Positions 1 to 64,000 of a stretch of DNA of 64,000 nt are shown here, piece after piece. The DNA is from Hydrurus foetidus (taxonomy: Eukaryota). Location: the NCBI GenBank assembly GCA_900617105.1, contig UYFQ01000001.1:2914001-2978000 (forward strand), written 5' to 3'. Positions within the stretch are counted from its first letter, which is position 1. Each line of letters opens with the position of its first letter. The position numbers and the translations under genes were made by a program. Under the pieces are notes generated by a model. That model saw only the letters and a list, made by a program, of their open reading frames with translations. It made no database searches and was not told the DNA's origin.

Positions 1-487
1 TTTAAAAACCCCCGAAGCCGCGTGGCCCGTGCCGCAAAGCTTGCCCGACTGGCTGGCGCTGATGGGCGGCCTGAGTTTTGCCATTACCAATGTGCTGCTG
101 CGCAAATCTGCCGACACACCCGCAGACGCCCGCATGCTGGCCATGTTTGGCGGTGGTGCAGCTTTAGCTAGCGCTGCGGCGCTGATTGGCATGAGCCAGC
201 AGATCGTTCCCGCTCCTGCGCTGGCTACAGCGGGACTGCCCGTGCTGATTGGGTTGAGCATTGCCTTTTTAGTCAGTAATTTCGCGCTGCAGTACGGTGC
301 GGCACGCTTGGCGGCCAGCACCACGGCGCTCATCATGCTGACAGAAATTTTGTTTGCCAGCGGCTCGTCGGCACTACTGGACGCAGCTGAATTCCCGCCG
401 CGACTGTTGATAGGCGGCAGCTTGATTGTGTTGGCAGCGCTGCTGGCGGCACTCGCACCAGAGCGCGACAAAGCGCAAACCACCTGA
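1..487 (+). CDS. DMT/EamA family transporter, C-terminal part (start lies upstream of the window)
   Basis: Several hydrophobic helices; 'LQYGAARLAASTTALIMLTEILFA' is typical of the second EamA repeat. Confidence 0.75.
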   Translation, partial: LKTPEAAWPVPQSLPDWLALMGGLSFAITNVLLRKSADTPADARMLAMFGGGAALASAAALIGMSQQIVPAPALATAGLPVLIGLSIAFLVSNFALQYGAARLAASTTALIMLTEILFASGSSALLDAAEFPPRLLIGGSLIVLAALLAALAPERDKAQTT

Positions 488-530
488 ATGCAGCAAAATC
501 TGAAGTTCCATCACTGAGAAAGTTAATGTC

Positions 531-1022
531 ATGTCAGACAAAACCATTTACGACTTTGACGCCAAGTCCATCAGCGGCAAAGATGTGCCTTTAAGCGACT
601 TCAAAGGCAAGGTGCTTTTAATCGTCAACACGGCCAGCAAATGCGGTTTTACCCCGCAGTTTGGCGGGCTGGAAGAGCTGCACAAAACGTATGCTGGCAA
701 AGGTTTGGCAGTGCTGGGGTTTCCGTGCAACCAGTTTGGCTCGCAAGACCCGGGCGCTGACGGTGAGATTGCTGAGTTTTGTCAGGTCAACTACGGCGTG
801 AGCTTTCCCATGATGGGCAAAATCGATGTCAACGGCCCCGCCGCGCACCCGCTGTACAAGTGGATGAGCGCTGAAGCACCCGGCCTTTTAGGCAGCAAAG
901 CCATCAAGTGGAACTTCACTAAATTTTTGGTGGGCAAAGACGGCCAGGTCATCAAACGCTACGCGCCGACTGACAAGCCTGCAGACCTGGCTAAAGATGT
1001 TGAGAAGGCTTTGGCGGCCTAA
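531..1022 (+). CDS. Glutathione peroxidase
   Basis: VNTASKCGFTPQ, LGFPCNQFGSQ and IKWNFTKFLV signatures. Confidence 0.95.
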   Translation: MSDKTIYDFDAKSISGKDVPLSDFKGKVLLIVNTASKCGFTPQFGGLEELHKTYAGKGLAVLGFPCNQFGSQDPGADGEIAEFCQVNYGVSFPMMGKIDVNGPAAHPLYKWMSAEAPGLLGSKAIKWNFTKFLVGKDGQVIKRYAPTDKPADLAKDVEKALAA

Positions 1023-1121
1023 AAACACGATCTAATTGGGCTGTAGCCCAATTAACACGGGCGCAAGCAGCTATGAAAATAGTTGCTTTCGGCCCGACTG
1101 TTTTGTATTCACGATAACCCG

Positions 1122-1796
1122 ATGATTGAACTCCACTACTACCCCAGCACTGCGTCAATGGCGCCGCACATTTTGCTGCACGAACTTGGCATGCCACACA
1201 GGCTGGTGCTGGTAGACCGCACGCAAAATGCGCAAAAGATGACGGGCTACTTAAAGCTCAACCCCAATGGGCTGATTCCGGTGCTGATAGACAAGCGCAG
1301 CGATGGCAATGTGGTGTTGTACGAATCCGCCGCCATTTGCCTACACCTGTGCGACACGCACCTGGATGCCGGATTGGCCCCGGCACTTGGCACGCCAGAG
1401 CGCGCACATTTTTACAAGTGGCTGATGTGGCTGACGAACACCTTGCAGGCTACTTTGATCACTTACTTTTACCCTGAGCGGTGGGTCAATTCGGGCAATG
1501 TGTCGGGCGTGTCACAAGTCAAGGCGCACTCTGAAGTCAAAGTGGGCTTGCTGCTTGACCAGCTTGATGATGAGCTGGCCAAGCACAGCAAATCGCATGC
1601 GGCGCCGTGGTTGCTGGGCGCAAACTATTCTGCTGTTGATGCGTACACGCTGATGTTGTGCCGCTGGACGCGCAACTTTGACTCGCCGCCTGCACGGGCG
1701 CGGCAACACTTGGGGCCGTACTTGCAACGCATGCTGGCAAGGCCTGCGGTGATGAAAGCGTTTGCGGCTGAGGAGTTGGAGCAGCCTTGGGTTTGA
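1122..1796 (+). CDS. Glutathione S-transferase family protein
   Basis: LNPNGLIPVL, LYESAAICLHL, YSAVDAY; ATG at 1122 preferred over the TTG extension. Confidence 0.9.
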   Translation: MIELHYYPSTASMAPHILLHELGMPHRLVLVDRTQNAQKMTGYLKLNPNGLIPVLIDKRSDGNVVLYESAAICLHLCDTHLDAGLAPALGTPERAHFYKWLMWLTNTLQATLITYFYPERWVNSGNVSGVSQVKAHSEVKVGLLLDQLDDELAKHSKSHAAPWLLGANYSAVDAYTLMLCRWTRNFDSPPARARQHLGPYLQRMLARPAVMKAFAAEELEQPWV

Positions 1797-1824
1797 TGCC
1801 ACACCTGCATGCACATTTCAAAAC

Positions 1825-2208
1825 ATGAAAAAACAAAAGCGCTTACAAATCAAGCCCATCCGTACGGCTGAGGATTACCAGGCTGCTCTGGCGTTGGTTG
1901 CGCCTTATTTTGACAACGAACCAGAAATCGACAGCGATGCTGGCGCGCACTTTGAAGCGATGGTGACCTTGATTGAAGCTTATGAAGCCAAGCATTACCC
2001 CATCACGCCACCTGATCCGATTGAGGCCATTTTGTTTCGCATGGAGCAACAAGGCCTGAAACCAAAAGACTTGGAACCCATGATCGGCCAACGCAACAGG
2101 GTGTACGAGGTACTGAACGGCAAACGTAAACTGACCATGGCCATGGTGTGGCGTTTGCACACTGGTCTGGGAATTCCGGCAGAGAGTTTGATTCGCCAGC
2201 CGGGGTAG
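1825..2208 (+). CDS. HigA-like HTH antitoxin/transcriptional regulator
   Basis: IKPIRTAEDYQAAL...LIEAYE...PDPIEAILFRMEQQGL...YEVLNGKRKLT...LGIPAESLI. Confidence 0.85.
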   Translation: MKKQKRLQIKPIRTAEDYQAALALVAPYFDNEPEIDSDAGAHFEAMVTLIEAYEAKHYPITPPDPIEAILFRMEQQGLKPKDLEPMIGQRNRVYEVLNGKRKLTMAMVWRLHTGLGIPAESLIRQPG

Positions 2209-2237
2209 CCTTTTCGCGCAGGCGCGCACAACCATTT

Positions 2238-2939
2238 CTACGCCGACGGCGGCGGCGCGCCCACCTTGCGCAAAAAGTTGGCCAGTGTTTTGCCCGCTTC
2301 TTGTTTGAAGCCGGCATCGAGTACTTTGCTGCTTTGAATTCGGTCCACCCGAAAATTGCGGAAGTCGTCCCGCTCTTCGCACCACGCCGCCAGCGTCCAC
2401 ACTTTGCCCCAGTAAAAGCAACCTAGCGGGCGAACCGTGCGTTTGCTGCTCATGCCCTTCGGGTCTTGGTACGTGATGTGTACTTTGCACTGGGCTTGCA
2501 CTGCCTCGCGCAGGCTTTGCAAGCGCTGGCTGGTGGCGGCGTCCAAACCGGTCATTACGTTTAGCGGTGCGTAAACGGCCTGGCTTTCGGCAGCGGCTCG
2601 CGCAGCGGTGGGCAGCACCGACAAGATTTTGCTGAGCGCAAGTTCAGCGTCGGCCGCCAAGCCTGCATCTAAACCAATTTGCGCCACGCGCACTGCCACC
2701 ACCAGTGCCTTGGCTTCTTCTTGCGTGAACATCAACGGCGGCAAATCAAAGCCGGCACCCAGCCGGTAGCCCACACCCGCTTCACCTTCAATCGGCACGC
2801 CCTGGTGCTGCAAATCGGCCACGTCGCGGTAGATGGTGCGGCTGGTCACAGACAGCCGTTCAGCCAAATAAGCAGCCGTGCTCAACCTGCGGCCACGAAT
2901 GAGTTGCACGAGTTGAAAAAGGCGGTCTGCGCGGCGCAT
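2238..2939 (-). CDS. YafY-family HTH-WYL transcriptional regulator
   Basis: MRRADRLFQLVQ, RTIYRDV, RTVRPLG, WTLAAWCEERDDFRNFRVDRI. Confidence 0.92.
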   Translation of the reverse strand: MRRADRLFQLVQLIRGRRLSTAAYLAERLSVTSRTIYRDVADLQHQGVPIEGEAGVGYRLGAGFDLPPLMFTQEEAKALVVAVRVAQIGLDAGLAADAELALSKILSVLPTAARAAAESQAVYAPLNVMTGLDAATSQRLQSLREAVQAQCKVHITYQDPKGMSSKRTVRPLGCFYWGKVWTLAAWCEERDDFRNFRVDRIQSSKVLDAGFKQEAGKTLANFLRKVGAPPPSA

Positions 2940-3034
2940 AGAGCTTGTTTTAGGGCATTTTTATGCTTGTTTTAGGGTTGTAGGCCAATAAATTCAGGCT
3001 CTGGCAGCTCTGTTTTATATAGCAAATTAAACAG

Positions 3035-3490
3035 CTAGACCTTAACGCCAATATGAATAGCTACCGTGTCAGCACCCGAGTAAACCTCAAAATCTGTCCC
3101 GTAGCTGCGCTGCACGCTGGGGTTGCTTTGAAAGTACTGCCACACCACGCCCCAGGTTTGCAGCACCGTTTGCGGCATGGGCCCAGTGGCGCTGAAGACC
3201 AGATACTCGCCCGCTTGCAGCGCCAACTGGCCTATGGGCGTTAAAACCGCCACGCCTGCTGTCACGTCAAAAGCGCCCGTGTAGTCTGACTCGTAGCCCG
3301 AATACACGCCGTAGATGGGCGAGCCATCCAACTTGTTGGGCAGCTTGTCAAACAAGCCTTCGCTGAAAAACTGGCCCCACAGGCCCGCGATTTTGCCGGT
3401 AACTGGATTGAATTCCGCGGCGTTGGCGGTACGCACGGAGATGCCGGAGATTGCTTGCGGCATGGCAAGAGTTTGGGGAGTGGGTTGCAT
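3035..3490 (-). CDS. GyrI-like small-molecule/effector-binding protein
   Basis: GISVRTANA, KIAGLW, YGVYSGYESD, GEYLVF, RSYGTDFEVY. Confidence 0.85.
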   Translation of the reverse strand: MQPTPQTLAMPQAISGISVRTANAAEFNPVTGKIAGLWGQFFSEGLFDKLPNKLDGSPIYGVYSGYESDYTGAFDVTAGVAVLTPIGQLALQAGEYLVFSATGPMPQTVLQTWGVVWQYFQSNPSVQRSYGTDFEVYSGADTVAIHIGVKV

Positions 3491-3562
3491 GAAAGAACTC
3501 CTGTTAACCATCTTGATACTTTACAGCCCGAGTAAGGCTGCAGCTTTTTGCATTGCGCAGGC

Positions 3563-3940
3563 TTAAGCCAAGGCGTGCAGGCCAACCCGGTTGCCATCAA
3601 GGTCGGTGATGTGCGCGAAAAAACCCATTCCCGGTGGCAAGGCCTGGCGCGGCACGGCGATTTGCCCGCCTGCTTTGGTAGCCCGCGCCAATGCTGCGTC
3701 AAGCGAAGGCGATGCGTCCAGATAAATCAAGATGCCAGCAGCGCCCGGCTTAGGAGCTGTGGGTCCGCACATCAGCGCACCGCCCGTGCCGTCTGCCGCT
3801 TCGTCGTAGGCAAACACTGCGCCTTCTGAAGGACCCATGTTTTCCAGTCGCATCGTGCGCGCTAAAACCGCTTCGTAAAACGCGGTGGCGTTTTTCAAAT
3901 TGGCGGTACCGATTTCAAACCAAGTAATAGCGTTTTTCAT
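3563..3940 (-). CDS. VOC/glyoxalase family protein
   Basis: ITWFEI, FYEAVL, GFFAHITDLDGNRVGLH. Confidence 0.9.
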   Translation of the reverse strand: MKNAITWFEIGTANLKNATAFYEAVLARTMRLENMGPSEGAVFAYDEAADGTGGALMCGPTAPKPGAAGILIYLDASPSLDAALARATKAGGQIAVPRQALPPGMGFFAHITDLDGNRVGLHALA

Positions 3941-3984
3941 GAAAGACCCCTGTTTTGTTGAAGGAGCCTTGATCATGCCGGGGG

Positions 3985-4010
3985 GCTACTGACAGCGTGG
4001 TGTCAGTAGC
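3985..4010. promoter_or_regulatory. Palindromic operator, probable WYL (YafY) regulator site
   Basis: Perfect inverted repeat GCTACTGACA-N6-TGTCAGTAGC about 45 bp upstream of the VOC-GyrI-YafY cluster; no U-tract. Confidence 0.6.
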
Positions 4011-4017
4011 GTGTCGA

Positions 4018-5256
4018 TTAACTTGAAATCAGTGCGTCATCCAACACTTCAACCCAATGCCGCACCGGTGTAGCGGTGCCGCTTTGCAGATGCGTGATGC
4101 AGCCAATGTTGGCTGACACGATGACTTCGGGTTTCATCTCGCTTAAGTTGCCGAGCTTGCGGTCGCGCAGCTCATACGCGATTTTGGGTTGCAGCACGGA
4201 GTACGTGCCTGCCGAGCCGCAGCACAGATGCGCATCACAACTGGCAGTTTTCACGTTAAAGCCCAGCGCGCCCAGGTGCTGCTCTACCGCGCCGCGCAAT
4301 TGCTGGCCGTGTTGCAAAGTACACGGTGGGTGAAAGGCGATTTGACCGGCTTTGGCTGTTACTTTGGGCCTGAGGACCTCAACCAAATCAGGCAGCAGCT
4401 CGCTCAAGTCGCGGGTCATTGCGCTGATGCGTTCGGCCTTGGCGGCGTACTGTGCGTCGTCACGTAATGCATGGCCGTAGTCTTTGACCATGCTGCCGCA
4501 GCCTGATGCGTTCATCACAATTGACTCCACACCCGGCTCATCGCCGGCCTCAACATGCGGCCACCACGCGTCGATATTGCGGCGCATCTCGTTCTTGGCG
4601 CCGTCGTGGTCGTTCAGGTGAAATTTAACTGCGCCGCAGCAACCGGCTTTTTTAGCCACCACCACTTGCACGCCTGCAGCGTCGAGCACGCGTGCAGTAG
4701 CTGAGTTGATGTTGGGCGACATGGCGGGCTGCACGCAGCCTTCCAGCATCAGCACTTTGCGGGCGTGGTTGCCAGAAGGCATCGCGCCTGATGGCCGCTT
4801 GGCAGGCACCTTGCTTTTTATGGCTGCAGGCAGCAGGCCGCGCACCGCTTGGCCCACCGCCATGGCGGGCTTGAAAAGCGGCGAAGGCAATCCTTCCTTA
4901 AGCGCCCAGCGCACGGCTTTTTCAGCCAGCGGCCTTTCTACTCTTTCGTCGACCAGCTTGCGGCCAATGTCGATGAGGTGGCCGTACTGCACGCCGCTGG
5001 GACAAGTCGTTTCGCAGTTGCGGCAGGTCAGGCAGCGGTCTAAATGCAATTGCGTTTTGCGGGTAGGCGCGTGGCCTTCCAGTACTTGTTTGATGAGGTA
5101 AATGCGGCCACGCGGGCCATCAAGCTCGTCACCCAACAGTTGATAAGTGGGGCAAGTGGCCGTGCAAAAGCCGCAGTGCACGCACTTGCGCAAAATGGCT
5201 TCGGCTTCCTGGCCTTCGGCCGTGTTTTTAAACTCTGGCGCTAAATTGGTTTGCAT
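4018..5256 (-). CDS. glcF: Glycolate oxidase iron-sulfur subunit
   Basis: CVHCGFCTATCP, CLTCRNCETTCP, two CCG domains. Confidence 0.95.
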   Translation of the reverse strand: MQTNLAPEFKNTAEGQEAEAILRKCVHCGFCTATCPTYQLLGDELDGPRGRIYLIKQVLEGHAPTRKTQLHLDRCLTCRNCETTCPSGVQYGHLIDIGRKLVDERVERPLAEKAVRWALKEGLPSPLFKPAMAVGQAVRGLLPAAIKSKVPAKRPSGAMPSGNHARKVLMLEGCVQPAMSPNINSATARVLDAAGVQVVVAKKAGCCGAVKFHLNDHDGAKNEMRRNIDAWWPHVEAGDEPGVESIVMNASGCGSMVKDYGHALRDDAQYAAKAERISAMTRDLSELLPDLVEVLRPKVTAKAGQIAFHPPCTLQHGQQLRGAVEQHLGALGFNVKTASCDAHLCCGSAGTYSVLQPKIAYELRDRKLGNLSEMKPEVIVSANIGCITHLQSGTATPVRHWVEVLDDALISS

Positions 5257-5288
5257 GATCTGTAAGCCTTTTTCACCAATTTATTGAT

Positions 5289-6398
5289 TTACCAATTGGC
5301 GGACAAGCGATTGGGGTTGAACACACCGGCAGGGTCAAACTCGCGCTTTAATTCGCGGTGAATTCGGTCTAGCGGCGGTTTTAAGGCATAAAATCGGGCT
5401 GTAGCCCTTGTTTTACGGGCGCCAGCAGCTACAAATAGCGTAGCGTGCCCGCCGTGTGCGGATGCAGCCTGGCGCAGCTGCTCAGCGCAGTCAGGCGCTG
5501 CCTGCAGCCATCGCAGACCGCCGTGCCATTCGAGTAACGGCAGGCCGGGCAAATCAAGCGGCGGTGTGGTTTGCGGCACCGACAGGCGCCACAAGTCGTG
5601 TTCAGCGCTGCGGCCGGTAAACCACTGCAATTGTTGGTCTCTGGCCCGTTGCCAGTCGGCGCTGGCAAGCGCGTTGTCAATTTTTTGACCGCCTAGCTTG
5701 GTGCAGGCAGACTCGACTGCCGCCTTTGCTCCCCGCAGGCGCAAGTACAGCATGCCAACGCCGCCTTCGCTCAGCCAACAGCTGGCGTTAAGTGGCAGGG
5801 GTTGGCCGCCCCAGGCGTTGAGCTTTTGCAGTGCCTCGGCTTGGGTCATTTCAAACTTTAGGGTGGCCTCAAGCGGGGCAATTGGCAGTACCTTGATGCT
5901 GATTTCAATCAGCAGCCCCAGCGTGCCCATGGCGCCCACCATCAGGCGCGACACGTCGTAGCCCGCCACGTTTTTCATGACCTGGCCGCCAAAGGTTAAA
6001 TGCTTGCCCTTGCCGTTAATGAGTTTGACGCCCAGCACGTAGTCGCGCACGGCGCCCACGCTGGCCCTGGCGGGGCCGCTTAAGCCAGCGGCGACCATGC
6101 CGCCTACCGTCGAATCACCGGCGAAATGAGGTGGCTCAAACGGCAGGCATTGGCCTTGCGCCAGCAGCAATGCCTCCAGCTCAGCTAATGGCGTGCCTGC
6201 CATCGCAGTAATGACCAGCTCGCTTGGCTCGTAGCTGATGACGCCGCTAAGCGGTGTCGTGTCCAGGATGTCGCCCTGCAGGGTTTCGCCGTAAAAGTCT
6301 TTGCTGCCGCCGCCGCGTATGCGCAGCTTGCTGCCGTTGGCTGCTGCTGCGCGAATGCGATCAATCGCTGCCGGGACGAAATCTGTGCTTAAAACCAT
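5289..6398 (-). CDS. glcE: Glycolate oxidase FAD-binding subunit
   Basis: RGGGSKDFYG, YEPSELV, GGQVMKNVAGYDVSRL, FDPAGVFNP; adjacent to glcF. Confidence 0.93.
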   Translation of the reverse strand: MVLSTDFVPAAIDRIRAAAANGSKLRIRGGGSKDFYGETLQGDILDTTPLSGVISYEPSELVITAMAGTPLAELEALLLAQGQCLPFEPPHFAGDSTVGGMVAAGLSGPARASVGAVRDYVLGVKLINGKGKHLTFGGQVMKNVAGYDVSRLMVGAMGTLGLLIEISIKVLPIAPLEATLKFEMTQAEALQKLNAWGGQPLPLNASCWLSEGGVGMLYLRLRGAKAAVESACTKLGGQKIDNALASADWQRARDQQLQWFTGRSAEHDLWRLSVPQTTPPLDLPGLPLLEWHGGLRWLQAAPDCAEQLRQAASAHGGHATLFVAAGARKTRATARFYALKPPLDRIHRELKREFDPAGVFNPNRLSANW

Positions 6399-6512
6399 TA
6401 CCTAATGGTACGCGGCTGGCTAGGCGACCTCTGTGAATTTTTTGAACAACCTTTGTTCGGTTATTTACGGCGATGGTTTGATGGGCTATTTACCAACGGC
6501 AGGTCGCCGCAG

Positions 6513-7424
6513 TTATTCGTTGCGAAAGAAGTTAACCGGCAGCCCGGGCACATCAACACGCGCTGAAAATACGCAGCCCGACTGTGGGTAGGCGTGCAGC
6601 TCGGTATCGCTGCGGTTGTAACGCGCCGTGGTGACGTACAGCGTTTTTAAATCGTCGCCACCAAAGCAGGGCATGGTGGGGCACTGGGCAGGCACGGCAA
6701 TGCTGGCCAACTCCACGCCTGCGGGCGACAGCTTGCAAATGCGTGCGCCTTCAAACATGGCAACGTAGTAGTTGCCTTCAACATCTACCGCCGCGCCGTC
6801 AGGGCGGCCGCCATAGCCACCGTAGCCTTCTTGCCCGAATTGCCAGGCTGCTGGCTTGCCCGGCCACTGTTTGAAAACGCGTTCGCGGCTCATCAGGTTG
6901 GCTCTAGCGTCCCAGTCCCAGGCGCGCACGGTGTGGGTGGGCGTGTCGGCCCAATAAATGGTTTTAGCGTCAGGCGACCAGGCCAAGCCGTTGGCAATGG
7001 TGGCGTGGCTGACTTTTGCCTCAAGCGCCGCGCCGGTCAAGGTAAACAGCTGTGCATTTGCCGCCGTGCGGGGCTCAAACATCGTGCCCGCCCAAAACCG
7101 CCCCACCGGGTCAGCCTTGCCATCGTTAAAACGGGTGGTGGCGGTGTCGTGCACGGCATCGGCCAGCTTGACCAGCTCGCCACCCCAGCTGCGCGCCCGG
7201 TAAATGCCGTCACGCAGCGCCACAATCAGGCCGCCGGATTCAGCTGGCGCCATGCAGCCAGGCTCACTCGGCATGGCCCAGCTTTCAACATTACCCATAA
7301 ACACATTGCAGCGGTGAATGTGCTGCCCGGGAATGTCGACCCAGTACAGCATTTGCTCAACAGGATGCCAAAACGGCGATTCGCCAAGCGCGTAGGTCTG
7401 AGGGGTGAGGGCTTGCCAGTGCAT
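6513..7424 (-). CDS. SMP-30/gluconolactonase family protein
   Basis: LGESPFW, RFNDGKADP, NGLAWSPD, RPDGAAVD, FGGDDLKTLYVTTA. Confidence 0.92.
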   Translation of the reverse strand: MHWQALTPQTYALGESPFWHPVEQMLYWVDIPGQHIHRCNVFMGNVESWAMPSEPGCMAPAESGGLIVALRDGIYRARSWGGELVKLADAVHDTATTRFNDGKADPVGRFWAGTMFEPRTAANAQLFTLTGAALEAKVSHATIANGLAWSPDAKTIYWADTPTHTVRAWDWDARANLMSRERVFKQWPGKPAAWQFGQEGYGGYGGRPDGAAVDVEGNYYVAMFEGARICKLSPAGVELASIAVPAQCPTMPCFGGDDLKTLYVTTARYNRSDTELHAYPQSGCVFSARVDVPGLPVNFFRNE

Positions 7425-7569
7425 GGATAAACCGGTGGGTTGCTTTTTAAATCGCTTGCTTTGAATGCATCCTAGCATTAAGAATTAGCTCGAAAACAGC
7501 TATGTTTTATATAGCTGCTTACGCCCAAATTTACTGGGCTGTGACCTCATTTAATGCCTAAAAACAATT

Positions 7570-7606
7570 AAAAAATCCCACAGACCTTGCAGTCTGCGGG
7601 CTTTTT
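7570..7606. terminator. Probable intrinsic terminator downstream of amtB
   Basis: CCCACAGAC-CTTGCA-GTCTGCGGG stem flanked by A- and T-runs. Confidence 0.6.
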
Positions 7607-7636
7607 GGTTTCTACGCGCCATTGACGCGCTGTGGC

Positions 7637-9199
7637 TTAGCGGTTGTAAGCGGTTTCGCCATGTGACGTGATGTCCAAGCCTTCGCGTTCGTCTTCTTCG
7701 TTGACACGCAAGCCGATGGTCAGGTCAACAATCTTGTAGGCAATAAATGACACCAAACCCGACCACACGACAGTAATCAGCACGGCTTTGGTTTGTACCC
7801 AGACTTGCGAAACGATTGAATAGTCAGCAACCGTCACCATGGTCACAGTGACCCAGTCAGCTACGTAGCCAGGGCCGCCAAGTGAAGGCGAGTTGAACAC
7901 GCCGGTCAAAATGGCGCCCAAAATGCCGCCAATACCGTGAATGCCGAACACGTCGAGTGAGTCATCAGCGCCCAACATTTTCTTCAGGCCGTTCACGCCC
8001 CACAGGCAAGCAAAACCAGCCAGCAAACCAATGACCAAGCCGCCGCCGATACCAACGTTACCGGCTGCAGGCGTGATGGCTACCAAGCCAGCCACTGCGC
8101 CAGACGCGGCACCCAACATCGATGCCTTGCCCTTCATCAGCGCCTCGCCAGCGCACCAGGCCAGTACTGCAGCTGCGGTTGCGCCGAGAGTGTTGATGAA
8201 TGCCAACGCTGCGAAGCCATTTGCCTCAAGTGCTGAGCCGGCGTTAAAGCCGAACCAGCCCACCCACAGCAGCGCAGCGCCGACCATGGTCAGTGTCAGG
8301 CTGTGCGGGGCCATGGCTTCTTTGCCGTAGCCAACGCGCTTGCCGATAACGTAGGCGCCCACCAGTCCAGCAACCGCTGCGTTGATGTGCACCACCGTGC
8401 CGCCTGCGAAGTCAAGCGCGCCCATTTGCCAGATGTAGCCAGCAGTCGCACTGACTTTTTCAGCCACTTCTTTGCTGAGGTAAGCGTCAGGGCCGGCCCA
8501 GAACCACACCATATGCGCAATCGGTGCGTAGCTGAAGGTGAACCACAACGCCATGAACAGCAACACAGCCGAGAACTTGATGCGCTCTGCAAATGCGCCA
8601 ACAATCAGGCAGCAGGTGATGCCGGCAAAGGTCGCCTGGAAGGCGGCAAACACGATTTCAGGAATGTAAACACCTTTGCTGAACGTGGCGGCATTGGCGA
8701 ACGTGCCTGCGGCGTTGTCCCAAATGCCTTTCATGAACAAGCGGTCGAACCCGCCGAAGAAGGCGTTGCCCTCGGTGAACGCCAAGCTGTAGCCGTAGAT
8801 AAACCACAGCACCACAATCATTGAGAAAGTCACCATGACTTGCATCAGCACCGACAGCATGTTTTTGCTGCGCACCAAGCCGCCGTAGAACAAGGCCAAG
8901 CCTGGCACCACCATCAAAATCACCAAAATAGTGGACACCATCATCCAGGCGGTGTCGCCCTTGTTTGGAACAGGCGCAGGGGATGCAGATGCAGCGGCAG
9001 CTGGCGCAGGTGCAGCAGCAGCAGCAGGCGCGGCGGCAGCTGGTGCTGCAGTTGCGGGGGCTGCGACGGCAGGTTTCGCTGCCTCGGCAGATGCAGCAGG
9101 GGCTGGGGTAGCGGCTGGCGTAGTGGTTTGGGCGATGGCGGCGGTGCCACCAGCGAACAAGCTAAATCCCAAAATCAGGGAGGCAAAGAGTTTTTTCAT
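7637..9199 (-). CDS. amtB: Ammonium transporter
   Basis: DFAGGTVVHINA, WFGFNAGS, DDSLDVFGIHG; Ala/Pro-rich N-terminal linker after the signal peptide. Confidence 0.97.
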   Translation of the reverse strand: MKKLFASLILGFSLFAGGTAAIAQTTTPAATPAPAASAEAAKPAVAAPATAAPAAAAPAAAAAPAPAAAASASPAPVPNKGDTAWMMVSTILVILMVVPGLALFYGGLVRSKNMLSVLMQVMVTFSMIVVLWFIYGYSLAFTEGNAFFGGFDRLFMKGIWDNAAGTFANAATFSKGVYIPEIVFAAFQATFAGITCCLIVGAFAERIKFSAVLLFMALWFTFSYAPIAHMVWFWAGPDAYLSKEVAEKVSATAGYIWQMGALDFAGGTVVHINAAVAGLVGAYVIGKRVGYGKEAMAPHSLTLTMVGAALLWVGWFGFNAGSALEANGFAALAFINTLGATAAAVLAWCAGEALMKGKASMLGAASGAVAGLVAITPAAGNVGIGGGLVIGLLAGFACLWGVNGLKKMLGADDSLDVFGIHGIGGILGAILTGVFNSPSLGGPGYVADWVTVTMVTVADYSIVSQVWVQTKAVLITVVWSGLVSFIAYKIVDLTIGLRVNEEDEREGLDITSHGETAYNR

Positions 9200-9248
9200 G
9201 TCTGTGTTTCTTTTATGGAAAGGCGTTTAACAGTTAATGCGGCTCGAG

Positions 9249-10495
<1,247 letters not shown>

Positions 10496-10534
10496 TTGGG
10501 GTTCCGAAGGGTTGAGAATTTGTAGCAATGCACT

Positions 10535-10550
10535 AGCACTTTTCGTGCCA
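10535..10550 (-). promoter_or_regulatory. Sigma-54 (-24/-12) promoter for torF-glnK-amtB
   Basis: Minus strand TGGCAC-GAAAA-GTGCT, close to the TGGCAC-N5-TTGC consensus. Confidence 0.75.
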
Positions 10551-10630
10551 TGTGTGCACTAATGCGCGGCGGCGCGAGTCTACCTTTTGTTGCCCTGCCG
10601 CGTTAACTAATCTGTTACATAAGCCAAATG

Positions 10631-10716
10631 CGCACCGAATGATGCGCGGCAGTTAGTTCTTGCACCAAAACAAGGCGGCACTGCCCCTTAACCAGTTTGT
10701 GCACCGTTTTAATGCA
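10631..10716. promoter_or_regulatory. NtrC-like enhancer sites (three)
   Basis: CGCACCGAATGATGCGC (10631), TGCACCAAAACAAGGCG (10661), TGCACCGTTTTAATGCA (10700) resemble TGCACC-N5-GGTGCA, 80-165 bp upstream of the sigma-54 site. Confidence 0.65.
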
Positions 10717-10735
10717 CTAATCACCAAGGTTTATT

Positions 10736-12277
10736 GTGAGTTTATCTATTGTGCTGAGCCGTGCGTTACTGGGTTTGGCAGCCCACCCCGTGTGCGTTGA
10801 GGTTCACTTGGCCAACGGGCTGCCGAGTTTTACGCTGGTCGGGTTGGCTGAAACTGAAGTCAAAGAAGCCAGAGAGCGGGTACGCTCGGCAATTCAAAAC
10901 TCGGGGTTGGAGTTTCCGGGCAACAAACGCATTACCGTTAATTTAGCGCCAGCCGACTTGCCCAAAGATTCTGGCCGATTCGACCTGCCGATTGCCCTCG
11001 GTATTTTGGCTGCCAGCGGCCAGCTCGACGCCAAAAAGATGTTGGGCTACGAGTTTGCGGGCGAGTTGTCTTTGGGTGGTGATGTGCGGCCGGTTCGCGG
11101 TGCGCTGGCCATGAGCATGGCGCTGGCCACTCAGGCTACCGCATCTAAGGGCGAAACACCGCGGTTGGTGCTGCCCGAAGGCAGTGCGCAAGAAGCTGCG
11201 CTGGTGCCCGGCGCCAAGGTGTACCGCGCGCTGCATTTGCTGGACGTGGTGCGCCAGTTTTTACCTGGCGACGCAATGCCAGACGATTTGCCAGGCTGGC
11301 AACGCATTGAGCCCAGCCCGCGCGAATTACCCGTCGGCTATGCCGACATGGCTGACGTTAAAGGCCAGGCGGCAGCACGGCGCGCGCTTGAAATTGCGGC
11401 AGCGGGCGGCCACAGCGTGCTGATGGTGGGCGCGCCCGGCTCGGGCAAATCGATGTTGGCGCAACGCTTTGCCGGCCTGTTGCCCATCATGAGCACGGAA
11501 GAGGCACTTGAAAGCGCGGCCATCGCATCATTAACCGGGCGCTTTGACATGGCGCGCTGGGGCCAGCGGCCCACTTGCTCGCCGCACCACACGGCCAGCG
11601 CTGTAGCGTTGGTGGGTGGCGGGTCTCCACCGCGGCCAGGCGAAATATCGCTTGCACACCGCGGCGTTTTATTTTTAGACGAGCTGCCAGAATTTCCCCG
11701 CGCCGCGCTTGAAGCGCTGCGCGAGCCGCTGGAGTCCGGCACCATCACCATTTCACGCGCAGCGCACCGCGCTGAATTCCCTTCGCGTTTTCAGTTAATC
11801 GCCGCGATGAATCCTTGCCCCTGCGGCTATTTGGGCTCCGCCTTGCGAAGTTGCCGCTGCTCACCCGATCAAGTTGCCCGCTACCAAGGCAAATTAAGCG
11901 GCCCGCTGCTCGACCGCATTGACCTGCACATCGAAGTAGGCGCACTGGCCGCAGATGAATTGATCAACACCCCGCCGGGCGAAAGTACCGAGGCGATTCG
12001 GCTGCGGGTGGCCAGCGCGAGAGAACGCGCCATGACTCGGCAAGGCCACGCCAACCAGGCATTGAATGGGCAAGCCATTGACGAGCAATGCAAACTTGAC
12101 GCAGCAACAGCCAAGTTTTTAAACCTGGCTGCTACGCGCTTGGGCTGGTCGGGCCGCAGCATTCACCGCTGCTTGAAAGTGGCGCGCACTATTTCTGATT
12201 TAACTGGCGCTCAAAATGTGCAACTGACTCACGTGGCAGAAGCCATTCAGTACCGCCGAGCTCTAAAAAGCCATTGA
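10736..12277 (+). CDS. YifB/ComM Mg-chelatase-like AAA+ ATPase
   Basis: RITVNLAPADLPK, GAPGSGKS, PGEISLAHRGVLFLDELPEF, MNPCPCG. Confidence 0.95.
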   Translation: MSLSIVLSRALLGLAAHPVCVEVHLANGLPSFTLVGLAETEVKEARERVRSAIQNSGLEFPGNKRITVNLAPADLPKDSGRFDLPIALGILAASGQLDAKKMLGYEFAGELSLGGDVRPVRGALAMSMALATQATASKGETPRLVLPEGSAQEAALVPGAKVYRALHLLDVVRQFLPGDAMPDDLPGWQRIEPSPRELPVGYADMADVKGQAAARRALEIAAAGGHSVLMVGAPGSGKSMLAQRFAGLLPIMSTEEALESAAIASLTGRFDMARWGQRPTCSPHHTASAVALVGGGSPPRPGEISLAHRGVLFLDELPEFPRAALEALREPLESGTITISRAAHRAEFPSRFQLIAAMNPCPCGYLGSALRSCRCSPDQVARYQGKLSGPLLDRIDLHIEVGALAADELINTPPGESTEAIRLRVASARERAMTRQGHANQALNGQAIDEQCKLDAATAKFLNLAATRLGWSGRSIHRCLKVARTISDLTGAQNVQLTHVAEAIQYRRALKSH

Positions 12278-12303
12278 GCCCGCTTTAAGCGGGCAACTCG
12301 TTT

Positions 12304-13143
12304 TTAATAATTGGGTTGCTGGTTTTGTTGCTGCGGCAAGCGAGTGCGCTGTATGACTGGGGCTGGTGCGTTGTACACAGCGCCCTCGTTTCCTCCGCCA
12401 TTGCCGCGAATGGTGGATCCATCCACCGTCACTTTGCTGCCCACGCTGGGCGGCTGCGCAACTTCAATTGTGCGGCGCGAGCCATCGTCCATGCGCACGC
12501 CGACTTGGTAAACCGTTTCCTTGCGCACATTGCGCTCAATGGCGTTGCCTGCAAAGCCGCCGCCTACCGCACCGATGATGGTGGCAGCAATGCGGCCATT
12601 GCCGCGGCCCACTTGATTACCCAACACAGCGCCAGCCACACCGCCAGCAACTGCGCCCACACCGGGGCCATCAGGCTTGGTGGTGCGCTGAACCGCCGTT
12701 ACCGACTCTACCGAGCCGCACGTTGCGCACACTTGCATCACAACAGGTGTGGGTGCGGGGTTTACTGAAGGTGCAGGTGCCGTGCCTGCATAACTTGGCG
12801 CGGGCGCAGGTCGCGGCGCGGCTTTGACTACTTTTTTGGCGGGCGCAGGGGCTGGTTTTGCAGGCGCGGCAACCGGCTTTTCGCTCAGGTCATCGGCAAC
12901 GCCAATAGAAGCGGAACTGGCAGCGGCCAAGGGCAACGCTGCGGCTGGCGCAACCAATGCCACGGGTGCAAGCGGGGAAAGAGGGGCGACAGGCGAACGT
13001 GCGCCTTGTTGATAAAGCATGGTGCCGCCCATGGCCAGCACAGCGGCCCCCAGCAGGCCAACGGCTGCCCATAAAGGTTTAGCGGCGGTTGAACCAGATT
13101 GACCGGTTTGGCCAGGTTGCAAAACGTCAACAGCTGTAGTCAT
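12304..13143 (-). CDS. Glycine-zipper 2TM domain protein
   Basis: TM helix, Pro/Ala linker, CATCG, GAVAGGVAGAVLGNQVGRGNG, YQVGVRMDDG. Confidence 0.85.
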   Translation of the reverse strand: MTTAVDVLQPGQTGQSGSTAAKPLWAAVGLLGAAVLAMGGTMLYQQGARSPVAPLSPLAPVALVAPAAALPLAAASSASIGVADDLSEKPVAAPAKPAPAPAKKVVKAAPRPAPAPSYAGTAPAPSVNPAPTPVVMQVCATCGSVESVTAVQRTTKPDGPGVGAVAGGVAGAVLGNQVGRGNGRIAATIIGAVGGGFAGNAIERNVRKETVYQVGVRMDDGSRRTIEVAQPPSVGSKVTVDGSTIRGNGGGNEGAVYNAPAPVIQRTRLPQQQNQQPNY

Positions 13144-13311
13144 GGCGAGCGCCCTTCCGAGTTAGTGATGAGCTTTCAACGCCCCACACCGACCAAAAGA
13201 ACACAGCCAACGCGCAGTGAGGCGTAAAGTCCCGTGTCATTTTGTAAAACGGATGCGCAAAGTTTCACTGCCGCGTTGGCGAGGTTCACCAAGCCAACGC
13301 CACCCCCAAGG

Positions 13312-16161
13312 TTACAAATTAGGCGCCAACAAACGCGACAGCGCTTCGGCTTCTTCGCCGCGCCGCTTGGCCAAGTCTTGCAACTGATCGTCACCAATTT
13401 TGCCGACGTTAAAGTAAGTGCCGTCGGGGTGGCTGAGCATAAAACCGCTCACGCTGGCTGCTGGGGTCATGGCCAGACTTTCAGTCAAGGCCATGCCTAT
13501 GTCGGCCGCGCCCAGCAATTCAAACATGTCCTTTTTGGCGCTGTGATCAGGGCACGCGGGGTAACCCGGTGCCGGGCGAATGCCTTGGTATTTTTCGCCG
13601 ATCATTTCGTCAACGCTCAATGACTCCAGCGGCGCGTAACCCCACAGGTCTTGCCGCACGCGGTGGTGCAAGCACTCAGCGAACGCTTCGGCCAAACGGT
13701 CGGCCAGCGCCTTGAGCATGATGGACGAATAGTCGTCGTTGTCGTCTTGAAAATACTTCTCTTTTTTCTCAGCGCCTAATCCGGCAGTTACTGCAAAAAC
13801 ACCGATGTAGTCGTTGATTTGAGCTGTTTTAGCGCTTTTTTCAGTATCAATTTGACCGTTAGCCGAATGAGTACGGGCGCGAGCAGCTATTAAATCAGGA
13901 GTGATTGTTTTGGGCGCCACAAAGTCAGCCAGGCAACGGCTGGGCCGCATGACGCCTTCGATGGCTGATTTTTCACTTTGCTGACGAAGGCCAAACCAGG
14001 TCATGGCGACCTCTTGGCGGGTTTCGTCTGTGTAAATTTCAATGTCATCACCCACGCTGTTGGCGGGGTACAAACCGACCACCGCGCTGGCAGTTAGCCA
14101 CCGGCCTTCAATCAATCGGTTCAACATGCGTTTGGCGTCTGCGTACACGCGCACCGCCTCTGTGCCCACCACTTCGTCTTTCAAAATCTCAGGAAACGGC
14201 CCGGCCAAATCCCAGGTTTGAAAGAACGGGCCCCAATCTATAAACTTGGCCAGCTCGGCCAAATCAAAGTTTTTAAACACGCGGCGGCCAATAAATTTAG
14301 GCACGGGAGGCGTGTAGCCTGACCAGTCCACCACGGTAGCGTTGGCTCGCGCTTTGGCCAGTGGCCAAATAGGCGTTTGCTTTTTATTGGCATGCAACTG
14401 GCGCACGTTGTTGTAGTCAAGGTTCAGCTCGTCGATGTACTTGGCAGCGTTGTCAGAAAGCAAACTTTGCGCTACGCTCACGCTGCGGGATGCGTCAGGC
14501 ACATAGACCACCGGGCCTTCGTAATGCGGCGCAATTTTTACCGCTGTGTGCACCCGCGAACAAGTCGCGCCACCAATCAACAGCGGTATTTTCTTGATGC
14601 GAAAGTGATCGTCTTTTTGCATTTCTGCGGCGACGTATTGCATTTCTTCCAGGCTGGGCGTGATCAAGCCGCTCAGACCGACAATGTCTGCGCCTTCTAC
14701 TTTGGCGCGCGCCAAAATCTCGTGGCAAGGCACCATCACGCCCATGTTGACGACTTCAAAGTTATTGCATTGCAGCACCACAGTGACAATGTTTTTACCA
14801 ATGTCGTGTACGTCGCCTTTAACGGTGGCGATGATGATTTTTCCCTTGGTTTTAACGTCGCCGCCTGCGGCTTCGAGCAGCAGCTTTTCGGCTTCAATGT
14901 AGGGCAACAAATGCGCTACCGCCTGCTTCATCACCCGGGCGCTTTTAACCACTTGCGGCAAAAACATTTTGCCTTGGCCAAACAAATCGCCGACCACGTT
15001 CATGCCGTCCATCAGCGGGCCTTCAATCACGTGCAGTGGCCTGCCGCCGTCAGCTTCAATCAGCTTCCAGACTTCTTCCGTGTCGGGCACGATGTGTTCG
15101 TTAAAGCCGTGGACGAGGGCGTGCGACAAGCGGGCGCGCACGGGCAACGCGCGCCACTCGTTCTTTTTACTGTCGTCCTTGGCACCGCTTTTGGCGGTTT
15201 CAGCAACCTCGACCAGGCGCTCGCCCGCGTCTGGGCGGCGGTTCAAAACGACGTCTTCAACACGCTCTTTCAGTGTTGGCTCCAGGTCGTCGTACACGCC
15301 CATCATGCCGGCGTTGACAATGCCCATGTCCATGCCGGCCTTGATGGCGTGGTACAAAAATACGGTGTGAATCGCCTCGCGCACCGGGTCATTGCCGCGA
15401 AAGCTAAAGCTCACATTGCTGACGCCGCCAGACACCTTGGCGCCCGGCAAGTTGTCCTTGATCCAGCGCGTGGCGTTAATAAAGTCGACCGCGTAGTTGT
15501 TGTGCTCTTCAATGCCGGTGGCAATGGCAAAAATGTTCGGGTCAAAAATAATGTCTTCTGGCGGAAAGCCCAACTCGTCAACCAGCACCCGGTAAGCGCG
15601 CTCGCAAATTTCGACCTTGCGCTCGTAGGTGTCGGCCTGACCTTTTTCGTCAAACGCCATCACCACGGCGGCTGCGCCGTAACGCTTGAGCAACTTGGCT
15701 TGCTGCTTGAAAAGCTCAACGCCTTCTTTCATTGAGATCGAATTAACAATGCCCTTGCCCTGAATGCAGCGCAGCCCGGCCTCAATCACGCTCCATTTGG
15801 AGCTGTCGATCATGATGGGCACGCGTGAAATGTCGGGCTCGCTGGCAATCAGGTTCAAAAACCGCACCATGGCGGCTTGGCTGTCGAGCATGGCCTCGTC
15901 CATGTTGATGTCGATGATCTGCGCTCCGTTTTCAACTTGCTGGCGCGCCACTGCCAGCGCGGCTTCGAAGTCGCCGTTCAATATCATGCGGGCAAAAGCT
16001 TTAGAGCCTGTGACATTGGTGCGCTCGCCAATGTTCACAAACAAGCTTCCCGTGCCAATATTGACGGGCTCCAGGCCCGACAGCTTCATTGCCGGTACTC
16101 TGCTGACGACAGCAGGTGAATCGGACTGAATATTTTTCGTGGGGTTATTTTTGACGGACAT
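13312..16161 (-). CDS. metH: Cobalamin-dependent methionine synthase: pterin-binding, B12-binding and activation domains (split gene)
   Basis: [34 protein letters not shown]; start placed at ATG 16161 (AAGGTGAG upstream) because the longer ORF overlaps the riboswitch. Confidence 0.95.
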
Positions 16162-16183
16162 ACAACTCACCTTGGTAGCAGAA

Positions 16184-16272
16184 GGTGAGCGTCGTTGCAA
16201 CCGGTGCCGGGCAGTTGGGCACACGTCACTCAAGCCTCGCAGGGTTTAGCCCCTGTTGCAACGCTCCTTGAG
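16184..16272 (-). ncRNA. SAH riboswitch
   Basis: Minus strand CTCAAGGAGCGTTGCAAC...AGGCTTGAG...CAACGACGCTCACC fits the SAH riboswitch pattern (P1 plus GAGCG/CGCTC pairing), directly 5' of metH. Confidence 0.85.
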
Positions 16273-16349
16273 TTACTATTATTTTAGACGCAACATGAAA
16301 AATGCGCTGCTGTATGTGTTCGCACGACTCCAACCGAATAAAAACAATC

Positions 16350-16958
16350 ATGCTCAACAAACTATTTGGCTCCCGAAAACCTGCTGTCGGCACGGCACCC
16401 GAGCTGATGAACCCCAAAGAGCGGATGCGGGCTATTGAGGGCTCAAGCACCGCCGAGCTGGCCGCCGAGCTGCTGATTGCACCCACCGCGTTGATGCAAT
16501 TGTCTGCAGATGACGCGCTGGTAGTCGTCAGCTACATGATGCCGATGAAAATTCCGATGGGCACGATGTTTATCAAGGAAGGCGACGAGACCGACACCGG
16601 CTACATGCTGTTGCTGCTCGAAGGCGAAGTCACGGTAGAGAACATCGTGGTCAGCCGCACAACGCCTGTCACAGTAACGGTTTTAGGGCCGGGTAGCCTG
16701 ATAGGTGAAATGGGTCTGGTCGACGGCCAGGCGCGCCAAGCGTCGTGCACCGCCAGCATGGACTCGCGCTGCGCAGTCTTGTCACGAAAAGCGCTGGAAA
16801 AACTCAGCGAAGAAGATCCCCGCACCGCAGCCAAGCTGATGCTCGCGGTGTCACTGCGGATTGCCGAGCGGCTGCGCGACACCGCCGACAAGCTCAGGAT
16901 GTACAGCCAGCTGGTGCAAGCCATGCAGCAGGAAATTGACCATTTGATGCCTACGTAG
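16350..16958 (+). CDS. Stand-alone cyclic-nucleotide-binding (Crp-type cNMP) domain protein
   Basis: FIKEGD, LLLEGEV, LGPGSLIGEMGLVDGQARQASC; no C-terminal HTH. Confidence 0.88.
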   Translation: MLNKLFGSRKPAVGTAPELMNPKERMRAIEGSSTAELAAELLIAPTALMQLSADDALVVVSYMMPMKIPMGTMFIKEGDETDTGYMLLLLEGEVTVENIVVSRTTPVTVTVLGPGSLIGEMGLVDGQARQASCTASMDSRCAVLSRKALEKLSEEDPRTAAKLMLAVSLRIAERLRDTADKLRMYSQLVQAMQQEIDHLMPT

Positions 16959-17154
16959 GCCCCCACGGTGGATATGGCCCCCACGGTTGCTCACTTCGTG
17001 TAGCGCCCTGCACCTTGCAGGCCGCCGCTCGCCAGAGGCTTCGCTTCTGTCGCCTGTCCGAACCTGCTCAGGCAGGTTCGGAGCCGCAGGCTCCAGCCCC
17101 GAGGGGGCCGCTGCGCCTGCGGTCTGGCAAAGCCAGTCCCGCGGCCCCGGCTTG
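16958..17154. repeat. Palindromic interspersed repeat (family B), intergenic copy with an internal insert
   Basis: 17097-17148 is the reverse complement of part of the recQ insert; 16976-17002 resembles its other end. Confidence 0.85.
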
Positions 17155-17174
17155 AGAAGACTCCGCCCAAGCTT

Positions 17175-18221
17175 CTAAGCCGCTTCTTTGTAGAAAACTC
17201 CAGAATTTAAGCCCCGCCGTGCCACTGGCCCGACAGCCTGCGCAATTGCCTGAATATGCTCTGGCGTAGTGCCGCAGCAGCCGCCCACAATGTTTACCAG
17301 CCCGTCAGCCGCAAACTCATGCAGCAGGCGAGACGTAACGTCGGGCGTTTCATCAAAGCCGGTGTCGCTCATCGGGTTGGGCAAGCCTGCATTGGGGTAG
17401 CAGCTGATAAACGTGTCGCCCGCCACGCGCGCCAGCTCTTGTATGTAGGGGCGCATCAGCGTAGCGCCGAGCGCGCAATTCAGGCCCACTGCCAGCGGCT
17501 GAGCGTGGCGCACGCTGTGCCAAAACGCGGTGACGGTTTGGCCGCTCAAAATGCGGCCGGACGCGTCGGTTACGGTGCCGCTAATGATGAGCGGCAAGCG
17601 CTCGCCTGAATTGTCAAAGTACTCGTCAATGGCAAACAGCGCTGCTTTGGCATTGAGCGTGTCAAAAATGGTTTCGACCAGCAGCACGTCGCTGCCGCCC
17701 TTGACCAGCGCCTCGGTTTGCTCGTAATACGCTTTGCGCAGCTCTTCAAAACTGGTGTTGCGCGCGCCGGGGTCGTTGACGTCGGGGCTGATGCTGGCGG
17801 TTTTGGGGGTGGGGCCAAGCGTGCCCACCACGAATCGCGGCTTGTCTGGTGTGGAGTATTTGTCGCACGCCGCGCGGGCAATGCGGGCTGACTCGACATT
17901 CATTTCTATGGCAAATTCAGCCATGTCGTAGTCGGCCTGGGCAACGGTTGTGGCGCCAAAGGTATTGGTTTCAATCATGTCAGCGCCTGCAGCCAGGTAC
18001 TTTTCATGAATGTCGGCAATCACGTCTGGCCGGGTAAGGCTGAGCAGCTCGTTGTTGCCTTTGACGTCTTTGTGAAAGTCTTTGAACCTTTCCCCCCGAT
18101 ATTGCGCTTCATTTAACTTGAAGCGTTGAATCATCGTGCCCATTGCGCCGTCAAGAATGGCGATGCGTTTGGCAAGAATGTCGGGGAGCTGTTGGCCGCG
18201 GGTGTAGGTGATGGCGTTCAT
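17175..18221 (-). CDS. metH: Methionine synthase homocysteine-binding domain (split metH, N-terminal part)
   Basis: [42 protein letters not shown]. Confidence 0.95.
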
Positions 18222-18319
18222 ATCTTGATTTTAAGGTTGGCAATTGCTTTCATGGCGGCAAGCAGTTTATTAGGGACTTACAAGCCTGATAATTCAAACA
18301 ACTTTGGAGCCCCAACGCC

Positions 18320-21190
18320 TTGCCAGCAGACATCACCCCCTACCAGTCCCAATACTTCGCGTGGCTTTTGTCGCGCCGCATGGGGGCTGATTCCGCAGAC
18401 ATGCTGGCAGCCACATTGGTAGATGCGCAGGTCGACCTGAACCCACATCAGGTTGATGCAGCGCTCTTTGCCTTTGAAAGCCCCTTGTCAAAGGGGGTCA
18501 TCCTGGCTGATGAAGTCGGCTTGGGCAAAACCATTGAGGCGGGGCTTGTCATTGCACAGCGCTGGGCTGAACGCAAGCGGCGCATTCTCATCATCGCTCC
18601 CGCCAACCTACGCAAGCAATGGCACCAAGAATTGCAAGACAAGTTCAGCCTGCAAGCGCTGATTCTGGAGGCCAAAAGCTATAGCCAGCAACGTAAGTCA
18701 GGCCATAAACAGCCCTTCGACCAAAGTTCTAACCAAAGCAACCGAGTCATCATTTGCTCCTACCAGTTTGCCAAGTCAAAGGCCGATGACCTAAAGCTCG
18801 TGCCGTGGGACCTGGTGGTCATGGACGAAGCCCACCGCCTGCGTAACGTGTACAAGCCCGGCAACGTGATTGGCAAGGCGCTGAAAGATGCGCTGGCCCA
18901 CGCGCCCAAGGTGCTGCTGACCGCCACCCCGCTGCAAAACTCACTGCTAGAGCTTTATGGTCTGGTCAGCATGGTTGATGACCGCGTGTTTGGCGATCTG
19001 GCTAGCTTTCGCGACCAGTTTGGGGCCTTGGGCAACGCCGATACCTTTGCCAAGCTGCGTGCCCGTCTGGCCACCGTTTGTAAACGCACCTTGCGCCGCC
19101 AGGTGCAGCCCTACATCTCGTACACCAAGCGCATTCCGCTGGTGCAAGAGTTCACGCCGTCGGCTGAAGAGCAGGCCCTGCATCTGGCCGTGGCAGAGTA
19201 TTTGCGTCGCCCCATCAGCCACGCCCTGCCAACCGGCCAGCGCCAACTCATATCACTTGTGCTGTGGAAGCTGCTCGCCTCAAGCAGCTACGCCATTGCA
19301 GGCGCTTTGGGCACCATGGCGCAACGCCTTGAAGACAAACTCGAAGCCCAGCCAGCGCCAGACCTGGCGGAAAGCCTCGACGAAGATTACGAAGCGCTGG
19401 ATGAAACACAGGAAGAATGGACTGAGCCAGACGCGCCACCGCCAGCAGAGCAACTCGCCAGCGTGGCTGAAGAAATGGCCGAGCTGCGTGAATTTCAACG
19501 CCAGGCAGTCACCATACGAGACAACGCCAAAGGGCAAGCGCTTCTGCAAGCTTTAGGCAGAGCCTTTGCTGAACTGCAAAAGCTGGGCGCCAACCAAAAG
19601 GCGCTGATCTTTACCGAATCAAAACGTACCGCGGCCTATTTGCTTGAATTGCTTGAAAACAGTAATTACGCCGGGCAAACCGTCTTGTTCAACGGCACCA
19701 ACAGCGGCGAGCAGGCCAAGGCAATCTATACCGCCTGGGCGCTCCGCCATGCGGGTACAGACCACGTCACTGGCTCACGTACGGCAGACACCCGCGCCGC
19801 GCTTGTCGAGCACTTTCGGGATACCGCCCGCATCATGATTGCCACCGAGGCAGGTGCTGAGGGTATCAATTTGCAGTTTTGCTCGCTGGTCATTAACTAT
19901 GACCTGCCCTGGAACCCCCAGCGCATTGAGCAACGCATTGGCCGCTGCCACCGCTACGGGCAAAAGCATGACGTGGTGGTCGTTAACTTTATTGACCGAA
20001 GCAACGCCGCCGACAGGCGTGTGTACGAATTGCTGGCGCAAAAGTTTCAGTTATTTGAAGGCGTGTTTGGTGCCAGCGACGAAGTGCTGGGCGCAGTAGG
20101 TAGTGGCGTGGACTTTGAACGCCGCATTGCAGAAATCTACCAAACCTGCCGCGACCCGCTGCAAATTGAAACCTCCTTCAAGCAACTGCAGCTGGACCTG
20201 TCCGGTGAAATCAACACCGCCATGCTCAAAACCCGCCAACTGCTGCTGGAGAATTTTGACGAGGCAGTGCAAGACAAGCTCAAACTGCGTCAGGCCGAAA
20301 GCACCAGCGCCCGCAGCAGGTTTGAGCATCTGTTGATGGCGCTGACGCGCATTGAGCTGCAAGGCAAGGCTGTGTTTGATGACGAGGGCTTTACGCTGGC
20401 AAGTACGCCCGCAGGTATATCGCCAGATGATGCCCCGCCAGGCAGGTACGAGCTACCGCGCCGCAGCGGTGACGCACATTTGTACCGTACAGGCCACCCC
20501 CTCGCCCAGGCGCTGATAGAGCAGGCGAAAAGCCGCAAGCTACCCGCCGCCAAGCTGTGCTTTAGCTATGAAAGCCATGGCAGCAAGATTTCAACACTCG
20601 AAGCACTGCGCGGCCAAAGCGGCTGGCTGGCACTCAGCGTTTTGTCAATTGAAGCGCTGGGCACCACTGAAGACTATTTGCTGATGGCTGGCATGACGGA
20701 TGCTGGCGTCGCGCTGCATGATGAAGACCCTGAAAAACTGCTTCGCCTGCCTGCCCAGGCGTTCACGTCACCCGCGCACCAGGTACGCGAGCCCGGTGCG
20801 CTCGAGCAAACACTCAAACGCCTTGAAAACCAGCACATTCGCGAGGTCAACAAACGTAACCTTGGCTATTTTGAAGCCGAGGTGCAAAAGCTCGACGCTT
20901 GGGCTGACGACCTGAAATTTGGCCTGGAGCATGAAGTCAAGGAACTGGACCGCGAGATCAAGGACGTGCGGCGCACCGCTGCCGTATCAGCCACGCTGGA
21001 AGAAAAGTTGCAGTGGCAAAAGCGCCAACGCGAACTGGAAGACAGGCGTAACCAGTTGCGGCGCAAGATATTTGAGCGGCAGGATGAGATTGATGGGCAG
21101 CGCAATAGTCTGATTGAAGAACTTGAAGCAAAGCTTAGTCGCACCATGCAAACTACCGACATATTCACGGTTCAGTGGAGTCTTCAATGA
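18320..21190 (+). CDS. SNF2-family helicase associated with a type III-like RM system
   Basis: ILADEVGLGKT, DEAH, LTATP, EGINLQ, WNPQRIEQRIGRCHR; C-terminal coiled coil. Confidence 0.92.
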   Translation: MPADITPYQSQYFAWLLSRRMGADSADMLAATLVDAQVDLNPHQVDAALFAFESPLSKGVILADEVGLGKTIEAGLVIAQRWAERKRRILIIAPANLRKQWHQELQDKFSLQALILEAKSYSQQRKSGHKQPFDQSSNQSNRVIICSYQFAKSKADDLKLVPWDLVVMDEAHRLRNVYKPGNVIGKALKDALAHAPKVLLTATPLQNSLLELYGLVSMVDDRVFGDLASFRDQFGALGNADTFAKLRARLATVCKRTLRRQVQPYISYTKRIPLVQEFTPSAEEQALHLAVAEYLRRPISHALPTGQRQLISLVLWKLLASSSYAIAGALGTMAQRLEDKLEAQPAPDLAESLDEDYEALDETQEEWTEPDAPPPAEQLASVAEEMAELREFQRQAVTIRDNAKGQALLQALGRAFAELQKLGANQKALIFTESKRTAAYLLELLENSNYAGQTVLFNGTNSGEQAKAIYTAWALRHAGTDHVTGSRTADTRAALVEHFRDTARIMIATEAGAEGINLQFCSLVINYDLPWNPQRIEQRIGRCHRYGQKHDVVVVNFIDRSNAADRRVYELLAQKFQLFEGVFGASDEVLGAVGSGVDFERRIAEIYQTCRDPLQIETSFKQLQLDLSGEINTAMLKTRQLLLENFDEAVQDKLKLRQAESTSARSRFEHLLMALTRIELQGKAVFDDEGFTLASTPAGISPDDAPPGRYELPRRSGDAHLYRTGHPLAQALIEQAKSRKLPAAKLCFSYESHGSKISTLEALRGQSGWLALSVLSIEALGTTEDYLLMAGMTDAGVALHDEDPEKLLRLPAQAFTSPAHQVREPGALEQTLKRLENQHIREVNKRNLGYFEAEVQKLDAWADDLKFGLEHEVKELDREIKDVRRTAAVSATLEEKLQWQKRQRELEDRRNQLRRKIFERQDEIDGQRNSLIEELEAKLSRTMQTTDIFTVQWSLQ

Positions 21191-21280
21191 AAAACCGGGT
21201 CAGGAACGTCTGAGCACCGAAATCACTATTATTTGGAATGTAACTTTGATGAGAAATCCCATGCACTTTGGAGAAACTTC

Positions 21281-22456
21281 ATGACAGCTGAACCTGTCGT
21301 CGGCGTCCAGCCATCTGTGATCCGATGGGCGCGCGAATCCATGGGCATGTCGGTGGAAGATGTTGCCCATAAGCTTAAAAAATCCTCTGAAGAAGTGCTG
21401 GCATGGGAGTCAGAAGGAGGTGCCTCGCCTACCTACTCGCAGCTTGAGAATCTTGCTTATAAAGTGTTCAAGCGGCCACTGGCTGTGTTTTTCCTACCAG
21501 CCCCGCCGGATGAAATTCCACCGGCGCGGGAATTTAGAACACTGCCCGATACCGACCTTCAAACATTGCACGCGGACACCTATCTGCATGTGCGCAAGGC
21601 ACACGCTTATCAACTCACATTGAAAGAAATATTTGACAATAGCAACCCCACTGGGAAACAAATCCGGGAAGAAGCGCAGCTGGATATGCGACTTTCCGTT
21701 GAAGCGCAGGCGTTCACTGTAAGAAAGGCACTTGGCATATCGCTGGAGCAACAGCTGACCTGGCGCGCCGACGAGCTGGCACTCAAGCGCTGGCGGGAGG
21801 CGGTGGAGGTGCACGGTATTTTTGTATTTAAAGCGCCTTTCAAGCAAAAGGATATATCGGGCTTTTGTTTACTCGACACAAACTTTCCCCTGATTTATTT
21901 AAACAACAGCACCACCAAGACACGACAAATCTTCAGCCTGCTCCATGAGCTGGCTCACCTGCTGCTTAACATTAGCGGTATCAGCAAATTTGAAGCTTCT
22001 TACGTCAGCAGGCTGCCAGCGGCTGAACGCAGAATTGAGCAGTTTTGCAACAAGATTGCTGCTGAAATTTTGATCCCCTCTGCTGATTTTGTTCAGCAAA
22101 TTGCAGCATTCCCGGAAAATGTAGAGTCAGCACAAGACCATTTATTTGCCAATCTCGCCGGTAGATACGGCGTTAGCCGAGAGGCGGTTTTGCGGCGTTT
22201 TCTGGACATGGAGCGTGTAAGCCAGGCGTTTTATGAGCAGAAGGCAAAATTTTGGGCTAGCCAGAAAAAAGCAGTAGCTGGCGGCGATTGGTATGCCTCT
22301 CAAAATACCTATCTGAGTGAACGGTTCGCCCGCGAGGTGATTGGGCGCCACTACCGAAATCAAATCAGCGTAGAGCAGGCATCCGAATTTCTTGGGATAA
22401 AGGCTAAGAATTTTTCTGGTCTTGAGCAGCGCATCCTTCAGGGAGCTGCTGCATGA
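21281..22456 (+). CDS. XRE-HTH + ImmA/IrrE (M78) metallopeptidase
   Basis: N-terminal HTH (IRWARESMGMS...WE), FSLLHELAH (HExxH), EQFCNKIAAEILIP. Confidence 0.88.
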   Translation: MTAEPVVGVQPSVIRWARESMGMSVEDVAHKLKKSSEEVLAWESEGGASPTYSQLENLAYKVFKRPLAVFFLPAPPDEIPPAREFRTLPDTDLQTLHADTYLHVRKAHAYQLTLKEIFDNSNPTGKQIREEAQLDMRLSVEAQAFTVRKALGISLEQQLTWRADELALKRWREAVEVHGIFVFKAPFKQKDISGFCLLDTNFPLIYLNNSTTKTRQIFSLLHELAHLLLNISGISKFEASYVSRLPAAERRIEQFCNKIAAEILIPSADFVQQIAAFPENVESAQDHLFANLAGRYGVSREAVLRRFLDMERVSQAFYEQKAKFWASQKKAVAGGDWYASQNTYLSERFAREVIGRHYRNQISVEQASEFLGIKAKNFSGLEQRILQGAAA

Positions 22457-22929
22457 TTTATGTGTTTGACACCAGTTCCTTAAGCAAGCTCAAGCATTTC
22501 TTCCCCGGTATTTTCAAATCAGTATGGATGGGTCTGGATTCATTGGTTAAATCAGGCGAACTAATTTCCACACGCGAAGTCTGGAATGAAATTGAGCGTG
22601 GCGATGTTGACGCCCACACCAATCAATGGCTTAAAGACCGCAAACATATTTTCACAACCCCCACAGCCGATGAGTTGCGCTTTGTTGCCCAAATATTTCA
22701 GACGCAACACTTTCAGGCTTTGATTGGTGAAAAGCAGCGCCTGACAGGAACCCCCGTAGCCGACCCGTTCATCATTGCGTGCGCCAAGATACGCAACGCT
22801 ACAGTGGTTACTGAAGAGCGGCTTAAGCCCAATGCAGCAAAAATCCCCAACGTCTGTCAGCATCACAGTGTCAATGTGCCATGCATTGATCTTGAAAAAT
22901 TTATGCAAATACAAGGGTGGAGTTTTTAA
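22453..22929 (+). CDS. PIN-domain protein (DUF4411-like)
   Basis: YVFDTSS, EVWNEI, ADPFIIACA, VVTEE, KIPNVC; 4-bp overlap with the IrrE gene. Confidence 0.85.
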   Translation: MIYVFDTSSLSKLKHFFPGIFKSVWMGLDSLVKSGELISTREVWNEIERGDVDAHTNQWLKDRKHIFTTPTADELRFVAQIFQTQHFQALIGEKQRLTGTPVADPFIIACAKIRNATVVTEERLKPNAAKIPNVCQHHSVNVPCIDLEKFMQIQGWSF

Positions 22930-24599
22930 TGGCGGGCAACCAGAAACTAGAGCTCACCTGGATAGGCAAAGACCAGCGGCCACGGCTGGAGCCGCGCATT
23001 TTGCTGGAAGACCCCAAGCGCAGTTACCACGCCAAGCAGCGGGTGACGGATGGCGATCTGTTTGACAACCGGCTTATCAAGGGCGATAACTTGTTGGCGC
23101 TCAAAGCGCTGGAGGCGGAGTTTGCGGGCAAGGTGAAGTGTGTGTTTATTGACCCGCCTTACAACACGGGCAGTGCATTCACGCACTATGACGATGGGCT
23201 GGAGCATTCGATCTGGCTTGGGTTGATGCGGGATCGGTTGGAGATTATTCGGCGTTTGCTCGGTGCAGACTCTTCCATTTGGATAAGCATTGATGACAAC
23301 GAATATCCCTACCTGAGAGTTGTGTGCGACGAAATATTCGGCAGATCGAATTTTGTGTGCACCGTTATCTGGGAGAAAAGAAAGAGCAGAGAGAATAGAA
23401 GAGCGTTTTCTTTCAAGCACGACTATGTGATCGTGTACGCCAAGGAGAAAATGCTATTCGAGCGCAGCAGAAATCCAGTGCAGATGACTCAGGATGTAAT
23501 CGATAGATATAAGAACCCCGATGACGATTCTCGTGGCCTATGGCAATCAGTTGCGATAACTGCTCAGGCTGGCCATGCGACGGCCTCCCAGTTTTATTCA
23601 ATTACTACTCCCAGTGGGCGAGTGATCGAACCACCAGCGGGAAACTGCTGGCGCTTTAATGAAGGACGATTACAAGAGCTAATCAAGGATGGGCGGATTT
23701 ACTTTGGTGCCGCTGGCGGTAATGTTCCTAGGCAGAAAAAATTTCTCAGTGAAAGCGAGGATGCAGGGTTAACACCGGAGACGATCTGGTACGCAGATGA
23801 CGTTGGAACTAATGACACTGCAAAAAGGCATTCCAATGCCATTTTTGATGGGAACGGTTTTGACAGTCCAAAGCCAGAAGAATTAATAAGACGTGTCCTT
23901 GAGATTGCTACCAATTCCAGCGACCTAGTATTGGACTCCTTCGCCGGCTCAGGCACCACAGGCGCAGTCGCCCACAAAATGGGCCGCCGATGGATCATGG
24001 TGGAGCTGGGCGAGCATTGCCACACGCACATCGTGCCGCGCCTCCAAAAAGTTATTGATGGGCAAGACCCTGGTGGCGTGACGCAGGCCACGGGCTGGCA
24101 GGGCGGCGGTGGTTTTCGGTATTACGAACTCGCGCCCACGCTGCTGGCAACTGACCGCTGGGGCAATCTGGTTATTAACCCCGAATACGACGCGGCCATG
24201 TTGGCTGCCGCCATGTGCAAGCTTGAAGGCTTTAGCTACGCGCCGTCTGAAGTGCTGTGGTGGCAGCAGGGCCACAGTAGCGAGCGTGACTTTATCTACG
24301 TGACCACGCAAACATTGAGCAGCGAGCAGCTGGCATCGCTTAACGACGAGGTGGGCGCAGACCCGAACAACCCCCGCAGCCTGCTGGTTTGCTGCGGTGC
24401 ATACCGGGGCGTTACCGCTGCGCAGGCCGCCGAGCGTTGGCCCAACCTGACCATTAAAAAAATCCCCAAGATGGTGAAAGACCGTTGCGAGTGGGGTCAT
24501 GACGACTACAGCCTGCACGTGGCCAACTTGCCGATGGCGCAAAAAAAGGCTGAAATACTTCCGCCGCAGGATGACTTGTTTGGCGGCGGTGCAACATGA
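22929..24599 (+). CDS. Type III-like site-specific DNA methyltransferase (Mod)
   Basis: KLELTWIGK, GDNL, IDPPYNTG, PKPE, LDSFAGSGTT. Confidence 0.93.
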   Translation: MAGNQKLELTWIGKDQRPRLEPRILLEDPKRSYHAKQRVTDGDLFDNRLIKGDNLLALKALEAEFAGKVKCVFIDPPYNTGSAFTHYDDGLEHSIWLGLMRDRLEIIRRLLGADSSIWISIDDNEYPYLRVVCDEIFGRSNFVCTVIWEKRKSRENRRAFSFKHDYVIVYAKEKMLFERSRNPVQMTQDVIDRYKNPDDDSRGLWQSVAITAQAGHATASQFYSITTPSGRVIEPPAGNCWRFNEGRLQELIKDGRIYFGAAGGNVPRQKKFLSESEDAGLTPETIWYADDVGTNDTAKRHSNAIFDGNGFDSPKPEELIRRVLEIATNSSDLVLDSFAGSGTTGAVAHKMGRRWIMVELGEHCHTHIVPRLQKVIDGQDPGGVTQATGWQGGGGFRYYELAPTLLATDRWGNLVINPEYDAAMLAAAMCKLEGFSYAPSEVLWWQQGHSSERDFIYVTTQTLSSEQLASLNDEVGADPNNPRSLLVCCGAYRGVTAAQAAERWPNLTIKKIPKMVKDRCEWGHDDYSLHVANLPMAQKKAEILPPQDDLFGGGAT

Positions 24600-25867
24600 G
24601 TGCCGCACCAGCAAAAAAAAGTACGTTGAAGACAGTAGCGACCAAAGCCGCTGCACCAGCCCTGTTGGAACGGGTGGCAGGCATTGTGCAAACGGCGCGC
24701 ACTCAGGCGGCTCGCAGCGTCAACACCACGCAGGTGGTGGCCAACTGGTTGATTGGCCGTGAGATTGTGCAAGACGAACAAGCCGGACGCCGTAGGGCGG
24801 GCTATGGTGCTGCATTGCTCAAAGAGCTGGCTGTGCGCTTGAAAGCTGACTTTGGCTCCGGGTACGGGGTTGACAACCTGGAGTTGTTTCGCCGCTTCTA
24901 TCTGGGCTATCCATCCCTGTTACCAGTCGAAAAACTTGGGGCGGCGGAGATTTCCGACGCACCGCGTCGGAAATTGGGCGATGCCGTCAACACCTTGCCA
25001 ATTCGTCAAGCAGCGCGTGACGAATCCTGGCAACCCGGGCAGCTCAGTGCGGGCTTGTCCTGGACGCATTACCGATTGTTGGTGCGCGTAGACAAAGCCC
25101 TTGCGCGGGCTTTTTATGAGATAGAAGCCATTACCAACAGTTGGTCTGCACGCGAGCTGGAGCGCCAGATCAGCAGCTTGCTGTATGAACGTCTGGCTTT
25201 AAGCAAAGACAAAAAGGGCTTGATGCGACTGGCAACACGCGGCCATGAGATCCAGCAGCCTGTAGATGTGTTCAAAGACCCAATGGTGATTGAATTTTTA
25301 GGATTGCCCGAATCTCCCAAGTTGGTGGAGTCACAACTTGAGCAGGCGCTGATAGACAACTTGCAGCATTTCTTGCTGGAGCTTGGCAAGGGCTTTGCTT
25401 TTGTGTCACGCCAGGAGCGCATCACGCTGGACGGTGACCACTTTTATATCGATCTGGTTTTTTATCACACCGTGTTGAAGTGCTATGTGCTGATTGATTT
25501 AAAGACGACCAAGCTGACGCATCAGGACTTGGGGCAGGTGCAGCTCTATGTCAATTACTACGACATGGAGCGCCAAACGCCAGGTGACAACCCAACGCTG
25601 GGGTTGATTCTTTGTGCCAACAAGAACGACGCGGTCGTGAAATACACACTGGGCCCTGATCAGGCACAAAAAATATTTGCCAGCCGCTACAAGCTGCATT
25701 TGCCTACTGAAGATCAATTGCAAGCCGAGCTGGAACGCGAAGTACGTTACCTGAGCCCGCCCGCACTGCCTTTAAAGCCCACAGCCAGCAAAGCTGCCGT
25801 TAAAAAGAGCGCATCCAAAACCAGGTTGGCGTCCAAGAGCAGTAAAAACAAAAAGGGAGCAGCATGA
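24596..25867 (+). CDS. YhcG/DUF1016 PD-(D/E)XK nuclease domain protein
   Basis: NWLIGREIV, LSWTHY, WSARELERQI, FLLELGKGFAFV, YIDLVFY, LIDLK. Confidence 0.92.
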   Translation: MSAAPAKKSTLKTVATKAAAPALLERVAGIVQTARTQAARSVNTTQVVANWLIGREIVQDEQAGRRRAGYGAALLKELAVRLKADFGSGYGVDNLELFRRFYLGYPSLLPVEKLGAAEISDAPRRKLGDAVNTLPIRQAARDESWQPGQLSAGLSWTHYRLLVRVDKALARAFYEIEAITNSWSARELERQISSLLYERLALSKDKKGLMRLATRGHEIQQPVDVFKDPMVIEFLGLPESPKLVESQLEQALIDNLQHFLLELGKGFAFVSRQERITLDGDHFYIDLVFYHTVLKCYVLIDLKTTKLTHQDLGQVQLYVNYYDMERQTPGDNPTLGLILCANKNDAVVKYTLGPDQAQKIFASRYKLHLPTEDQLQAELEREVRYLSPPALPLKPTASKAAVKKSASKTRLASKSSKNKKGAA

Positions 25868-28620
25868 GCCAGCGCGAAGTCAACGCCATCGCCGGCCGCC
25901 TGAGCCTGCGTCCGCCGCAAACCGAGTCACTGGCCAAGCTGGCAAGTGCCATTGATGCATCCGCCGCCATGCTGCGGCCTGACCGCGATGCTGCGGACGT
26001 GGCGGCGATATTACAGACACTTAAAAGCCAGTTCAAAACGCTGCAGGACTTTGAGCGTGACTTCCCGTCCATGTGCTTTGCGCTGGCTACCGGCGTAGGC
26101 AAAACACGGCTGATGGGGGCTTTCATCAGCTACCTGTATCAGGCGCATGGCATCAAGCACTTTTTTGTGCTGGCCCCCAACCTGACGATTTACGACAAAC
26201 TGATTGGCGACTTTACGCCCAACACGCCAAAGTATGTGTTTAAGGGTGTGGCTGAGTTTGCGTCTTACCCGCCAGAAATCATCACGGGTGACAACTACGA
26301 AGAGCGAGCCCAGGCGCTGGGCGATTTGCTGTCGCCTGTGACCATAAATATCTTCAACATCGCCAAAATCACGTCAGAGGTGCGGGGCGGCAAAGCGCCG
26401 CGCATCAAGCGACTGAGTGAATACATTGGTCAAAGCTATTTTGATTATTTGGCTGGCCTGCCAGACCTGGTGCTGCTGATGGACGAGTCGCACCGCTACC
26501 GCGCCAGTGCCGGGGTGCGCGCCATCAATGAGCTGAAGCCTTTGATGGGCCTGGAGCTGACAGCCACGCCTTTTGTTGAAACCACCAAAGGCCCTGTGCC
26601 TTTTAAAAACGTGGTGATGGACTACCCGCTGGCACGTGCCATGGAAGACGGCTTTGTCAAAGAGCCCGCCGTGGTCACACAGCGCAACTTTGATGCGAAA
26701 AGCATGCCCGCTGAAGAAGTGGAACGCGTCAAGCTGCAAGACGGTGTACGCATGCACGAAGCCACAAAGGTTGAACTGAAGACCTATGCGCGCAACAACG
26801 GTGTGAAGGAAGTCAAACCCTTCATGCTGGTGATTGCCCGTGACACGACGCATGCTGGCGCGTTGCTGGCCTGGCTGCAGTCAGACAGCTTTTTTGGTGC
26901 GCGTTACCGTAACAAAGTTATTCAGGTAGATAGCAGCAAGACGGGTGCCGAAGAAGAAGAAATGATTCGCCGTCTGCTGGCTGTAGAGAGTGTTGACGAA
27001 CCGACTGAAATTGTCATTCACGTCAATATGCTCAAAGAGGGCTGGGACGTGACCAACCTGTACACCATCGTGCCGCTGCGTGCAGCCAACGCCCGCACGC
27101 TGGTAGAGCAGTCTATTGGCCGTGGCCTGCGTTTGCCCTATGGCAAGCGCACAGGTGTAGCGGCAGTAGACAGGCTCAACATCATTGCGCATGACCGCTT
27201 TCAGGACATCATTGACGACGCCAACCGGGCTGATTCACCCATCAAGCTCAAAACCTTGATCTATCTTGATGCGCTGGGCTCGGCTGATGAAGAGCGCCAG
27301 CGAAATGTGACTTCGCAACCAAATATCGCCAATGTGCTTGGGTTGAATCAGGATGACGGTGATTTAACGAAAGATTTATCGCCCGGCGGGGCTACAAATG
27401 GCAGCCCAGCCGCCGCGCCGTTTTTTGCAACTGTGCAAGAAAGGCAAGCGGCGCACATGGTCATGCAGGTTTTGGCTGAGTACGAAGTCAAGCCGCTTGA
27501 CGCACCTACCCGGCAAGCCCTGTTAACACCTGAACTGCAAGCCGCGATTGCCGAAAGAGTGAAAGAAAGATTACCCCCGGTACAACCCAGCTTGCTGACC
27601 GATGCAGATGCACCACCTGAGTTGAACCTGGCTGAAGTGGTGCGGCGGGCAACCGAAGTGGTGGTGCAGCAAACCATAGACATACCGCGTATTGCGGTGG
27701 TGCCCAAAGGCGAAGTTACAAGTGGATTCAAGCCTTTCACGCTTGAAGTGTCTGGCTTGCATTTGCAGCCGAAAGACCGTTCGCTTGTTGGCCAGACCTT
27801 GCGGACGCATGAACAATTCACTTTTCATGCGCAAGCCGGCGTAGCTGAAAGGCGGCTCGAAGACTACATCGTTCACGCGCTGATTGACTTTGACGATATT
27901 GACTACAACACCCATAGCGCACTGCTCTATGACCTGGCCGGGCAAATGGTTGCGCATTTGAAAAGTTACCTGATTGACGATAACGAAGTACGTAATGTGC
28001 TCGACCTTGACAGGCAACTGATTGCCAAAAATATTCACTCACAAATGATGGCTCACTCTTATGAGTCTGCAACGCAATATGTGGTGGAGGTCAGTCGGGG
28101 GTTTACAGCGCTGAAAGAGTCCACCTATACCGTTGGTGCCAACCAGCAGGTACGCGACTATCGCAACACAGTCGATGAACCCAGTCGCATCAAACAAATG
28201 GTGTTCGGCAAGTTTGCCAAATGCTTGTACCAGCTACAAAAGTTTGATTCAGACACTGAGCGCCGCTTTGCAGTGATTCTGGAACGCGATGCTGACAAGT
28301 GGTTCAAACCCGCCAAGGGTCAGTTCCAGATTTTTTACAAACTGGGCGTTGAACACCCCGAATACGTACCTGACTTTGTTGTCGACACCGCGCACTATTT
28401 GCTGATTTGCGAGACCAAGGCGCGCAACGACATGGGTAATGAAGAGGTGAAGGCCAAAGCGGATGCTGGCGCGGTGTGGTGCCAGCACGCCACGGCGCAC
28501 TCTCTAAAAATTGGCACCAAACCATGGAAATACTTGCTGATACCCCATGACCAGCTAGCCGAGGACAAGCGTTTGGCAGATTATTTGTCGTTTGCAGTTA
28601 CCGCGCCAGCTGCAGGCTAG
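25864..28620 (+). CDS. Type III-like restriction subunit (Res): SF2 helicase + PD-(D/E)XK nuclease
   Basis: ATGVGKT, DESH, TATP, LKEGWDV, QSIGRGLR, YVPDFVV...ICETK. Confidence 0.9.
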   Translation: MSQREVNAIAGRLSLRPPQTESLAKLASAIDASAAMLRPDRDAADVAAILQTLKSQFKTLQDFERDFPSMCFALATGVGKTRLMGAFISYLYQAHGIKHFFVLAPNLTIYDKLIGDFTPNTPKYVFKGVAEFASYPPEIITGDNYEERAQALGDLLSPVTINIFNIAKITSEVRGGKAPRIKRLSEYIGQSYFDYLAGLPDLVLLMDESHRYRASAGVRAINELKPLMGLELTATPFVETTKGPVPFKNVVMDYPLARAMEDGFVKEPAVVTQRNFDAKSMPAEEVERVKLQDGVRMHEATKVELKTYARNNGVKEVKPFMLVIARDTTHAGALLAWLQSDSFFGARYRNKVIQVDSSKTGAEEEEMIRRLLAVESVDEPTEIVIHVNMLKEGWDVTNLYTIVPLRAANARTLVEQSIGRGLRLPYGKRTGVAAVDRLNIIAHDRFQDIIDDANRADSPIKLKTLIYLDALGSADEERQRNVTSQPNIANVLGLNQDDGDLTKDLSPGGATNGSPAAAPFFATVQERQAAHMVMQVLAEYEVKPLDAPTRQALLTPELQAAIAERVKERLPPVQPSLLTDADAPPELNLAEVVRRATEVVVQQTIDIPRIAVVPKGEVTSGFKPFTLEVSGLHLQPKDRSLVGQTLRTHEQFTFHAQAGVAERRLEDYIVHALIDFDDIDYNTHSALLYDLAGQMVAHLKSYLIDDNEVRNVLDLDRQLIAKNIHSQMMAHSYESATQYVVEVSRGFTALKESTYTVGANQQVRDYRNTVDEPSRIKQMVFGKFAKCLYQLQKFDSDTERRFAVILERDADKWFKPAKGQFQIFYKLGVEHPEYVPDFVVDTAHYLLICETKARNDMGNEEVKAKADAGAVWCQHATAHSLKIGTKPWKYLLIPHDQLAEDKRLADYLSFAVTAPAAG

Positions 28621-28649
28621 TTCTACTTGACAATATCCGATCTGACCTG

Positions 28650-29048
28650 ATGACCATGAAAAACCTCAACTCCAAAGAAGCCGCCGCCTGGCTGCAAAAC
28701 CACCCTGACGCGCTGTTTGTCGACGTGCGAATGGAAATTGAGTCGCTGTACGTGGGTCGCCCGCCCGGCGTGGTGAATGTGCCGTGGTACGAATACCCTG
28801 ACCTGCAGCCCGACGCCGTAGCGTTTGCAGATGCCGTTGCGCGCGAGGCGACTGGCAAAGACCAGCCCATGCTGCTTATTTGTCGTTCGGGTCAGCGCAC
28901 GGTGGCAGCAGGCAAGGCACTAGAGGCCGCCGGGTTTACCGATGTGCAGCATGTGGTGCATGGCTTTGAGGGGGACCTGGATGCGCATTTCAAGCGGTCG
29001 ACTGTGTCGGGTTGGCGCTTTGATGGATTGCCGTGGGAGCAAATGTAG
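28650..29048 (+). CDS. Rhodanese-like domain protein
   Basis: FVDVR, LICRSGQRT, GFEG, GW...LPW. Confidence 0.9.
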   Translation: MTMKNLNSKEAAAWLQNHPDALFVDVRMEIESLYVGRPPGVVNVPWYEYPDLQPDAVAFADAVAREATGKDQPMLLICRSGQRTVAAGKALEAAGFTDVQHVVHGFEGDLDAHFKRSTVSGWRFDGLPWEQM

Positions 29049-29182
29049 GTTTTTGCCAAACATGGCAAAAAAGCCTGAAAATGGTGCTTTTTAGGCATCA
29101 AATGCGCCCATAGCTCAATAAATACGGGCGCGAGCAGCTCCTATAACAATAGCAAATACTGATTGCCATTTTGACTGAACTG

Positions 29183-31162
29183 ATGCAGCACACGTCCCCG
29201 TTGAGCATATTGAACGACGTCTTCGGCTACCCGGATTTCCGGGGTCCGCAAGCGGCCATCGTTGACCATGTGGTGAACGGCGGCGATGCCCTGGTACTGA
29301 TGCCTACGGGCGGCGGCAAGTCGCTGTGCTACCAAATACCGGCGATTGCACGGCAAAACGCGGGCCACGGCGTGACCATCGTCATTTCGCCACTGATTGC
29401 GCTAATGCACGACCAGGTCGGGGCGCTGCATGAAGCGGGCGTGTCCGCTGCCTTTTTGAATTCAACGCAAAGCTATGAAGAAAGTGCCGCGCTTGAAGGG
29501 CAATTGCAACGCGCCGAGCTGACCCTGCTGTACGCCGCGCCAGAGCGCATCAACACACCACGCATGAAGGAGCTGCTGCGCGGATTGAACGCACGGGGCA
29601 AACTGAGCATGTTCGCGATTGACGAGGCGCATTGCGTCAGCCAGTGGGGCCACGACTTCAGGCCCGAGTACCGATCTTTAAGCCTGCTGCACGAAATGTT
29701 TCCCGATGTGCCGCGCATGGCGCTGACGGCGACTGCCGACGCGCTGACCCGGCAAGACATGGTTGAGCGGCTAAAGCTCGAAGACGCGGCGCATTTTGTG
29801 TCGAGCTTTGACCGCCCGAACATCCGTTACACGATTGTTGAAAAGCTCGACGCCACACGCCAGCTACTGCGTTTTATACAAACCGAGCATGCAGGCGAAG
29901 CGGGCATTGTGTATTGCCAGTCGCGCAAGCGGGTAGAAGAAATTGCCGACATGCTGCAAGGCGCGGGCATCAACGCCATGGCCTACCACGCCGGGCTTGA
30001 CTCGGCATTGCGCCAGCAACGTCAAGACAAGTTTTTACGCGATGACGCTTGTGTGATGGTGGCCACCATTGCATTTGGCATGGGCATTGACAAGCCCGAC
30101 GTGCGCTTTGTGGCGCACCTCGACATGCCAAAAAACATTGAAGGCTACTACCAGGAGACAGGAAGGGGCGGCCGTGATGGCTTGCCCGCCAACGCGTGGA
30201 TGACCTACGGCCTGGCCGACGTGGTGAACCAGCGCCGCATGATTGACACCAGCGAGGCGGCTAGTGAAGAGTTCAAGGTCGTGATGCGCGGCAAGCTGGA
30301 CGCGCTGCTCAGTTTGGCTGAGGACACCCGCTGCCGCCGCGCCGCATTGTTGGCTTACTTCGGGGAAGAACTGGGTAGCGGTGAGGGTATTTCCAAGCAG
30401 GGGCCGCGGGACTGGCTTTGCCAGACCGCAGGCGCAGCGGCCCCCTCGGGGGGCAGCGTAGTACACGAAGTGACAAGCGTGGGGGCCAGATATTTTTGCG
30501 GCAATTGCGACAACTGCATTTCGCCACCCGCAGTCTGGGATGCGACCGACGCAGCGCGCAAAATGCTGAGCTGTATTTATCGCGTGCAGCAAGCCAGCGG
30601 CATCAGCTTTGGCGCTGGTCATTTGATGGATATTTTGCGCGGCAAGACCACCGAAAAAGTTTTACAACACGGCCACGACAAGCTCTCGACTTTCGGCATT
30701 GGTTCTGACCTCGCCGAAACCCAATGGCGTGCGGTACTGCGCCAACTGATCGCCAAAAACATGGTGTACGTTGACGCCGAAGCCTACAGCACACTGCAAC
30801 TGATGGCCGATGCGCGGCAAGTTTTGAAGGGCGAAACCCAAGTCATGCTGCGGGAACTGACCGGCACTGACAAATCAGCAACCGGCAGCCGCGCCAAAAA
30901 GGTCACCAAAACCTCGGCCAAGGGCATCGCTGAAGCTGCCTTGAACGCAGGTGCACTGGAGCGGCTTGCTCAACTCAAGGCCTGGCGGGCAGAAGTAGCG
31001 CGCGAGCACAACTTGCCCGCTTTTGTGATTTTTCATGACGCGACGCTGCGTGCCATTGCCGAGCGCGACCCCAAAACCGCGCGCGACCTGGAAGGCATTG
31101 CTGGGATCGGTGTCAAAAAGCTGGAAGCGTATGGCGCCGAGGTTCTACGGGCTTGCAAATAG
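29183..31162 (+). CDS. recQ: DNA helicase RecQ
   Basis: MPTGGGKSLCYQ, DEAHCVSQWGHDFRP, Zn/RQC and HRDC domains; in-frame repeat insert in the Zn-binding loop. Confidence 0.96.
   Translation: MQHTSPLSILNDVFGYPDFRGPQAAIVDHVVNGGDALVLMPTGGGKSLCYQIPAIARQNAGHGVTIVISPLIALMHDQVGALHEAGVSAAFLNSTQSYEESAALEGQLQRAELTLLYAAPERINTPRMKELLRGLNARGKLSMFAIDEAHCVSQWGHDFRPEYRSLSLLHEMFPDVPRMALTATADALTRQDMVERLKLEDAAHFVSSFDRPNIRYTIVEKLDATRQLLRFIQTEHAGEAGIVYCQSRKRVEEIADMLQGAGINAMAYHAGLDSALRQQRQDKFLRDDACVMVATIAFGMGIDKPDVRFVAHLDMPKNIEGYYQETGRGGRDGLPANAWMTYGLADVVNQRRMIDTSEAASEEFKVVMRGKLDALLSLAEDTRCRRAALLAYFGEELGSGEGISKQGPRDWLCQTAGAAAPSGGSVVHEVTSVGARYFCGNCDNCISPPAVWDATDAARKMLSCIYRVQQASGISFGAGHLMDILRGKTTEKVLQHGHDKLSTFGIGSDLAETQWRAVLRQLIAKNMVYVDAEAYSTLQLMADARQVLKGETQVMLRELTGTDKSATGSRAKKVTKTSAKGIAEAALNAGALERLAQLKAWRAEVAREHNLPAFVIFHDATLRAIAERDPKTARDLEGIAGIGVKKLEAYGAEVLRACK
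30393..30487. repeat. Palindromic repeat (family B) inserted in-frame in recQ
   Basis: About 50-nt near-exact reverse-complement match to 17097-17154. Confidence 0.85.
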
Positions 31163-31184
31163 TCGCGCTTATCAAATTAGAAGC

Positions 31185-31400
31185 GAGCGGTCTGCCTGAG
31201 TGCTCTGCTACGTGTCCTCCGCCCCTTTGGGGCTCCCCCTTGACCTCCGCAGAACACTCACGCAAACCACTCTTTGGGTTTGCTCGAATACTTGTTAAAA
31301 CTTTCTTTCGAGCAACGGGCATGGCGTGTCTACCGCAGCGAAATCAAGGAGGAGCCCAAAGGGCGGGGGACATTCGCGAAGGCAGACACGGCATGGCCGT
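31185..31400. repeat. Structured inverted-repeat element (MITE/REP-doublet-like)
   Basis: 31213-31250 is a near reverse complement of 31338-31372; each half also forms its own long stem. Confidence 0.7.
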
Positions 31401-31559
31401 TGCGGATTAGGCAGAAGAATGACTTCTCTCTCAAAAATTTAGCAATGTTTAAATGCTATCAATTACCTTTTTAATGCCGAAAAAAGATAATTTAATCGTG
31501 TAGAAAAGCATTTAGTCGGCCAAGGCGTCTTGAATAACTTACAACGAGGCAATTTCCGA

Positions 31560-33245
31560 ATGACAACACTCTTTTTGCGCCGCTCAAACCTGCCTCGCCA
31601 GTTGAGCTGGTTAATCTTGGTAAGCGCGGTCCTCACTTCCCTAAGCGGATGCACAGCCCTGACGCCAGCCACCACCAGCGCGCCGCCGCCCAAGTTGCTT
31701 GTATTTTTGGCAGTCGACGGCTTGCCGCAGCGCCAGCTCATGGGTTTGCGAGACCAGCTGGCACCTGATGGTTTTGCCCGATTTTTAGACCGTGGCACCT
31801 GGTTTGCCAACGCGCACTACGGTCATGCTTTTACCGTGACAGCAGCAGGCCACGCCGTGATGTTGACTGGCGCGTACCCCAGCCGCACCGGCATCATCGG
31901 CAACGAATGGCGCAACCCAGACACCGGCGCACCGGTCTACAACACCGAGGACACCAGCGCCACTTACATCGGCCACGCAACAAGCGCTTTCGACGGCACC
32001 AGCCCCAAAAACCTGAAGGTTCAAACGGTAGGCGACCTGCTGCGTACTGCTAACCCGGCGTCTAAAGTCATCGGCATATCGGGCAAAGACCGCGGCGCGA
32101 TTTTGCCCGCTGGTAAAAACGGCGTGGCCTACATGTACATGGCAGGCAGCGGAAACTTTGCCTCGACTACGCACTACATGGCGCAGCACCCGGCGTGGGT
32201 TGATGCGCACTACGCCAGCAAGCCAGCTGACCGTTACTTCAGAGCCCAATGGGCGCCGCTGCTGCCTGAAGCAGCCTACGCACGCTCATTGCCAGACAAC
32301 CAGCCGTGGTTTGGCCCCAGTGGTGGTGCGCTGCCAATGCTGATGGCCGCCAGCGCTGACGCGGCTCCCGGCCCAGCGTTTTACAACCGCTTGATGCGCA
32401 GCCCGTTTGGCGACGCGTTAACGCTGGACTTTGCCCGCGCAGCGATTGCTGGCGAGCAATTGGGCCAACGCGCCGCCACTGATATTTTGGCGGTGAGCTT
32501 GTCTAGCCACGACTACATCAACCACGCTTACAGCGCTGAATCACGTTTGTCGCATGACCATTTGCTGCAACTCGACAGATTGCTAGAACAGTTCTTTGCA
32601 GACTTGGACAAAACCATTGGCAAAGGCAATTACGTGGCCATGCTGACCGCTGACCACGGATTTATGCCAGCGCCTGAAGCTTCTAGCGCAAAGGGTTTGC
32701 CGTCAGGCCGGTTGAGTTCATCGCAGTTGCTGGGCCGATTGAATGCGGGGCTGGAGGCCAAATTTGGCGAGGGCAAATGGGCGATTGGTTTTTCAGGCTC
32801 GTCTTTGCTGCTTGATAAAAAACTGCTCGCAGCCAAAAACACAAGCCGAACGGCAGTGGCTGGTGAGGCCAAAGCGCTGCTGCTGGCCGAGCCAGCAATA
32901 GCTGCGGCCTACACGCGAGAAGAGCTGTTAGCCAACCAGCTCAATGGCGCGTTGCTTTATAAATCGCTGCGCCAATCGTGGCACCCTGATGTGTCGGGCG
33001 ATGTGCAGTACGCGCTCAAGCCCAACTGGATGTTCAGCTCGGCCACAGCGGTGGCCACCCACGGCTCGCCCTACGATTACGACAGCCATGTGCCGCTGCT
33101 GGTTTACGGCCCCAAATGGTATGCATCGGGCAAGATTGATACCCGCGTCGAAATTACCAGCATTGCGCCTACAGTGGCTCAACTGCTCGGCGTTGCACGG
33201 CCTGAAGCCGCCGAGGCGACGACGTTGCCGTTGGCTTCGCCTTAA
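31560..33245 (+). CDS. Alkaline phosphatase superfamily (PafA-like) lipoprotein
   Basis: LSGC lipobox, AVDG, TVTAAGH, GKDRGA, DYINH, TADHG, THGSPY. Confidence 0.88.
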   Translation: MTTLFLRRSNLPRQLSWLILVSAVLTSLSGCTALTPATTSAPPPKLLVFLAVDGLPQRQLMGLRDQLAPDGFARFLDRGTWFANAHYGHAFTVTAAGHAVMLTGAYPSRTGIIGNEWRNPDTGAPVYNTEDTSATYIGHATSAFDGTSPKNLKVQTVGDLLRTANPASKVIGISGKDRGAILPAGKNGVAYMYMAGSGNFASTTHYMAQHPAWVDAHYASKPADRYFRAQWAPLLPEAAYARSLPDNQPWFGPSGGALPMLMAASADAAPGPAFYNRLMRSPFGDALTLDFARAAIAGEQLGQRAATDILAVSLSSHDYINHAYSAESRLSHDHLLQLDRLLEQFFADLDKTIGKGNYVAMLTADHGFMPAPEASSAKGLPSGRLSSSQLLGRLNAGLEAKFGEGKWAIGFSGSSLLLDKKLLAAKNTSRTAVAGEAKALLLAEPAIAAAYTREELLANQLNGALLYKSLRQSWHPDVSGDVQYALKPNWMFSSATAVATHGSPYDYDSHVPLLVYGPKWYASGKIDTRVEITSIAPTVAQLLGVARPEAAEATTLPLASP

Positions 33246-33455
33246 GCGCAGCTTAGGGCCCGCTGACGCCACCAGGGCTGCCGTGTTGCTGGTACTACTG
33301 AGTTGGTTTTACTGCCGACTCCTGTTGAAAAGCTGGCAAGACCACGATGCCGCACTAACTGCGCCTAGTTGTCCGTGTTTACTACGTCAAATATAGCTGT
33401 AGCCCAAACAATACCGGCGCAAGCAGCTGCAATATAAATAGCAAAATGCCTCCAG

Positions 33456-35807
33456 CTACTGCACAAACCCCATGCCCCGCGCTTCGCGCACCTCGGGTTT
33501 GATGCGGTGCTCGGCTTCCAGCTGGCTCATGAATTCATCGCTTGAAAACACGGCGTCCAAAATGTCGGTTTGGCGTTTGACGGCCGCAAAATCGCCGGGG
33601 CAGATTTGCGTCAGCTTGGCAAGTCGGTTGCGCAGGTCAAGCGTTAGCAACTCAGCGTCGCCTGCCAATGCTTCTGTCACAAACATGCTTTCGCGCTGCA
33701 CTGCGGTTAGTGGCATGAACTTGATCTTGAACGTAAACCGGCGCAGCGCGGCTTGGTCAATTTTGTCCAGCAAGTTGGTGGTGCAAATAAAAATGCCGTT
33801 ATGTCGCTCCATGCCTTGCAGCATTTCATTGACTTCAGTGACTTCGTACGTTCGCTGTGCGCCGCGCCGGTCTTGCAGAAAACTGTCGGCTTCGTCGAGC
33901 AGCAGCACGGCTTTCTCTAGCTCAGCTTCTTTGAACATCGCGGCCATGTTTTGCTCGGTTTCCCCCACGTATTTACTCATCAAGTCACTCGCTTGCTTGA
34001 TGATGAGCGGTTTGTCGAGCGCCTTGGCAATGTGCTCGGCCAGCGCGGTTTTGCCCGTGCCCGGCGCGCCGTAAAAGCACAGCGCACCGTGGCCACGCGA
34101 TTTAAGGGCCTCAACGATGCGCGGAATCTCGAAACGTGATTCCACGTTGAGCATGGCCAGGTCGTAAGTGGTGACAGTTTTACGGCCCGCAACGTCTGCC
34201 TTGTTGCCCAGTGCGGCGTCGGCATTCTTAAGCTGCCGCTCAATCAATGATTCAAAAAGCGACGGAGCACCGCCATCCAAAATAGCCTGCATGCCGCCCG
34301 CATCCACCACTTTGCCCGGCTCGCTGGCCAAGCGCGCAAACTGCACTGCCGTGCGAATTTGCGCGGGGGTCAAGCCCTTGCGCGCCGTGAGTTTGGCCAC
34401 AAACGCGTCGCTGACCTGCACGCCTTCCAGCGTCTTACGCACCACGCCCTCACGCGCGCCGGGCGGTGGCGAGCGCAGCTCCAGGTGGTAGGCAAAGCGG
34501 CGGCGAAAGGCCGGGTCAATTTGCTCGATGCGGTTGGTCACCCACAGCGTAGGCACGCGGTTGGACTCCAAAATTTGATTCACCCAAGCTTTGCCACTTA
34601 CCGAGTTGCTGGTGGGTGAGGGCAATTGGTCAGACCGGGCAAGTAACTGCGCGGCTTCGCTTGATATCGGCGGAAATACATCTTCTACCTCATCAAACAG
34701 CAGCGCCGAATGCTTGCTGCTTTTTAAAAACACCTGCGCGATTTGCAGCGAGCGGTAGCGGTCTCGACCGCTCAGCGCGTTGCCGTCGCGGTCGCTTGAC
34801 TCAACTTCAAACAAATCAAGACCCGCCGCCTGCGCCACCACGCGCGCCAGCTCGGTTTTGCCGGTGCCCGGCGGGCCGTACAGCAGCACGTTCACGCCTT
34901 GCTCTTGCGCGGCCACTGCATTTTTTAGCAGCGCAATCAGCACATCGGCGTCTTCTTTGACAAACGCAAAATCGCCGGCGTTTAGCGTGCTGCGGGCGGC
35001 CGGGCGCGTGAACACCGCCATCAGCTCGTTGTTGTCGCGGTACTCACGCATCAACACGGGCGGCAGTTTTTCGCTGACTTTCATCAAGTCGGCCAGGTCG
35101 GTGATGTTGTGCTCGGAAATCAGGTTTTCAACCATGCCGATGCGCTCAAGGCGCGAACCCGCACGCAGCGCCTCCGCCACCTCGTGCGCTTTGACGCCCG
35201 CCACATCGGCCAGCGCCGCAAATGCCTCGGGCGCGTTATTGACCTTGAACTCGACCAGCAGCGAGCGCAGGTCGCGCTGGTAGCGAGCCAGCGTGCCGTA
35301 CAGCAGCAGCGCGCGCTCGGCCTGATTCAGCTGCAGCAGGTTGGCGAGCGAATCGATATTTTTTTCGACCAGCGTGGATTGCTTTTTCAGGGCGTGGGCC
35401 AACCACTCGCCGGTGGCTGCCAGCACACTCAGCAAGTCTTTGGGTTGGTCTTTGGCATGTTCGTCGAGGTAAAAGAACAAGGTGCCTTCCTCGTACGGGC
35501 CGCGCCATACACCGTGGCGGGCCATGAATTGCGCGTCAGTCAATGCCTCATGGCCGCGCCAAAAATCGTTGTCTTTGCAGCGCCTGCCCAAGAATTCACG
35601 CAACCGCTGCAGCGCAGGCAGCGGCCACACCAAATGTCGGCCTGATAGCAGCAGCATGCTGTTCAAGTCGCGCCGAACGTTAAATTTTGCGCCTTGGCGT
35701 GCAGCCAGCGTCAACACAAAGTGCGAGCACATCAGGTCGAGCACGGGCGCATCTTTCAGGCCCGGGGACAACATCAGCTGATCAGGTGCAAAACGCTTGG
35801 TTTTCAT
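33456..35807 (-). CDS. Tandem AAA+ ATPase
   Basis: Two Walker A motifs (GPPGTGKT, GAPGTGKT) and two Walker B motifs (LLFDE, LLLDE); AFRRRF, ALRRF. Confidence 0.9.
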   Translation of the reverse strand: MKTKRFAPDQLMLSPGLKDAPVLDLMCSHFVLTLAARQGAKFNVRRDLNSMLLLSGRHLVWPLPALQRLREFLGRRCKDNDFWRGHEALTDAQFMARHGVWRGPYEEGTLFFYLDEHAKDQPKDLLSVLAATGEWLAHALKKQSTLVEKNIDSLANLLQLNQAERALLLYGTLARYQRDLRSLLVEFKVNNAPEAFAALADVAGVKAHEVAEALRAGSRLERIGMVENLISEHNITDLADLMKVSEKLPPVLMREYRDNNELMAVFTRPAARSTLNAGDFAFVKEDADVLIALLKNAVAAQEQGVNVLLYGPPGTGKTELARVVAQAAGLDLFEVESSDRDGNALSGRDRYRSLQIAQVFLKSSKHSALLFDEVEDVFPPISSEAAQLLARSDQLPSPTSNSVSGKAWVNQILESNRVPTLWVTNRIEQIDPAFRRRFAYHLELRSPPPGAREGVVRKTLEGVQVSDAFVAKLTARKGLTPAQIRTAVQFARLASEPGKVVDAGGMQAILDGGAPSLFESLIERQLKNADAALGNKADVAGRKTVTTYDLAMLNVESRFEIPRIVEALKSRGHGALCFYGAPGTGKTALAEHIAKALDKPLIIKQASDLMSKYVGETEQNMAAMFKEAELEKAVLLLDEADSFLQDRRGAQRTYEVTEVNEMLQGMERHNGIFICTTNLLDKIDQAALRRFTFKIKFMPLTAVQRESMFVTEALAGDAELLTLDLRNRLAKLTQICPGDFAAVKRQTDILDAVFSSDEFMSQLEAEHRIKPEVREARGMGFVQ

Positions 35808-36002
35808 CACGCCTCCAAAGGTTGGAAAAGCTTCACCGCAAAATGTGGCGGCATGCTCATAACGCTGAGCCGACCCGCAAGGACTACAGCTGCCGCTTGG
35901 CAAAGTGTGCAATATGCCGCAAGTTGCACCCGCATAATCAACGCTACACCCTAAACCCTCACCGGCCGCATTGCCGCTAGCGCAGTGCGGTTAAGGACTG
36001 CT

Positions 36003-37208
36003 ATGCCTACGCTTGCTGATATCCAACTGGCCGCCCAACGCCTCGAAGGCCAGGTGCTGAACACGCCGTGTGTCGAGTCGCGCACGCTGTCTCAAATTAC
36101 CGGGTGCCAAGTTTTTTTGAAGTTTGAGAATTTGCAATATACCGCTTCTTTCAAAGAGCGGGGCGCGTGTAATAAATTGGCGCAGCTCACAGCGGCTGAG
36201 CGTCAGCGCGGCGTAGTGGCCATGAGCGCTGGTAACCACGCGCAAGGTGTGGCTTATCACGCGCAGCGACTTGGTTTGCGGGCAACGATTGTGATGCCGC
36301 GCTTTACCCCGGGCGTGAAGATTGAACGCACGCGCGGCTTTGGCGCAGAAGTGGTGCTGGTTGGCGACACGCTAGACGAATCACGCGCGCACGCACTGGC
36401 TATTGCGGCAGAACACGGCATGGTTTTTGTTCACCCGTACGACGACGACGCCATCGTGGCAGGGCAGGGCACTGTTGGCCTAGAAATGCTGGCGGCCGTG
36501 CCTGAGCTTGACGCGCTGGTAATTGCAGTGGGTGGTGGCGGGCTGATAGCGGGCATTGCTGTCGCGGCGAAAGCCATCAAACCGTCCATCGACATTGTGG
36601 GCGTGCAAACCAGCCGCTTTCCGGGCATGGTCAACGCCATCAAAGGTACGCAGCACCCGCAAGGCGGCAGCACGATTGCCGACGGCATTGCAGTCGGCAC
36701 ACCGGGCGCAATTGCAACCGCAATCATTAAACAGCTGGTCAGCGACATGGTGTTAGTTGACGAAGGCGATATTGAGCAAGCCATCGTCATGCTGCTGGAA
36801 ATTGAAAAAACGCTGGTTGAAGGCGCGGGCGCCGCTGGGCTGGCAGCGCTTATCAAGTACCCCGAACGGTTTGCGGGCAAAAAAGTGGGGCTGGTGCTGT
36901 GCGGCGGCAATATTGATCCGCTGCTGCTGGCGTCCATCATTGAACGGGGCATGGTGCGTGCCGGGCGTTTGGCCCGCATTACGGTCAGCGTGCGGGACGT
37001 GCCCGGCTCGCTGGCCAAAATTACTGCCACTGTGGCGGAAGCAGGCGCCAATATTGACGAAGTGCATCACCAGCGTGCCTTCACCATGCTGGCGGTGCAA
37101 AACGTTGAGATTGAACTGGTCATTCAAACCCGGGGGCCCGCGCACATAAGCCAAGTTCTGGCGGCACTCAATGCAGCGGGTTTTGAGGCCACTGCACAGC
37201 ATAAATAG
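36003..37208 (+). CDS. Threonine ammonia-lyase (short form with ACT domain)
   Basis: KFENLQYTASFKERGA, SAGNHAQG, GGGGL, C-terminal ACT (DVPGSL). Confidence 0.92.
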   Translation: MPTLADIQLAAQRLEGQVLNTPCVESRTLSQITGCQVFLKFENLQYTASFKERGACNKLAQLTAAERQRGVVAMSAGNHAQGVAYHAQRLGLRATIVMPRFTPGVKIERTRGFGAEVVLVGDTLDESRAHALAIAAEHGMVFVHPYDDDAIVAGQGTVGLEMLAAVPELDALVIAVGGGGLIAGIAVAAKAIKPSIDIVGVQTSRFPGMVNAIKGTQHPQGGSTIADGIAVGTPGAIATAIIKQLVSDMVLVDEGDIEQAIVMLLEIEKTLVEGAGAAGLAALIKYPERFAGKKVGLVLCGGNIDPLLLASIIERGMVRAGRLARITVSVRDVPGSLAKITATVAEAGANIDEVHHQRAFTMLAVQNVEIELVIQTRGPAHISQVLAALNAAGFEATAQHK

Positions 37209-37322
37209 GCAAAAATTAAGCGTAAAGAAGCAAGAATAAGCATCAATAGTGCCTGTAGCCCAATAAATACGGGCGCTAGCAGCTATTAAATAAATAGCGT
37301 TATTGAACTGATCGACCTTGTC

Positions 37323-37901
37323 TTAACGCAGATGTTTGCTCATCTTGGCGTTAAACAATTGCGGGATGCTGACGCTGCGTCGGCCAGGAATCAACTTGAA
37401 CGACTCGCCCGCGCTGATAGAACCCGCTTCCCGCACCGACAGGTAAAAACCGCACAAACCTTGGGTTGCCATCAATCGGCTGGCCTCGCTAAAACCCATG
37501 GCCGCGTTGAACTTGTGGCACGGCTCACGCGGCAGGGTAACGGCCAACGCGCAGTTGGCAAACTGCAGCACGTCGCCGGCCCACACTTGTGACTCCAGCA
37601 GGCCCTTGAGCGTCAGGTTTTCGCCCAGCAGGCCGGGCGGCAAGGAGTCATCGAACCCGCCCACGCCTTGGCTTTGCCGGGCGGCCCGCCACACCGCGTA
37701 ATGCTCAGACGGATAGGCGTAAACGGCTTTTTCCAGCCCGCCATGAATTGATAAATCAGCCTGCTCGTCGCCCATTAAACCGAGCGGCATGACAGGCACG
37801 CTGCCCTCGACCGGCTGCTTGCCCATGGCGGTTAAAACGGTACGCTCGCCCATCTTCACGCGGCGGGCAATGCCGATCTGAACTGAAAGCAATTGAGGCA
37901 C
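37323..37901 (-). CDS. MOSC domain (YiiM-like) protein
   Basis: GDEQAD, HGGLEKAVYAY, GENLT, PREPCHK, GFYLSV. Confidence 0.9.
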   Translation of the reverse strand: MPQLLSVQIGIARRVKMGERTVLTAMGKQPVEGSVPVMPLGLMGDEQADLSIHGGLEKAVYAYPSEHYAVWRAARQSQGVGGFDDSLPPGLLGENLTLKGLLESQVWAGDVLQFANCALAVTLPREPCHKFNAAMGFSEASRLMATQGLCGFYLSVREAGSISAGESFKLIPGRRSVSIPQLFNAKMSKHLR

Positions 37902-37972
37902 GTTGGGGGTCTTTCAAAGCTACGGCTTGCGCAAAAAGGTAAAATACGGCCACGTGTTCATCAGGATTTTTC

Positions 37973-38152
37973 ATGTCAAACGCTTCGCATTCAACCAGCC
38001 ACACCCCAAACCCCGCGTCCAGCGACAGTGCAGCCGCGCACATTGAGCCTGACGCGATTGACGCCGTGGCGCATGCTGCACCGCTTATTTTGCCCATTGT
38101 GGGTGGGGTGCTGATGTTTTTGCTGGCTTTTATCGCGATTTTCATGGCCTAG
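37973..38152 (+). CDS. Small (59 aa) single-TM protein not in the ORF track
   Basis: MSNASHSTS...APLILPIVGGVLMFLLAFIAIFMA*; AGGA upstream and a terminator directly downstream. Confidence 0.7.
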   Translation: MSNASHSTSHTPNPASSDSAAAHIEPDAIDAVAHAAPLILPIVGGVLMFLLAFIAIFMA

Positions 38153-38174
38153 AGCGTCAAACCACGCCCGAAGC

Positions 38175-38199
38175 AGCCCGCCACTAGCGGGCTTTTTTT
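38175..38199 (+). terminator. Intrinsic terminator
   Basis: AGCCCGC-CACTA-GCGGGCT followed by a T-run. Confidence 0.8.
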
Positions 38200-38491
38200 C
38201 GCCCGTTTACAGCCGTGTTGGCCTACTCGGCGCGTGGCCAGGAAGCCAAGTTAGGGCATAACCTCATGCAAGTTTTGCATATCTTTTAGATGTACCCGCT
38301 CGGTAACTCTCGGTTGAAGTTCTTAAAATGGACGTTCATTGCTTTAAAACGCGGCTCAAACCAGCGTTTTAAACCCTGCCCAATCACCCCACTCACCCCC
38401 TCAAAGCTTGCTGCCGATAAACGTTTGACACATCAGACGTTCAGTCAGTCATTTACCGACATTGCGCTTTAACTTTGGAGTTTCCCTTCTT

Positions 38492-40366
38492 ATGAACCAC
38501 CCCGCCATGCAAGGCATACATCTCAACACGCCGAGCTATGTCAGAAATGCAAAGCTGATCGCCTGGGTTGCCGACATGGCCGCCCTGTGCAAGCCCGACT
38601 ACATTTACTGGTGTGACGGCAGTGAGGCTGAATACCAGCGCCTGTGCCAGCAACTGGTTGACGCCGGCACGTTTAAAAAACTGAACCCCGTCAAACGCCC
38701 CAATAGCTTTTTGGCCTGCAGCGACCCCACCGACGTGGCCCGGGTTGAAGACCGCACCTATATTTGCTCCGCGAAAAAAGAAGACGCCGGCCCCACCAAT
38801 AACTGGATGGCGCCGGCTGAAATGCGTGCAACTTTAAACCCCCTGTTCGACGGCTGCATGGCCGGCCGCACGATGTACGTGGTGCCGTTTTCAATGGGCC
38901 CGCTGGGCTCACCGATTGCTCATATTGGCATTGAGTTGTCTGACAGCCCTTACGTTGCAGTCAACATGAAAATCATGACGCGCATGGGCAAAGCCGTGTT
39001 TGACGTGCTGGGCACTGATGGCGATTTCGTGCCTTGCGTGCACACCGTAGGCGCGCCGCTTAAAGCTGCGCAGCAAGACGTGAAATGGCCCTGCAACCCG
39101 ACCAAATACATTTCACATTTTCCTGAAACACGCGAGATCTGGTCTTACGGCTCGGGCTACGGCGGCAACGCCTTGCTGGGCAAAAAGTGCTTTGCGCTGC
39201 GCATCGCATCAAACATGGGCCGTGACGAGGGTTGGCTGGCCGAGCACATGTTGATTTTGGGCGTGACCACACCGCAAGGCAAAAAATACCACGTGGCAGC
39301 TGCCTTCCCATCGGCCTGCGGCAAAACCAACTTTGCGATGTTGATTCCGCCTGCCGGTTTTGAAGGCTGGAAAGTCACCACCATTGGCGACGACATTGCG
39401 TGGATCAAACCCGCCGTTGACGGCAAGCTGTACGCCATTAACCCCGAGGCAGGTTACTTCGGCGTGGCCCCCGGCACCAACACGCTGACCAACCCCAACT
39501 GCATGACCAGCATTGAGCGCGACACGATATTTACCAACGTCGCCCTGACTGATGACGGCGACGTGTGGTGGGAAGGCATGGGCAAAGACAGCACCGACTG
39601 CCCCACGCACGCCATCGACTGGCAAGGCAACGACTGGACGCCGGCAATAGCCAAAGCCACCGGCGCAAAAGCTGCCCACCCTAACGCCCGCTTTACCGTG
39701 GCCGCCACCAACAACCCGGCCCTGGACGCCGCTTGGGACGACCCGAAAGGCGTGGCGATTGACGCGTTCATGTTCGGCGGCCGCCGCTCGACCACCGTGC
39801 CACTCGTCACTGAAGCTCGCACGTGGGTTGAAGGCGTGTACATGGCCGCCACCATGGGCAGCGAGACCACCGCCGCCGCCACTGGCCAAGCCGGTGTAGT
39901 GCGCCGCGATCCGTTTGCCATGCTGCCGTTTGCCGGCTACAACATGAGCGACTACTTTGCGCATTGGCTGGCCATGGGCGAAAAGCTTCAAAAGCTGTGC
40001 GCCACGTCAGGCTCGGCCATGCCAAAAATCTACACCACCAACTGGTTTCGAAAGGGTGCAGACGGCAAATTCGTTTGGCCAGGTTACGGCGAAAACATGC
40101 GCGTGCTCAAGTGGATGATTGACCGCATTGAAGGCACCGGCCACGGCACCGACAACTTGATGGGCGTGACACCTGACTACGCCGACCTGACCTGGACCGG
40201 CCTTGATTTTTCAGCCCAGCAGTTCGACACCGTCACCCACATCGACAAAGCCGCCTGGCAAGCCGAACTCGCGCTGCACACTGACTTGTTCAAGCAGCTT
40301 GAGCACCACTTGCCGCAAGCCTTGCTAGACACCAAAGCCGCGATTGAAAAGCGCTTGGCTGCCTGA
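38492..40366 (+). CDS. pckG: Phosphoenolpyruvate carboxykinase (GTP)
   Basis: [41 protein letters not shown]. Confidence 0.96.
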
Positions 40367-40381
40367 AATACATCGCCGCAT

Positions 40382-40413
40382 AAAAAAAGCCGCTTTGCTA
40401 AGCGGCTTTTTTT
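40382..40413. terminator. Bidirectional intrinsic terminator
   Basis: AAAAAAAGCCGCTT-TGCT-AAGCGGCTTTTTTT between convergent genes. Confidence 0.85.
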
Positions 40414-40438
40414 CGTCTCAGCAACCTGCCGCCAGTAT

Positions 40439-40978
40439 CTAAAACTGCGGAACAACCTTGCCATAGCGCACCGGAATAGCTGCCAGCCTGTCGATGGGTG
40501 TGACTGCCGGGGCAACAAACACCAAGCCGTCATCACGCGGGTCAGCACCTCCATTGCCGCGAATTTCGCCGCGCGTAATGGCGCATTGCAAATCGGCCAT
40601 TACGCGGGCGTCGGTTCGGGCAATCGCCCACAAACGCTCGTCGGCACGCCGAGCGGCAATGCCGCGTGACCAAGCATCCAAACCCGCTTGAGCGCCAGCA
40701 ACTGCGCGGCGAACCGTGCCGGCGAAGGTGGCTAATGTTGCAAATGCCACCAGCCACAGGCCGATCCACAGCGCCAGCAAATGGCCTTCGGCCAAACTGT
40801 CCATCACCTGATAGGCCACCACCATGGCCGCCGCAGCAATTGCCGACAACAACAGCGTGGCCAGCGTGCGGGTGCCAGAAAAATCGCGCTTGATTTGCTG
40901 CGCTGTGTTAATCGCCGACTCGACGCGAGTCACACCAGAATGCTGATTGGAATAGTCAAGGTGTACAAAGCTGGTCAT
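40439..40978 (-). CDS. Hypothetical membrane protein (2 TM)
   Basis: ATG with GAGG upstream, two hydrophobic segments; divergent from the LysR gene. Confidence 0.7.
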   Translation of the reverse strand: MTSFVHLDYSNQHSGVTRVESAINTAQQIKRDFSGTRTLATLLLSAIAAAAMVVAYQVMDSLAEGHLLALWIGLWLVAFATLATFAGTVRRAVAGAQAGLDAWSRGIAARRADERLWAIARTDARVMADLQCAITRGEIRGNGGADPRDDGLVFVAPAVTPIDRLAAIPVRYGKVVPQF

Positions 40979-41104
40979 GGTATTTCCCTCTTACAAAGCC
41001 CGACGCAAATGGCGGCCGGGTAGTGAGATATTAGGGTTAACACTGGTGTGATTCAACTTTATATTAATGATGCCAGTTATTTACAACAGTGATAAATTAG
41101 CCCC

Positions 41105-42097
41105 ATGCCTGCCGAATACCGCCAACAGCTCGCTAACTTTCGCACCCTCGACTTGAATCTGCTGCGCGTGTTTGATGAAGTCATGGCCGAACGCAGCCTG
41201 ACCCGTGCCGCGCGCAATCTGTCGCTGACCCAACCGGCCGTAAGCAACGCGCTGCGCCGGCTGCGCGAAACGCTTGGCGATGAATTGGTCACCCGGGTTG
41301 GCCAGGCGATGGCCCCCACCCCCAGAGCGCTGGCGCTATGGCCCACGGTGCGCGAGGCATTGCGCCAATTGCAGGCCGCGCTGGCCCCCAACGCGTTTGA
41401 CCCACTGACGGCCAACACCACGTTTGTACTCGCCATGGCCGACGCGACTGCCGCCGAGCTGATGCCCGGCCTGATTGACATTTTGGAACGCGAGGCGCCG
41501 GGTGTGACCATGCGCGTGGTGCCCTTGACCACGCGAGACCCGCGAGACCCGCGGGGCCTGCTGGACGAAGCAAGCGCTGACTTGGCGCTAGGTTATTTCC
41601 CCTCGCTGCTGGCTGACCTGGTGCTCCGCGCCCAAAGCGGCGACAGCGTGGCGTTTGCTCACCAGCGCTTGTACGACGGCCAGTATGTTTGCGTGATGCG
41701 CGCCGACCACCCCCTGGCCAAGGGCCCGCTAAGGCTAGAGCGCTTTTGCGCCGCGCGGCACTTGCTGGTCAGTTTTTCTGGTCGGCCCTTTGGTTTTATT
41801 GATGAAGCGCTGGCGGGCCTCGGGCGCAAGCGCCAAGTAGTGCTTACGGTTAACCAGTTTTTTACAGCTGGGCGGGTGGTGGCGAACTCCAATTTACTGA
41901 CGGTGCTGCCCAAGCATTTTGTGGGCGTGACGGGTATTGCCGACCAGCTTGTGCTGCGTCCGCTGCCGTTTGAGGTGGCGCCAGTGCATGTCGATTCAGT
42001 GTGGCACCGGCGCACCGAATCTCTGAGTGCACATATCTGGCTGCGCCAGTCGGTGTTGCGGGTAGCCATGCTGGCGTTCGGCAGAGTTAGCTCGTAA
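41105..42097 (+). CDS. LysR-family transcriptional regulator
   Basis: LDLNLLRVF...SLTRAARNLSLTQPAVSNALRRLR. Confidence 0.95.
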   Translation: MPAEYRQQLANFRTLDLNLLRVFDEVMAERSLTRAARNLSLTQPAVSNALRRLRETLGDELVTRVGQAMAPTPRALALWPTVREALRQLQAALAPNAFDPLTANTTFVLAMADATAAELMPGLIDILEREAPGVTMRVVPLTTRDPRDPRGLLDEASADLALGYFPSLLADLVLRAQSGDSVAFAHQRLYDGQYVCVMRADHPLAKGPLRLERFCAARHLLVSFSGRPFGFIDEALAGLGRKRQVVLTVNQFFTAGRVVANSNLLTVLPKHFVGVTGIADQLVLRPLPFEVAPVHVDSVWHRRTESLSAHIWLRQSVLRVAMLAFGRVSS

Positions 42098-42395
42098 CAC
42101 GCTATTTTTTTTATAGCTGCTTGCGCCCGATTTTATTGACCTACAGGTCAAAAGGGCATGTAAATAGACGTTACACTGAAATTGTTGAAGTATTAATGCA
42201 GTGGTGCAATGTTCAGCTCATCCCTTTTTGGGGTGTTAAAAAGCCACGAATTTTGCAACTAATACGCAAAATAAGGCCGTCAAACCACGTGCTTGGCGCC
42301 GGATTTTTCACTAAAACTGAACTTACCCGATAAACTTATAGCAGAGCCTTGCGCGACCAAAAAAACAGAGCGCTCGGCATTACCAAAGGCGAATC

Positions 42396-42830
42396 GTGTC
42401 ATCTGAGCTACTTCAAAAGTACAAGCAATTTTTTCAAGTCGACGGCCGTGACGTCATGGAAACGCTCGACCGCTTGCCGCAAGCGGCGTTTGACGACTTG
42501 CCAATTGGCGCTGTGCTGCTCAATGACAAAGCCAAAATCGTGAAATACAACCGCACCGAGGGCGAGTTGACCAACCGCGACCCGCAGCGCGTGATGGGCG
42601 CCGGGTTTTTTATGGAACTCGCCGTGTGCGGAGTCAGCGAGCAATTTCAAGGCCGCTTTAAAAGCGCACTCAAAGCCATGTCGTTTGACCAGATGTTTCC
42701 GTTCGTGTACTTTCATGAAATGCCAGAAACCCCGATGATGGTGCGAATTACCAAACCGCGCGTGGCCATGGCATCGCCGCACGTGTGGATTTTGGTGCGG
42801 CGAGTCATGCCGCCGGTTCCACAAAATTAA
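42396..42830 (+). CDS. pyp: Photoactive yellow protein homologue (PYP-1)
   Basis: DDLPIG, YNRTEG, TNRDP, FF...AVC, WILVRRV: equivalents of Y42, E46, T50, R52, C69 and M100 of H. halophila PYP retained. Confidence 0.8.
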   Translation: MSSELLQKYKQFFQVDGRDVMETLDRLPQAAFDDLPIGAVLLNDKAKIVKYNRTEGELTNRDPQRVMGAGFFMELAVCGVSEQFQGRFKSALKAMSFDQMFPFVYFHEMPETPMMVRITKPRVAMASPHVWILVRRVMPPVPQN

Positions 42831-42882
42831 TTTTTCGACTTTTGCTATTTTGCAAATATAAGTTTTCACTCAGGCATCCAGC

Positions 42883-43647
42883 ATGGAACACATTAGCTTT
42901 GAAGGCGTCAATTTGGCAGAACTGCTGCCGCGCATTCCCGATTCGATAAAAGACGGCTTACCGTTTGGCTTGGTCAAGCTTGATTTAACTGGCAAGATTC
43001 TGGAATACAACATGGCCGAAGGCGACCTGACCGGCGTCGACCCAAACTGGGCGCTAGGCAAAAACTTCTTCGATGAGGTTGCCCTGTGCACAAAAACTGC
43101 TGCGTTTTATGGCCGCTTTGTTGAAGGCGTGAAAAAAGGCTTTTTGAACTGTGTGTTTGACTACACCTTTGACCACCGCGACGAGGGCACCAAAGTCAAA
43201 GTGCACATGGTCACGATTCCCAATCATCTGGGCCAGCAAACCGTGATGATTTTGGTCAAGCGTGCCAACAAACCCTTGGTGCAAGAGGCGTTTGCCACCG
43301 AGGCACTGCGCGTTGATTATGCGAACAACGACCCCACCCGAGCTTCACCACTCGCTTACAACCAGGCGCCTGCAATGGCAGCGGCTACTGCGGAAGCACC
43401 GTCCATCAACGACATCGTGGCGGCAGTGATTGCGGCCATGAATGGCGGCATGAATGCAGCCCCGCCGGCTGCAAGACCTGCGCCGGCAGCACCTGCCATG
43501 CCAGCTTACGTGCCGCCTGCGCCAACCTCTGCGGCACCAGCACCAGCACCAGCACCAGCGCAAGCACCAGCACCAGCGCAAGCGCAAGCATCTGCGCCTT
43601 CAGCGCTCACAAGCGGCTCACGCCACCAAGACATTTTGAAGTTTTAA
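42883..43647 (+). CDS. pyp: Photoactive yellow protein with long Ala/Pro-rich C-terminal tail (PYP-2)
   Basis: Residues 1-109 colinear with H. halophila PYP (MEHISF, DGLPFG, YNMAEG, GKNFF, ALCT, FDYTFD, TKVKVHM); Y42, E46 and C69 present. Confidence 0.92.
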   Translation: MEHISFEGVNLAELLPRIPDSIKDGLPFGLVKLDLTGKILEYNMAEGDLTGVDPNWALGKNFFDEVALCTKTAAFYGRFVEGVKKGFLNCVFDYTFDHRDEGTKVKVHMVTIPNHLGQQTVMILVKRANKPLVQEAFATEALRVDYANNDPTRASPLAYNQAPAMAAATAEAPSINDIVAAVIAAMNGGMNAAPPAARPAPAAPAMPAYVPPAPTSAAPAPAPAPAQAPAPAQAQASAPSALTSGSRHQDILKF

Positions 43648-43689
43648 CGACCGTTAGCCAGCGAGTCGACGTCGCCACCTTCAATTGCC

Positions 43690-44937
43690 GTGAACGCACT
43701 GACAATTTCGCCGGACGACCTGCTTCGGGTGTGCCGGGACTTGGCATGGTCTGAAATTTCGACTATGCCAGGGCTTTCGGCTCGCTTGGGGTCGCGTATT
43801 TCCCCACAAAGTGATGTTGATTGGTCGGCAACAGGCTTGGCACTTGATTCACTGGCCCGCATACAACTGGCCACTGCTGCCGCCACCTGGTGCAACGCTT
43901 ACGACGCGGGTTTTGAAGACCTGTTTTTAGCCAAACGCAGCGCAGCCGACTGGGCTGCAGTGATGCTGCGCGCCAGAGCAAGCGGCGCTGCAAACTTCAC
44001 GTTTGCTACGTCAGGCAGCACCGGCGCACGAAAGCACATTCGCCACCGGGAAGACGTGCTGAGCAACGAGGCTCAGGCCTGGGCAACCGTGCTCAGCGCC
44101 GTCGATGCCAATGCGGGCAACAGTGCCAGCACGCCACCTACGGTGAACCGCGTAGTGGTGCTGGCACCCACGCACCATATTTATGGCTTTATCTGGGGCG
44201 TGTTGTTGCCGTTGGCGCTCGGTGTGCCAGCGATTGACGCAGACTTTGCTGACCTGCCTGAGTTGCTTCCAGGCGACTTGCTGATTGCCGTGCCCGACCA
44301 ATGGGCCTGGTTGGCTAGATCTGCCAAGGCGTGGCCCGCGGGCGTTCAAGGTATTTCGTCTACCGCGCCGCTGGCAGACGACGTTCATCGGCAGTTGATA
44401 GACAAGCGCACTGGCAATTTGCCAGCGCCGCTGGCCCGGTTGCTGCAAATTTATGGCTCCAGCGAAACCGCCGGGCTGGCCTGGCGCAGCGACCCGGTTC
44501 AGCCCTACACCCTGGCGCCCGGCCGAACCCGCACCGCGCAGGGCGGCATTGAGCTACTGTTGCCCACCGGCGCGCAAGCCGCCATGCCAGTGCAGGACGA
44601 TTTGCAGTGGACCAGCGATTGGGCGTTTCAGTTGCTGCGGCGTGTAGACAACAGCGTACAGGTGGGCGGGCATAACGTGTCTCCAGACTGGGTTGCACAA
44701 CAACTCATGACGCACAGCGCAGTAAAAGCCGCAGCGGTGAGGCTAGACACGCTGCTGACGCCGCCTCGGCTGAAAGCGTATGTCTTACTTCACTCGCCAG
44801 CAGACGCAGAGCAAAAACGAGGTCTGGAGACTTGGGCTCTGGACACTTTGCCAGCTCATGCCCAGCTGGCCAGTGTGACTTATGGCGATGCACTGCCGCA
44901 GAACGCGATGGGTAAACCCAGTGACTGGCCAACCTAA
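43690..44937 (+). CDS. 4-coumarate-CoA ligase, PYP-activation type
   Basis: TSGSTGARK, HHIYGF, YGSSETAG, VQVGGHNV, NAMGK; N-terminal LDSL segment; directly after the pyp genes. Confidence 0.88.
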   Translation: MNALTISPDDLLRVCRDLAWSEISTMPGLSARLGSRISPQSDVDWSATGLALDSLARIQLATAAATWCNAYDAGFEDLFLAKRSAADWAAVMLRARASGAANFTFATSGSTGARKHIRHREDVLSNEAQAWATVLSAVDANAGNSASTPPTVNRVVVLAPTHHIYGFIWGVLLPLALGVPAIDADFADLPELLPGDLLIAVPDQWAWLARSAKAWPAGVQGISSTAPLADDVHRQLIDKRTGNLPAPLARLLQIYGSSETAGLAWRSDPVQPYTLAPGRTRTAQGGIELLLPTGAQAAMPVQDDLQWTSDWAFQLLRRVDNSVQVGGHNVSPDWVAQQLMTHSAVKAAAVRLDTLLTPPRLKAYVLLHSPADAEQKRGLETWALDTLPAHAQLASVTYGDALPQNAMGKPSDWPT

Positions 44938-45018
44938 ACAAATTAAACTTACGCATGCCAGCCGTGGCCGATTAGCCGGTATGGGGCAATGTAAAAGCCA
45001 GTTCGAGGTCGCAGGCTT

Positions 45019-46038
45019 TTAACCTGCCAGCGAAATACCCAAGCGAGCCCGAATACGCGCAAACAAGCCAGACGACCGGGCAGGCACAGGCTGCGTTTTT
45101 GCAGACTCGACTTTGAGCAAAGACGATGGCGAAGCAGCGGTGGGGTACGCAGGGGAGTGCCGGTGCAGCGCGACATTGTCAGCCGCAGGCAAAACAATAG
45201 GCGTCACAGACAAAAATCCGGACGCATGCAAGTCCTGCACAAAAGCAGCGCAGTCTGGCATCGGCTGGCCGGAAGTGCGTTGCAAGCTTTCGATAGAGTT
45301 GCTACCGCTGGCTATAAACGCCGCCAGCTTAAGCCTCAGCGGCGTGTTGATTAAATTAGCGTGTGGCCATCGCAACATATGCAGCCTGTCAGTCGATGCT
45401 ACCTGCGTCATTATGGTGACGATCACGTCCTTCTTAATCTCTTTCACGGGTTGGGCTGCCGCCACTGGCGCATCGACCAGCGTCGACTTCGGCAGAGTGG
45501 CCACGGCAGTTCCCGCAAATGCAACTCCCGATTTGTCGGTGGGCACGAACTCTGAATGGGTGCTGCCATTTACCGGCAATTGCCACAGGTAAAGAGGCTT
45601 GGCATCATTGACGCTTTCCGGTTGGCTACTTGCGGCATAGGCGTTGTCACCGACACCTGAGTGAATGCCTAGGTTGAAGTTATTAGCCGATCGCATGCGC
45701 GCCACCACAAGCAGCTTGCCCATGCGGTTGAGTTTGCGCTCCAGCTCATCTGGCCGCAGCGGCCGGTCAAGTTTGGTATAGGTATCCAATGCCAGCAGGC
45801 CCAGTCGCAGCGGTCGGGGGCCGGGCCCGGCTATGCCGCTGGCATCAACTGCCTCGCCTTCATCTCCCAAAAATGTCAGGTCAGCCGCTTGCTGCTCGCC
45901 TGCATCAGGTTGGGCTTTGAAAATCCAGCGCTGTTTGGTTCGGCTGTCCAGTATGCGGACAAAAGATTTGAGCAGCATTGCCTCGCGCGCGGCCATGCCC
46001 ATGACACTAAAAGTAAAGGAGGTACGGCCGGGATTCAT
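45019..46038 (-). CDS. Hypothetical adaptor protein B (paralogue of 49149-49880)
   Basis: GMAAREAMLLKSFVRILD...QRWIF, LRWP...LKLAAFI...LQRTS, ends GLFARIRARLGI. Confidence 0.75.
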   Translation of the reverse strand: MNPGRTSFTFSVMGMAAREAMLLKSFVRILDSRTKQRWIFKAQPDAGEQQAADLTFLGDEGEAVDASGIAGPGPRPLRLGLLALDTYTKLDRPLRPDELERKLNRMGKLLVVARMRSANNFNLGIHSGVGDNAYAASSQPESVNDAKPLYLWQLPVNGSTHSEFVPTDKSGVAFAGTAVATLPKSTLVDAPVAAAQPVKEIKKDVIVTIMTQVASTDRLHMLRWPHANLINTPLRLKLAAFIASGSNSIESLQRTSGQPMPDCAAFVQDLHASGFLSVTPIVLPAADNVALHRHSPAYPTAASPSSLLKVESAKTQPVPARSSGLFARIRARLGISLAG

Positions 46039-46079
46039 TGCTTTGGGGCTTTGGGGCTTGGGTCTTTGGAGCTTGGGCG

Positions 46080-46892
46080 TTAAACGTTTTCGCCCGAAAG
46101 TGCGGGTGCGGCGGCAACCACTGGCGGAGCCTGTGGATGTTGAATGCCAACAAAGTGCGTCACCGTGCCCGCAGCATCGCGCACCGGCGAGATGAACAAC
46201 TGATTCAAAAACAACGAGCCGTCTTTGCGGTAGTTGCGTAGAGAGGCAAAGCCATTTGTTTGCGCCTTGATGGCACTGCGAATGATTTCAATACCAGGCT
46301 GGTCTTTGTCGGTGCCTTGCAAAAACCGGCAATTGCGCCCCAAAATTTCGCTCGACGCATAGCCGCTCATGTGCTCGAACATGGTGTTCACAAAAACAAT
46401 CGGCATGTCCGGTGCGCGCGCGTCTGAAATCACCACGCCCGCATTCAGGGCCTGCCACTGACGCCTGAACGGCTCGGAATCGACTTGTTGCTGCGCTTCG
46501 ATCAACTGGGTGATGTCAGTGATAGCGATGACTTTGTAAGTGCCGCGCATTTCGCTGCGAACGGTGCTGAACTTCAGCAAAAGGTGACGCGGAAGGCCGT
46601 CGATCTTGGCAGGCCTGATCAGCGGAAAGTCGCCATGGCAATCTGGTGCGTCGAGCGTTTTTGCCACCTCGCTTGAAAAGCCCAGTGCCTGCAAGAGCGC
46701 TGCAAACGGCTGACCCAGCGTGAGAAGAGCGTCAACACCCAGCAGCGCCGCTGCTTTAGGGTTAAACATGGCGACGCGCGATTTGTCGTCCACCACGCAC
46801 AAGCCCATACCGGCACCTTGGAGCCAATCAAGTAGCAAAGTGTTCTCGAACGCTTCGTTGCTTTCGGCTGAAATAAGTTTGTTACTAGTCAT
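46080..46892 (-). CDS. PAS-LOV blue-light sensor B, no output domain
   Basis: N-terminal PAS, then PIVFVN, GRNCRFLQG, NYRKDG, FVGIQ; ends about 18 aa later. Confidence 0.92.
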   Translation of the reverse strand: MTSNKLISAESNEAFENTLLLDWLQGAGMGLCVVDDKSRVAMFNPKAAALLGVDALLTLGQPFAALLQALGFSSEVAKTLDAPDCHGDFPLIRPAKIDGLPRHLLLKFSTVRSEMRGTYKVIAITDITQLIEAQQQVDSEPFRRQWQALNAGVVISDARAPDMPIVFVNTMFEHMSGYASSEILGRNCRFLQGTDKDQPGIEIIRSAIKAQTNGFASLRNYRKDGSLFLNQLFISPVRDAAGTVTHFVGIQHPQAPPVVAAAPALSGENV

Positions 46893-47250
46893 GACCCGTG
46901 GATGCTAATGCGCACAGCCTTAATTGGCATTTAAGCGTGTTCAATTTATTCAAGATGTGAGTAGAAGTTTGCAATACACAATTGCATATCAACGAAAATC
47001 CAACATGGTTTGGGCATGTACAGCAACAAAGCCAAGCGACAGGAAGCAGTGTTGCGGTGCAATCGGCTGTCTGCCGGCGCTTGATTTGCGATGCGCGTTG
47101 CTCACCCGTACCACAGCATTATTGCTTTGCATTTCAAGCGGCGAGCTGCCGTGAACTACAACCGCACAACATTGAGGTGACTGATTTGCAACGCGGCTCA
47201 GCTTAAAACTTTCAGGTTTTACCCAAGTGCGCACGTAGGGAGTTATTGTT

Positions 47251-47610
47251 TTAAACAGACAGTTCTTTTTCGACCTCTTGCACCTTGCGGCGCGCCAAAG
47301 CCAAATTTGACTTGGCTTTGTCGAGCACGATGTAGATAAACAGGCCTTCTTTGCGAGCCATCGGGCGAATGATGTGGTATTGCTTGCCCAGGGTGATCAA
47401 AATGTCTTCAATCACGTCTGACAGGCCGAGCGCGCGCATGGTTTTCATTTTGGCGCGAACCACTTCGGTGTTGCCAGCGGCAGCCACTTCCATGTCAACA
47501 CCTGAGCCAATTTGGCCCAAAATCATGCCGCTGCTGGAGTCAACCAGGCAGGCGCACAGGGCGCCGTCACAGGTCAAAAGTTCTTGCATTGCTTGGTTAA
47601 TCGTTGCCAT
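47251..47610 (-). CDS. Roadblock/LC7-like protein
   Basis: 119 aa; DGALCACLVDSSSG, AAAGNTEVV, IEDILITL, NLALAR. Confidence 0.75.
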   Translation of the reverse strand: MATINQAMQELLTCDGALCACLVDSSSGMILGQIGSGVDMEVAAAGNTEVVRAKMKTMRALGLSDVIEDILITLGKQYHIIRPMARKEGLFIYIVLDKAKSNLALARRKVQEVEKELSV

Positions 47611-47717
47611 TAAAAATCTCCAAAAATCAAAAAGAAAACGCCGAAAAGAAAAACTGCTTGCGTGGCGCTCAAACGCAAGCTGCTGAAAACTCACCTCAAA
47701 ACAGTTTTTTTAACCCA

Positions 47718-48122
47718 CTACCGCTGCTGTGCCAACCCCGCCGGTGTCGGGCGCGACTGTGCCAACACGCGGCGCAGTGCTTCTACATGTGCGCCCCACG
47801 GGCCCCAAGCCATGTCGCCTTTGGCAGCAACGCACACCAGCACCAGGCCGGGGTCGTCGCAGCACGGGAACAGCGCCACTACCCGGTTAGCAAACGAATA
47901 AGCCGCTGACTGCAGGCCGCCCAAAGCCGTCAGCTGTGATGCCAGCCGGTCTTTAATGCGCCAAAATTCAATGGCGGTTTCGCCAATGCGCTCAATCTCA
48001 GGGCTGGCCCCAGCGAAATGCCAGGCCATGCCGGTGGCGGTTTCAACCAGCGCACAGCCATCAATGCCGGGGTAAGTGGCAAGAGTTTGCAAATGTGCGA
48101 CGACTGCTGCACTGTTGGGCAT
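47718..48122 (-). CDS. Roadblock/LC7-like (divergent) protein
   Basis: PGIDGCALVETATG matches the N-terminal pattern of the neighbouring roadblock-like protein. Confidence 0.6.
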   Translation of the reverse strand: MPNSAAVVAHLQTLATYPGIDGCALVETATGMAWHFAGASPEIERIGETAIEFWRIKDRLASQLTALGGLQSAAYSFANRVVALFPCCDDPGLVLVCVAAKGDMAWGPWGAHVEALRRVLAQSRPTPAGLAQQR

Positions 48123-48162
48123 ATTCAAATCGTTTTAGTGACGCGTCAAGGCACTTCGGCCG

Positions 48163-48546
48163 CTACGCCGCTTGCAAGGCAGCCGCTGCCTTTTTTGAGT
48201 AGTACAGCACCTGGCCGACCACTGCGTCGGCTCCCGCTACGGTGCTGACAATCAACGATACATCGTCTCGGTGCACCTGCACAATGACGATGTACCCGCC
48301 AGCGGCTTCCAGCACCACGCTGCGGCACACCCCTAACTGACTTTCTTCGCCCGCCATGGCGCCCAGCGCCGCGAGCGAGCTGGCCATGGCCGACAAGCGG
48401 GCAATTTGTGCGGTGTTTTCAACCCGAGCAGCAACTTCAAAACCGTCTTCAGTGGAAATAACCACAGCTTTGATGCCTTTGACCTCTTGCATCAGGTCGT
48501 TCAAGGCCGCGTCGCAGGCGCGCTGCAAGCTTGCATCTATCTCCAT
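48163..48546 (-). CDS. Roadblock/LC7 (MglB-like) protein
   Basis: GIKAVVISTEDGF, LSAMASSL, VVLEAAGG, VGQVL. Confidence 0.88.
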   Translation of the reverse strand: MEIDASLQRACDAALNDLMQEVKGIKAVVISTEDGFEVAARVENTAQIARLSAMASSLAALGAMAGEESQLGVCRSVVLEAAGGYIVIVQVHRDDVSLIVSTVAGADAVVGQVLYYSKKAAAALQAA

Positions 48547-48547
48547 A

Positions 48548-49105
48548 TCACTGGGTCTCCGCTTTGGTTTCTAGTTGCAGCAGCAGCAGTTCGAGCAACT
48601 GCGTAACCTGCGCGGCGTCCCGCACATCTGCAGCCAGTACCGGGCACAAAATGCCGCGTGCCGCCAGGTGGTCTGAAAACTGCTCTAGGTCTGGGCTGGC
48701 GTGCGTTTCGGTGCGGCCCACGGCCACCACGCAAGCGGTGTCTTTGATCAGCTGCTTGAACCCGTCGACATACATGTCGAGGTCGGCCAGGGGGTCAGGC
48801 TGACGGTTGTCGATCAATATGATCAGGCCCAACGCACCTTTAGACAAAATCTTCCACATAAAGTCAAAGCGCTTTTGGCCTGGCGTGCCGTACAGGCGCA
48901 ACTTGTCGCCGCCTTCCAGCGTGACTTCGCCGTAGTCCATGCCCACAGTCGTCATTTCTTTGGACAGGCCAGAATCGTTATTGCGCACGTCGGTGGACAT
49001 GGGCGGAATCTCGCTCACCTGCCCGATAGCCGTAGTTTTACCCGCCCCGGTGGTGCCGCTAAAGAGTATTTTGTGTTCAATCATTACAAATTGGTTTTGC
49101 AACAT
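48548..49105 (-). CDS. MglA/CvnD-like small GTPase
   Basis: GTTGAGKTT (P-loop), TTVGMDYG, LYGTPGQKRFDFMW; alternative start at 49084. Confidence 0.92.
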   Translation of the reverse strand: MLQNQFVMIEHKILFSGTTGAGKTTAIGQVSEIPPMSTDVRNNDSGLSKEMTTVGMDYGEVTLEGGDKLRLYGTPGQKRFDFMWKILSKGALGLIILIDNRQPDPLADLDMYVDGFKQLIKDTACVVAVGRTETHASPDLEQFSDHLAARGILCPVLAADVRDAAQVTQLLELLLLQLETKAETQ

Positions 49106-49148
49106 TGTGGGGCAAGGCCGAGTACTTTCGGCGTCTGCTCGCTAATTT

Positions 49149-49880
49149 TCAGACGTTGTGTGAACTTTTAATACCTAAACCAGCCCGAATGCGGTCGAGC
49201 AACCCCGGTTTGGCAAACGCAACTGCAGCGCTGGGCAAGTTGAGTATTTCATGCGGCCCTGGGGTACGTTCTTGCGCCGTGTTGATCAGCAATTTGGCGT
49301 TTTGCAAGTCTGTTGTGAATGCGCGGCAAATCGCCAAAGGCAAAGCAGAGCGGCGTTGTAACTCATTTAAGCTTAGCGCTCGCCCTGACAAAAGTGTAGC
49401 CAGGCGCATGCGGCCCGTGCCGGCCAAAAATTTTGACGGTGGCCATTGTTTCAGTCGAAAAAGTTGCTCGCCGTCGCTGTAGTTCTCTAGCGCTTTGTTC
49501 GCAGCCATGAACGACGCGCTGCTGCTGGTGGCCTGATGCGGAATCGCCTGGCCGCCAACCCGGTTCAATTCAGCAGCCAGCTTGTTATGCTGTATTGGCC
49601 AGGACAGGTGCATGGCTCGCTCGTTGCCTGTACCGACTGACAACACCGGCTGAGCCTCTGGGTGATAGTGCTTGTAAAGGGTGGGCGGGTACCACTCGGC
49701 TACCACCAGCAAATCAACCCGAAAGTCCGCTGTTGCGGGGCGGTAAATCCATTTTTGATTGGTGACGTGGTCCAGCAAGAGCACGAAAGACTTGAACAGC
49801 GCTTCTTCGCGCGAGGACATGCCCTCCAGCGAAAAGCTGAGCTTGGTGCGATCGAAATCGGTGGAGGGAAAACCGGGCAT
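49149..49880 (-). CDS. Hypothetical adaptor protein A (probable C-terminal winged helix)
   Basis: GMSSREEALFKSFVLLLD...QKWIY, FRLKQWP...MRLATLL...LQRRS, ends GLLDRIRAGLGI. Confidence 0.75.
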   Translation of the reverse strand: MPGFPSTDFDRTKLSFSLEGMSSREEALFKSFVLLLDHVTNQKWIYRPATADFRVDLLVVAEWYPPTLYKHYHPEAQPVLSVGTGNERAMHLSWPIQHNKLAAELNRVGGQAIPHQATSSSASFMAANKALENYSDGEQLFRLKQWPPSKFLAGTGRMRLATLLSGRALSLNELQRRSALPLAICRAFTTDLQNAKLLINTAQERTPGPHEILNLPSAAVAFAKPGLLDRIRAGLGIKSSHNV

Positions 49881-49893
49881 GAGCCGTTACCGA

Positions 49894-50679
49894 TCAGCGT
49901 TCTGTTTGATTGTTTTCGAGGTGCTGGATCCCAACAAAGTGGGTAACCACCCCGTTGGCGTCTTTGACCGGCGATATAAACAGTTCATTGACAAACAAGC
50001 TGCCGTCTTTTCGGTAATTGCGCAGCTTGGCATAACCATTGGTTTGCGTGCTGATTGCGGTTCGAATGGCTGCCAAGCCCGGCTGGTGAGGCTCAGTGCC
50101 TTGCAAAAACCGGCAATTGCGCCCCAACACTTCGCTTGAGGCATAACCGCTCATTTGTTCGAACATAGGGTTGACATAAACGATCGGCATGTTTGGCTGG
50201 CGTGCGTCCGAGATAACCACCCCCGCATTAAGCGCCTGCCATTGGCGGCGATAAGATTCCGAGTCGACCTGGCGCTGCGCCTGCAGCAGCTCGGTAATGT
50301 CGGTAATCGCTATCATTTTGAATTTGTCAAAGTCCGCGTGGGCAGCCGCCGATATGCCGGTGGCTCTGAACAGCAGCTCAACTTTTTTGCCGCGGCGCAA
50401 ACAGGCAGCATGGCGCTGGCCATGAAAGCTCATCCGGGCCAGCCAGTCGACCACGCCGGGTTCAAAATCAACAGCCTGCACGGCCTGGGCGAAGGGCTGG
50501 TTTAAAACATCGACACCCACCACACCCAGCATGGCGCAAGCCGCACGGTTCAACATCACGACCAAGCCGGCGTTGTCAATGGCGCACAAACCTACATCAG
50601 CGGAGCTGAGCCACGCTGTCAGCAACGCGTGCTCTAGCTGATCGTTGCTCTTTAAAGTTGCCGCCGCCTGATTGCTCAT
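49894..50679 (-). CDS. PAS-LOV blue-light sensor A, no output domain
   Basis: N-terminal PAS, then PIVYVN, GRNCRFLQG, NYRKDG, FVGIQ; ends 9 aa later. Confidence 0.92.
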   Translation of the reverse strand: MSNQAAATLKSNDQLEHALLTAWLSSADVGLCAIDNAGLVVMLNRAACAMLGVVGVDVLNQPFAQAVQAVDFEPGVVDWLARMSFHGQRHAACLRRGKKVELLFRATGISAAAHADFDKFKMIAITDITELLQAQRQVDSESYRRQWQALNAGVVISDARQPNMPIVYVNPMFEQMSGYASSEVLGRNCRFLQGTEPHQPGLAAIRTAISTQTNGYAKLRNYRKDGSLFVNELFISPVKDANGVVTHFVGIQHLENNQTER

Positions 50680-50949
50680 GCTTGTCCCCTCTTTCTCATT
50701 TGCGACTCATTGTGTCTGTAAACAACGCTTTTCAAATGACAACTCGCTGTTCAGCGATATTTTTAGTTCTTTTGAAGTAAGGCGCGTCTCTCCTTCACAA
50801 CGTATGCATAGGATTATTTTAATTATGCGAAATGTCTTTTTTTAAATTTTTTAATGTTCGTCTTTTAAAAGATTGACACAGTTACCATCTAGCGCAGTCA
50901 GTTTTACGCAAAACAAAAATATTCCGGCATCAACTCACCTTCGCCCGCG

Positions 50950-51552
50950 ATGACCGCCAAAGGAACTTTGCTTTACGTCCGCACCCCGCAAGGCCGAGCC
51001 GTAGCGTTCACGCCCGATGCAAAACTGTCGCCAAAACTGAAGGCGATGCTCAAGGCAGTCGACGGAAAAGTCAGTGTGGCCGAGTTGGTGGTGCAGTTTG
51101 CAGATGCAGACGCGTCAGACTTGTTAGGCCAGCTGGACGTCGCTGGGCTGATTAAACTGCGGGAAGACCGCTCAACTGATTTTCAAAACGACGCTGCTGC
51201 GCGGATCACACAGCCAGCAGCACAGATTGCCGACTTTGCCCCCACAGACGCCGGTCTGCTAGAACCGCTTTCGGCAAGTGCGATGGCAAATAGCCCGCCA
51301 GCCGCCAAGCAGCAGTCGGCTAGGGTCAACACCGGCTTGGCCCTGATTGTTGATGTCATGTCTACGTTTGTGCTGACTCACTTGCCGCAGCAGGCCTTTA
51401 CGGTGCTGGCCAAGCTTGAAGGCTTTAAAACGCTCGCTGAGCTGGAAGCCGAGCTGCCTGACTATTCAATGCTGGCCAAAGCTTCTGGCCCAGCAGGTGT
51501 GGTGCACCTGGCAGAGCTCACTGAACGCATGCGCGAAGCGGCTGCGGCTTAG
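50950..51552 (+). CDS. Hypothetical protein, possible N-terminal winged helix
   Basis: Clean 200-aa ORF; LKAVDGKVSVAEL...LGQLDVAGLIKL pattern; divergent from LOV-A. Confidence 0.65.
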   Translation: MTAKGTLLYVRTPQGRAVAFTPDAKLSPKLKAMLKAVDGKVSVAELVVQFADADASDLLGQLDVAGLIKLREDRSTDFQNDAAARITQPAAQIADFAPTDAGLLEPLSASAMANSPPAAKQQSARVNTGLALIVDVMSTFVLTHLPQQAFTVLAKLEGFKTLAELEAELPDYSMLAKASGPAGVVHLAELTERMREAAAA

Positions 51553-51605
51553 GGCGCAAGGCTTCGTCAAGCCTTGGCAGAGCATTCATCTGCCGGCATT
51601 AGTGA

Positions 51606-51788
51606 CTAACGAACCACACTTAAAAACGCCCGCGCGGCGTCGCGCAGTTCGGCTGCGTCTTGTGGGTTGCGGCCCGCCTCAAGCTCGGCGCGCTCCATCA
51701 GGTTTTGCGCCACGTTTGGTGCGGGGGTGGCTTGAGCAGCTGCATCTGGTGAGATGAAATCAGCGATTTGTTTGAGCAATTCAGTCAT
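51606..51788 (-). CDS. Small hypothetical protein (60 aa)
   Basis: ATG start, helical and plausible composition, fills an intergenic gap. Confidence 0.55.
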   Translation of the reverse strand: MTELLKQIADFISPDAAAQATPAPNVAQNLMERAELEAGRNPQDAAELRDAARAFLSVVR

Positions 51789-51930
51789 GGCGATGCGCTT
51801 GGTTAGCGCGAAAAGTTGCGGTGAATTAAATATACGGGTTTTCCCTTAATTCGCAAGGCTGCACCGCTGAATTTTCGATGCAATAAACGCATAACCTGAC
51901 CGGCTGGTCAGCATGCGCGAGAATGGGGAG

Positions 51931-52761
51931 GTGAATATTCAGCTCATGTCAGATCTCCACTTGGAGTCCAACCCCCACTTTGTGCCGCAGCCCGCGCCGG
52001 GCGCAGACGTGCTGGTGCTGGCCGGTGATATCGGCTCTTATCAAAACACATCGGCGCTGACCCGTTTAGACATTGCCGACTTTGGCTTGGGGCGTTTTGC
52101 CAACTGGCCGTGCCCGGTGGTGTTTGTGCCTGGCAACCATGAGTACGACGGCCTGGAATTTAACGAGGCGCATGCCCGGCTGCGCGACGCCTGCCAGCGC
52201 CTGGGCTTGCTGTGGCTGGAGCGTGCCGTGCAAGTAATTGCCGGGGTGCGTTTTGTGGGCTGCACGCTGTGGACTGATTTTGATTCGCCAACGTCGGCCC
52301 GCGCGTTGAGCAGCCCGGTGACCCTGGGGCAGCAGCTGGTAGCGCGCGACAAGGCTTTTCGGGCTGCCGACTTTTACTTGAAGAAAAACCACGCCTTGAG
52401 CGGTGGCCAGCCCATGATGGCTGAGGCGGTGCGCGAGTTGGGGCTGCAAAGCCAGGCTTGGTTGCGGCAAGCGCTTGCCCAGCCAGCCGACGAAAAGACA
52501 GCACAAAAGACGGTAGTGGTGACTCACTTTGCGCCGAGTCTTCTCAGCGCCGACCCGCGTTACGGCATCAGCCCCGGCACGGCCGGCTTTTGCAATGGGT
52601 TAGATGACCTGTTACCCAGCGCGCAACTTTGGTTACACGGCCACCTGCATTGTCCGTCAGACTATTGGGTAGGGAATTGCCGGGTGGTGGCCAACCCGCT
52701 GGGCTACGCCCGCAAAAACGAGCAGGCTGGTTTTAAGCCGCAAAGCTGCATCACGGTGTAA
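51931..52761 (+). CDS. Calcineurin-like metallophosphoesterase
   Basis: SDLH, LAGDI, PGNHE, VTH, HGHLH; GTG start after GGGGAG. Confidence 0.92.
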   Translation: MNIQLMSDLHLESNPHFVPQPAPGADVLVLAGDIGSYQNTSALTRLDIADFGLGRFANWPCPVVFVPGNHEYDGLEFNEAHARLRDACQRLGLLWLERAVQVIAGVRFVGCTLWTDFDSPTSARALSSPVTLGQQLVARDKAFRAADFYLKKNHALSGGQPMMAEAVRELGLQSQAWLRQALAQPADEKTAQKTVVVTHFAPSLLSADPRYGISPGTAGFCNGLDDLLPSAQLWLHGHLHCPSDYWVGNCRVVANPLGYARKNEQAGFKPQSCITV

Positions 52762-52913
52762 GCAGGGCGGGGCTAAATGCCTCAGTTGCTTTAAAATGTT
52801 ACCGAGCAGTATAAATAATAACCTTGTGGTTTACTTTATTACTGATGGGATATATATTCCGATCACACCAACTTTCTGGTGTTTTTCAACACATCTTTTT
52901 TGAGGACAACATC

Positions 52914-53369
52914 ATGAAAAAATCATTACTCGCCTTGGCCCTGACCGCCGGTTTTGCCCTGTCTGCACAAGCTGCCGACATCGTTGACACCGCCATCAAG
53001 GCTGGCAACTTCAAAACCCTGGTCGCCGCTGTACAAGCCGCTGGCCTGGTTGACACGCTTAAGGGCAAGGGCCCGTTCACGGTGTTTGCGCCGACTGACG
53101 AAGCCTTCGCCAAAATCCCGAAAGAAACCCTCGACGGTCTGCTCAAAGACAAAGCCGCCTTATCCAAAATTTTGACGTACCACGTAGTGGCCGGCAAAGT
53201 CATGGCCAAAGACGTCAAGCCGGGCATGGTTAAAACCGTGCAGGGCGGCGACATCACGCTGGCGACCGAAGGCGGCGTGACCGTGAATGGCGCAAAAGTG
53301 GTGGCCGCTGACGTTGCTGCTGACAATGGTGTGATCCACGCGATTGACACCGTAATCATGCCGAAGTAA
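52914..53369 (+). CDS. Secreted fasciclin (FAS1) domain protein
   Basis: Signal peptide, [28 protein letters not shown]. Confidence 0.95.
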
Positions 53370-53559
53370 TTGCCGGGTTAGCTACTGGCGTCTACGCCGG
53401 AGTCATAACAGGCTCACCACGGGCGCGACTAGCTATTGAATTAATAGCTGCTCGCGCCCGTATTTATTGGCTTCTAAGATTTTTAGCCCTTTCAGAATCT
53501 GTTTTAGCGGATTTTTCAGGCTTTTTTCGGAGGGTTAACCGCTGCTTAAACGCTTAATC

Positions 53560-54090
53560 GTGCAACCACTTTCGTGGCACGCAACTCCCCTTGCGCAAGG
53601 CATTGAACTGCTTGCCTTGGCCGCAATGATTTTGCTGCTGCCACTGGCGCCCTTTGCTTGCGCGGTGATTGCTGGCCGCTGGCATTATTTGCGCCGCTAC
53701 GGTCAAACCGTCAAGCAGTCGGCGCGCACTATCAGGGCGCTGCACCAAGCCAGCGTGATTGCCCGAAACATTGAAATGGCCATCGAACAGTCATTTGAAA
53801 TCGCTTTTGCCCCAACCGCCGCGGCCAACAGCATTGAAGGAAGCTGCACGCACTGTGGCCGCTGCTGCCTGAACAGCGCCTGCGTGTTTTTAACCTGGAC
53901 GGGCGACGGCTTCTCAAACTGCTCGATTCACAACAACTGGTTTTGGAAATTGACCAGCTGCGGCAGCTACCCAATCAACGCGCACAGCATTGCGGTGTAC
54001 GACTGCCCGTCGTTCAGGGTGATTCCGATTCGCGTCATTGCCCTGCCGCCAGAGCGCTCGCGGGCCGGGCAGAGTCCCCATACGCTATAA
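53560..54090 (+). CDS. Cys-rich hypothetical protein (YkgJ-like metal-binding pattern)
   Basis: CTHCGRCC, C.FL, CSIH, CGSYP. Confidence 0.65.
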   Translation: MQPLSWHATPLAQGIELLALAAMILLLPLAPFACAVIAGRWHYLRRYGQTVKQSARTIRALHQASVIARNIEMAIEQSFEIAFAPTAAANSIEGSCTHCGRCCLNSACVFLTWTGDGFSNCSIHNNWFWKLTSCGSYPINAHSIAVYDCPSFRVIPIRVIALPPERSRAGQSPHTL

Positions 54091-54165
54091 ATTTAAGAGC
54101 TGCTTACGCCTGTTTTGATTGGGCTACAGCCCGATTTGCACCCCAAAACGCGCCAATAATGACGA

Positions 54166-54792
54166 TCAACGTCGATTAAGGCCATCAAAACAAGTCGCCA
54201 GCACGATGTCAATAATCTGCTCGTCGGTGTGCTGGCCGCCCGCTTTCAAAAAGCCGGGCACCGGGTCACAGGCGCGCGAGTACAGCGTGTACAGCACCAC
54301 CAGCGCGGGTACTTTGGCGTCCAGGCTGCCGTCGGCTTGCGCCGCCTCTATCCAGCCGCCAATTTGGTCGCTGACCTGCATCAAGCCGCCCAGGTAGGCT
54401 TTGTTAGCCATCAAGTTGGCCCGCAGCGAAGAGTTTTGGCTGGGCAACGATGGCATTTCGCCTCTGAGCTGCACTTGCAGCATCCAGCGTGCAACGGCTT
54501 CAAGCTGAGCCACCGGTTTGGCATCAGCGGGCAAGCTGGCCAAAAACGCTTGGGCCAAGCCCAGTACGCGCACCATGGCAGCGGCGGCCAGGTCTTCTTT
54601 GCTGGAAAAGTGTTTGTACAGGCTGGCCTTGGCGATGCCAACGTCGGCGGCCACTTCGTCGACCGTCATCAGGTCAAAACCCTTTTCTGCCAGCAACCGG
54701 TTAACAGCCATGACGATGGCTTCTTCTCTGGCCTGCAGCATTTGGGCTTTGAAGGTGGTTTTAACGGGGGGAGCGGCGGTAGCAGTGGTCAT
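54166..54792 (-). CDS. TetR-family transcriptional regulator
   Basis: GFDLMTVDEVAADVGIAKASLYKHFSSKEDL. Confidence 0.93.
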   Translation of the reverse strand: MTTATAAPPVKTTFKAQMLQAREEAIVMAVNRLLAEKGFDLMTVDEVAADVGIAKASLYKHFSSKEDLAAAAMVRVLGLAQAFLASLPADAKPVAQLEAVARWMLQVQLRGEMPSLPSQNSSLRANLMANKAYLGGLMQVSDQIGGWIEAAQADGSLDAKVPALVVLYTLYSRACDPVPGFLKAGGQHTDEQIIDIVLATCFDGLNRR

Positions 54793-54992
54793 TTGTGTAT
54801 CGTACGCCGATTAATGCGAGTCAGTTCAAAAAAATACCATGCGCGTATTTTTTAGTCGGGTACTCCAAAAAACTACCGCACGGTTTAATCCCCCATGTTT
54901 AGTGAGTTTGCTGCGTGGGTTTTCTGGTTCAATGCAAGTTGGGTTGATACTCGGTTGCTCGGCGCAATCGTCAAACGAAGCAAAGGCAGCTT

Positions 54993-56309
54993 ATGAAAGT
55001 AGTGGTTTTGGGGGCGGGCATTATTGGCGTCAGCACAGCCTGGCACCTGCTACAGCGTGGGCATGAAGTCACCGTGATTGACCGGCAAAGCGGCGCAGCA
55101 ATGGAAACCAGCTTTGCCAACGCGGCGCAGATTTCGGTCAGCTACTGCGAGCCGTGGGCCAACCGCGATGCCCCCCTGAAAGCCCTGAAATGGATGTTCA
55201 GAGACGACGCGCCGCTGCTCTTCAGGCCGCAATTTGACCTGCACCAGTGGCTGTGGGGGCTGAAGTTTTTGGCCCAGTGCAACGACACCGCGTTTGAGCG
55301 CAACGTGCAGCAACTGGTAGCCCTGGGCGCGTACAGCCACACCGCGCTCAAAGCCGTGGTGGCCGCCACCAGCATTGAATACAACCGGCTGGAGCGCGGC
55401 ATTGCGCACTACTACACCGACCAAAAATCGTTCGACACCGCAGCTGATGCCGCCGCATTGATGCGCAAATACGGCGTGAACCGCAAGGTGGTGAGCCAGG
55501 CCGAATTGCTGGCCATTGAGCCGGCCTTCAAGCAATTTGCGCATTCCATCGTGGGCGGCACGTACACCGCCAGCGACGAGAGCGGCGACGCCAAAGTCTT
55601 CACACAGGCGCTGGCCGAACACTGCGCGGCCAAAGGCGCGACGTTTATGTACGGGCACGACATTGAGCGGCTGAACAAGCTGGGCGGCGCTATTGATTCA
55701 GTAGCTGTTCGCGCCCGATTTTCCTCGGCCACAGGCAAAAATGACACTAAAAACAGCCTCAATATCAAGGCCGACGCCATCGTGGTGGCCTGCGGCTCGT
55801 ACAGCGCGCCGCTGCTGCGCGAAGTCGGTGTTGACCTGCCGATTTACCCCGGCAAGGGCTATAGCGCTACCTTCAATATTCTTAAACCCGAGTTGGCCCC
55901 ACTCGTCAGCACGATTGACGATGAAGTCAAGTGCGCTATCAGCCGCTTGGGCAACCACTTGCGCGTGGCCGGCACCATTGAAGTCGGCGGCTACGACTTG
56001 TCATTGACGACGCCGCTGGCCAAAGCCCGCTGCGCCATGCTGGCCAACCGCATTGAGCAAGTGCTGCCGGGCGTGTGCGACACCCGGCTGGAAGAAGCTG
56101 GCGGTGCGCCGCATTTTTGGACTGGCCTGCGCCCGGCCACGCCGACCAATATTCCGTACATTGGGCAAACCAAAGTGCGTAAATTGTGGGTAAACGCTGG
56201 CCACGGCACGTTGGGCTGGACGCACGGCGCGGGCTCGGGCAAGGCCATGGCCGAGCTGATCAGCGGCGTCAAGCCTGACATGGCGTTTGGCTTTCACGGC
56301 AGCGCCTAG
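54993..56309 (+). CDS. dadA: D-amino acid dehydrogenase
   Basis: VVLGAGIIG, ETSFANA, IYPGKGYS, WTGLRP, NAGHGTLGWT. Confidence 0.9.
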   Translation: MKVVVLGAGIIGVSTAWHLLQRGHEVTVIDRQSGAAMETSFANAAQISVSYCEPWANRDAPLKALKWMFRDDAPLLFRPQFDLHQWLWGLKFLAQCNDTAFERNVQQLVALGAYSHTALKAVVAATSIEYNRLERGIAHYYTDQKSFDTAADAAALMRKYGVNRKVVSQAELLAIEPAFKQFAHSIVGGTYTASDESGDAKVFTQALAEHCAAKGATFMYGHDIERLNKLGGAIDSVAVRARFSSATGKNDTKNSLNIKADAIVVACGSYSAPLLREVGVDLPIYPGKGYSATFNILKPELAPLVSTIDDEVKCAISRLGNHLRVAGTIEVGGYDLSLTTPLAKARCAMLANRIEQVLPGVCDTRLEEAGGAPHFWTGLRPATPTNIPYIGQTKVRKLWVNAGHGTLGWTHGAGSGKAMAELISGVKPDMAFGFHGSA

Positions 56310-56653
56310 CGCAGCGGTAGCGATGCGCCGCGCTCCGCAGGGGTTAGCGCCCACTTCAACGCGCGCCCAAATACTGCCGAGCGTGCCTGGCCCTCTGGCC
56401 CTCTACCCGTCACACTTCGCCACCACACTTGCCACCCCACTTGCCACCCCACTCCTCACCCTACCGCCGACTAACCCTAGCGCAAAAATACTACAAAATT
56501 TTGCCGGGCCGCCGCTACCAACCTGGCTAAAAGAGCGTATTCTGTCCTTTTGCTGCATTGCAGCAATTTCGGTCTGCCACTGATCGGCAGACCCCCCTGA
56601 TGACCTCTGATGACCTCAGATGACCTCGAATAGCCTTTTTGATTGGAGCACCT

Positions 56654-57862
56654 GTGCCCACCACCTTCACCCAAACCCTGCTAAAAGCCACCGGCCTGAC
56701 CCGCATGGGCCGCCTGATGGACGCTACGCGTCTGATTCAGCGCGCTCTTAGCGGCGCGGCATTGCCCGCACCCTCACCGGCCAAGCCCCAAGCCGTGCGA
56801 CCTGCGCCCCCAAACACGCCCAAAGTCGTTCCAATCATCGCTCTGCCAGTGGCCAAAGTGATGCCCGCCGACTACCCGCAGCCCTTCCCCCAGCCCCACA
56901 GCGCGCCGCCGCCCGCCGCCAACGACGACGACCTGCTTGCCCCCCTGCCATCACCGCCGCACCCTAATTTTTCTGAGCAAACCTTTGCTTTTGAGGGCCA
57001 CAACTACCCCTATCGCCTATTTGTGCCCAAGCGGGCCGATGCGGCCGAACACGCCGTCGAGCGCGACAAAATGCCGCTGGTGGTGCTGCTGCACGGCTGC
57101 AAGCAAGACGCACTCGATTTCTCAAAAGGCACGGCCATGAACGCGCTGGCCGCCAAGGAGCAATGCCTGGTGCTGTACCCCGAGCAGATCACCAGCGCCA
57201 ACCTGCAAATGTGCTGGAACTGGTTTGAACCCGGCCACCAGCGCGCCGACACCGGCGAGCCCGGCATGATTGCCGCGCTGACCCGCCAGGTGCTGGCCAC
57301 CGACTTCAACGGCCGCCGCGCCGACCCGCGCCGCGTATACATTACCGGGCTGTCGGCTGGTGGCGCCATGGCCGCCGTGGTCGCTGGGCAGCACCCTGAA
57401 CTGTTCACGGCGCTCGGCGTGCATTCGGGCCTGCCAGCAGGTGCCGCCAGCAATGTGATGACTGCTTTTCAGGCTATGCGCATCGGCGGCCAGGGCCGCG
57501 GGCAGCCCACCTCGGCCATGCCCACGATTGTTTTTCATGGCGAGCGCGACACCACCGTGCACCCCAGCAACGGCGAAACCATCACGCTAGATGCGCTGGC
57601 CGCACTCGAAAAAACCGCCACGCCACTGACCAAAACCCAATCTGCCAGCTACCCCGAAGGCGACAAAGCCGACCGCAACGACAAACCCACCGAGCTCACC
57701 CGCTACGCCAACGCGGCCGGCAAGTCGTTCATCGAATACTGGAGCATCAACAACGGCCCGCACGCCTGGTCAGGCGGCAGCAAACAAGGCAGCTACACCG
57801 ACCCAGATGGCCCGTCAGCGAGCAAAGCGATGCTGGCGTTTTTTCTGCAACACAGGAAGTAG
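56654..57862 (+). CDS. PHB depolymerase-family esterase
   Basis: LHGCKQ, CWNWF, GLSAGG, FHGERDTTV, HAWSGG. Confidence 0.9.
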   Translation: MPTTFTQTLLKATGLTRMGRLMDATRLIQRALSGAALPAPSPAKPQAVRPAPPNTPKVVPIIALPVAKVMPADYPQPFPQPHSAPPPAANDDDLLAPLPSPPHPNFSEQTFAFEGHNYPYRLFVPKRADAAEHAVERDKMPLVVLLHGCKQDALDFSKGTAMNALAAKEQCLVLYPEQITSANLQMCWNWFEPGHQRADTGEPGMIAALTRQVLATDFNGRRADPRRVYITGLSAGGAMAAVVAGQHPELFTALGVHSGLPAGAASNVMTAFQAMRIGGQGRGQPTSAMPTIVFHGERDTTVHPSNGETITLDALAALEKTATPLTKTQSASYPEGDKADRNDKPTELTRYANAAGKSFIEYWSINNGPHAWSGGSKQGSYTDPDGPSASKAMLAFFLQHRK

Positions 57863-58003
57863 GGATTTGGCGGACTTTGACCTTGTTTTAGCCTTGTTTT
57901 AGCCCTGAGTCAGTGCCAAAAAAGGCCTGTAGCCCAATGAATATAGGCGTGAGCAGCTATTAATTTTGAGTTGCCTTTGATAGAGGCAACCAACTACCGC
58001 GCC

Positions 58004-58095
58004 AGAAAAGACGAAAGCCGGGCGCTGCCCGGCTTTCCATTTGGTGCATCTTTCAGCTTGTTAGCGTTCAGAGCTCATATCCCAATCGATAAGTG
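58004..58095 (-). ncRNA. tracrRNA
   Basis: 22-nt exact repeat match at 58068-58089, then (minus strand) GCTAACAAGCTGAAAGATGCACC and the hairpin GAAAGCCGGGC-AGC-GCCCGGCTTTC with a T-run; ends approximate. Confidence 0.88.
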
Positions 58096-58160
58096 CTTGA
58101 AATATAACGCAATCCGCGTTAAAACTCAAACATCTTGTTAATTAGGTAAAGGGGTGAAAC

Positions 58161-61100
58161 ATGCCACAAGGAATGCGCTATCGATTGGCTCTGGATTTGG
58201 GCTCAACATCACTTGGCTGGGCGATGATTCGGCTGAACGCTGCCAATTCTCCCGTGGCAGTGATCAAGGCGGGGGTCAGGATATTTTCTGATGGCCGCAA
58301 CCCCAAAGACGGCTCGTCTCTAGCAGTCACGCGCCGCGAAGCGCGCGCCATGCGGCGCAGGCGTGATCGCATGCTCAAGCGCAAGGCGCGCATGATGCAG
58401 ACGCTGATAGCGCATGGCTTTTTTCCAAAGCTTGAAGCCGAACGCAAAGCGCTTGAGACATTGAACCCTTACACATTGCGCGCCAAAGGTTTGGACTCTG
58501 CTTTGAGCCCGGCAGAATTTGGCCGGGCACTGTTTCACATCACCCAGCGACGGGGCTTTAAGAGCAATCGTAAAACGGACAAAGGCGAGAACGACTCTAG
58601 CGCACTGAAAAACGCGATTAAAACGGTACGGGACAAATTACTGGCTACGGGTAGCCGCACTGTCGGTGAATGGTTACATAAGCGTGACGCCGCTGGCGAA
58701 ATGGTTCGCGCGCGTTACCGGGAGGAACGCGTCATTAAAGACAGCGGCAAACCCGGCATCAACAAAAGCTACGACCTTTACATTGACCGCGCAATGATTG
58801 AGGCGGAGTTTGATGCGCTTTGGTCTGCCCAGGCGGCTTTTAACTCTGGGCTTTTCAACATTACTGCTCGCGACGAGTTAAAAGACGCTTTGCTTTTTCA
58901 ACGTCCGCTAAAGCCAGTCATCCCAGGCCGCTGCACGCTATTGCCGGACGAGATGCGAGCGCCGCTGGCGCTGCCCAGTACGCAGCGTTTTCGTATTTAT
59001 CAGGAACTGGCCAATTTGCGGATCTTGGGCGATGGGCTGAAAGAACTTGCACTGACGCTTGAACAGCGCAACAAGTTGGCTAACGCGCTTGAAACTGGTC
59101 ACAAGAGTTTCAAAACGGCTATTCCCAAATTGCTCGGCCTTAGCGGTTCAGTCAAGTTCAACCTGGCAGATGCCAAACGGCTTGAACTCAAAGGTAACGT
59201 TACCTGCGCCATTTTGAGCAAGAAGGATTTGTTCGGCGATGACTGGTGGGGCTTTGACGAGACCAAACAAGACGCGATCGTTTGGCAACTGGTTAAAGAA
59301 GAAAACGAGGCCAAGCTTATTGCGTGGCTGCAAAGTGAAACGGGCGTGGACGAAGCACAAGCTGAAAAGCTGGCCGATGTCGCATTACCTGAAGGCTACG
59401 GCAGCTTGAGCGCCAAAGCACTCGCACGCATACTGCCAGAGCTGCGCCGTGAAGTCACGACCTACGACAAAGCCGTGATTGCCGCTGGCTTTGACCACCA
59501 CAGCAACATCAGCGCCGCAGCTACGGGGGAAATATTGCCTGAGTTGCCCTACTACGGCGAAGCGTTGCAACGCCACGTTGGTTTTGGTACGGGCAAGCTG
59601 GATGACACACCTGAACAGCGCTTTGGCCGCATTGCGAACCCGACCGTACACATTGGTTTGAACCAGGTGCGCCTGGTGGTGAACGCACTGATCAAACGCT
59701 ATGGTCACCCAAGCCAGGTGATTGTGGAGGTAGCACGAGATTTAAAGCGCAGCAAAGACCAGAAAGACGAAGACAGCAAACGCCAAGCAGAGAACCAGCG
59801 GCGAAACGAACGTCACCGCAGGCTGATTGCAGGTATTTTGAACATCAGTGAAGAAAGGGTTCGTGGCGCTGATTTGCAAAAAATGGTCTTATGGGAAGAG
59901 CTGAGTTTTGACCCGGCAGAGCGGCGCTGTCCGTATTCAGGCGTACAAATCAGCGCTGCCATGCTTTTGAGTGATGAGGTAGAGATTGAGCATATCTTGC
60001 CGTTTTCACAAACACTGGACGACAGCCTGAACAATAAAACCGTATCGATGCGACATGCCAACCGTTACAAAGGCAACCAAACGCCGTGGGACGCGTTTGG
60101 CAAAAACCAGGTGCAAGGGTTTGACTATGCAGCCATATTGCAGCGCGCTGAACTGATGCCACGTGCAAAGCGCAGCCGCTTTGCAGAAGACGGCATGGCG
60201 CGTTGGCTCAAAGACGACAAAGGCTTTTTGGCCCGCGCGTTGAACGACACTAAATATTTGAGCAAAGTAGCGCGCGAATACATGAGCCTGATTTGCCCAC
60301 AAGACACACGCGTGATTCCCGGCCAGATGACCGCCATGCTGCGCGGTAAGTTTGGTTTGAACGATGTACTCGGCATCAACGGTGAAAAAAACCGCAATGA
60401 CCACCGGCATCATGCCGTGGATGCGTGTGTGATTGGTGTGACCGATCAAGGATTGCTTAAAAGGTTTGCAGATGCGAGTGCTAGCGCTCGTGAAAGACAG
60501 CTCAATCGGTTGGTTGAAAACATGCCTGATCCCTGGCCAACCTACAGGGCGCATGTGCAGCTTGCAGTTAGCCATATTTGGGTGAGCCACAAACCGGACC
60601 ATGGATATGAAGCTGGGATGCATGAAGATACGGCTTATCGGCCGCCGTATCTTGACCCTAAAAACATGTGGCGAACGCGGGGAATCGGTGGTGCAAAGCC
60701 AAACGAAAAGAAGCATGACTCTGACGCAATCGTTGCAATGCATGGCGATGCAAACACAAACCGCCACGCTCTAAATAAGGAAGGAGTTGCGCTTCCCTAC
60801 AAAGGTTATGTTGGCGGCAGTAACTATTGCATCGAGATAACCTGTGGTGAAAAGGGCAAGTGGATTAGTCGAGTGATTTCAACATACGCGGCATACCAAA
60901 TAGTACGATCACAGGGCATCGAAGGCTTGCGACATACACATATTGCGCAAGACGGAGAGCCGCTTGTTATGCGCTTGAGCATCGGGGATGGGGTTCGACT
61001 TGAAATAAATGACGATAGGAAGACCTATCGAGTTGCGTATATTCCCAGCAACGGGCAGGTATTTATGGCCCCGATAAACGAAGCAAACGTTGATGCGAGA

Positions 61101-61226
61101 AATAGCGATAAATCTGATCCATTTGCCTACATTTCAAAGACTGCTGGTTCATTGCAAAAGGCCAAAGCCCGCCGCGTCACCATCTCACCCATCGGCGAAC
61201 TCAACGACCCCGGCTTCAAGGAGTAA
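58161..61226 (+). CDS. cas9: Type II-C CRISPR endonuclease Cas9 (1021 aa)
   Basis: RuvC-I LALDLGSTSLGW, Arg-rich bridge helix, RRGF, RuvC-II VEVARD, HNH EIEHILPFS...N...N, RuvC-III HHAVDA. Confidence 0.97.
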   Translation: MPQGMRYRLALDLGSTSLGWAMIRLNAANSPVAVIKAGVRIFSDGRNPKDGSSLAVTRREARAMRRRRDRMLKRKARMMQTLIAHGFFPKLEAERKALETLNPYTLRAKGLDSALSPAEFGRALFHITQRRGFKSNRKTDKGENDSSALKNAIKTVRDKLLATGSRTVGEWLHKRDAAGEMVRARYREERVIKDSGKPGINKSYDLYIDRAMIEAEFDALWSAQAAFNSGLFNITARDELKDALLFQRPLKPVIPGRCTLLPDEMRAPLALPSTQRFRIYQELANLRILGDGLKELALTLEQRNKLANALETGHKSFKTAIPKLLGLSGSVKFNLADAKRLELKGNVTCAILSKKDLFGDDWWGFDETKQDAIVWQLVKEENEAKLIAWLQSETGVDEAQAEKLADVALPEGYGSLSAKALARILPELRREVTTYDKAVIAAGFDHHSNISAAATGEILPELPYYGEALQRHVGFGTGKLDDTPEQRFGRIANPTVHIGLNQVRLVVNALIKRYGHPSQVIVEVARDLKRSKDQKDEDSKRQAENQRRNERHRRLIAGILNISEERVRGADLQKMVLWEELSFDPAERRCPYSGVQISAAMLLSDEVEIEHILPFSQTLDDSLNNKTVSMRHANRYKGNQTPWDAFGKNQVQGFDYAAILQRAELMPRAKRSRFAEDGMARWLKDDKGFLARALNDTKYLSKVAREYMSLICPQDTRVIPGQMTAMLRGKFGLNDVLGINGEKNRNDHRHHAVDACVIGVTDQGLLKRFADASASARERQLNRLVENMPDPWPTYRAHVQLAVSHIWVSHKPDHGYEAGMHEDTAYRPPYLDPKNMWRTRGIGGAKPNEKKHDSDAIVAMHGDANTNRHALNKEGVALPYKGYVGGSNYCIEITCGEKGKWISRVISTYAAYQIVRSQGIEGLRHTHIAQDGEPLVMRLSIGDGVRLEINDDRKTYRVAYIPSNGQVFMAPINEANVDARNSDKSDPFAYISKTAGSLQKAKARRVTISPIGELNDPGFKE

Positions 61227-61231
61227 CCAGC

Positions 61232-62161
61232 ATGATTGGCCGCATCGTTGAGGTGGCCGATGACAGGCGGCACCTGTTGCTGCATCGCGGCTTTATGGTG
61301 GTGCGCGACTCGGAGGGTGCACGCAAAGAGCTGGGGCAAATCCCACTCGACGACATTACCGCCGTTATAGCCAACGCGCATGGCTTGAGCTACACCAACA
61401 ACCTGCTGGTGGCTTTGGCCGAACGTGGTGCACCGTTTGTGCTGTGTGCGGCTAACCACAACGCAGTCGGCATGCTGCTGCCGATTGAAGGCAATTTTGA
61501 GCAGTCCAAACGCATTGAGGCGCAAATTGCTGCCAGCCAGCCGACGCACAAACGTTTGTGGGCGAGTGTGGTGCGCGCAAAACTTGAGCAACAAGCCGCC
61601 GCACTTGCCGCGACTGGCGGCCCCACCGCACCGTTAACTGCACTTGCGGCGAGAGTTAAAAGCGGCGACCCTGAAAACTTGGAAGCGCAAGGCGCGCGCC
61701 GTTACTGGACGCTGCTGTTTGGCGATACCTTCAGGCGTGACCAAAATGCGGGCGGCACCAATGGCTTGCTGAATTACGGCTACACCGTGCTGCGCGCCAC
61801 AACCGCGCGTGCTGTTGTGGCGGCTGGGCTGCACCCCGGCATTGGCTTGCACCACAGCAACGACAACAACGCCATGCGCCTGGTCGATGACCTGATGGAG
61901 CCTTTCCGGCCGATGATTGATTTGAAGGTGTGGCAGCTCAAACGCAACGGTGAAAACGAAGTGAGCCCCGAGACCAAACGCGCATTGGTGCGCACGCTGT
62001 ATGACGACATGCAAACCGACGCGGGTGCCACGCCTGTGATGGTGTGTGCACAAAAGTTGTGCACGTCATTGGCGCAAGTCTATTTGGGTGAACGGGACAA
62101 GCTGGACTTGCCTTTGCCCGGCTTGCCGCTGGCGCTGGCTGCGGCGCTGGGCGACGAATAA
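61232..62161 (+). CDS. cas1: CRISPR-associated Cas1 (type II)
   Basis: NLEAQGARRYW, NGLLNYGY, GLHH, LVDDLMEPFRP. Confidence 0.96.
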   Translation: MIGRIVEVADDRRHLLLHRGFMVVRDSEGARKELGQIPLDDITAVIANAHGLSYTNNLLVALAERGAPFVLCAANHNAVGMLLPIEGNFEQSKRIEAQIAASQPTHKRLWASVVRAKLEQQAAALAATGGPTAPLTALAARVKSGDPENLEAQGARRYWTLLFGDTFRRDQNAGGTNGLLNYGYTVLRATTARAVVAAGLHPGIGLHHSNDNNAMRLVDDLMEPFRPMIDLKVWQLKRNGENEVSPETKRALVRTLYDDMQTDAGATPVMVCAQKLCTSLAQVYLGERDKLDLPLPGLPLALAAALGDE

Positions 62162-62198
62162 GCAGCGGTGCTACGGAGATTTTTATGGAGGTGTGTGC

Positions 62199-62525
62199 AT
62201 GCTTTCAGGGTACCGACTCATGTGGGTAGTGGTGATGTTTGACTTGCCAGTCGTTGAAAAAGTTGAACGCAAGGCAGCGACTGACTTTCGCAACGGCTTG
62301 CTTGACCACGGTTTTGCCATGTCGCAGTTTTCGGTCTACATGCGGTTTTGCACAAGCCAGGCGCAGGTTGATACGTTATGCAAAAAGGTAGAAAATGCGT
62401 TACCACTGGGCGGCAAAGTAAACGTGCTGCAATTTACCGACAAGCAGTACGAGCGCATCATTTCGTACCACGGCCAAGCCAAGCAGCCTGCAAATAAAGC
62501 GCCAGATCAGTTCGACCTTTTTTAG
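62199..62525 (+). CDS. cas2: CRISPR-associated Cas2
   Basis: MWVVVMFDLPV, FRNGLL, QFSVY, TDKQY. Confidence 0.95.
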   Translation: MLSGYRLMWVVVMFDLPVVEKVERKAATDFRNGLLDHGFAMSQFSVYMRFCTSQAQVDTLCKKVENALPLGGKVNVLQFTDKQYERIISYHGQAKQPANKAPDQFDLF

Positions 62526-62543
62526 CCGACACTTAAATCATTC

Positions 62544-62804
62544 ATGCCAACCATCAGTTTTTTCTACGGCCTTGTGATCAGAATGTATTTCAACGACCAT
62601 GCGCCGCCACACTTCCACGTGGAATACGCTGAGTTCAAAGCAACTATTGATATTCGCCTGCTGACCTTGACCACTGGAAAGTTGCCCCGTCGTGCGCAAA
62701 TGCTGGTGCTGGACTGGGCTGAACTGCATCAAGCTGAATTACTCGAAGACTGGCAGCTGTGCATGAACAAACAGCAGCCAAAACAAATTGCTCCCTTACA
62801 GTAA
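62544..62804 (+). CDS. DUF4160 family protein (putative toxin)
   Basis: MPTISFFYGLVIRMYFNDHAPPHFHVEY, WAELHQAELLEDW. Confidence 0.85.
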   Translation: MPTISFFYGLVIRMYFNDHAPPHFHVEYAEFKATIDIRLLTLTTGKLPRRAQMLVLDWAELHQAELLEDWQLCMNKQQPKQIAPLQ

Positions 62805-62811
62805 GGCCACA

Positions 62812-63066
62812 ATGGAATACGACGTTGTAGATGTTCAACCTGTGTTGCCCATGGCATTACAGGTACGGTTTGCGGACGGCACCGCCGGACGGGTGCGTTT
62901 TGAGCCCAGTCACCTGACTGGCGTTTTTGAAGCGTTGAAAGATCCGATTGTTTTTGCGCAAGCGCGAATTGAGTCGGGAGCAGTCACTTGGCCTGGCGAT
63001 TTAGACCTTGCGCCAGACGCCATGTACGCCGAGATTAAGTGTCACGGCGAGTGGGTTTTGCGCTAA
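62812..63066 (+). CDS. DUF2442 family protein (putative antitoxin)
   Basis: LQVRFADG, FEALKDP, VTWPGDLDLAPDAMY. Confidence 0.85.
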   Translation: MEYDVVDVQPVLPMALQVRFADGTAGRVRFEPSHLTGVFEALKDPIVFAQARIESGAVTWPGDLDLAPDAMYAEIKCHGEWVLR

Positions 63067-63141
63067 AGACCCTAAAAATCGCACTTGAAATCAAACAAGC
63101 GCTGCCGGAAATCCATGAAAAATCAAAGCCGGCAAACGAAA

Positions 63142-63166
63142 AACCCCTTGATAAATCAAGGGGTTA
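63142..63166. promoter_or_regulatory. Array-proximal palindrome: terminator of the minus-strand transcript and/or IHF site
   Basis: AACCCCTTGAT-AA-ATCAAGGGGTT; contains AATCAAGGGGTTA = WATCAANNNNTTR. Confidence 0.6.
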
Positions 63167-63176
63167 TCGCGGACGG

Positions 63177-64000
63177 AGTCTAGTCGATTGGGATATGAGC
63201 TCTGACCGGAACGGAATCAACACCAACGCCCAAAACAGAGCCAGTCTAGTCGATTGGGATATGAGCTCTGACCGGAACCCTCGGCCAAGATGATGCCAAT
63301 GCCGCCAGAGTCTAGTCGATTGGGATATGAGCTCTGACCGGAACGCGGCGGCCATCGTCGCGCTGCAACTCGTGAGTCTAGTCGATTGGGATATGAGCTC
63401 TGACCGGAACACGACAGCACCGCGCTTGTAGCCGGTCACTAGTCTAGTCGATTGGGATATGAGCTCTGACCGGAACTGGCTAAGGAATTGGCTTTGAGCC
63501 GGTCTAAGTCTAGTCGATTGGGATATGAGCTCTGACCGGAACCTTGCCCACATCAGAAAGTGAAGGGTCATTAGTCTAGTCGATTGGGATATGAGCTCTG
63601 ACCGGAACAGCATCAAGCACCACGTTTTGCTTCAATGAAGTCTAGTCGATTGGGATATGAGCTCTGACCGGAACGTTGACCGCACGCAAACCACCGTGAA
63701 TAACAGTCTAGTCGATTGGGATATGAGCTCTGACCGGAACTTTAGACGTGTCAATACCCTACAAACGTTTAGTCTAGTCGATTGGGATATGAGCTCTGAC
63801 CGGAACAGTAGCACATTGCTGCTCAAGGGCAGCTTGAGTCTAGTCGATTGGGATATGAGCTCTGACCGGAACTAATTATTGACACGGCTGAAATTGTGTT
63901 TCAGTCTAGTCGATTGGGATATGAGCTCTGACCGGAACAGCGCTGCACCGCGTCCCCGTTCAACAGCTAGTCTAGTCGATTGGGATATGAGCTCTGACCG
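63177..64000 (-). CRISPR. Type II-C CRISPR array, truncated by the window end
   Basis: 36-bp repeat AGTCTAGTCGATTGGGATATGAGCTCTGACCGGAAC (+ strand), 12 complete copies plus 1 partial, 12 spacers of 30 bp, period 66; strand inferred from tracrRNA complementarity. Confidence 0.99.

Follow-up and report, generated by a model that had tools for sequence, protein, structure and literature searches.

A PAS-LOV photoreceptor gene linked to an MglA Group 3 GTPase module in a Polaromonas-like bacterium

Introduction

GTPase-roadblock modules of the MglA/MglB type control polarity and motility in Myxococcus, and in conservons the input to such a module is the sensor kinase CvnA. A cluster of genes in a 64,000-nucleotide stretch of DNA (the window) raises the question of whether a module of this kind can instead be controlled by light. 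A previous sequence-only reading of the window proposed that two PYP and two LOV proteins replace the kinase of a conservon and feed the GTPase by direct contact. We asked which class of GTPase system is encoded here, which of the photoreceptor genes are consistently associated with it, and how a light signal might reach the switch.

The host is a freshwater Polaromonas-like bacterium. The assembly agrees with the listed contigs of run X1, which may be the source sample (depth 1136-1193; the main pieces match letter for letter, and small gaps lack coverage). Genome-level searches used the nearest genome, G001, in place of the window's own genome.

Results

Gene content of the locus

A check of the sequence confirmed that all eleven genes named in the earlier reading are present, intact and in the order given, namely two PYP genes, a ligase gene, two LOV genes, two adaptor genes, a GTPase gene and three roadblock genes (Table 1). 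One correction concerns the last open reading frame in the range, orfX, which diverges from LOV-A on the plus strand. Among the 17 open reading frames scanned in and around the region there is no kinase, response regulator or cyclase gene, as had been claimed, and searching the whole window with crude motifs revealed none either.

Table 1. Features of the locus, with positions in the window
Feature	Position	Strand	Remarks
PYP1, single-domain PYP homologue	42396..42830	+	GTG start, ATG in relatives
PYP2, PYP domain plus tail	42883..43647	+	Matches solved PYPs
p-Coumarate:CoA ligase homologue, PYP-associated type	43690..44937	+	TIGR02372 E 5e-75, below cut-off
Adaptor B, paralogous pseudo-receiver/winged-helix protein, long linker	45019..46038	-	41 nt after LOV-B
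LOV-B, paralogous PAS-LOV	46080..46892	-	55% identical to LOV-A
Roadblock 3 (RB3)	47251..47610	-	HHalign to RB2; most conserved gene of module
Roadblock 2 (RB2), divergent	47718..48128	-	Roadblock fold; likely start 48122
Roadblock 1 (RB1), MglB-like	48163..48546	-	Pfam Robl_LC7 E 2e-6; 1 nt after GTPase
MglA Group 3 small GTPase	48548..49084	-	ATP_bind_1 E 4e-12; likely start 49084, frame open from 49105
Adaptor A, Group 3 'DUF'	49149..49880	-	AlphaFold model and fold searches; 13 nt after LOV-A
LOV-A, N-terminal PAS plus LOV, no output domain	49894..50679	-	Pfam PAS_9/PAS, NCBIfam LOV models
orfX, uncharacterised protein, divergent from LOV-A	50950..51552	+	No Pfam or NCBIfam match

RB3 and LOV-B are separated by a 358-nt gap. 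A scan for promoters and terminators did no better than chance (6 vs 4.1 and 14 vs 15.2), and two RNA runs yielded just 0 and 2 reads, too few to judge transcription. The product of orfX belongs to a separate, uncharacterised family (unnamed Atlas clusters at 0.94) whose members recur next to rhodopsin-like, BLUF, PYP-like and LOV genes in our neighbourhood survey. At most, orfX is a candidate member of the GTPase module, and its product shows no alignment to the helix domain of the adaptor (HHalign probability 1).

The core is an MglA Group 3 system

Judged by its sequence features, the core formed by the adaptor, the GTPase and the three roadblock proteins is an MglA Group 3 system and not a conservon. 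Group 3, a class from beta- and gamma-Proteobacteria, was described by Wuichet and Sogaard-Andersen in 2014 as a DUF>MglA>MglB(>MglB) arrangement that lacks a kinase (PMC4316618, section 18 and supplement 3; defining motifs in section 15), and the published table includes a Polaromonas locus, for example P. naphthalenivorans Pnap_0367. The GTPase, whose start at 49084 fits relatives beginning MAEHKILF, carries the G1 motif GTTGAGKT. A threonine replaces arginine in G2 (TT, in EMTTVG) and G3 reads GTPGQ (in LYGTPGQ), both as in Groups 2-5, while the deviant G4 region (VGRTE) without lysine, the DAR-like G5 (DVR) and the absence of NxFD are those of Group 3. Also typical of this group are the upstream DUF with a receiver-like N terminus, a variable linker and a winged-helix-like C terminus, and the presence of at least one MglB/roadblock gene downstream. 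Our GTPase tree comprises 77 Group 3-like rows alone, with no reference from Groups 1, 2, 4 or 5.

The locus departs from catalogued Group 3 systems in having a PAS-LOV gene fixed before the DUF gene, a second LOV-DUF pair and three linked roadblock genes. Supplement 3 of PMC4316618, a table that marks selected neighbours only, shows no photoreceptor in its Group 3 rows.

Other classes fit less well. The module shares with conservons (CvnABCD and MfpEDCB, of MglA Group 2) a sensor, a roadblock protein, a helix-turn-helix protein and a Ras-like GTPase with GTPGQ. However, no kinase domain corresponding to CvnA occurs in the open reading frames of the region, the G4 region is not NxFD, the sensor is a soluble flavoprotein, and DUF742 (PF05331) has no match over the cut-off in the window adaptors and none in G001 or G077. 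Group 1, represented by the Myxococcus and Thermus MglA-MglB pairs, also combines a Ras-like GTPase with partners of roadblock fold, but was rejected because the intrinsic arginine finger (TR, here TT) and TVPGQ are both missing; it has no known light input.

A common fold for the three roadblock proteins is suggested by the Robl_LC7 match of RB1, which carries an EDG aspartate-glycine pair, by the HHalign homology of RB3 to RB2 (probability 90.5, E 1e-6) and by Foldseek matches of RB2 to MglB, LAMTOR2 and a Streptomyces roadblock protein (E 3e-7 to 2e-5). The AlphaFold model of RB2 (pLDDT 91.7) superposes on MglB and LAMTOR2 with a TM score of about 0.7. The top PDB match of RB3 is a Roadblock/LC7 protein (weak, E 0.17); RB1 aligns weakly with RB2 (HHalign probability 12) and without significance with RB3 (0.6).

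The adaptors combine a pseudo-receiver with a winged-helix-like domain

Adaptor A has a receiver-fold domain (residues about 11-122; VIA in the fold search, Z 10.6, rmsd 3.0, 106 aligned), a winged-helix-like domain (about 139-202) and a conserved C-terminal LLxRIRxxLG motif, with a linker that varies across the family. At the phospho-Asp position, as inferred from the fold, adaptors carry Ala (61 of 81 rows) or Gly, and Asp in only 2 of 81, with an acidic residue one position further on in 71 of 81. The inferred Lys position holds Trp in 58 of the 81 rows, giving Trp-Pro instead of Lys-Pro. A classical response regulator, which has a phospho-accepting Asp after beta-3, an acidic pair and a conserved Lys, was rejected, and the residue pattern marks the domain as a non-phosphorylatable pseudo-receiver.

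The second domain produces weak winged-helix matches only. Those to DUF742 are weak and generic (6 of 51 in one search, best E 0.0012, and 1 of 127 in a second) and come from relatives. No DUF742 reference loci turned up when we looked for them, and comparing profiles with solved structures was equally fruitless; none of this work yielded a specific homology to DUF742. A membrane anchor at the C-terminal helix is not claimed because that helix falls outside the top four windows of a hydrophobic-moment scan. The claim that the photoreceptors lack an output domain is true of LOV-A itself, but the adaptors encoded beside the LOV genes supply a candidate output, made up of a receiver fold and a winged-helix-like domain.

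PAS-LOV genes are linked to the adaptor and the GTPase module

Formation of a cysteine-flavin adduct under blue light is established LOV chemistry. Both window copies have a PAS plus LOV architecture with the motif GRNCRFLQ (consensus GxNCRFLQ) and the Asn, Asn and Gln flavin contacts; the cysteine of the motif, Cys189 in LOV-A, is the adduct-forming residue. LOV-A matches solved LOV structures with an E value of 1e-30, and among 70 family members the Cys is kept in 69 and Gln252 in 68. LOV-B forms its own clade with a support of 100. The PAS-LOV family appears to be restricted, as no member was found when a sample of 400 further genomes from the order was searched.

The adaptor gene lies directly 3′ of 28 of the 29 complete PAS-LOV open reading frames (26 loci examined), with gaps of -4 to +63 nt and overlapping stop and start codons in 12 of the 28. 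A GTPase module is present at 17 of 22 GTDB loci of the family, where two of the remainder stop at a contig edge, and at 7 of 10 metagenome loci, where the three others do so. Far from being limited to this genome, the linkage recurs in several lineages of Comamonadaceae; of 13 genomes of the genus Polaromonas that carry PAS-LOV, 11 have the GTPase. LOV-linked modules occupy about eight unrelated chromosomal sites, with upstream neighbours from 11 unrelated families, and encode GTPases that are 56-99% identical. In the 77-row tree a 16-row clade (starred) is wholly LOV-linked and three further LOV-linked lineages exist (56-76% identity). In 55 of the 77 rows, the majority of Group 3 loci, there is no LOV gene, indicating that the adaptor works without one. 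The tree of LOV proteins and that of adaptors are largely congruent, also for the paralogues (a shared A-type 11-row clade and the B clade), and both pair the extra copy at locus L162 with L204, agreement that partly reflects shared descent, just as the related genomes behind our counts are not independent.

Exceptions to the linkage bear on a first alternative, in which LOV and adaptor form the functional unit, light acts on the winged helix to regulate DNA binding by the adaptor, and the GTPase is a parallel or dispensable modulator. The LOV-adaptor pair has been duplicated without the GTPase in the window and at L162, and genome G084 (84% complete) retains an intact LOV-B/adaptor-B pair with no GTPase found. 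DNA binding would also agree with the weak matches of the helix domain to MarR, TrmB, IclR and ArsR helices and with a transcriptional role once suggested for Group 3 (PMC4316618). However, the invariant residues of this domain are mostly hydrophobic or structural, the helix-turn-helix protein of a related conservon (MfpC, a DUF742 protein) acts as exchange factor for its GTPase (PMC11343762), and LOV is almost always kept with the whole module rather than with the adaptor alone. We consider this alternative unlikely, albeit the strongest of those weighed. Speaking for a tie between LOV and the GTPase, G128 (92% complete) has two broken LOV copies and no GTPase found. Speaking against it, besides G084, are the genome of L175, which has an intact PAS-LOV gene with neither adaptor nor GTPase found, and L119, which has lost LOV-A and retained adaptor A.

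A second alternative has the LOV, PYP, BLUF and orfX genes forming a light-response island, co-regulated or transferred together, that acts on other partners such as a multi-PAS HisKA_3 kinase and a NarL-type regulator, with the GTPase unlinked. BLUF, rhodopsin-like, PYP and orfX genes are indeed reshuffled around LOV loci, and at L123, L204 and L205 a GAF-PAS HisKA_3 kinase and a NarL-type regulator flank the module. A BLUF gene also precedes LOV at L162, next to topB, where it may be a resident gene. In contrast, a search for this kinase found no full-length match in G001, G078, G132 or G077 (and only a partial one in G071), and an island leaves unexplained both the LOV slot before the adaptor, with its overlapping codons and about eight sites, and the joint duplication of the pair. 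Although it fits the PYP cassette well, we regard this alternative as improbable.

In some relatives a HisKA_3 kinase occupies the slot that LOV has here. At this exchange the forks of the GTPase tree are open and fit either direction. Because Group 3 modules are listed without a kinase, none needed replacing, and the comparison with conservons is not supported in the form given by the earlier reading.

The PYP cassette is probably a separate unit

PYP1 and PYP2 match solved PYPs (E 3e-20 and 7e-34) and retain the equivalents of Tyr42, Glu46 and Cys69, with Phe at position 42 in PYP1 of L183. Their TIGR02373 scores (99.8 and 114.4, cut-off 143) weigh little because published PYP homologues likewise fall under the cut-off; the ligase scores 252.6 with TIGR02372 (cut-off 334.7). 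The three residues and the adjacent CoA ligase gene are shared with the single-domain Halorhodospira PYP and its pCL surveyed in PMC9664959. Differences are the tandem pair, the 120-residue tail of PYP2, which comprises an Ala/Pro-rich linker, where a DIVxAV helix is conserved, and a C terminus of the conserved [EQ]DILKF type, and the failure to find tyrosine ammonia-lyase. A search of five genomes that are 81-94% complete did not find this enzyme, only the histidine ammonia-lyase HutH (SH motif, beside urocanase) in three and none in two, although other routes to p-coumaric acid exist (PMC9664959). The Polaromonas PYP type was not found in the supplement of that survey, whose sole Polaromonas entry has a different neighbourhood.

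That both PYPs as well as both LOV proteins feed the GTPase by direct contact, as the sequence-only reading had it, is very doubtful: the window and four relatives have the cassette and the module in convergent orientation (in L120 at a different chromosomal position and without LOV-B), the ligase gene lies within 5 kb of the module in L204 and L205, the free PYP2 tail could dock on a partner, and single-domain PYPs often bind neighbours (PMC9664959), but the cassette is on the opposite strand, adjoins the GTPase at only 4 of 18 loci against 8 of 18 for a BLUF gene, is present in six genomes, all incomplete, that yielded no GTPase, and in G128 is followed by a GAF-PAS HisKA_3 histidine kinase and a NarL-type regulator. 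The cassette is probably a separate blue-light unit, often near other light-sensor genes, with its own partner.

Discussion

We propose, with a probability of roughly 0.5, that a dedicated PAS-LOV protein has been placed on a Group 3 module and that blue light controls the GTPase switch through binding of LOV to the adaptor, a contact predicted from genomic context, as is all else in this scheme. Light control of the switch is likely because LOV is predicted to bind a non-phosphorylatable adaptor. Blue light would form the Cys189-flavin adduct in LOV-A, and PAS-LOV would then alter its binding to the adaptor pseudo-receiver, by analogy with PixD and PixE. As MfpC does for its own partner, the winged-helix domain and C-terminal helix of the adaptor may in turn determine which nucleotide the GTPase carries or where it is located, with the roadblock proteins acting as GAP or scaffold. 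LOV-B and adaptor B would constitute a second, older paralogous input pair.

In Synechocystis, binding of PixD to PixE depends on light (PMC5812497). As proposed here, an output-less blue-light receptor binds a non-phosphorylatable receiver, there in the control of pilus motility; the differences are a BLUF instead of a LOV domain, a PATAN-receiver instead of a receiver-winged helix protein, and no small GTPase in the pathway as described there.

The most likely single output is surface motility or attachment by type IV pili, which we suggest only tentatively. PilT-family genes score over the cut-off in five LOV-module genomes, none of which has a flagellin match, and we noticed no pilus gene next to the module. 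Snodgrassella also has a Group 3 system, and there a mutant in an orphan mglB was altered in its motility on soft agar, which was interpreted as type IV pilus-dependent (PMC11112851). Type IV pili are common in this bacterial group in any case. A fuller scheme has little probability: a natural, light-gated Ras-like GTPase switch that needs no kinase and uses two chromophore classes, in which two PAS-LOV/adaptor pairs and a PYP pair docked by its tail would together determine GTP loading and thereby the polarity of type IV pili in stream bacteria without flagella.

What is new is the PAS-LOV gene at a Group 3 module, the core itself being already catalogued and barely studied. We found no paper on a LOV-GTPase linkage in the openly accessible literature, in line with the earlier view that the arrangement is undescribed. 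Group 3 systems span Neisseria, Xanthomonas, Stenotrophomonas, Acinetobacter and Comamonadaceae, and the searchable literature yielded no account of their input, exchange factor or output. A light input, switchable on and off without chemicals, would allow a direct test of whether the adaptor is an exchange factor, a scaffold or a transcription factor, using just three or four proteins that are small and soluble. Should the LOV part of our proposal be correct, a Ras-like GTPase of bacteria would be under the control of a natural photoreceptor, a case for which we found no paper, and the module might serve as a source of optogenetic parts. It would also provide Polaromonas and its relatives with a route for responding to light in sediment and biofilm habitats.

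Organization of the gene region

The region holds twelve intact ORFs, and its GC content is close to that of the remainder of the window. Of the gene set and order proposed by the sequence-only reading, both PYP1-PYP2-ligase (the PYP cassette) and the minus-strand run stand as described; the last ORF in the range, orfX, is on the plus strand, divergent from LOV-A. Successive intergenic gaps along the run, from the PAS-LOV gene LOV-A to the second partner gene, adaptor B, are 13, 64, 1, 40, 107, 358 and 41 nt. The contigs listed for sequencing run X1 cover the stretch at a depth of 1136-1193; the main pieces agree with it letter for letter and are separated by small gaps, and X1 may itself be the source sample of the assembly.

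The nearest relatives of the GTPase are in Polaromonas MAGs, with identities up to 98%. Related DNA is found in metagenomes from sediment and biofilm, and the GFS or GL labels on some of their records presumably denote glacier-fed streams. Elsewhere in the window are a short intergenic repeat of ∼38-55 nt, present in dozens of copies in the nearest relative's genome (G001), and three ORFs that we take to resemble cas9 (partial), cas1 and cas2.

Locations of features in the window (plain coordinates) and in loci of relatives (L-numbers)
Feature	Location	Strand
PYP1	42396-42830	+
PYP2	42883-43647	+
PYP2 tail	43270-43647	
CoA ligase	43690-44937	+
Run read from right: LOV-A, adaptor A, GTPase, three roadblocks, LOV-B, adaptor B		-
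orfX	50950-51552	+
Short intergenic repeat	about 42100-42165 and 53432-53486	
cas-like ORFs	58371-62522	
orfX homologues and similar-looking neighbours	L184:649-2312, L188:6202-7924, L261:12402-14461, L267:1789-2358	
ORF 3′ of RB3	L121:11684-11926, L122:11545-11793, L125:10372-10611, L204:10774-10998	
One LOV, two tandem adaptors	L174:9956-12905	
Second Group 3-like operon type	L148:9112-13653, L151:6339-10936	
Broken PAS-LOV copies of G128	L258:6510-7100, L259:6433-6620	

A known core with a new sensor

The system is best read as a PAS-LOV-coupled MglA Group 3 system, in which the core is known and the PAS-LOV gene is new. Judged by sequence and predicted fold, the window's adaptor and GTPase carry the marks of MglA Group 3, for which PMC4316618 describes MglA together with one or two MglB and a protein that is part receiver-like, part winged-helix. 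Residues 11-122 of the adaptor are predicted to adopt a receiver fold (VIA Z 10.6, rmsd 3.0, 106 aligned; Foldseek agrees), and the model also shows a winged-helix-like domain; an LLxRIRxxLG motif is conserved at the protein's end. Across an 81-row adaptor alignment the putative phospho-acceptor position is Ala in 61 rows and Asp in two, and Trp predominates where a receiver would have its Lys. The GTPase has TT at G2, GTPGQ at G3 and DVR at G5, and lacks NKxD. Among the three roadblock proteins, RB1 matches Robl_LC7, RB2 folds like MglB and RB3 is homologous to RB2.

The adaptor family is broad (768 cluster representatives at E ≤ 0.001). The GTPase was found in 40 genomes out of 204 for the genus, a total that counts the unpublished G066, and in 37 out of 401 for the family. 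Several variants of the module were observed. A conserved ORF of 75-83 residues, uncalled in the window, lies directly 3′ of RB3 in a number of LOV-linked modules; one locus has two adaptors in tandem after a single LOV gene, another (L136) has the whole module duplicated in tandem, and two (L244 and L246) have three RB3-type genes each. A second, more distant Group 3-like operon type in Polaromonas has a roadblock gene among others, and its upstream genes encode a short PAS protein and one additional protein.

A search of the literature outside subscription papers found no published description of the LOV/PYP-GTPase arrangement, and LOV, PYP and GTPases are unmentioned in the available main text of a 2026 Polaromonas preprint.

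LOV genes are tightly linked to the module

LOV-A and LOV-B are 55% identical, and domain and structure-profile searches found PAS and LOV in both, without a further domain. The residues on which LOV function depends are nearly invariant in a 70-row family alignment, with the adduct Cys in 69 rows and each of two Asn, as well as the terminal Gln, in 68.

The gene-neighbourhood survey suggested by the sequence-only reading established that LOV-GTPase linkage extends beyond this genome. A GTDB scan with the family-specific N-terminal part of PAS-LOV returned 22 loci, of which 17 have the adaptor-GTPase module, two stop at a contig edge and three are exceptions: a pseudogene (L166), LOV-B/adaptor-B without the GTPase (L171) and a lone LOV (L175). 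The module is also present in seven of ten metagenome loci, several of them near-identical, and the other three end early. One additional LOV-linked module (L280) was overlooked by the pattern scan. No member of the PAS-LOV family was found in 400 other genomes sampled across the order.

The adaptor directly follows LOV in 28 of 29 complete LOV ORFs, with stop/start overlap in 12. These ORFs come from 26 loci (the window, L003, 19 of the 22 GTDB loci and five of the ten metagenome loci), after exclusion of broken, cut and redundant ones. Upstream of the LOV modules are genes of 11 unrelated families, internal genes set aside; by our reading, there are about eight chromosomal sites after local rearrangements are merged. 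In a 77-row GTPase tree, the 22 LOV-linked rows fall into one (starred) clade of 16, two small clades (70-76% identity) and a single row (56%); the 16 include L003, where only the LOV end is visible at the contig start. LOV and adaptor trees built by a quick method from 28 pairs have their main clades in common, including a separate B lineage, and the second LOV/adaptor copy of L162 groups with L204 in both.

Within the genus, 11 of 13 genomes bearing this LOV carry the GTPase. No GTPase match was found in G128, where both LOV copies are broken, nor in G084 (84% complete), although the latter keeps LOV-B/adaptor-B. One broken G128 copy sits between a BLUF gene and a PYP-ligase-kinase run. Because related genomes are not independent, these counts cannot be read as a statistical test.

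The PYP cassette is loosely linked

Both PYPs align to a solved PYP and retain Tyr42, Glu46 and Cys69, with scores below the TIGR02373 cut-off; the best model for the CoA ligase, TIGR02372, likewise scores below its cut-off. The window's copy aside, every full-length PYP2 of the tandem type (16 in number) keeps the EDILKF-type last residues of the Ala/Pro-rich extension, one of them as QDILQF. The tail of tandem-type PYP2 proteins also has a conserved DIVxAV helix within its Ala/Pro linker, and solo copies (L263, L264) lack this conserved tail. A search of five PYP-cassette genomes for an aromatic ammonia-lyase found only HutH beside urocanase in three and none in two.

The proposal that the PYPs feed the GTPase fared poorly. 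Single-domain PYPs frequently act on neighbours according to PMC9664959, in whose searched passages and supplement no GTPase neighbourhood of this kind is given for Polaromonas. Only four of 18 GTDB PYP2 loci adjoin the GTPase; in eight the ligase is immediately followed by a BLUF gene, five have neither (two on short or cut contigs), and one is a short contig from a genome holding LOV-B/adaptor-B-ligase. Among nine PYP-cassette genomes searched, all incomplete MAGs, three carry the module on a different contig and six gave no GTPase match; a tenth, that of the lone LOV, has no known PYP cassette and is outside the nine. The cassette's link to the module is loose, and PYP input to the GTPase is improbable.

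G128 has the order PYP1-PYP2-ligase-kinase with a divergent regulator, and L204 and L205 have a kinase and regulator between module and ligase. No full-length match to the G128-type kinase was found in G001, G078, G132 or G077, the four relatives of the window that bear PYP or LOV genes.

Genes of the orfX type recur next to BLUF genes, a divergent PYP-like gene, LOV and a gene that we assume to be rhodopsin-like; they possibly form an unnamed light-associated family.

Proposed mechanism and apparently exchangeable inputs

The LOV-module system, established in its parts, folds, motifs and linkage, could operate as follows. A LOV photocycle would provide the light input, and PAS-LOV may bind the adaptor pseudo-receiver light-dependently, much as PixD binds PixE (PMC5812497). 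The adaptor would then set GTP loading of the GTPase, by analogy with MfpC (PMC11343762 and PMC13621833); its homology to DUF742 is only generic. The roadblock proteins might act as GAP or scaffold. We give this route, with LOV acting on the GTPase by way of the adaptor, a probability of about 0.5.

Our leading guess for the output is pilus motility or attachment, since five LOV-module genomes carry PilT-family ATPases and gave no flagellin match, and since an mglB mutation changed soft-agar motility in Snodgrassella, a Group 3 bearer (PMC11112851). The main rival is that the output is instead transcription, exerted via the winged helix of the adaptor.

Sensors of other kinds can also occupy the slot before the adaptor. 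Eight loci have a HisKA_3 kinase gene immediately ahead of it, together with a divergent NarL-type regulator; the one such kinase that was scanned is multi-PAS. Group 3 therefore resembles a switch whose inputs can be exchanged.
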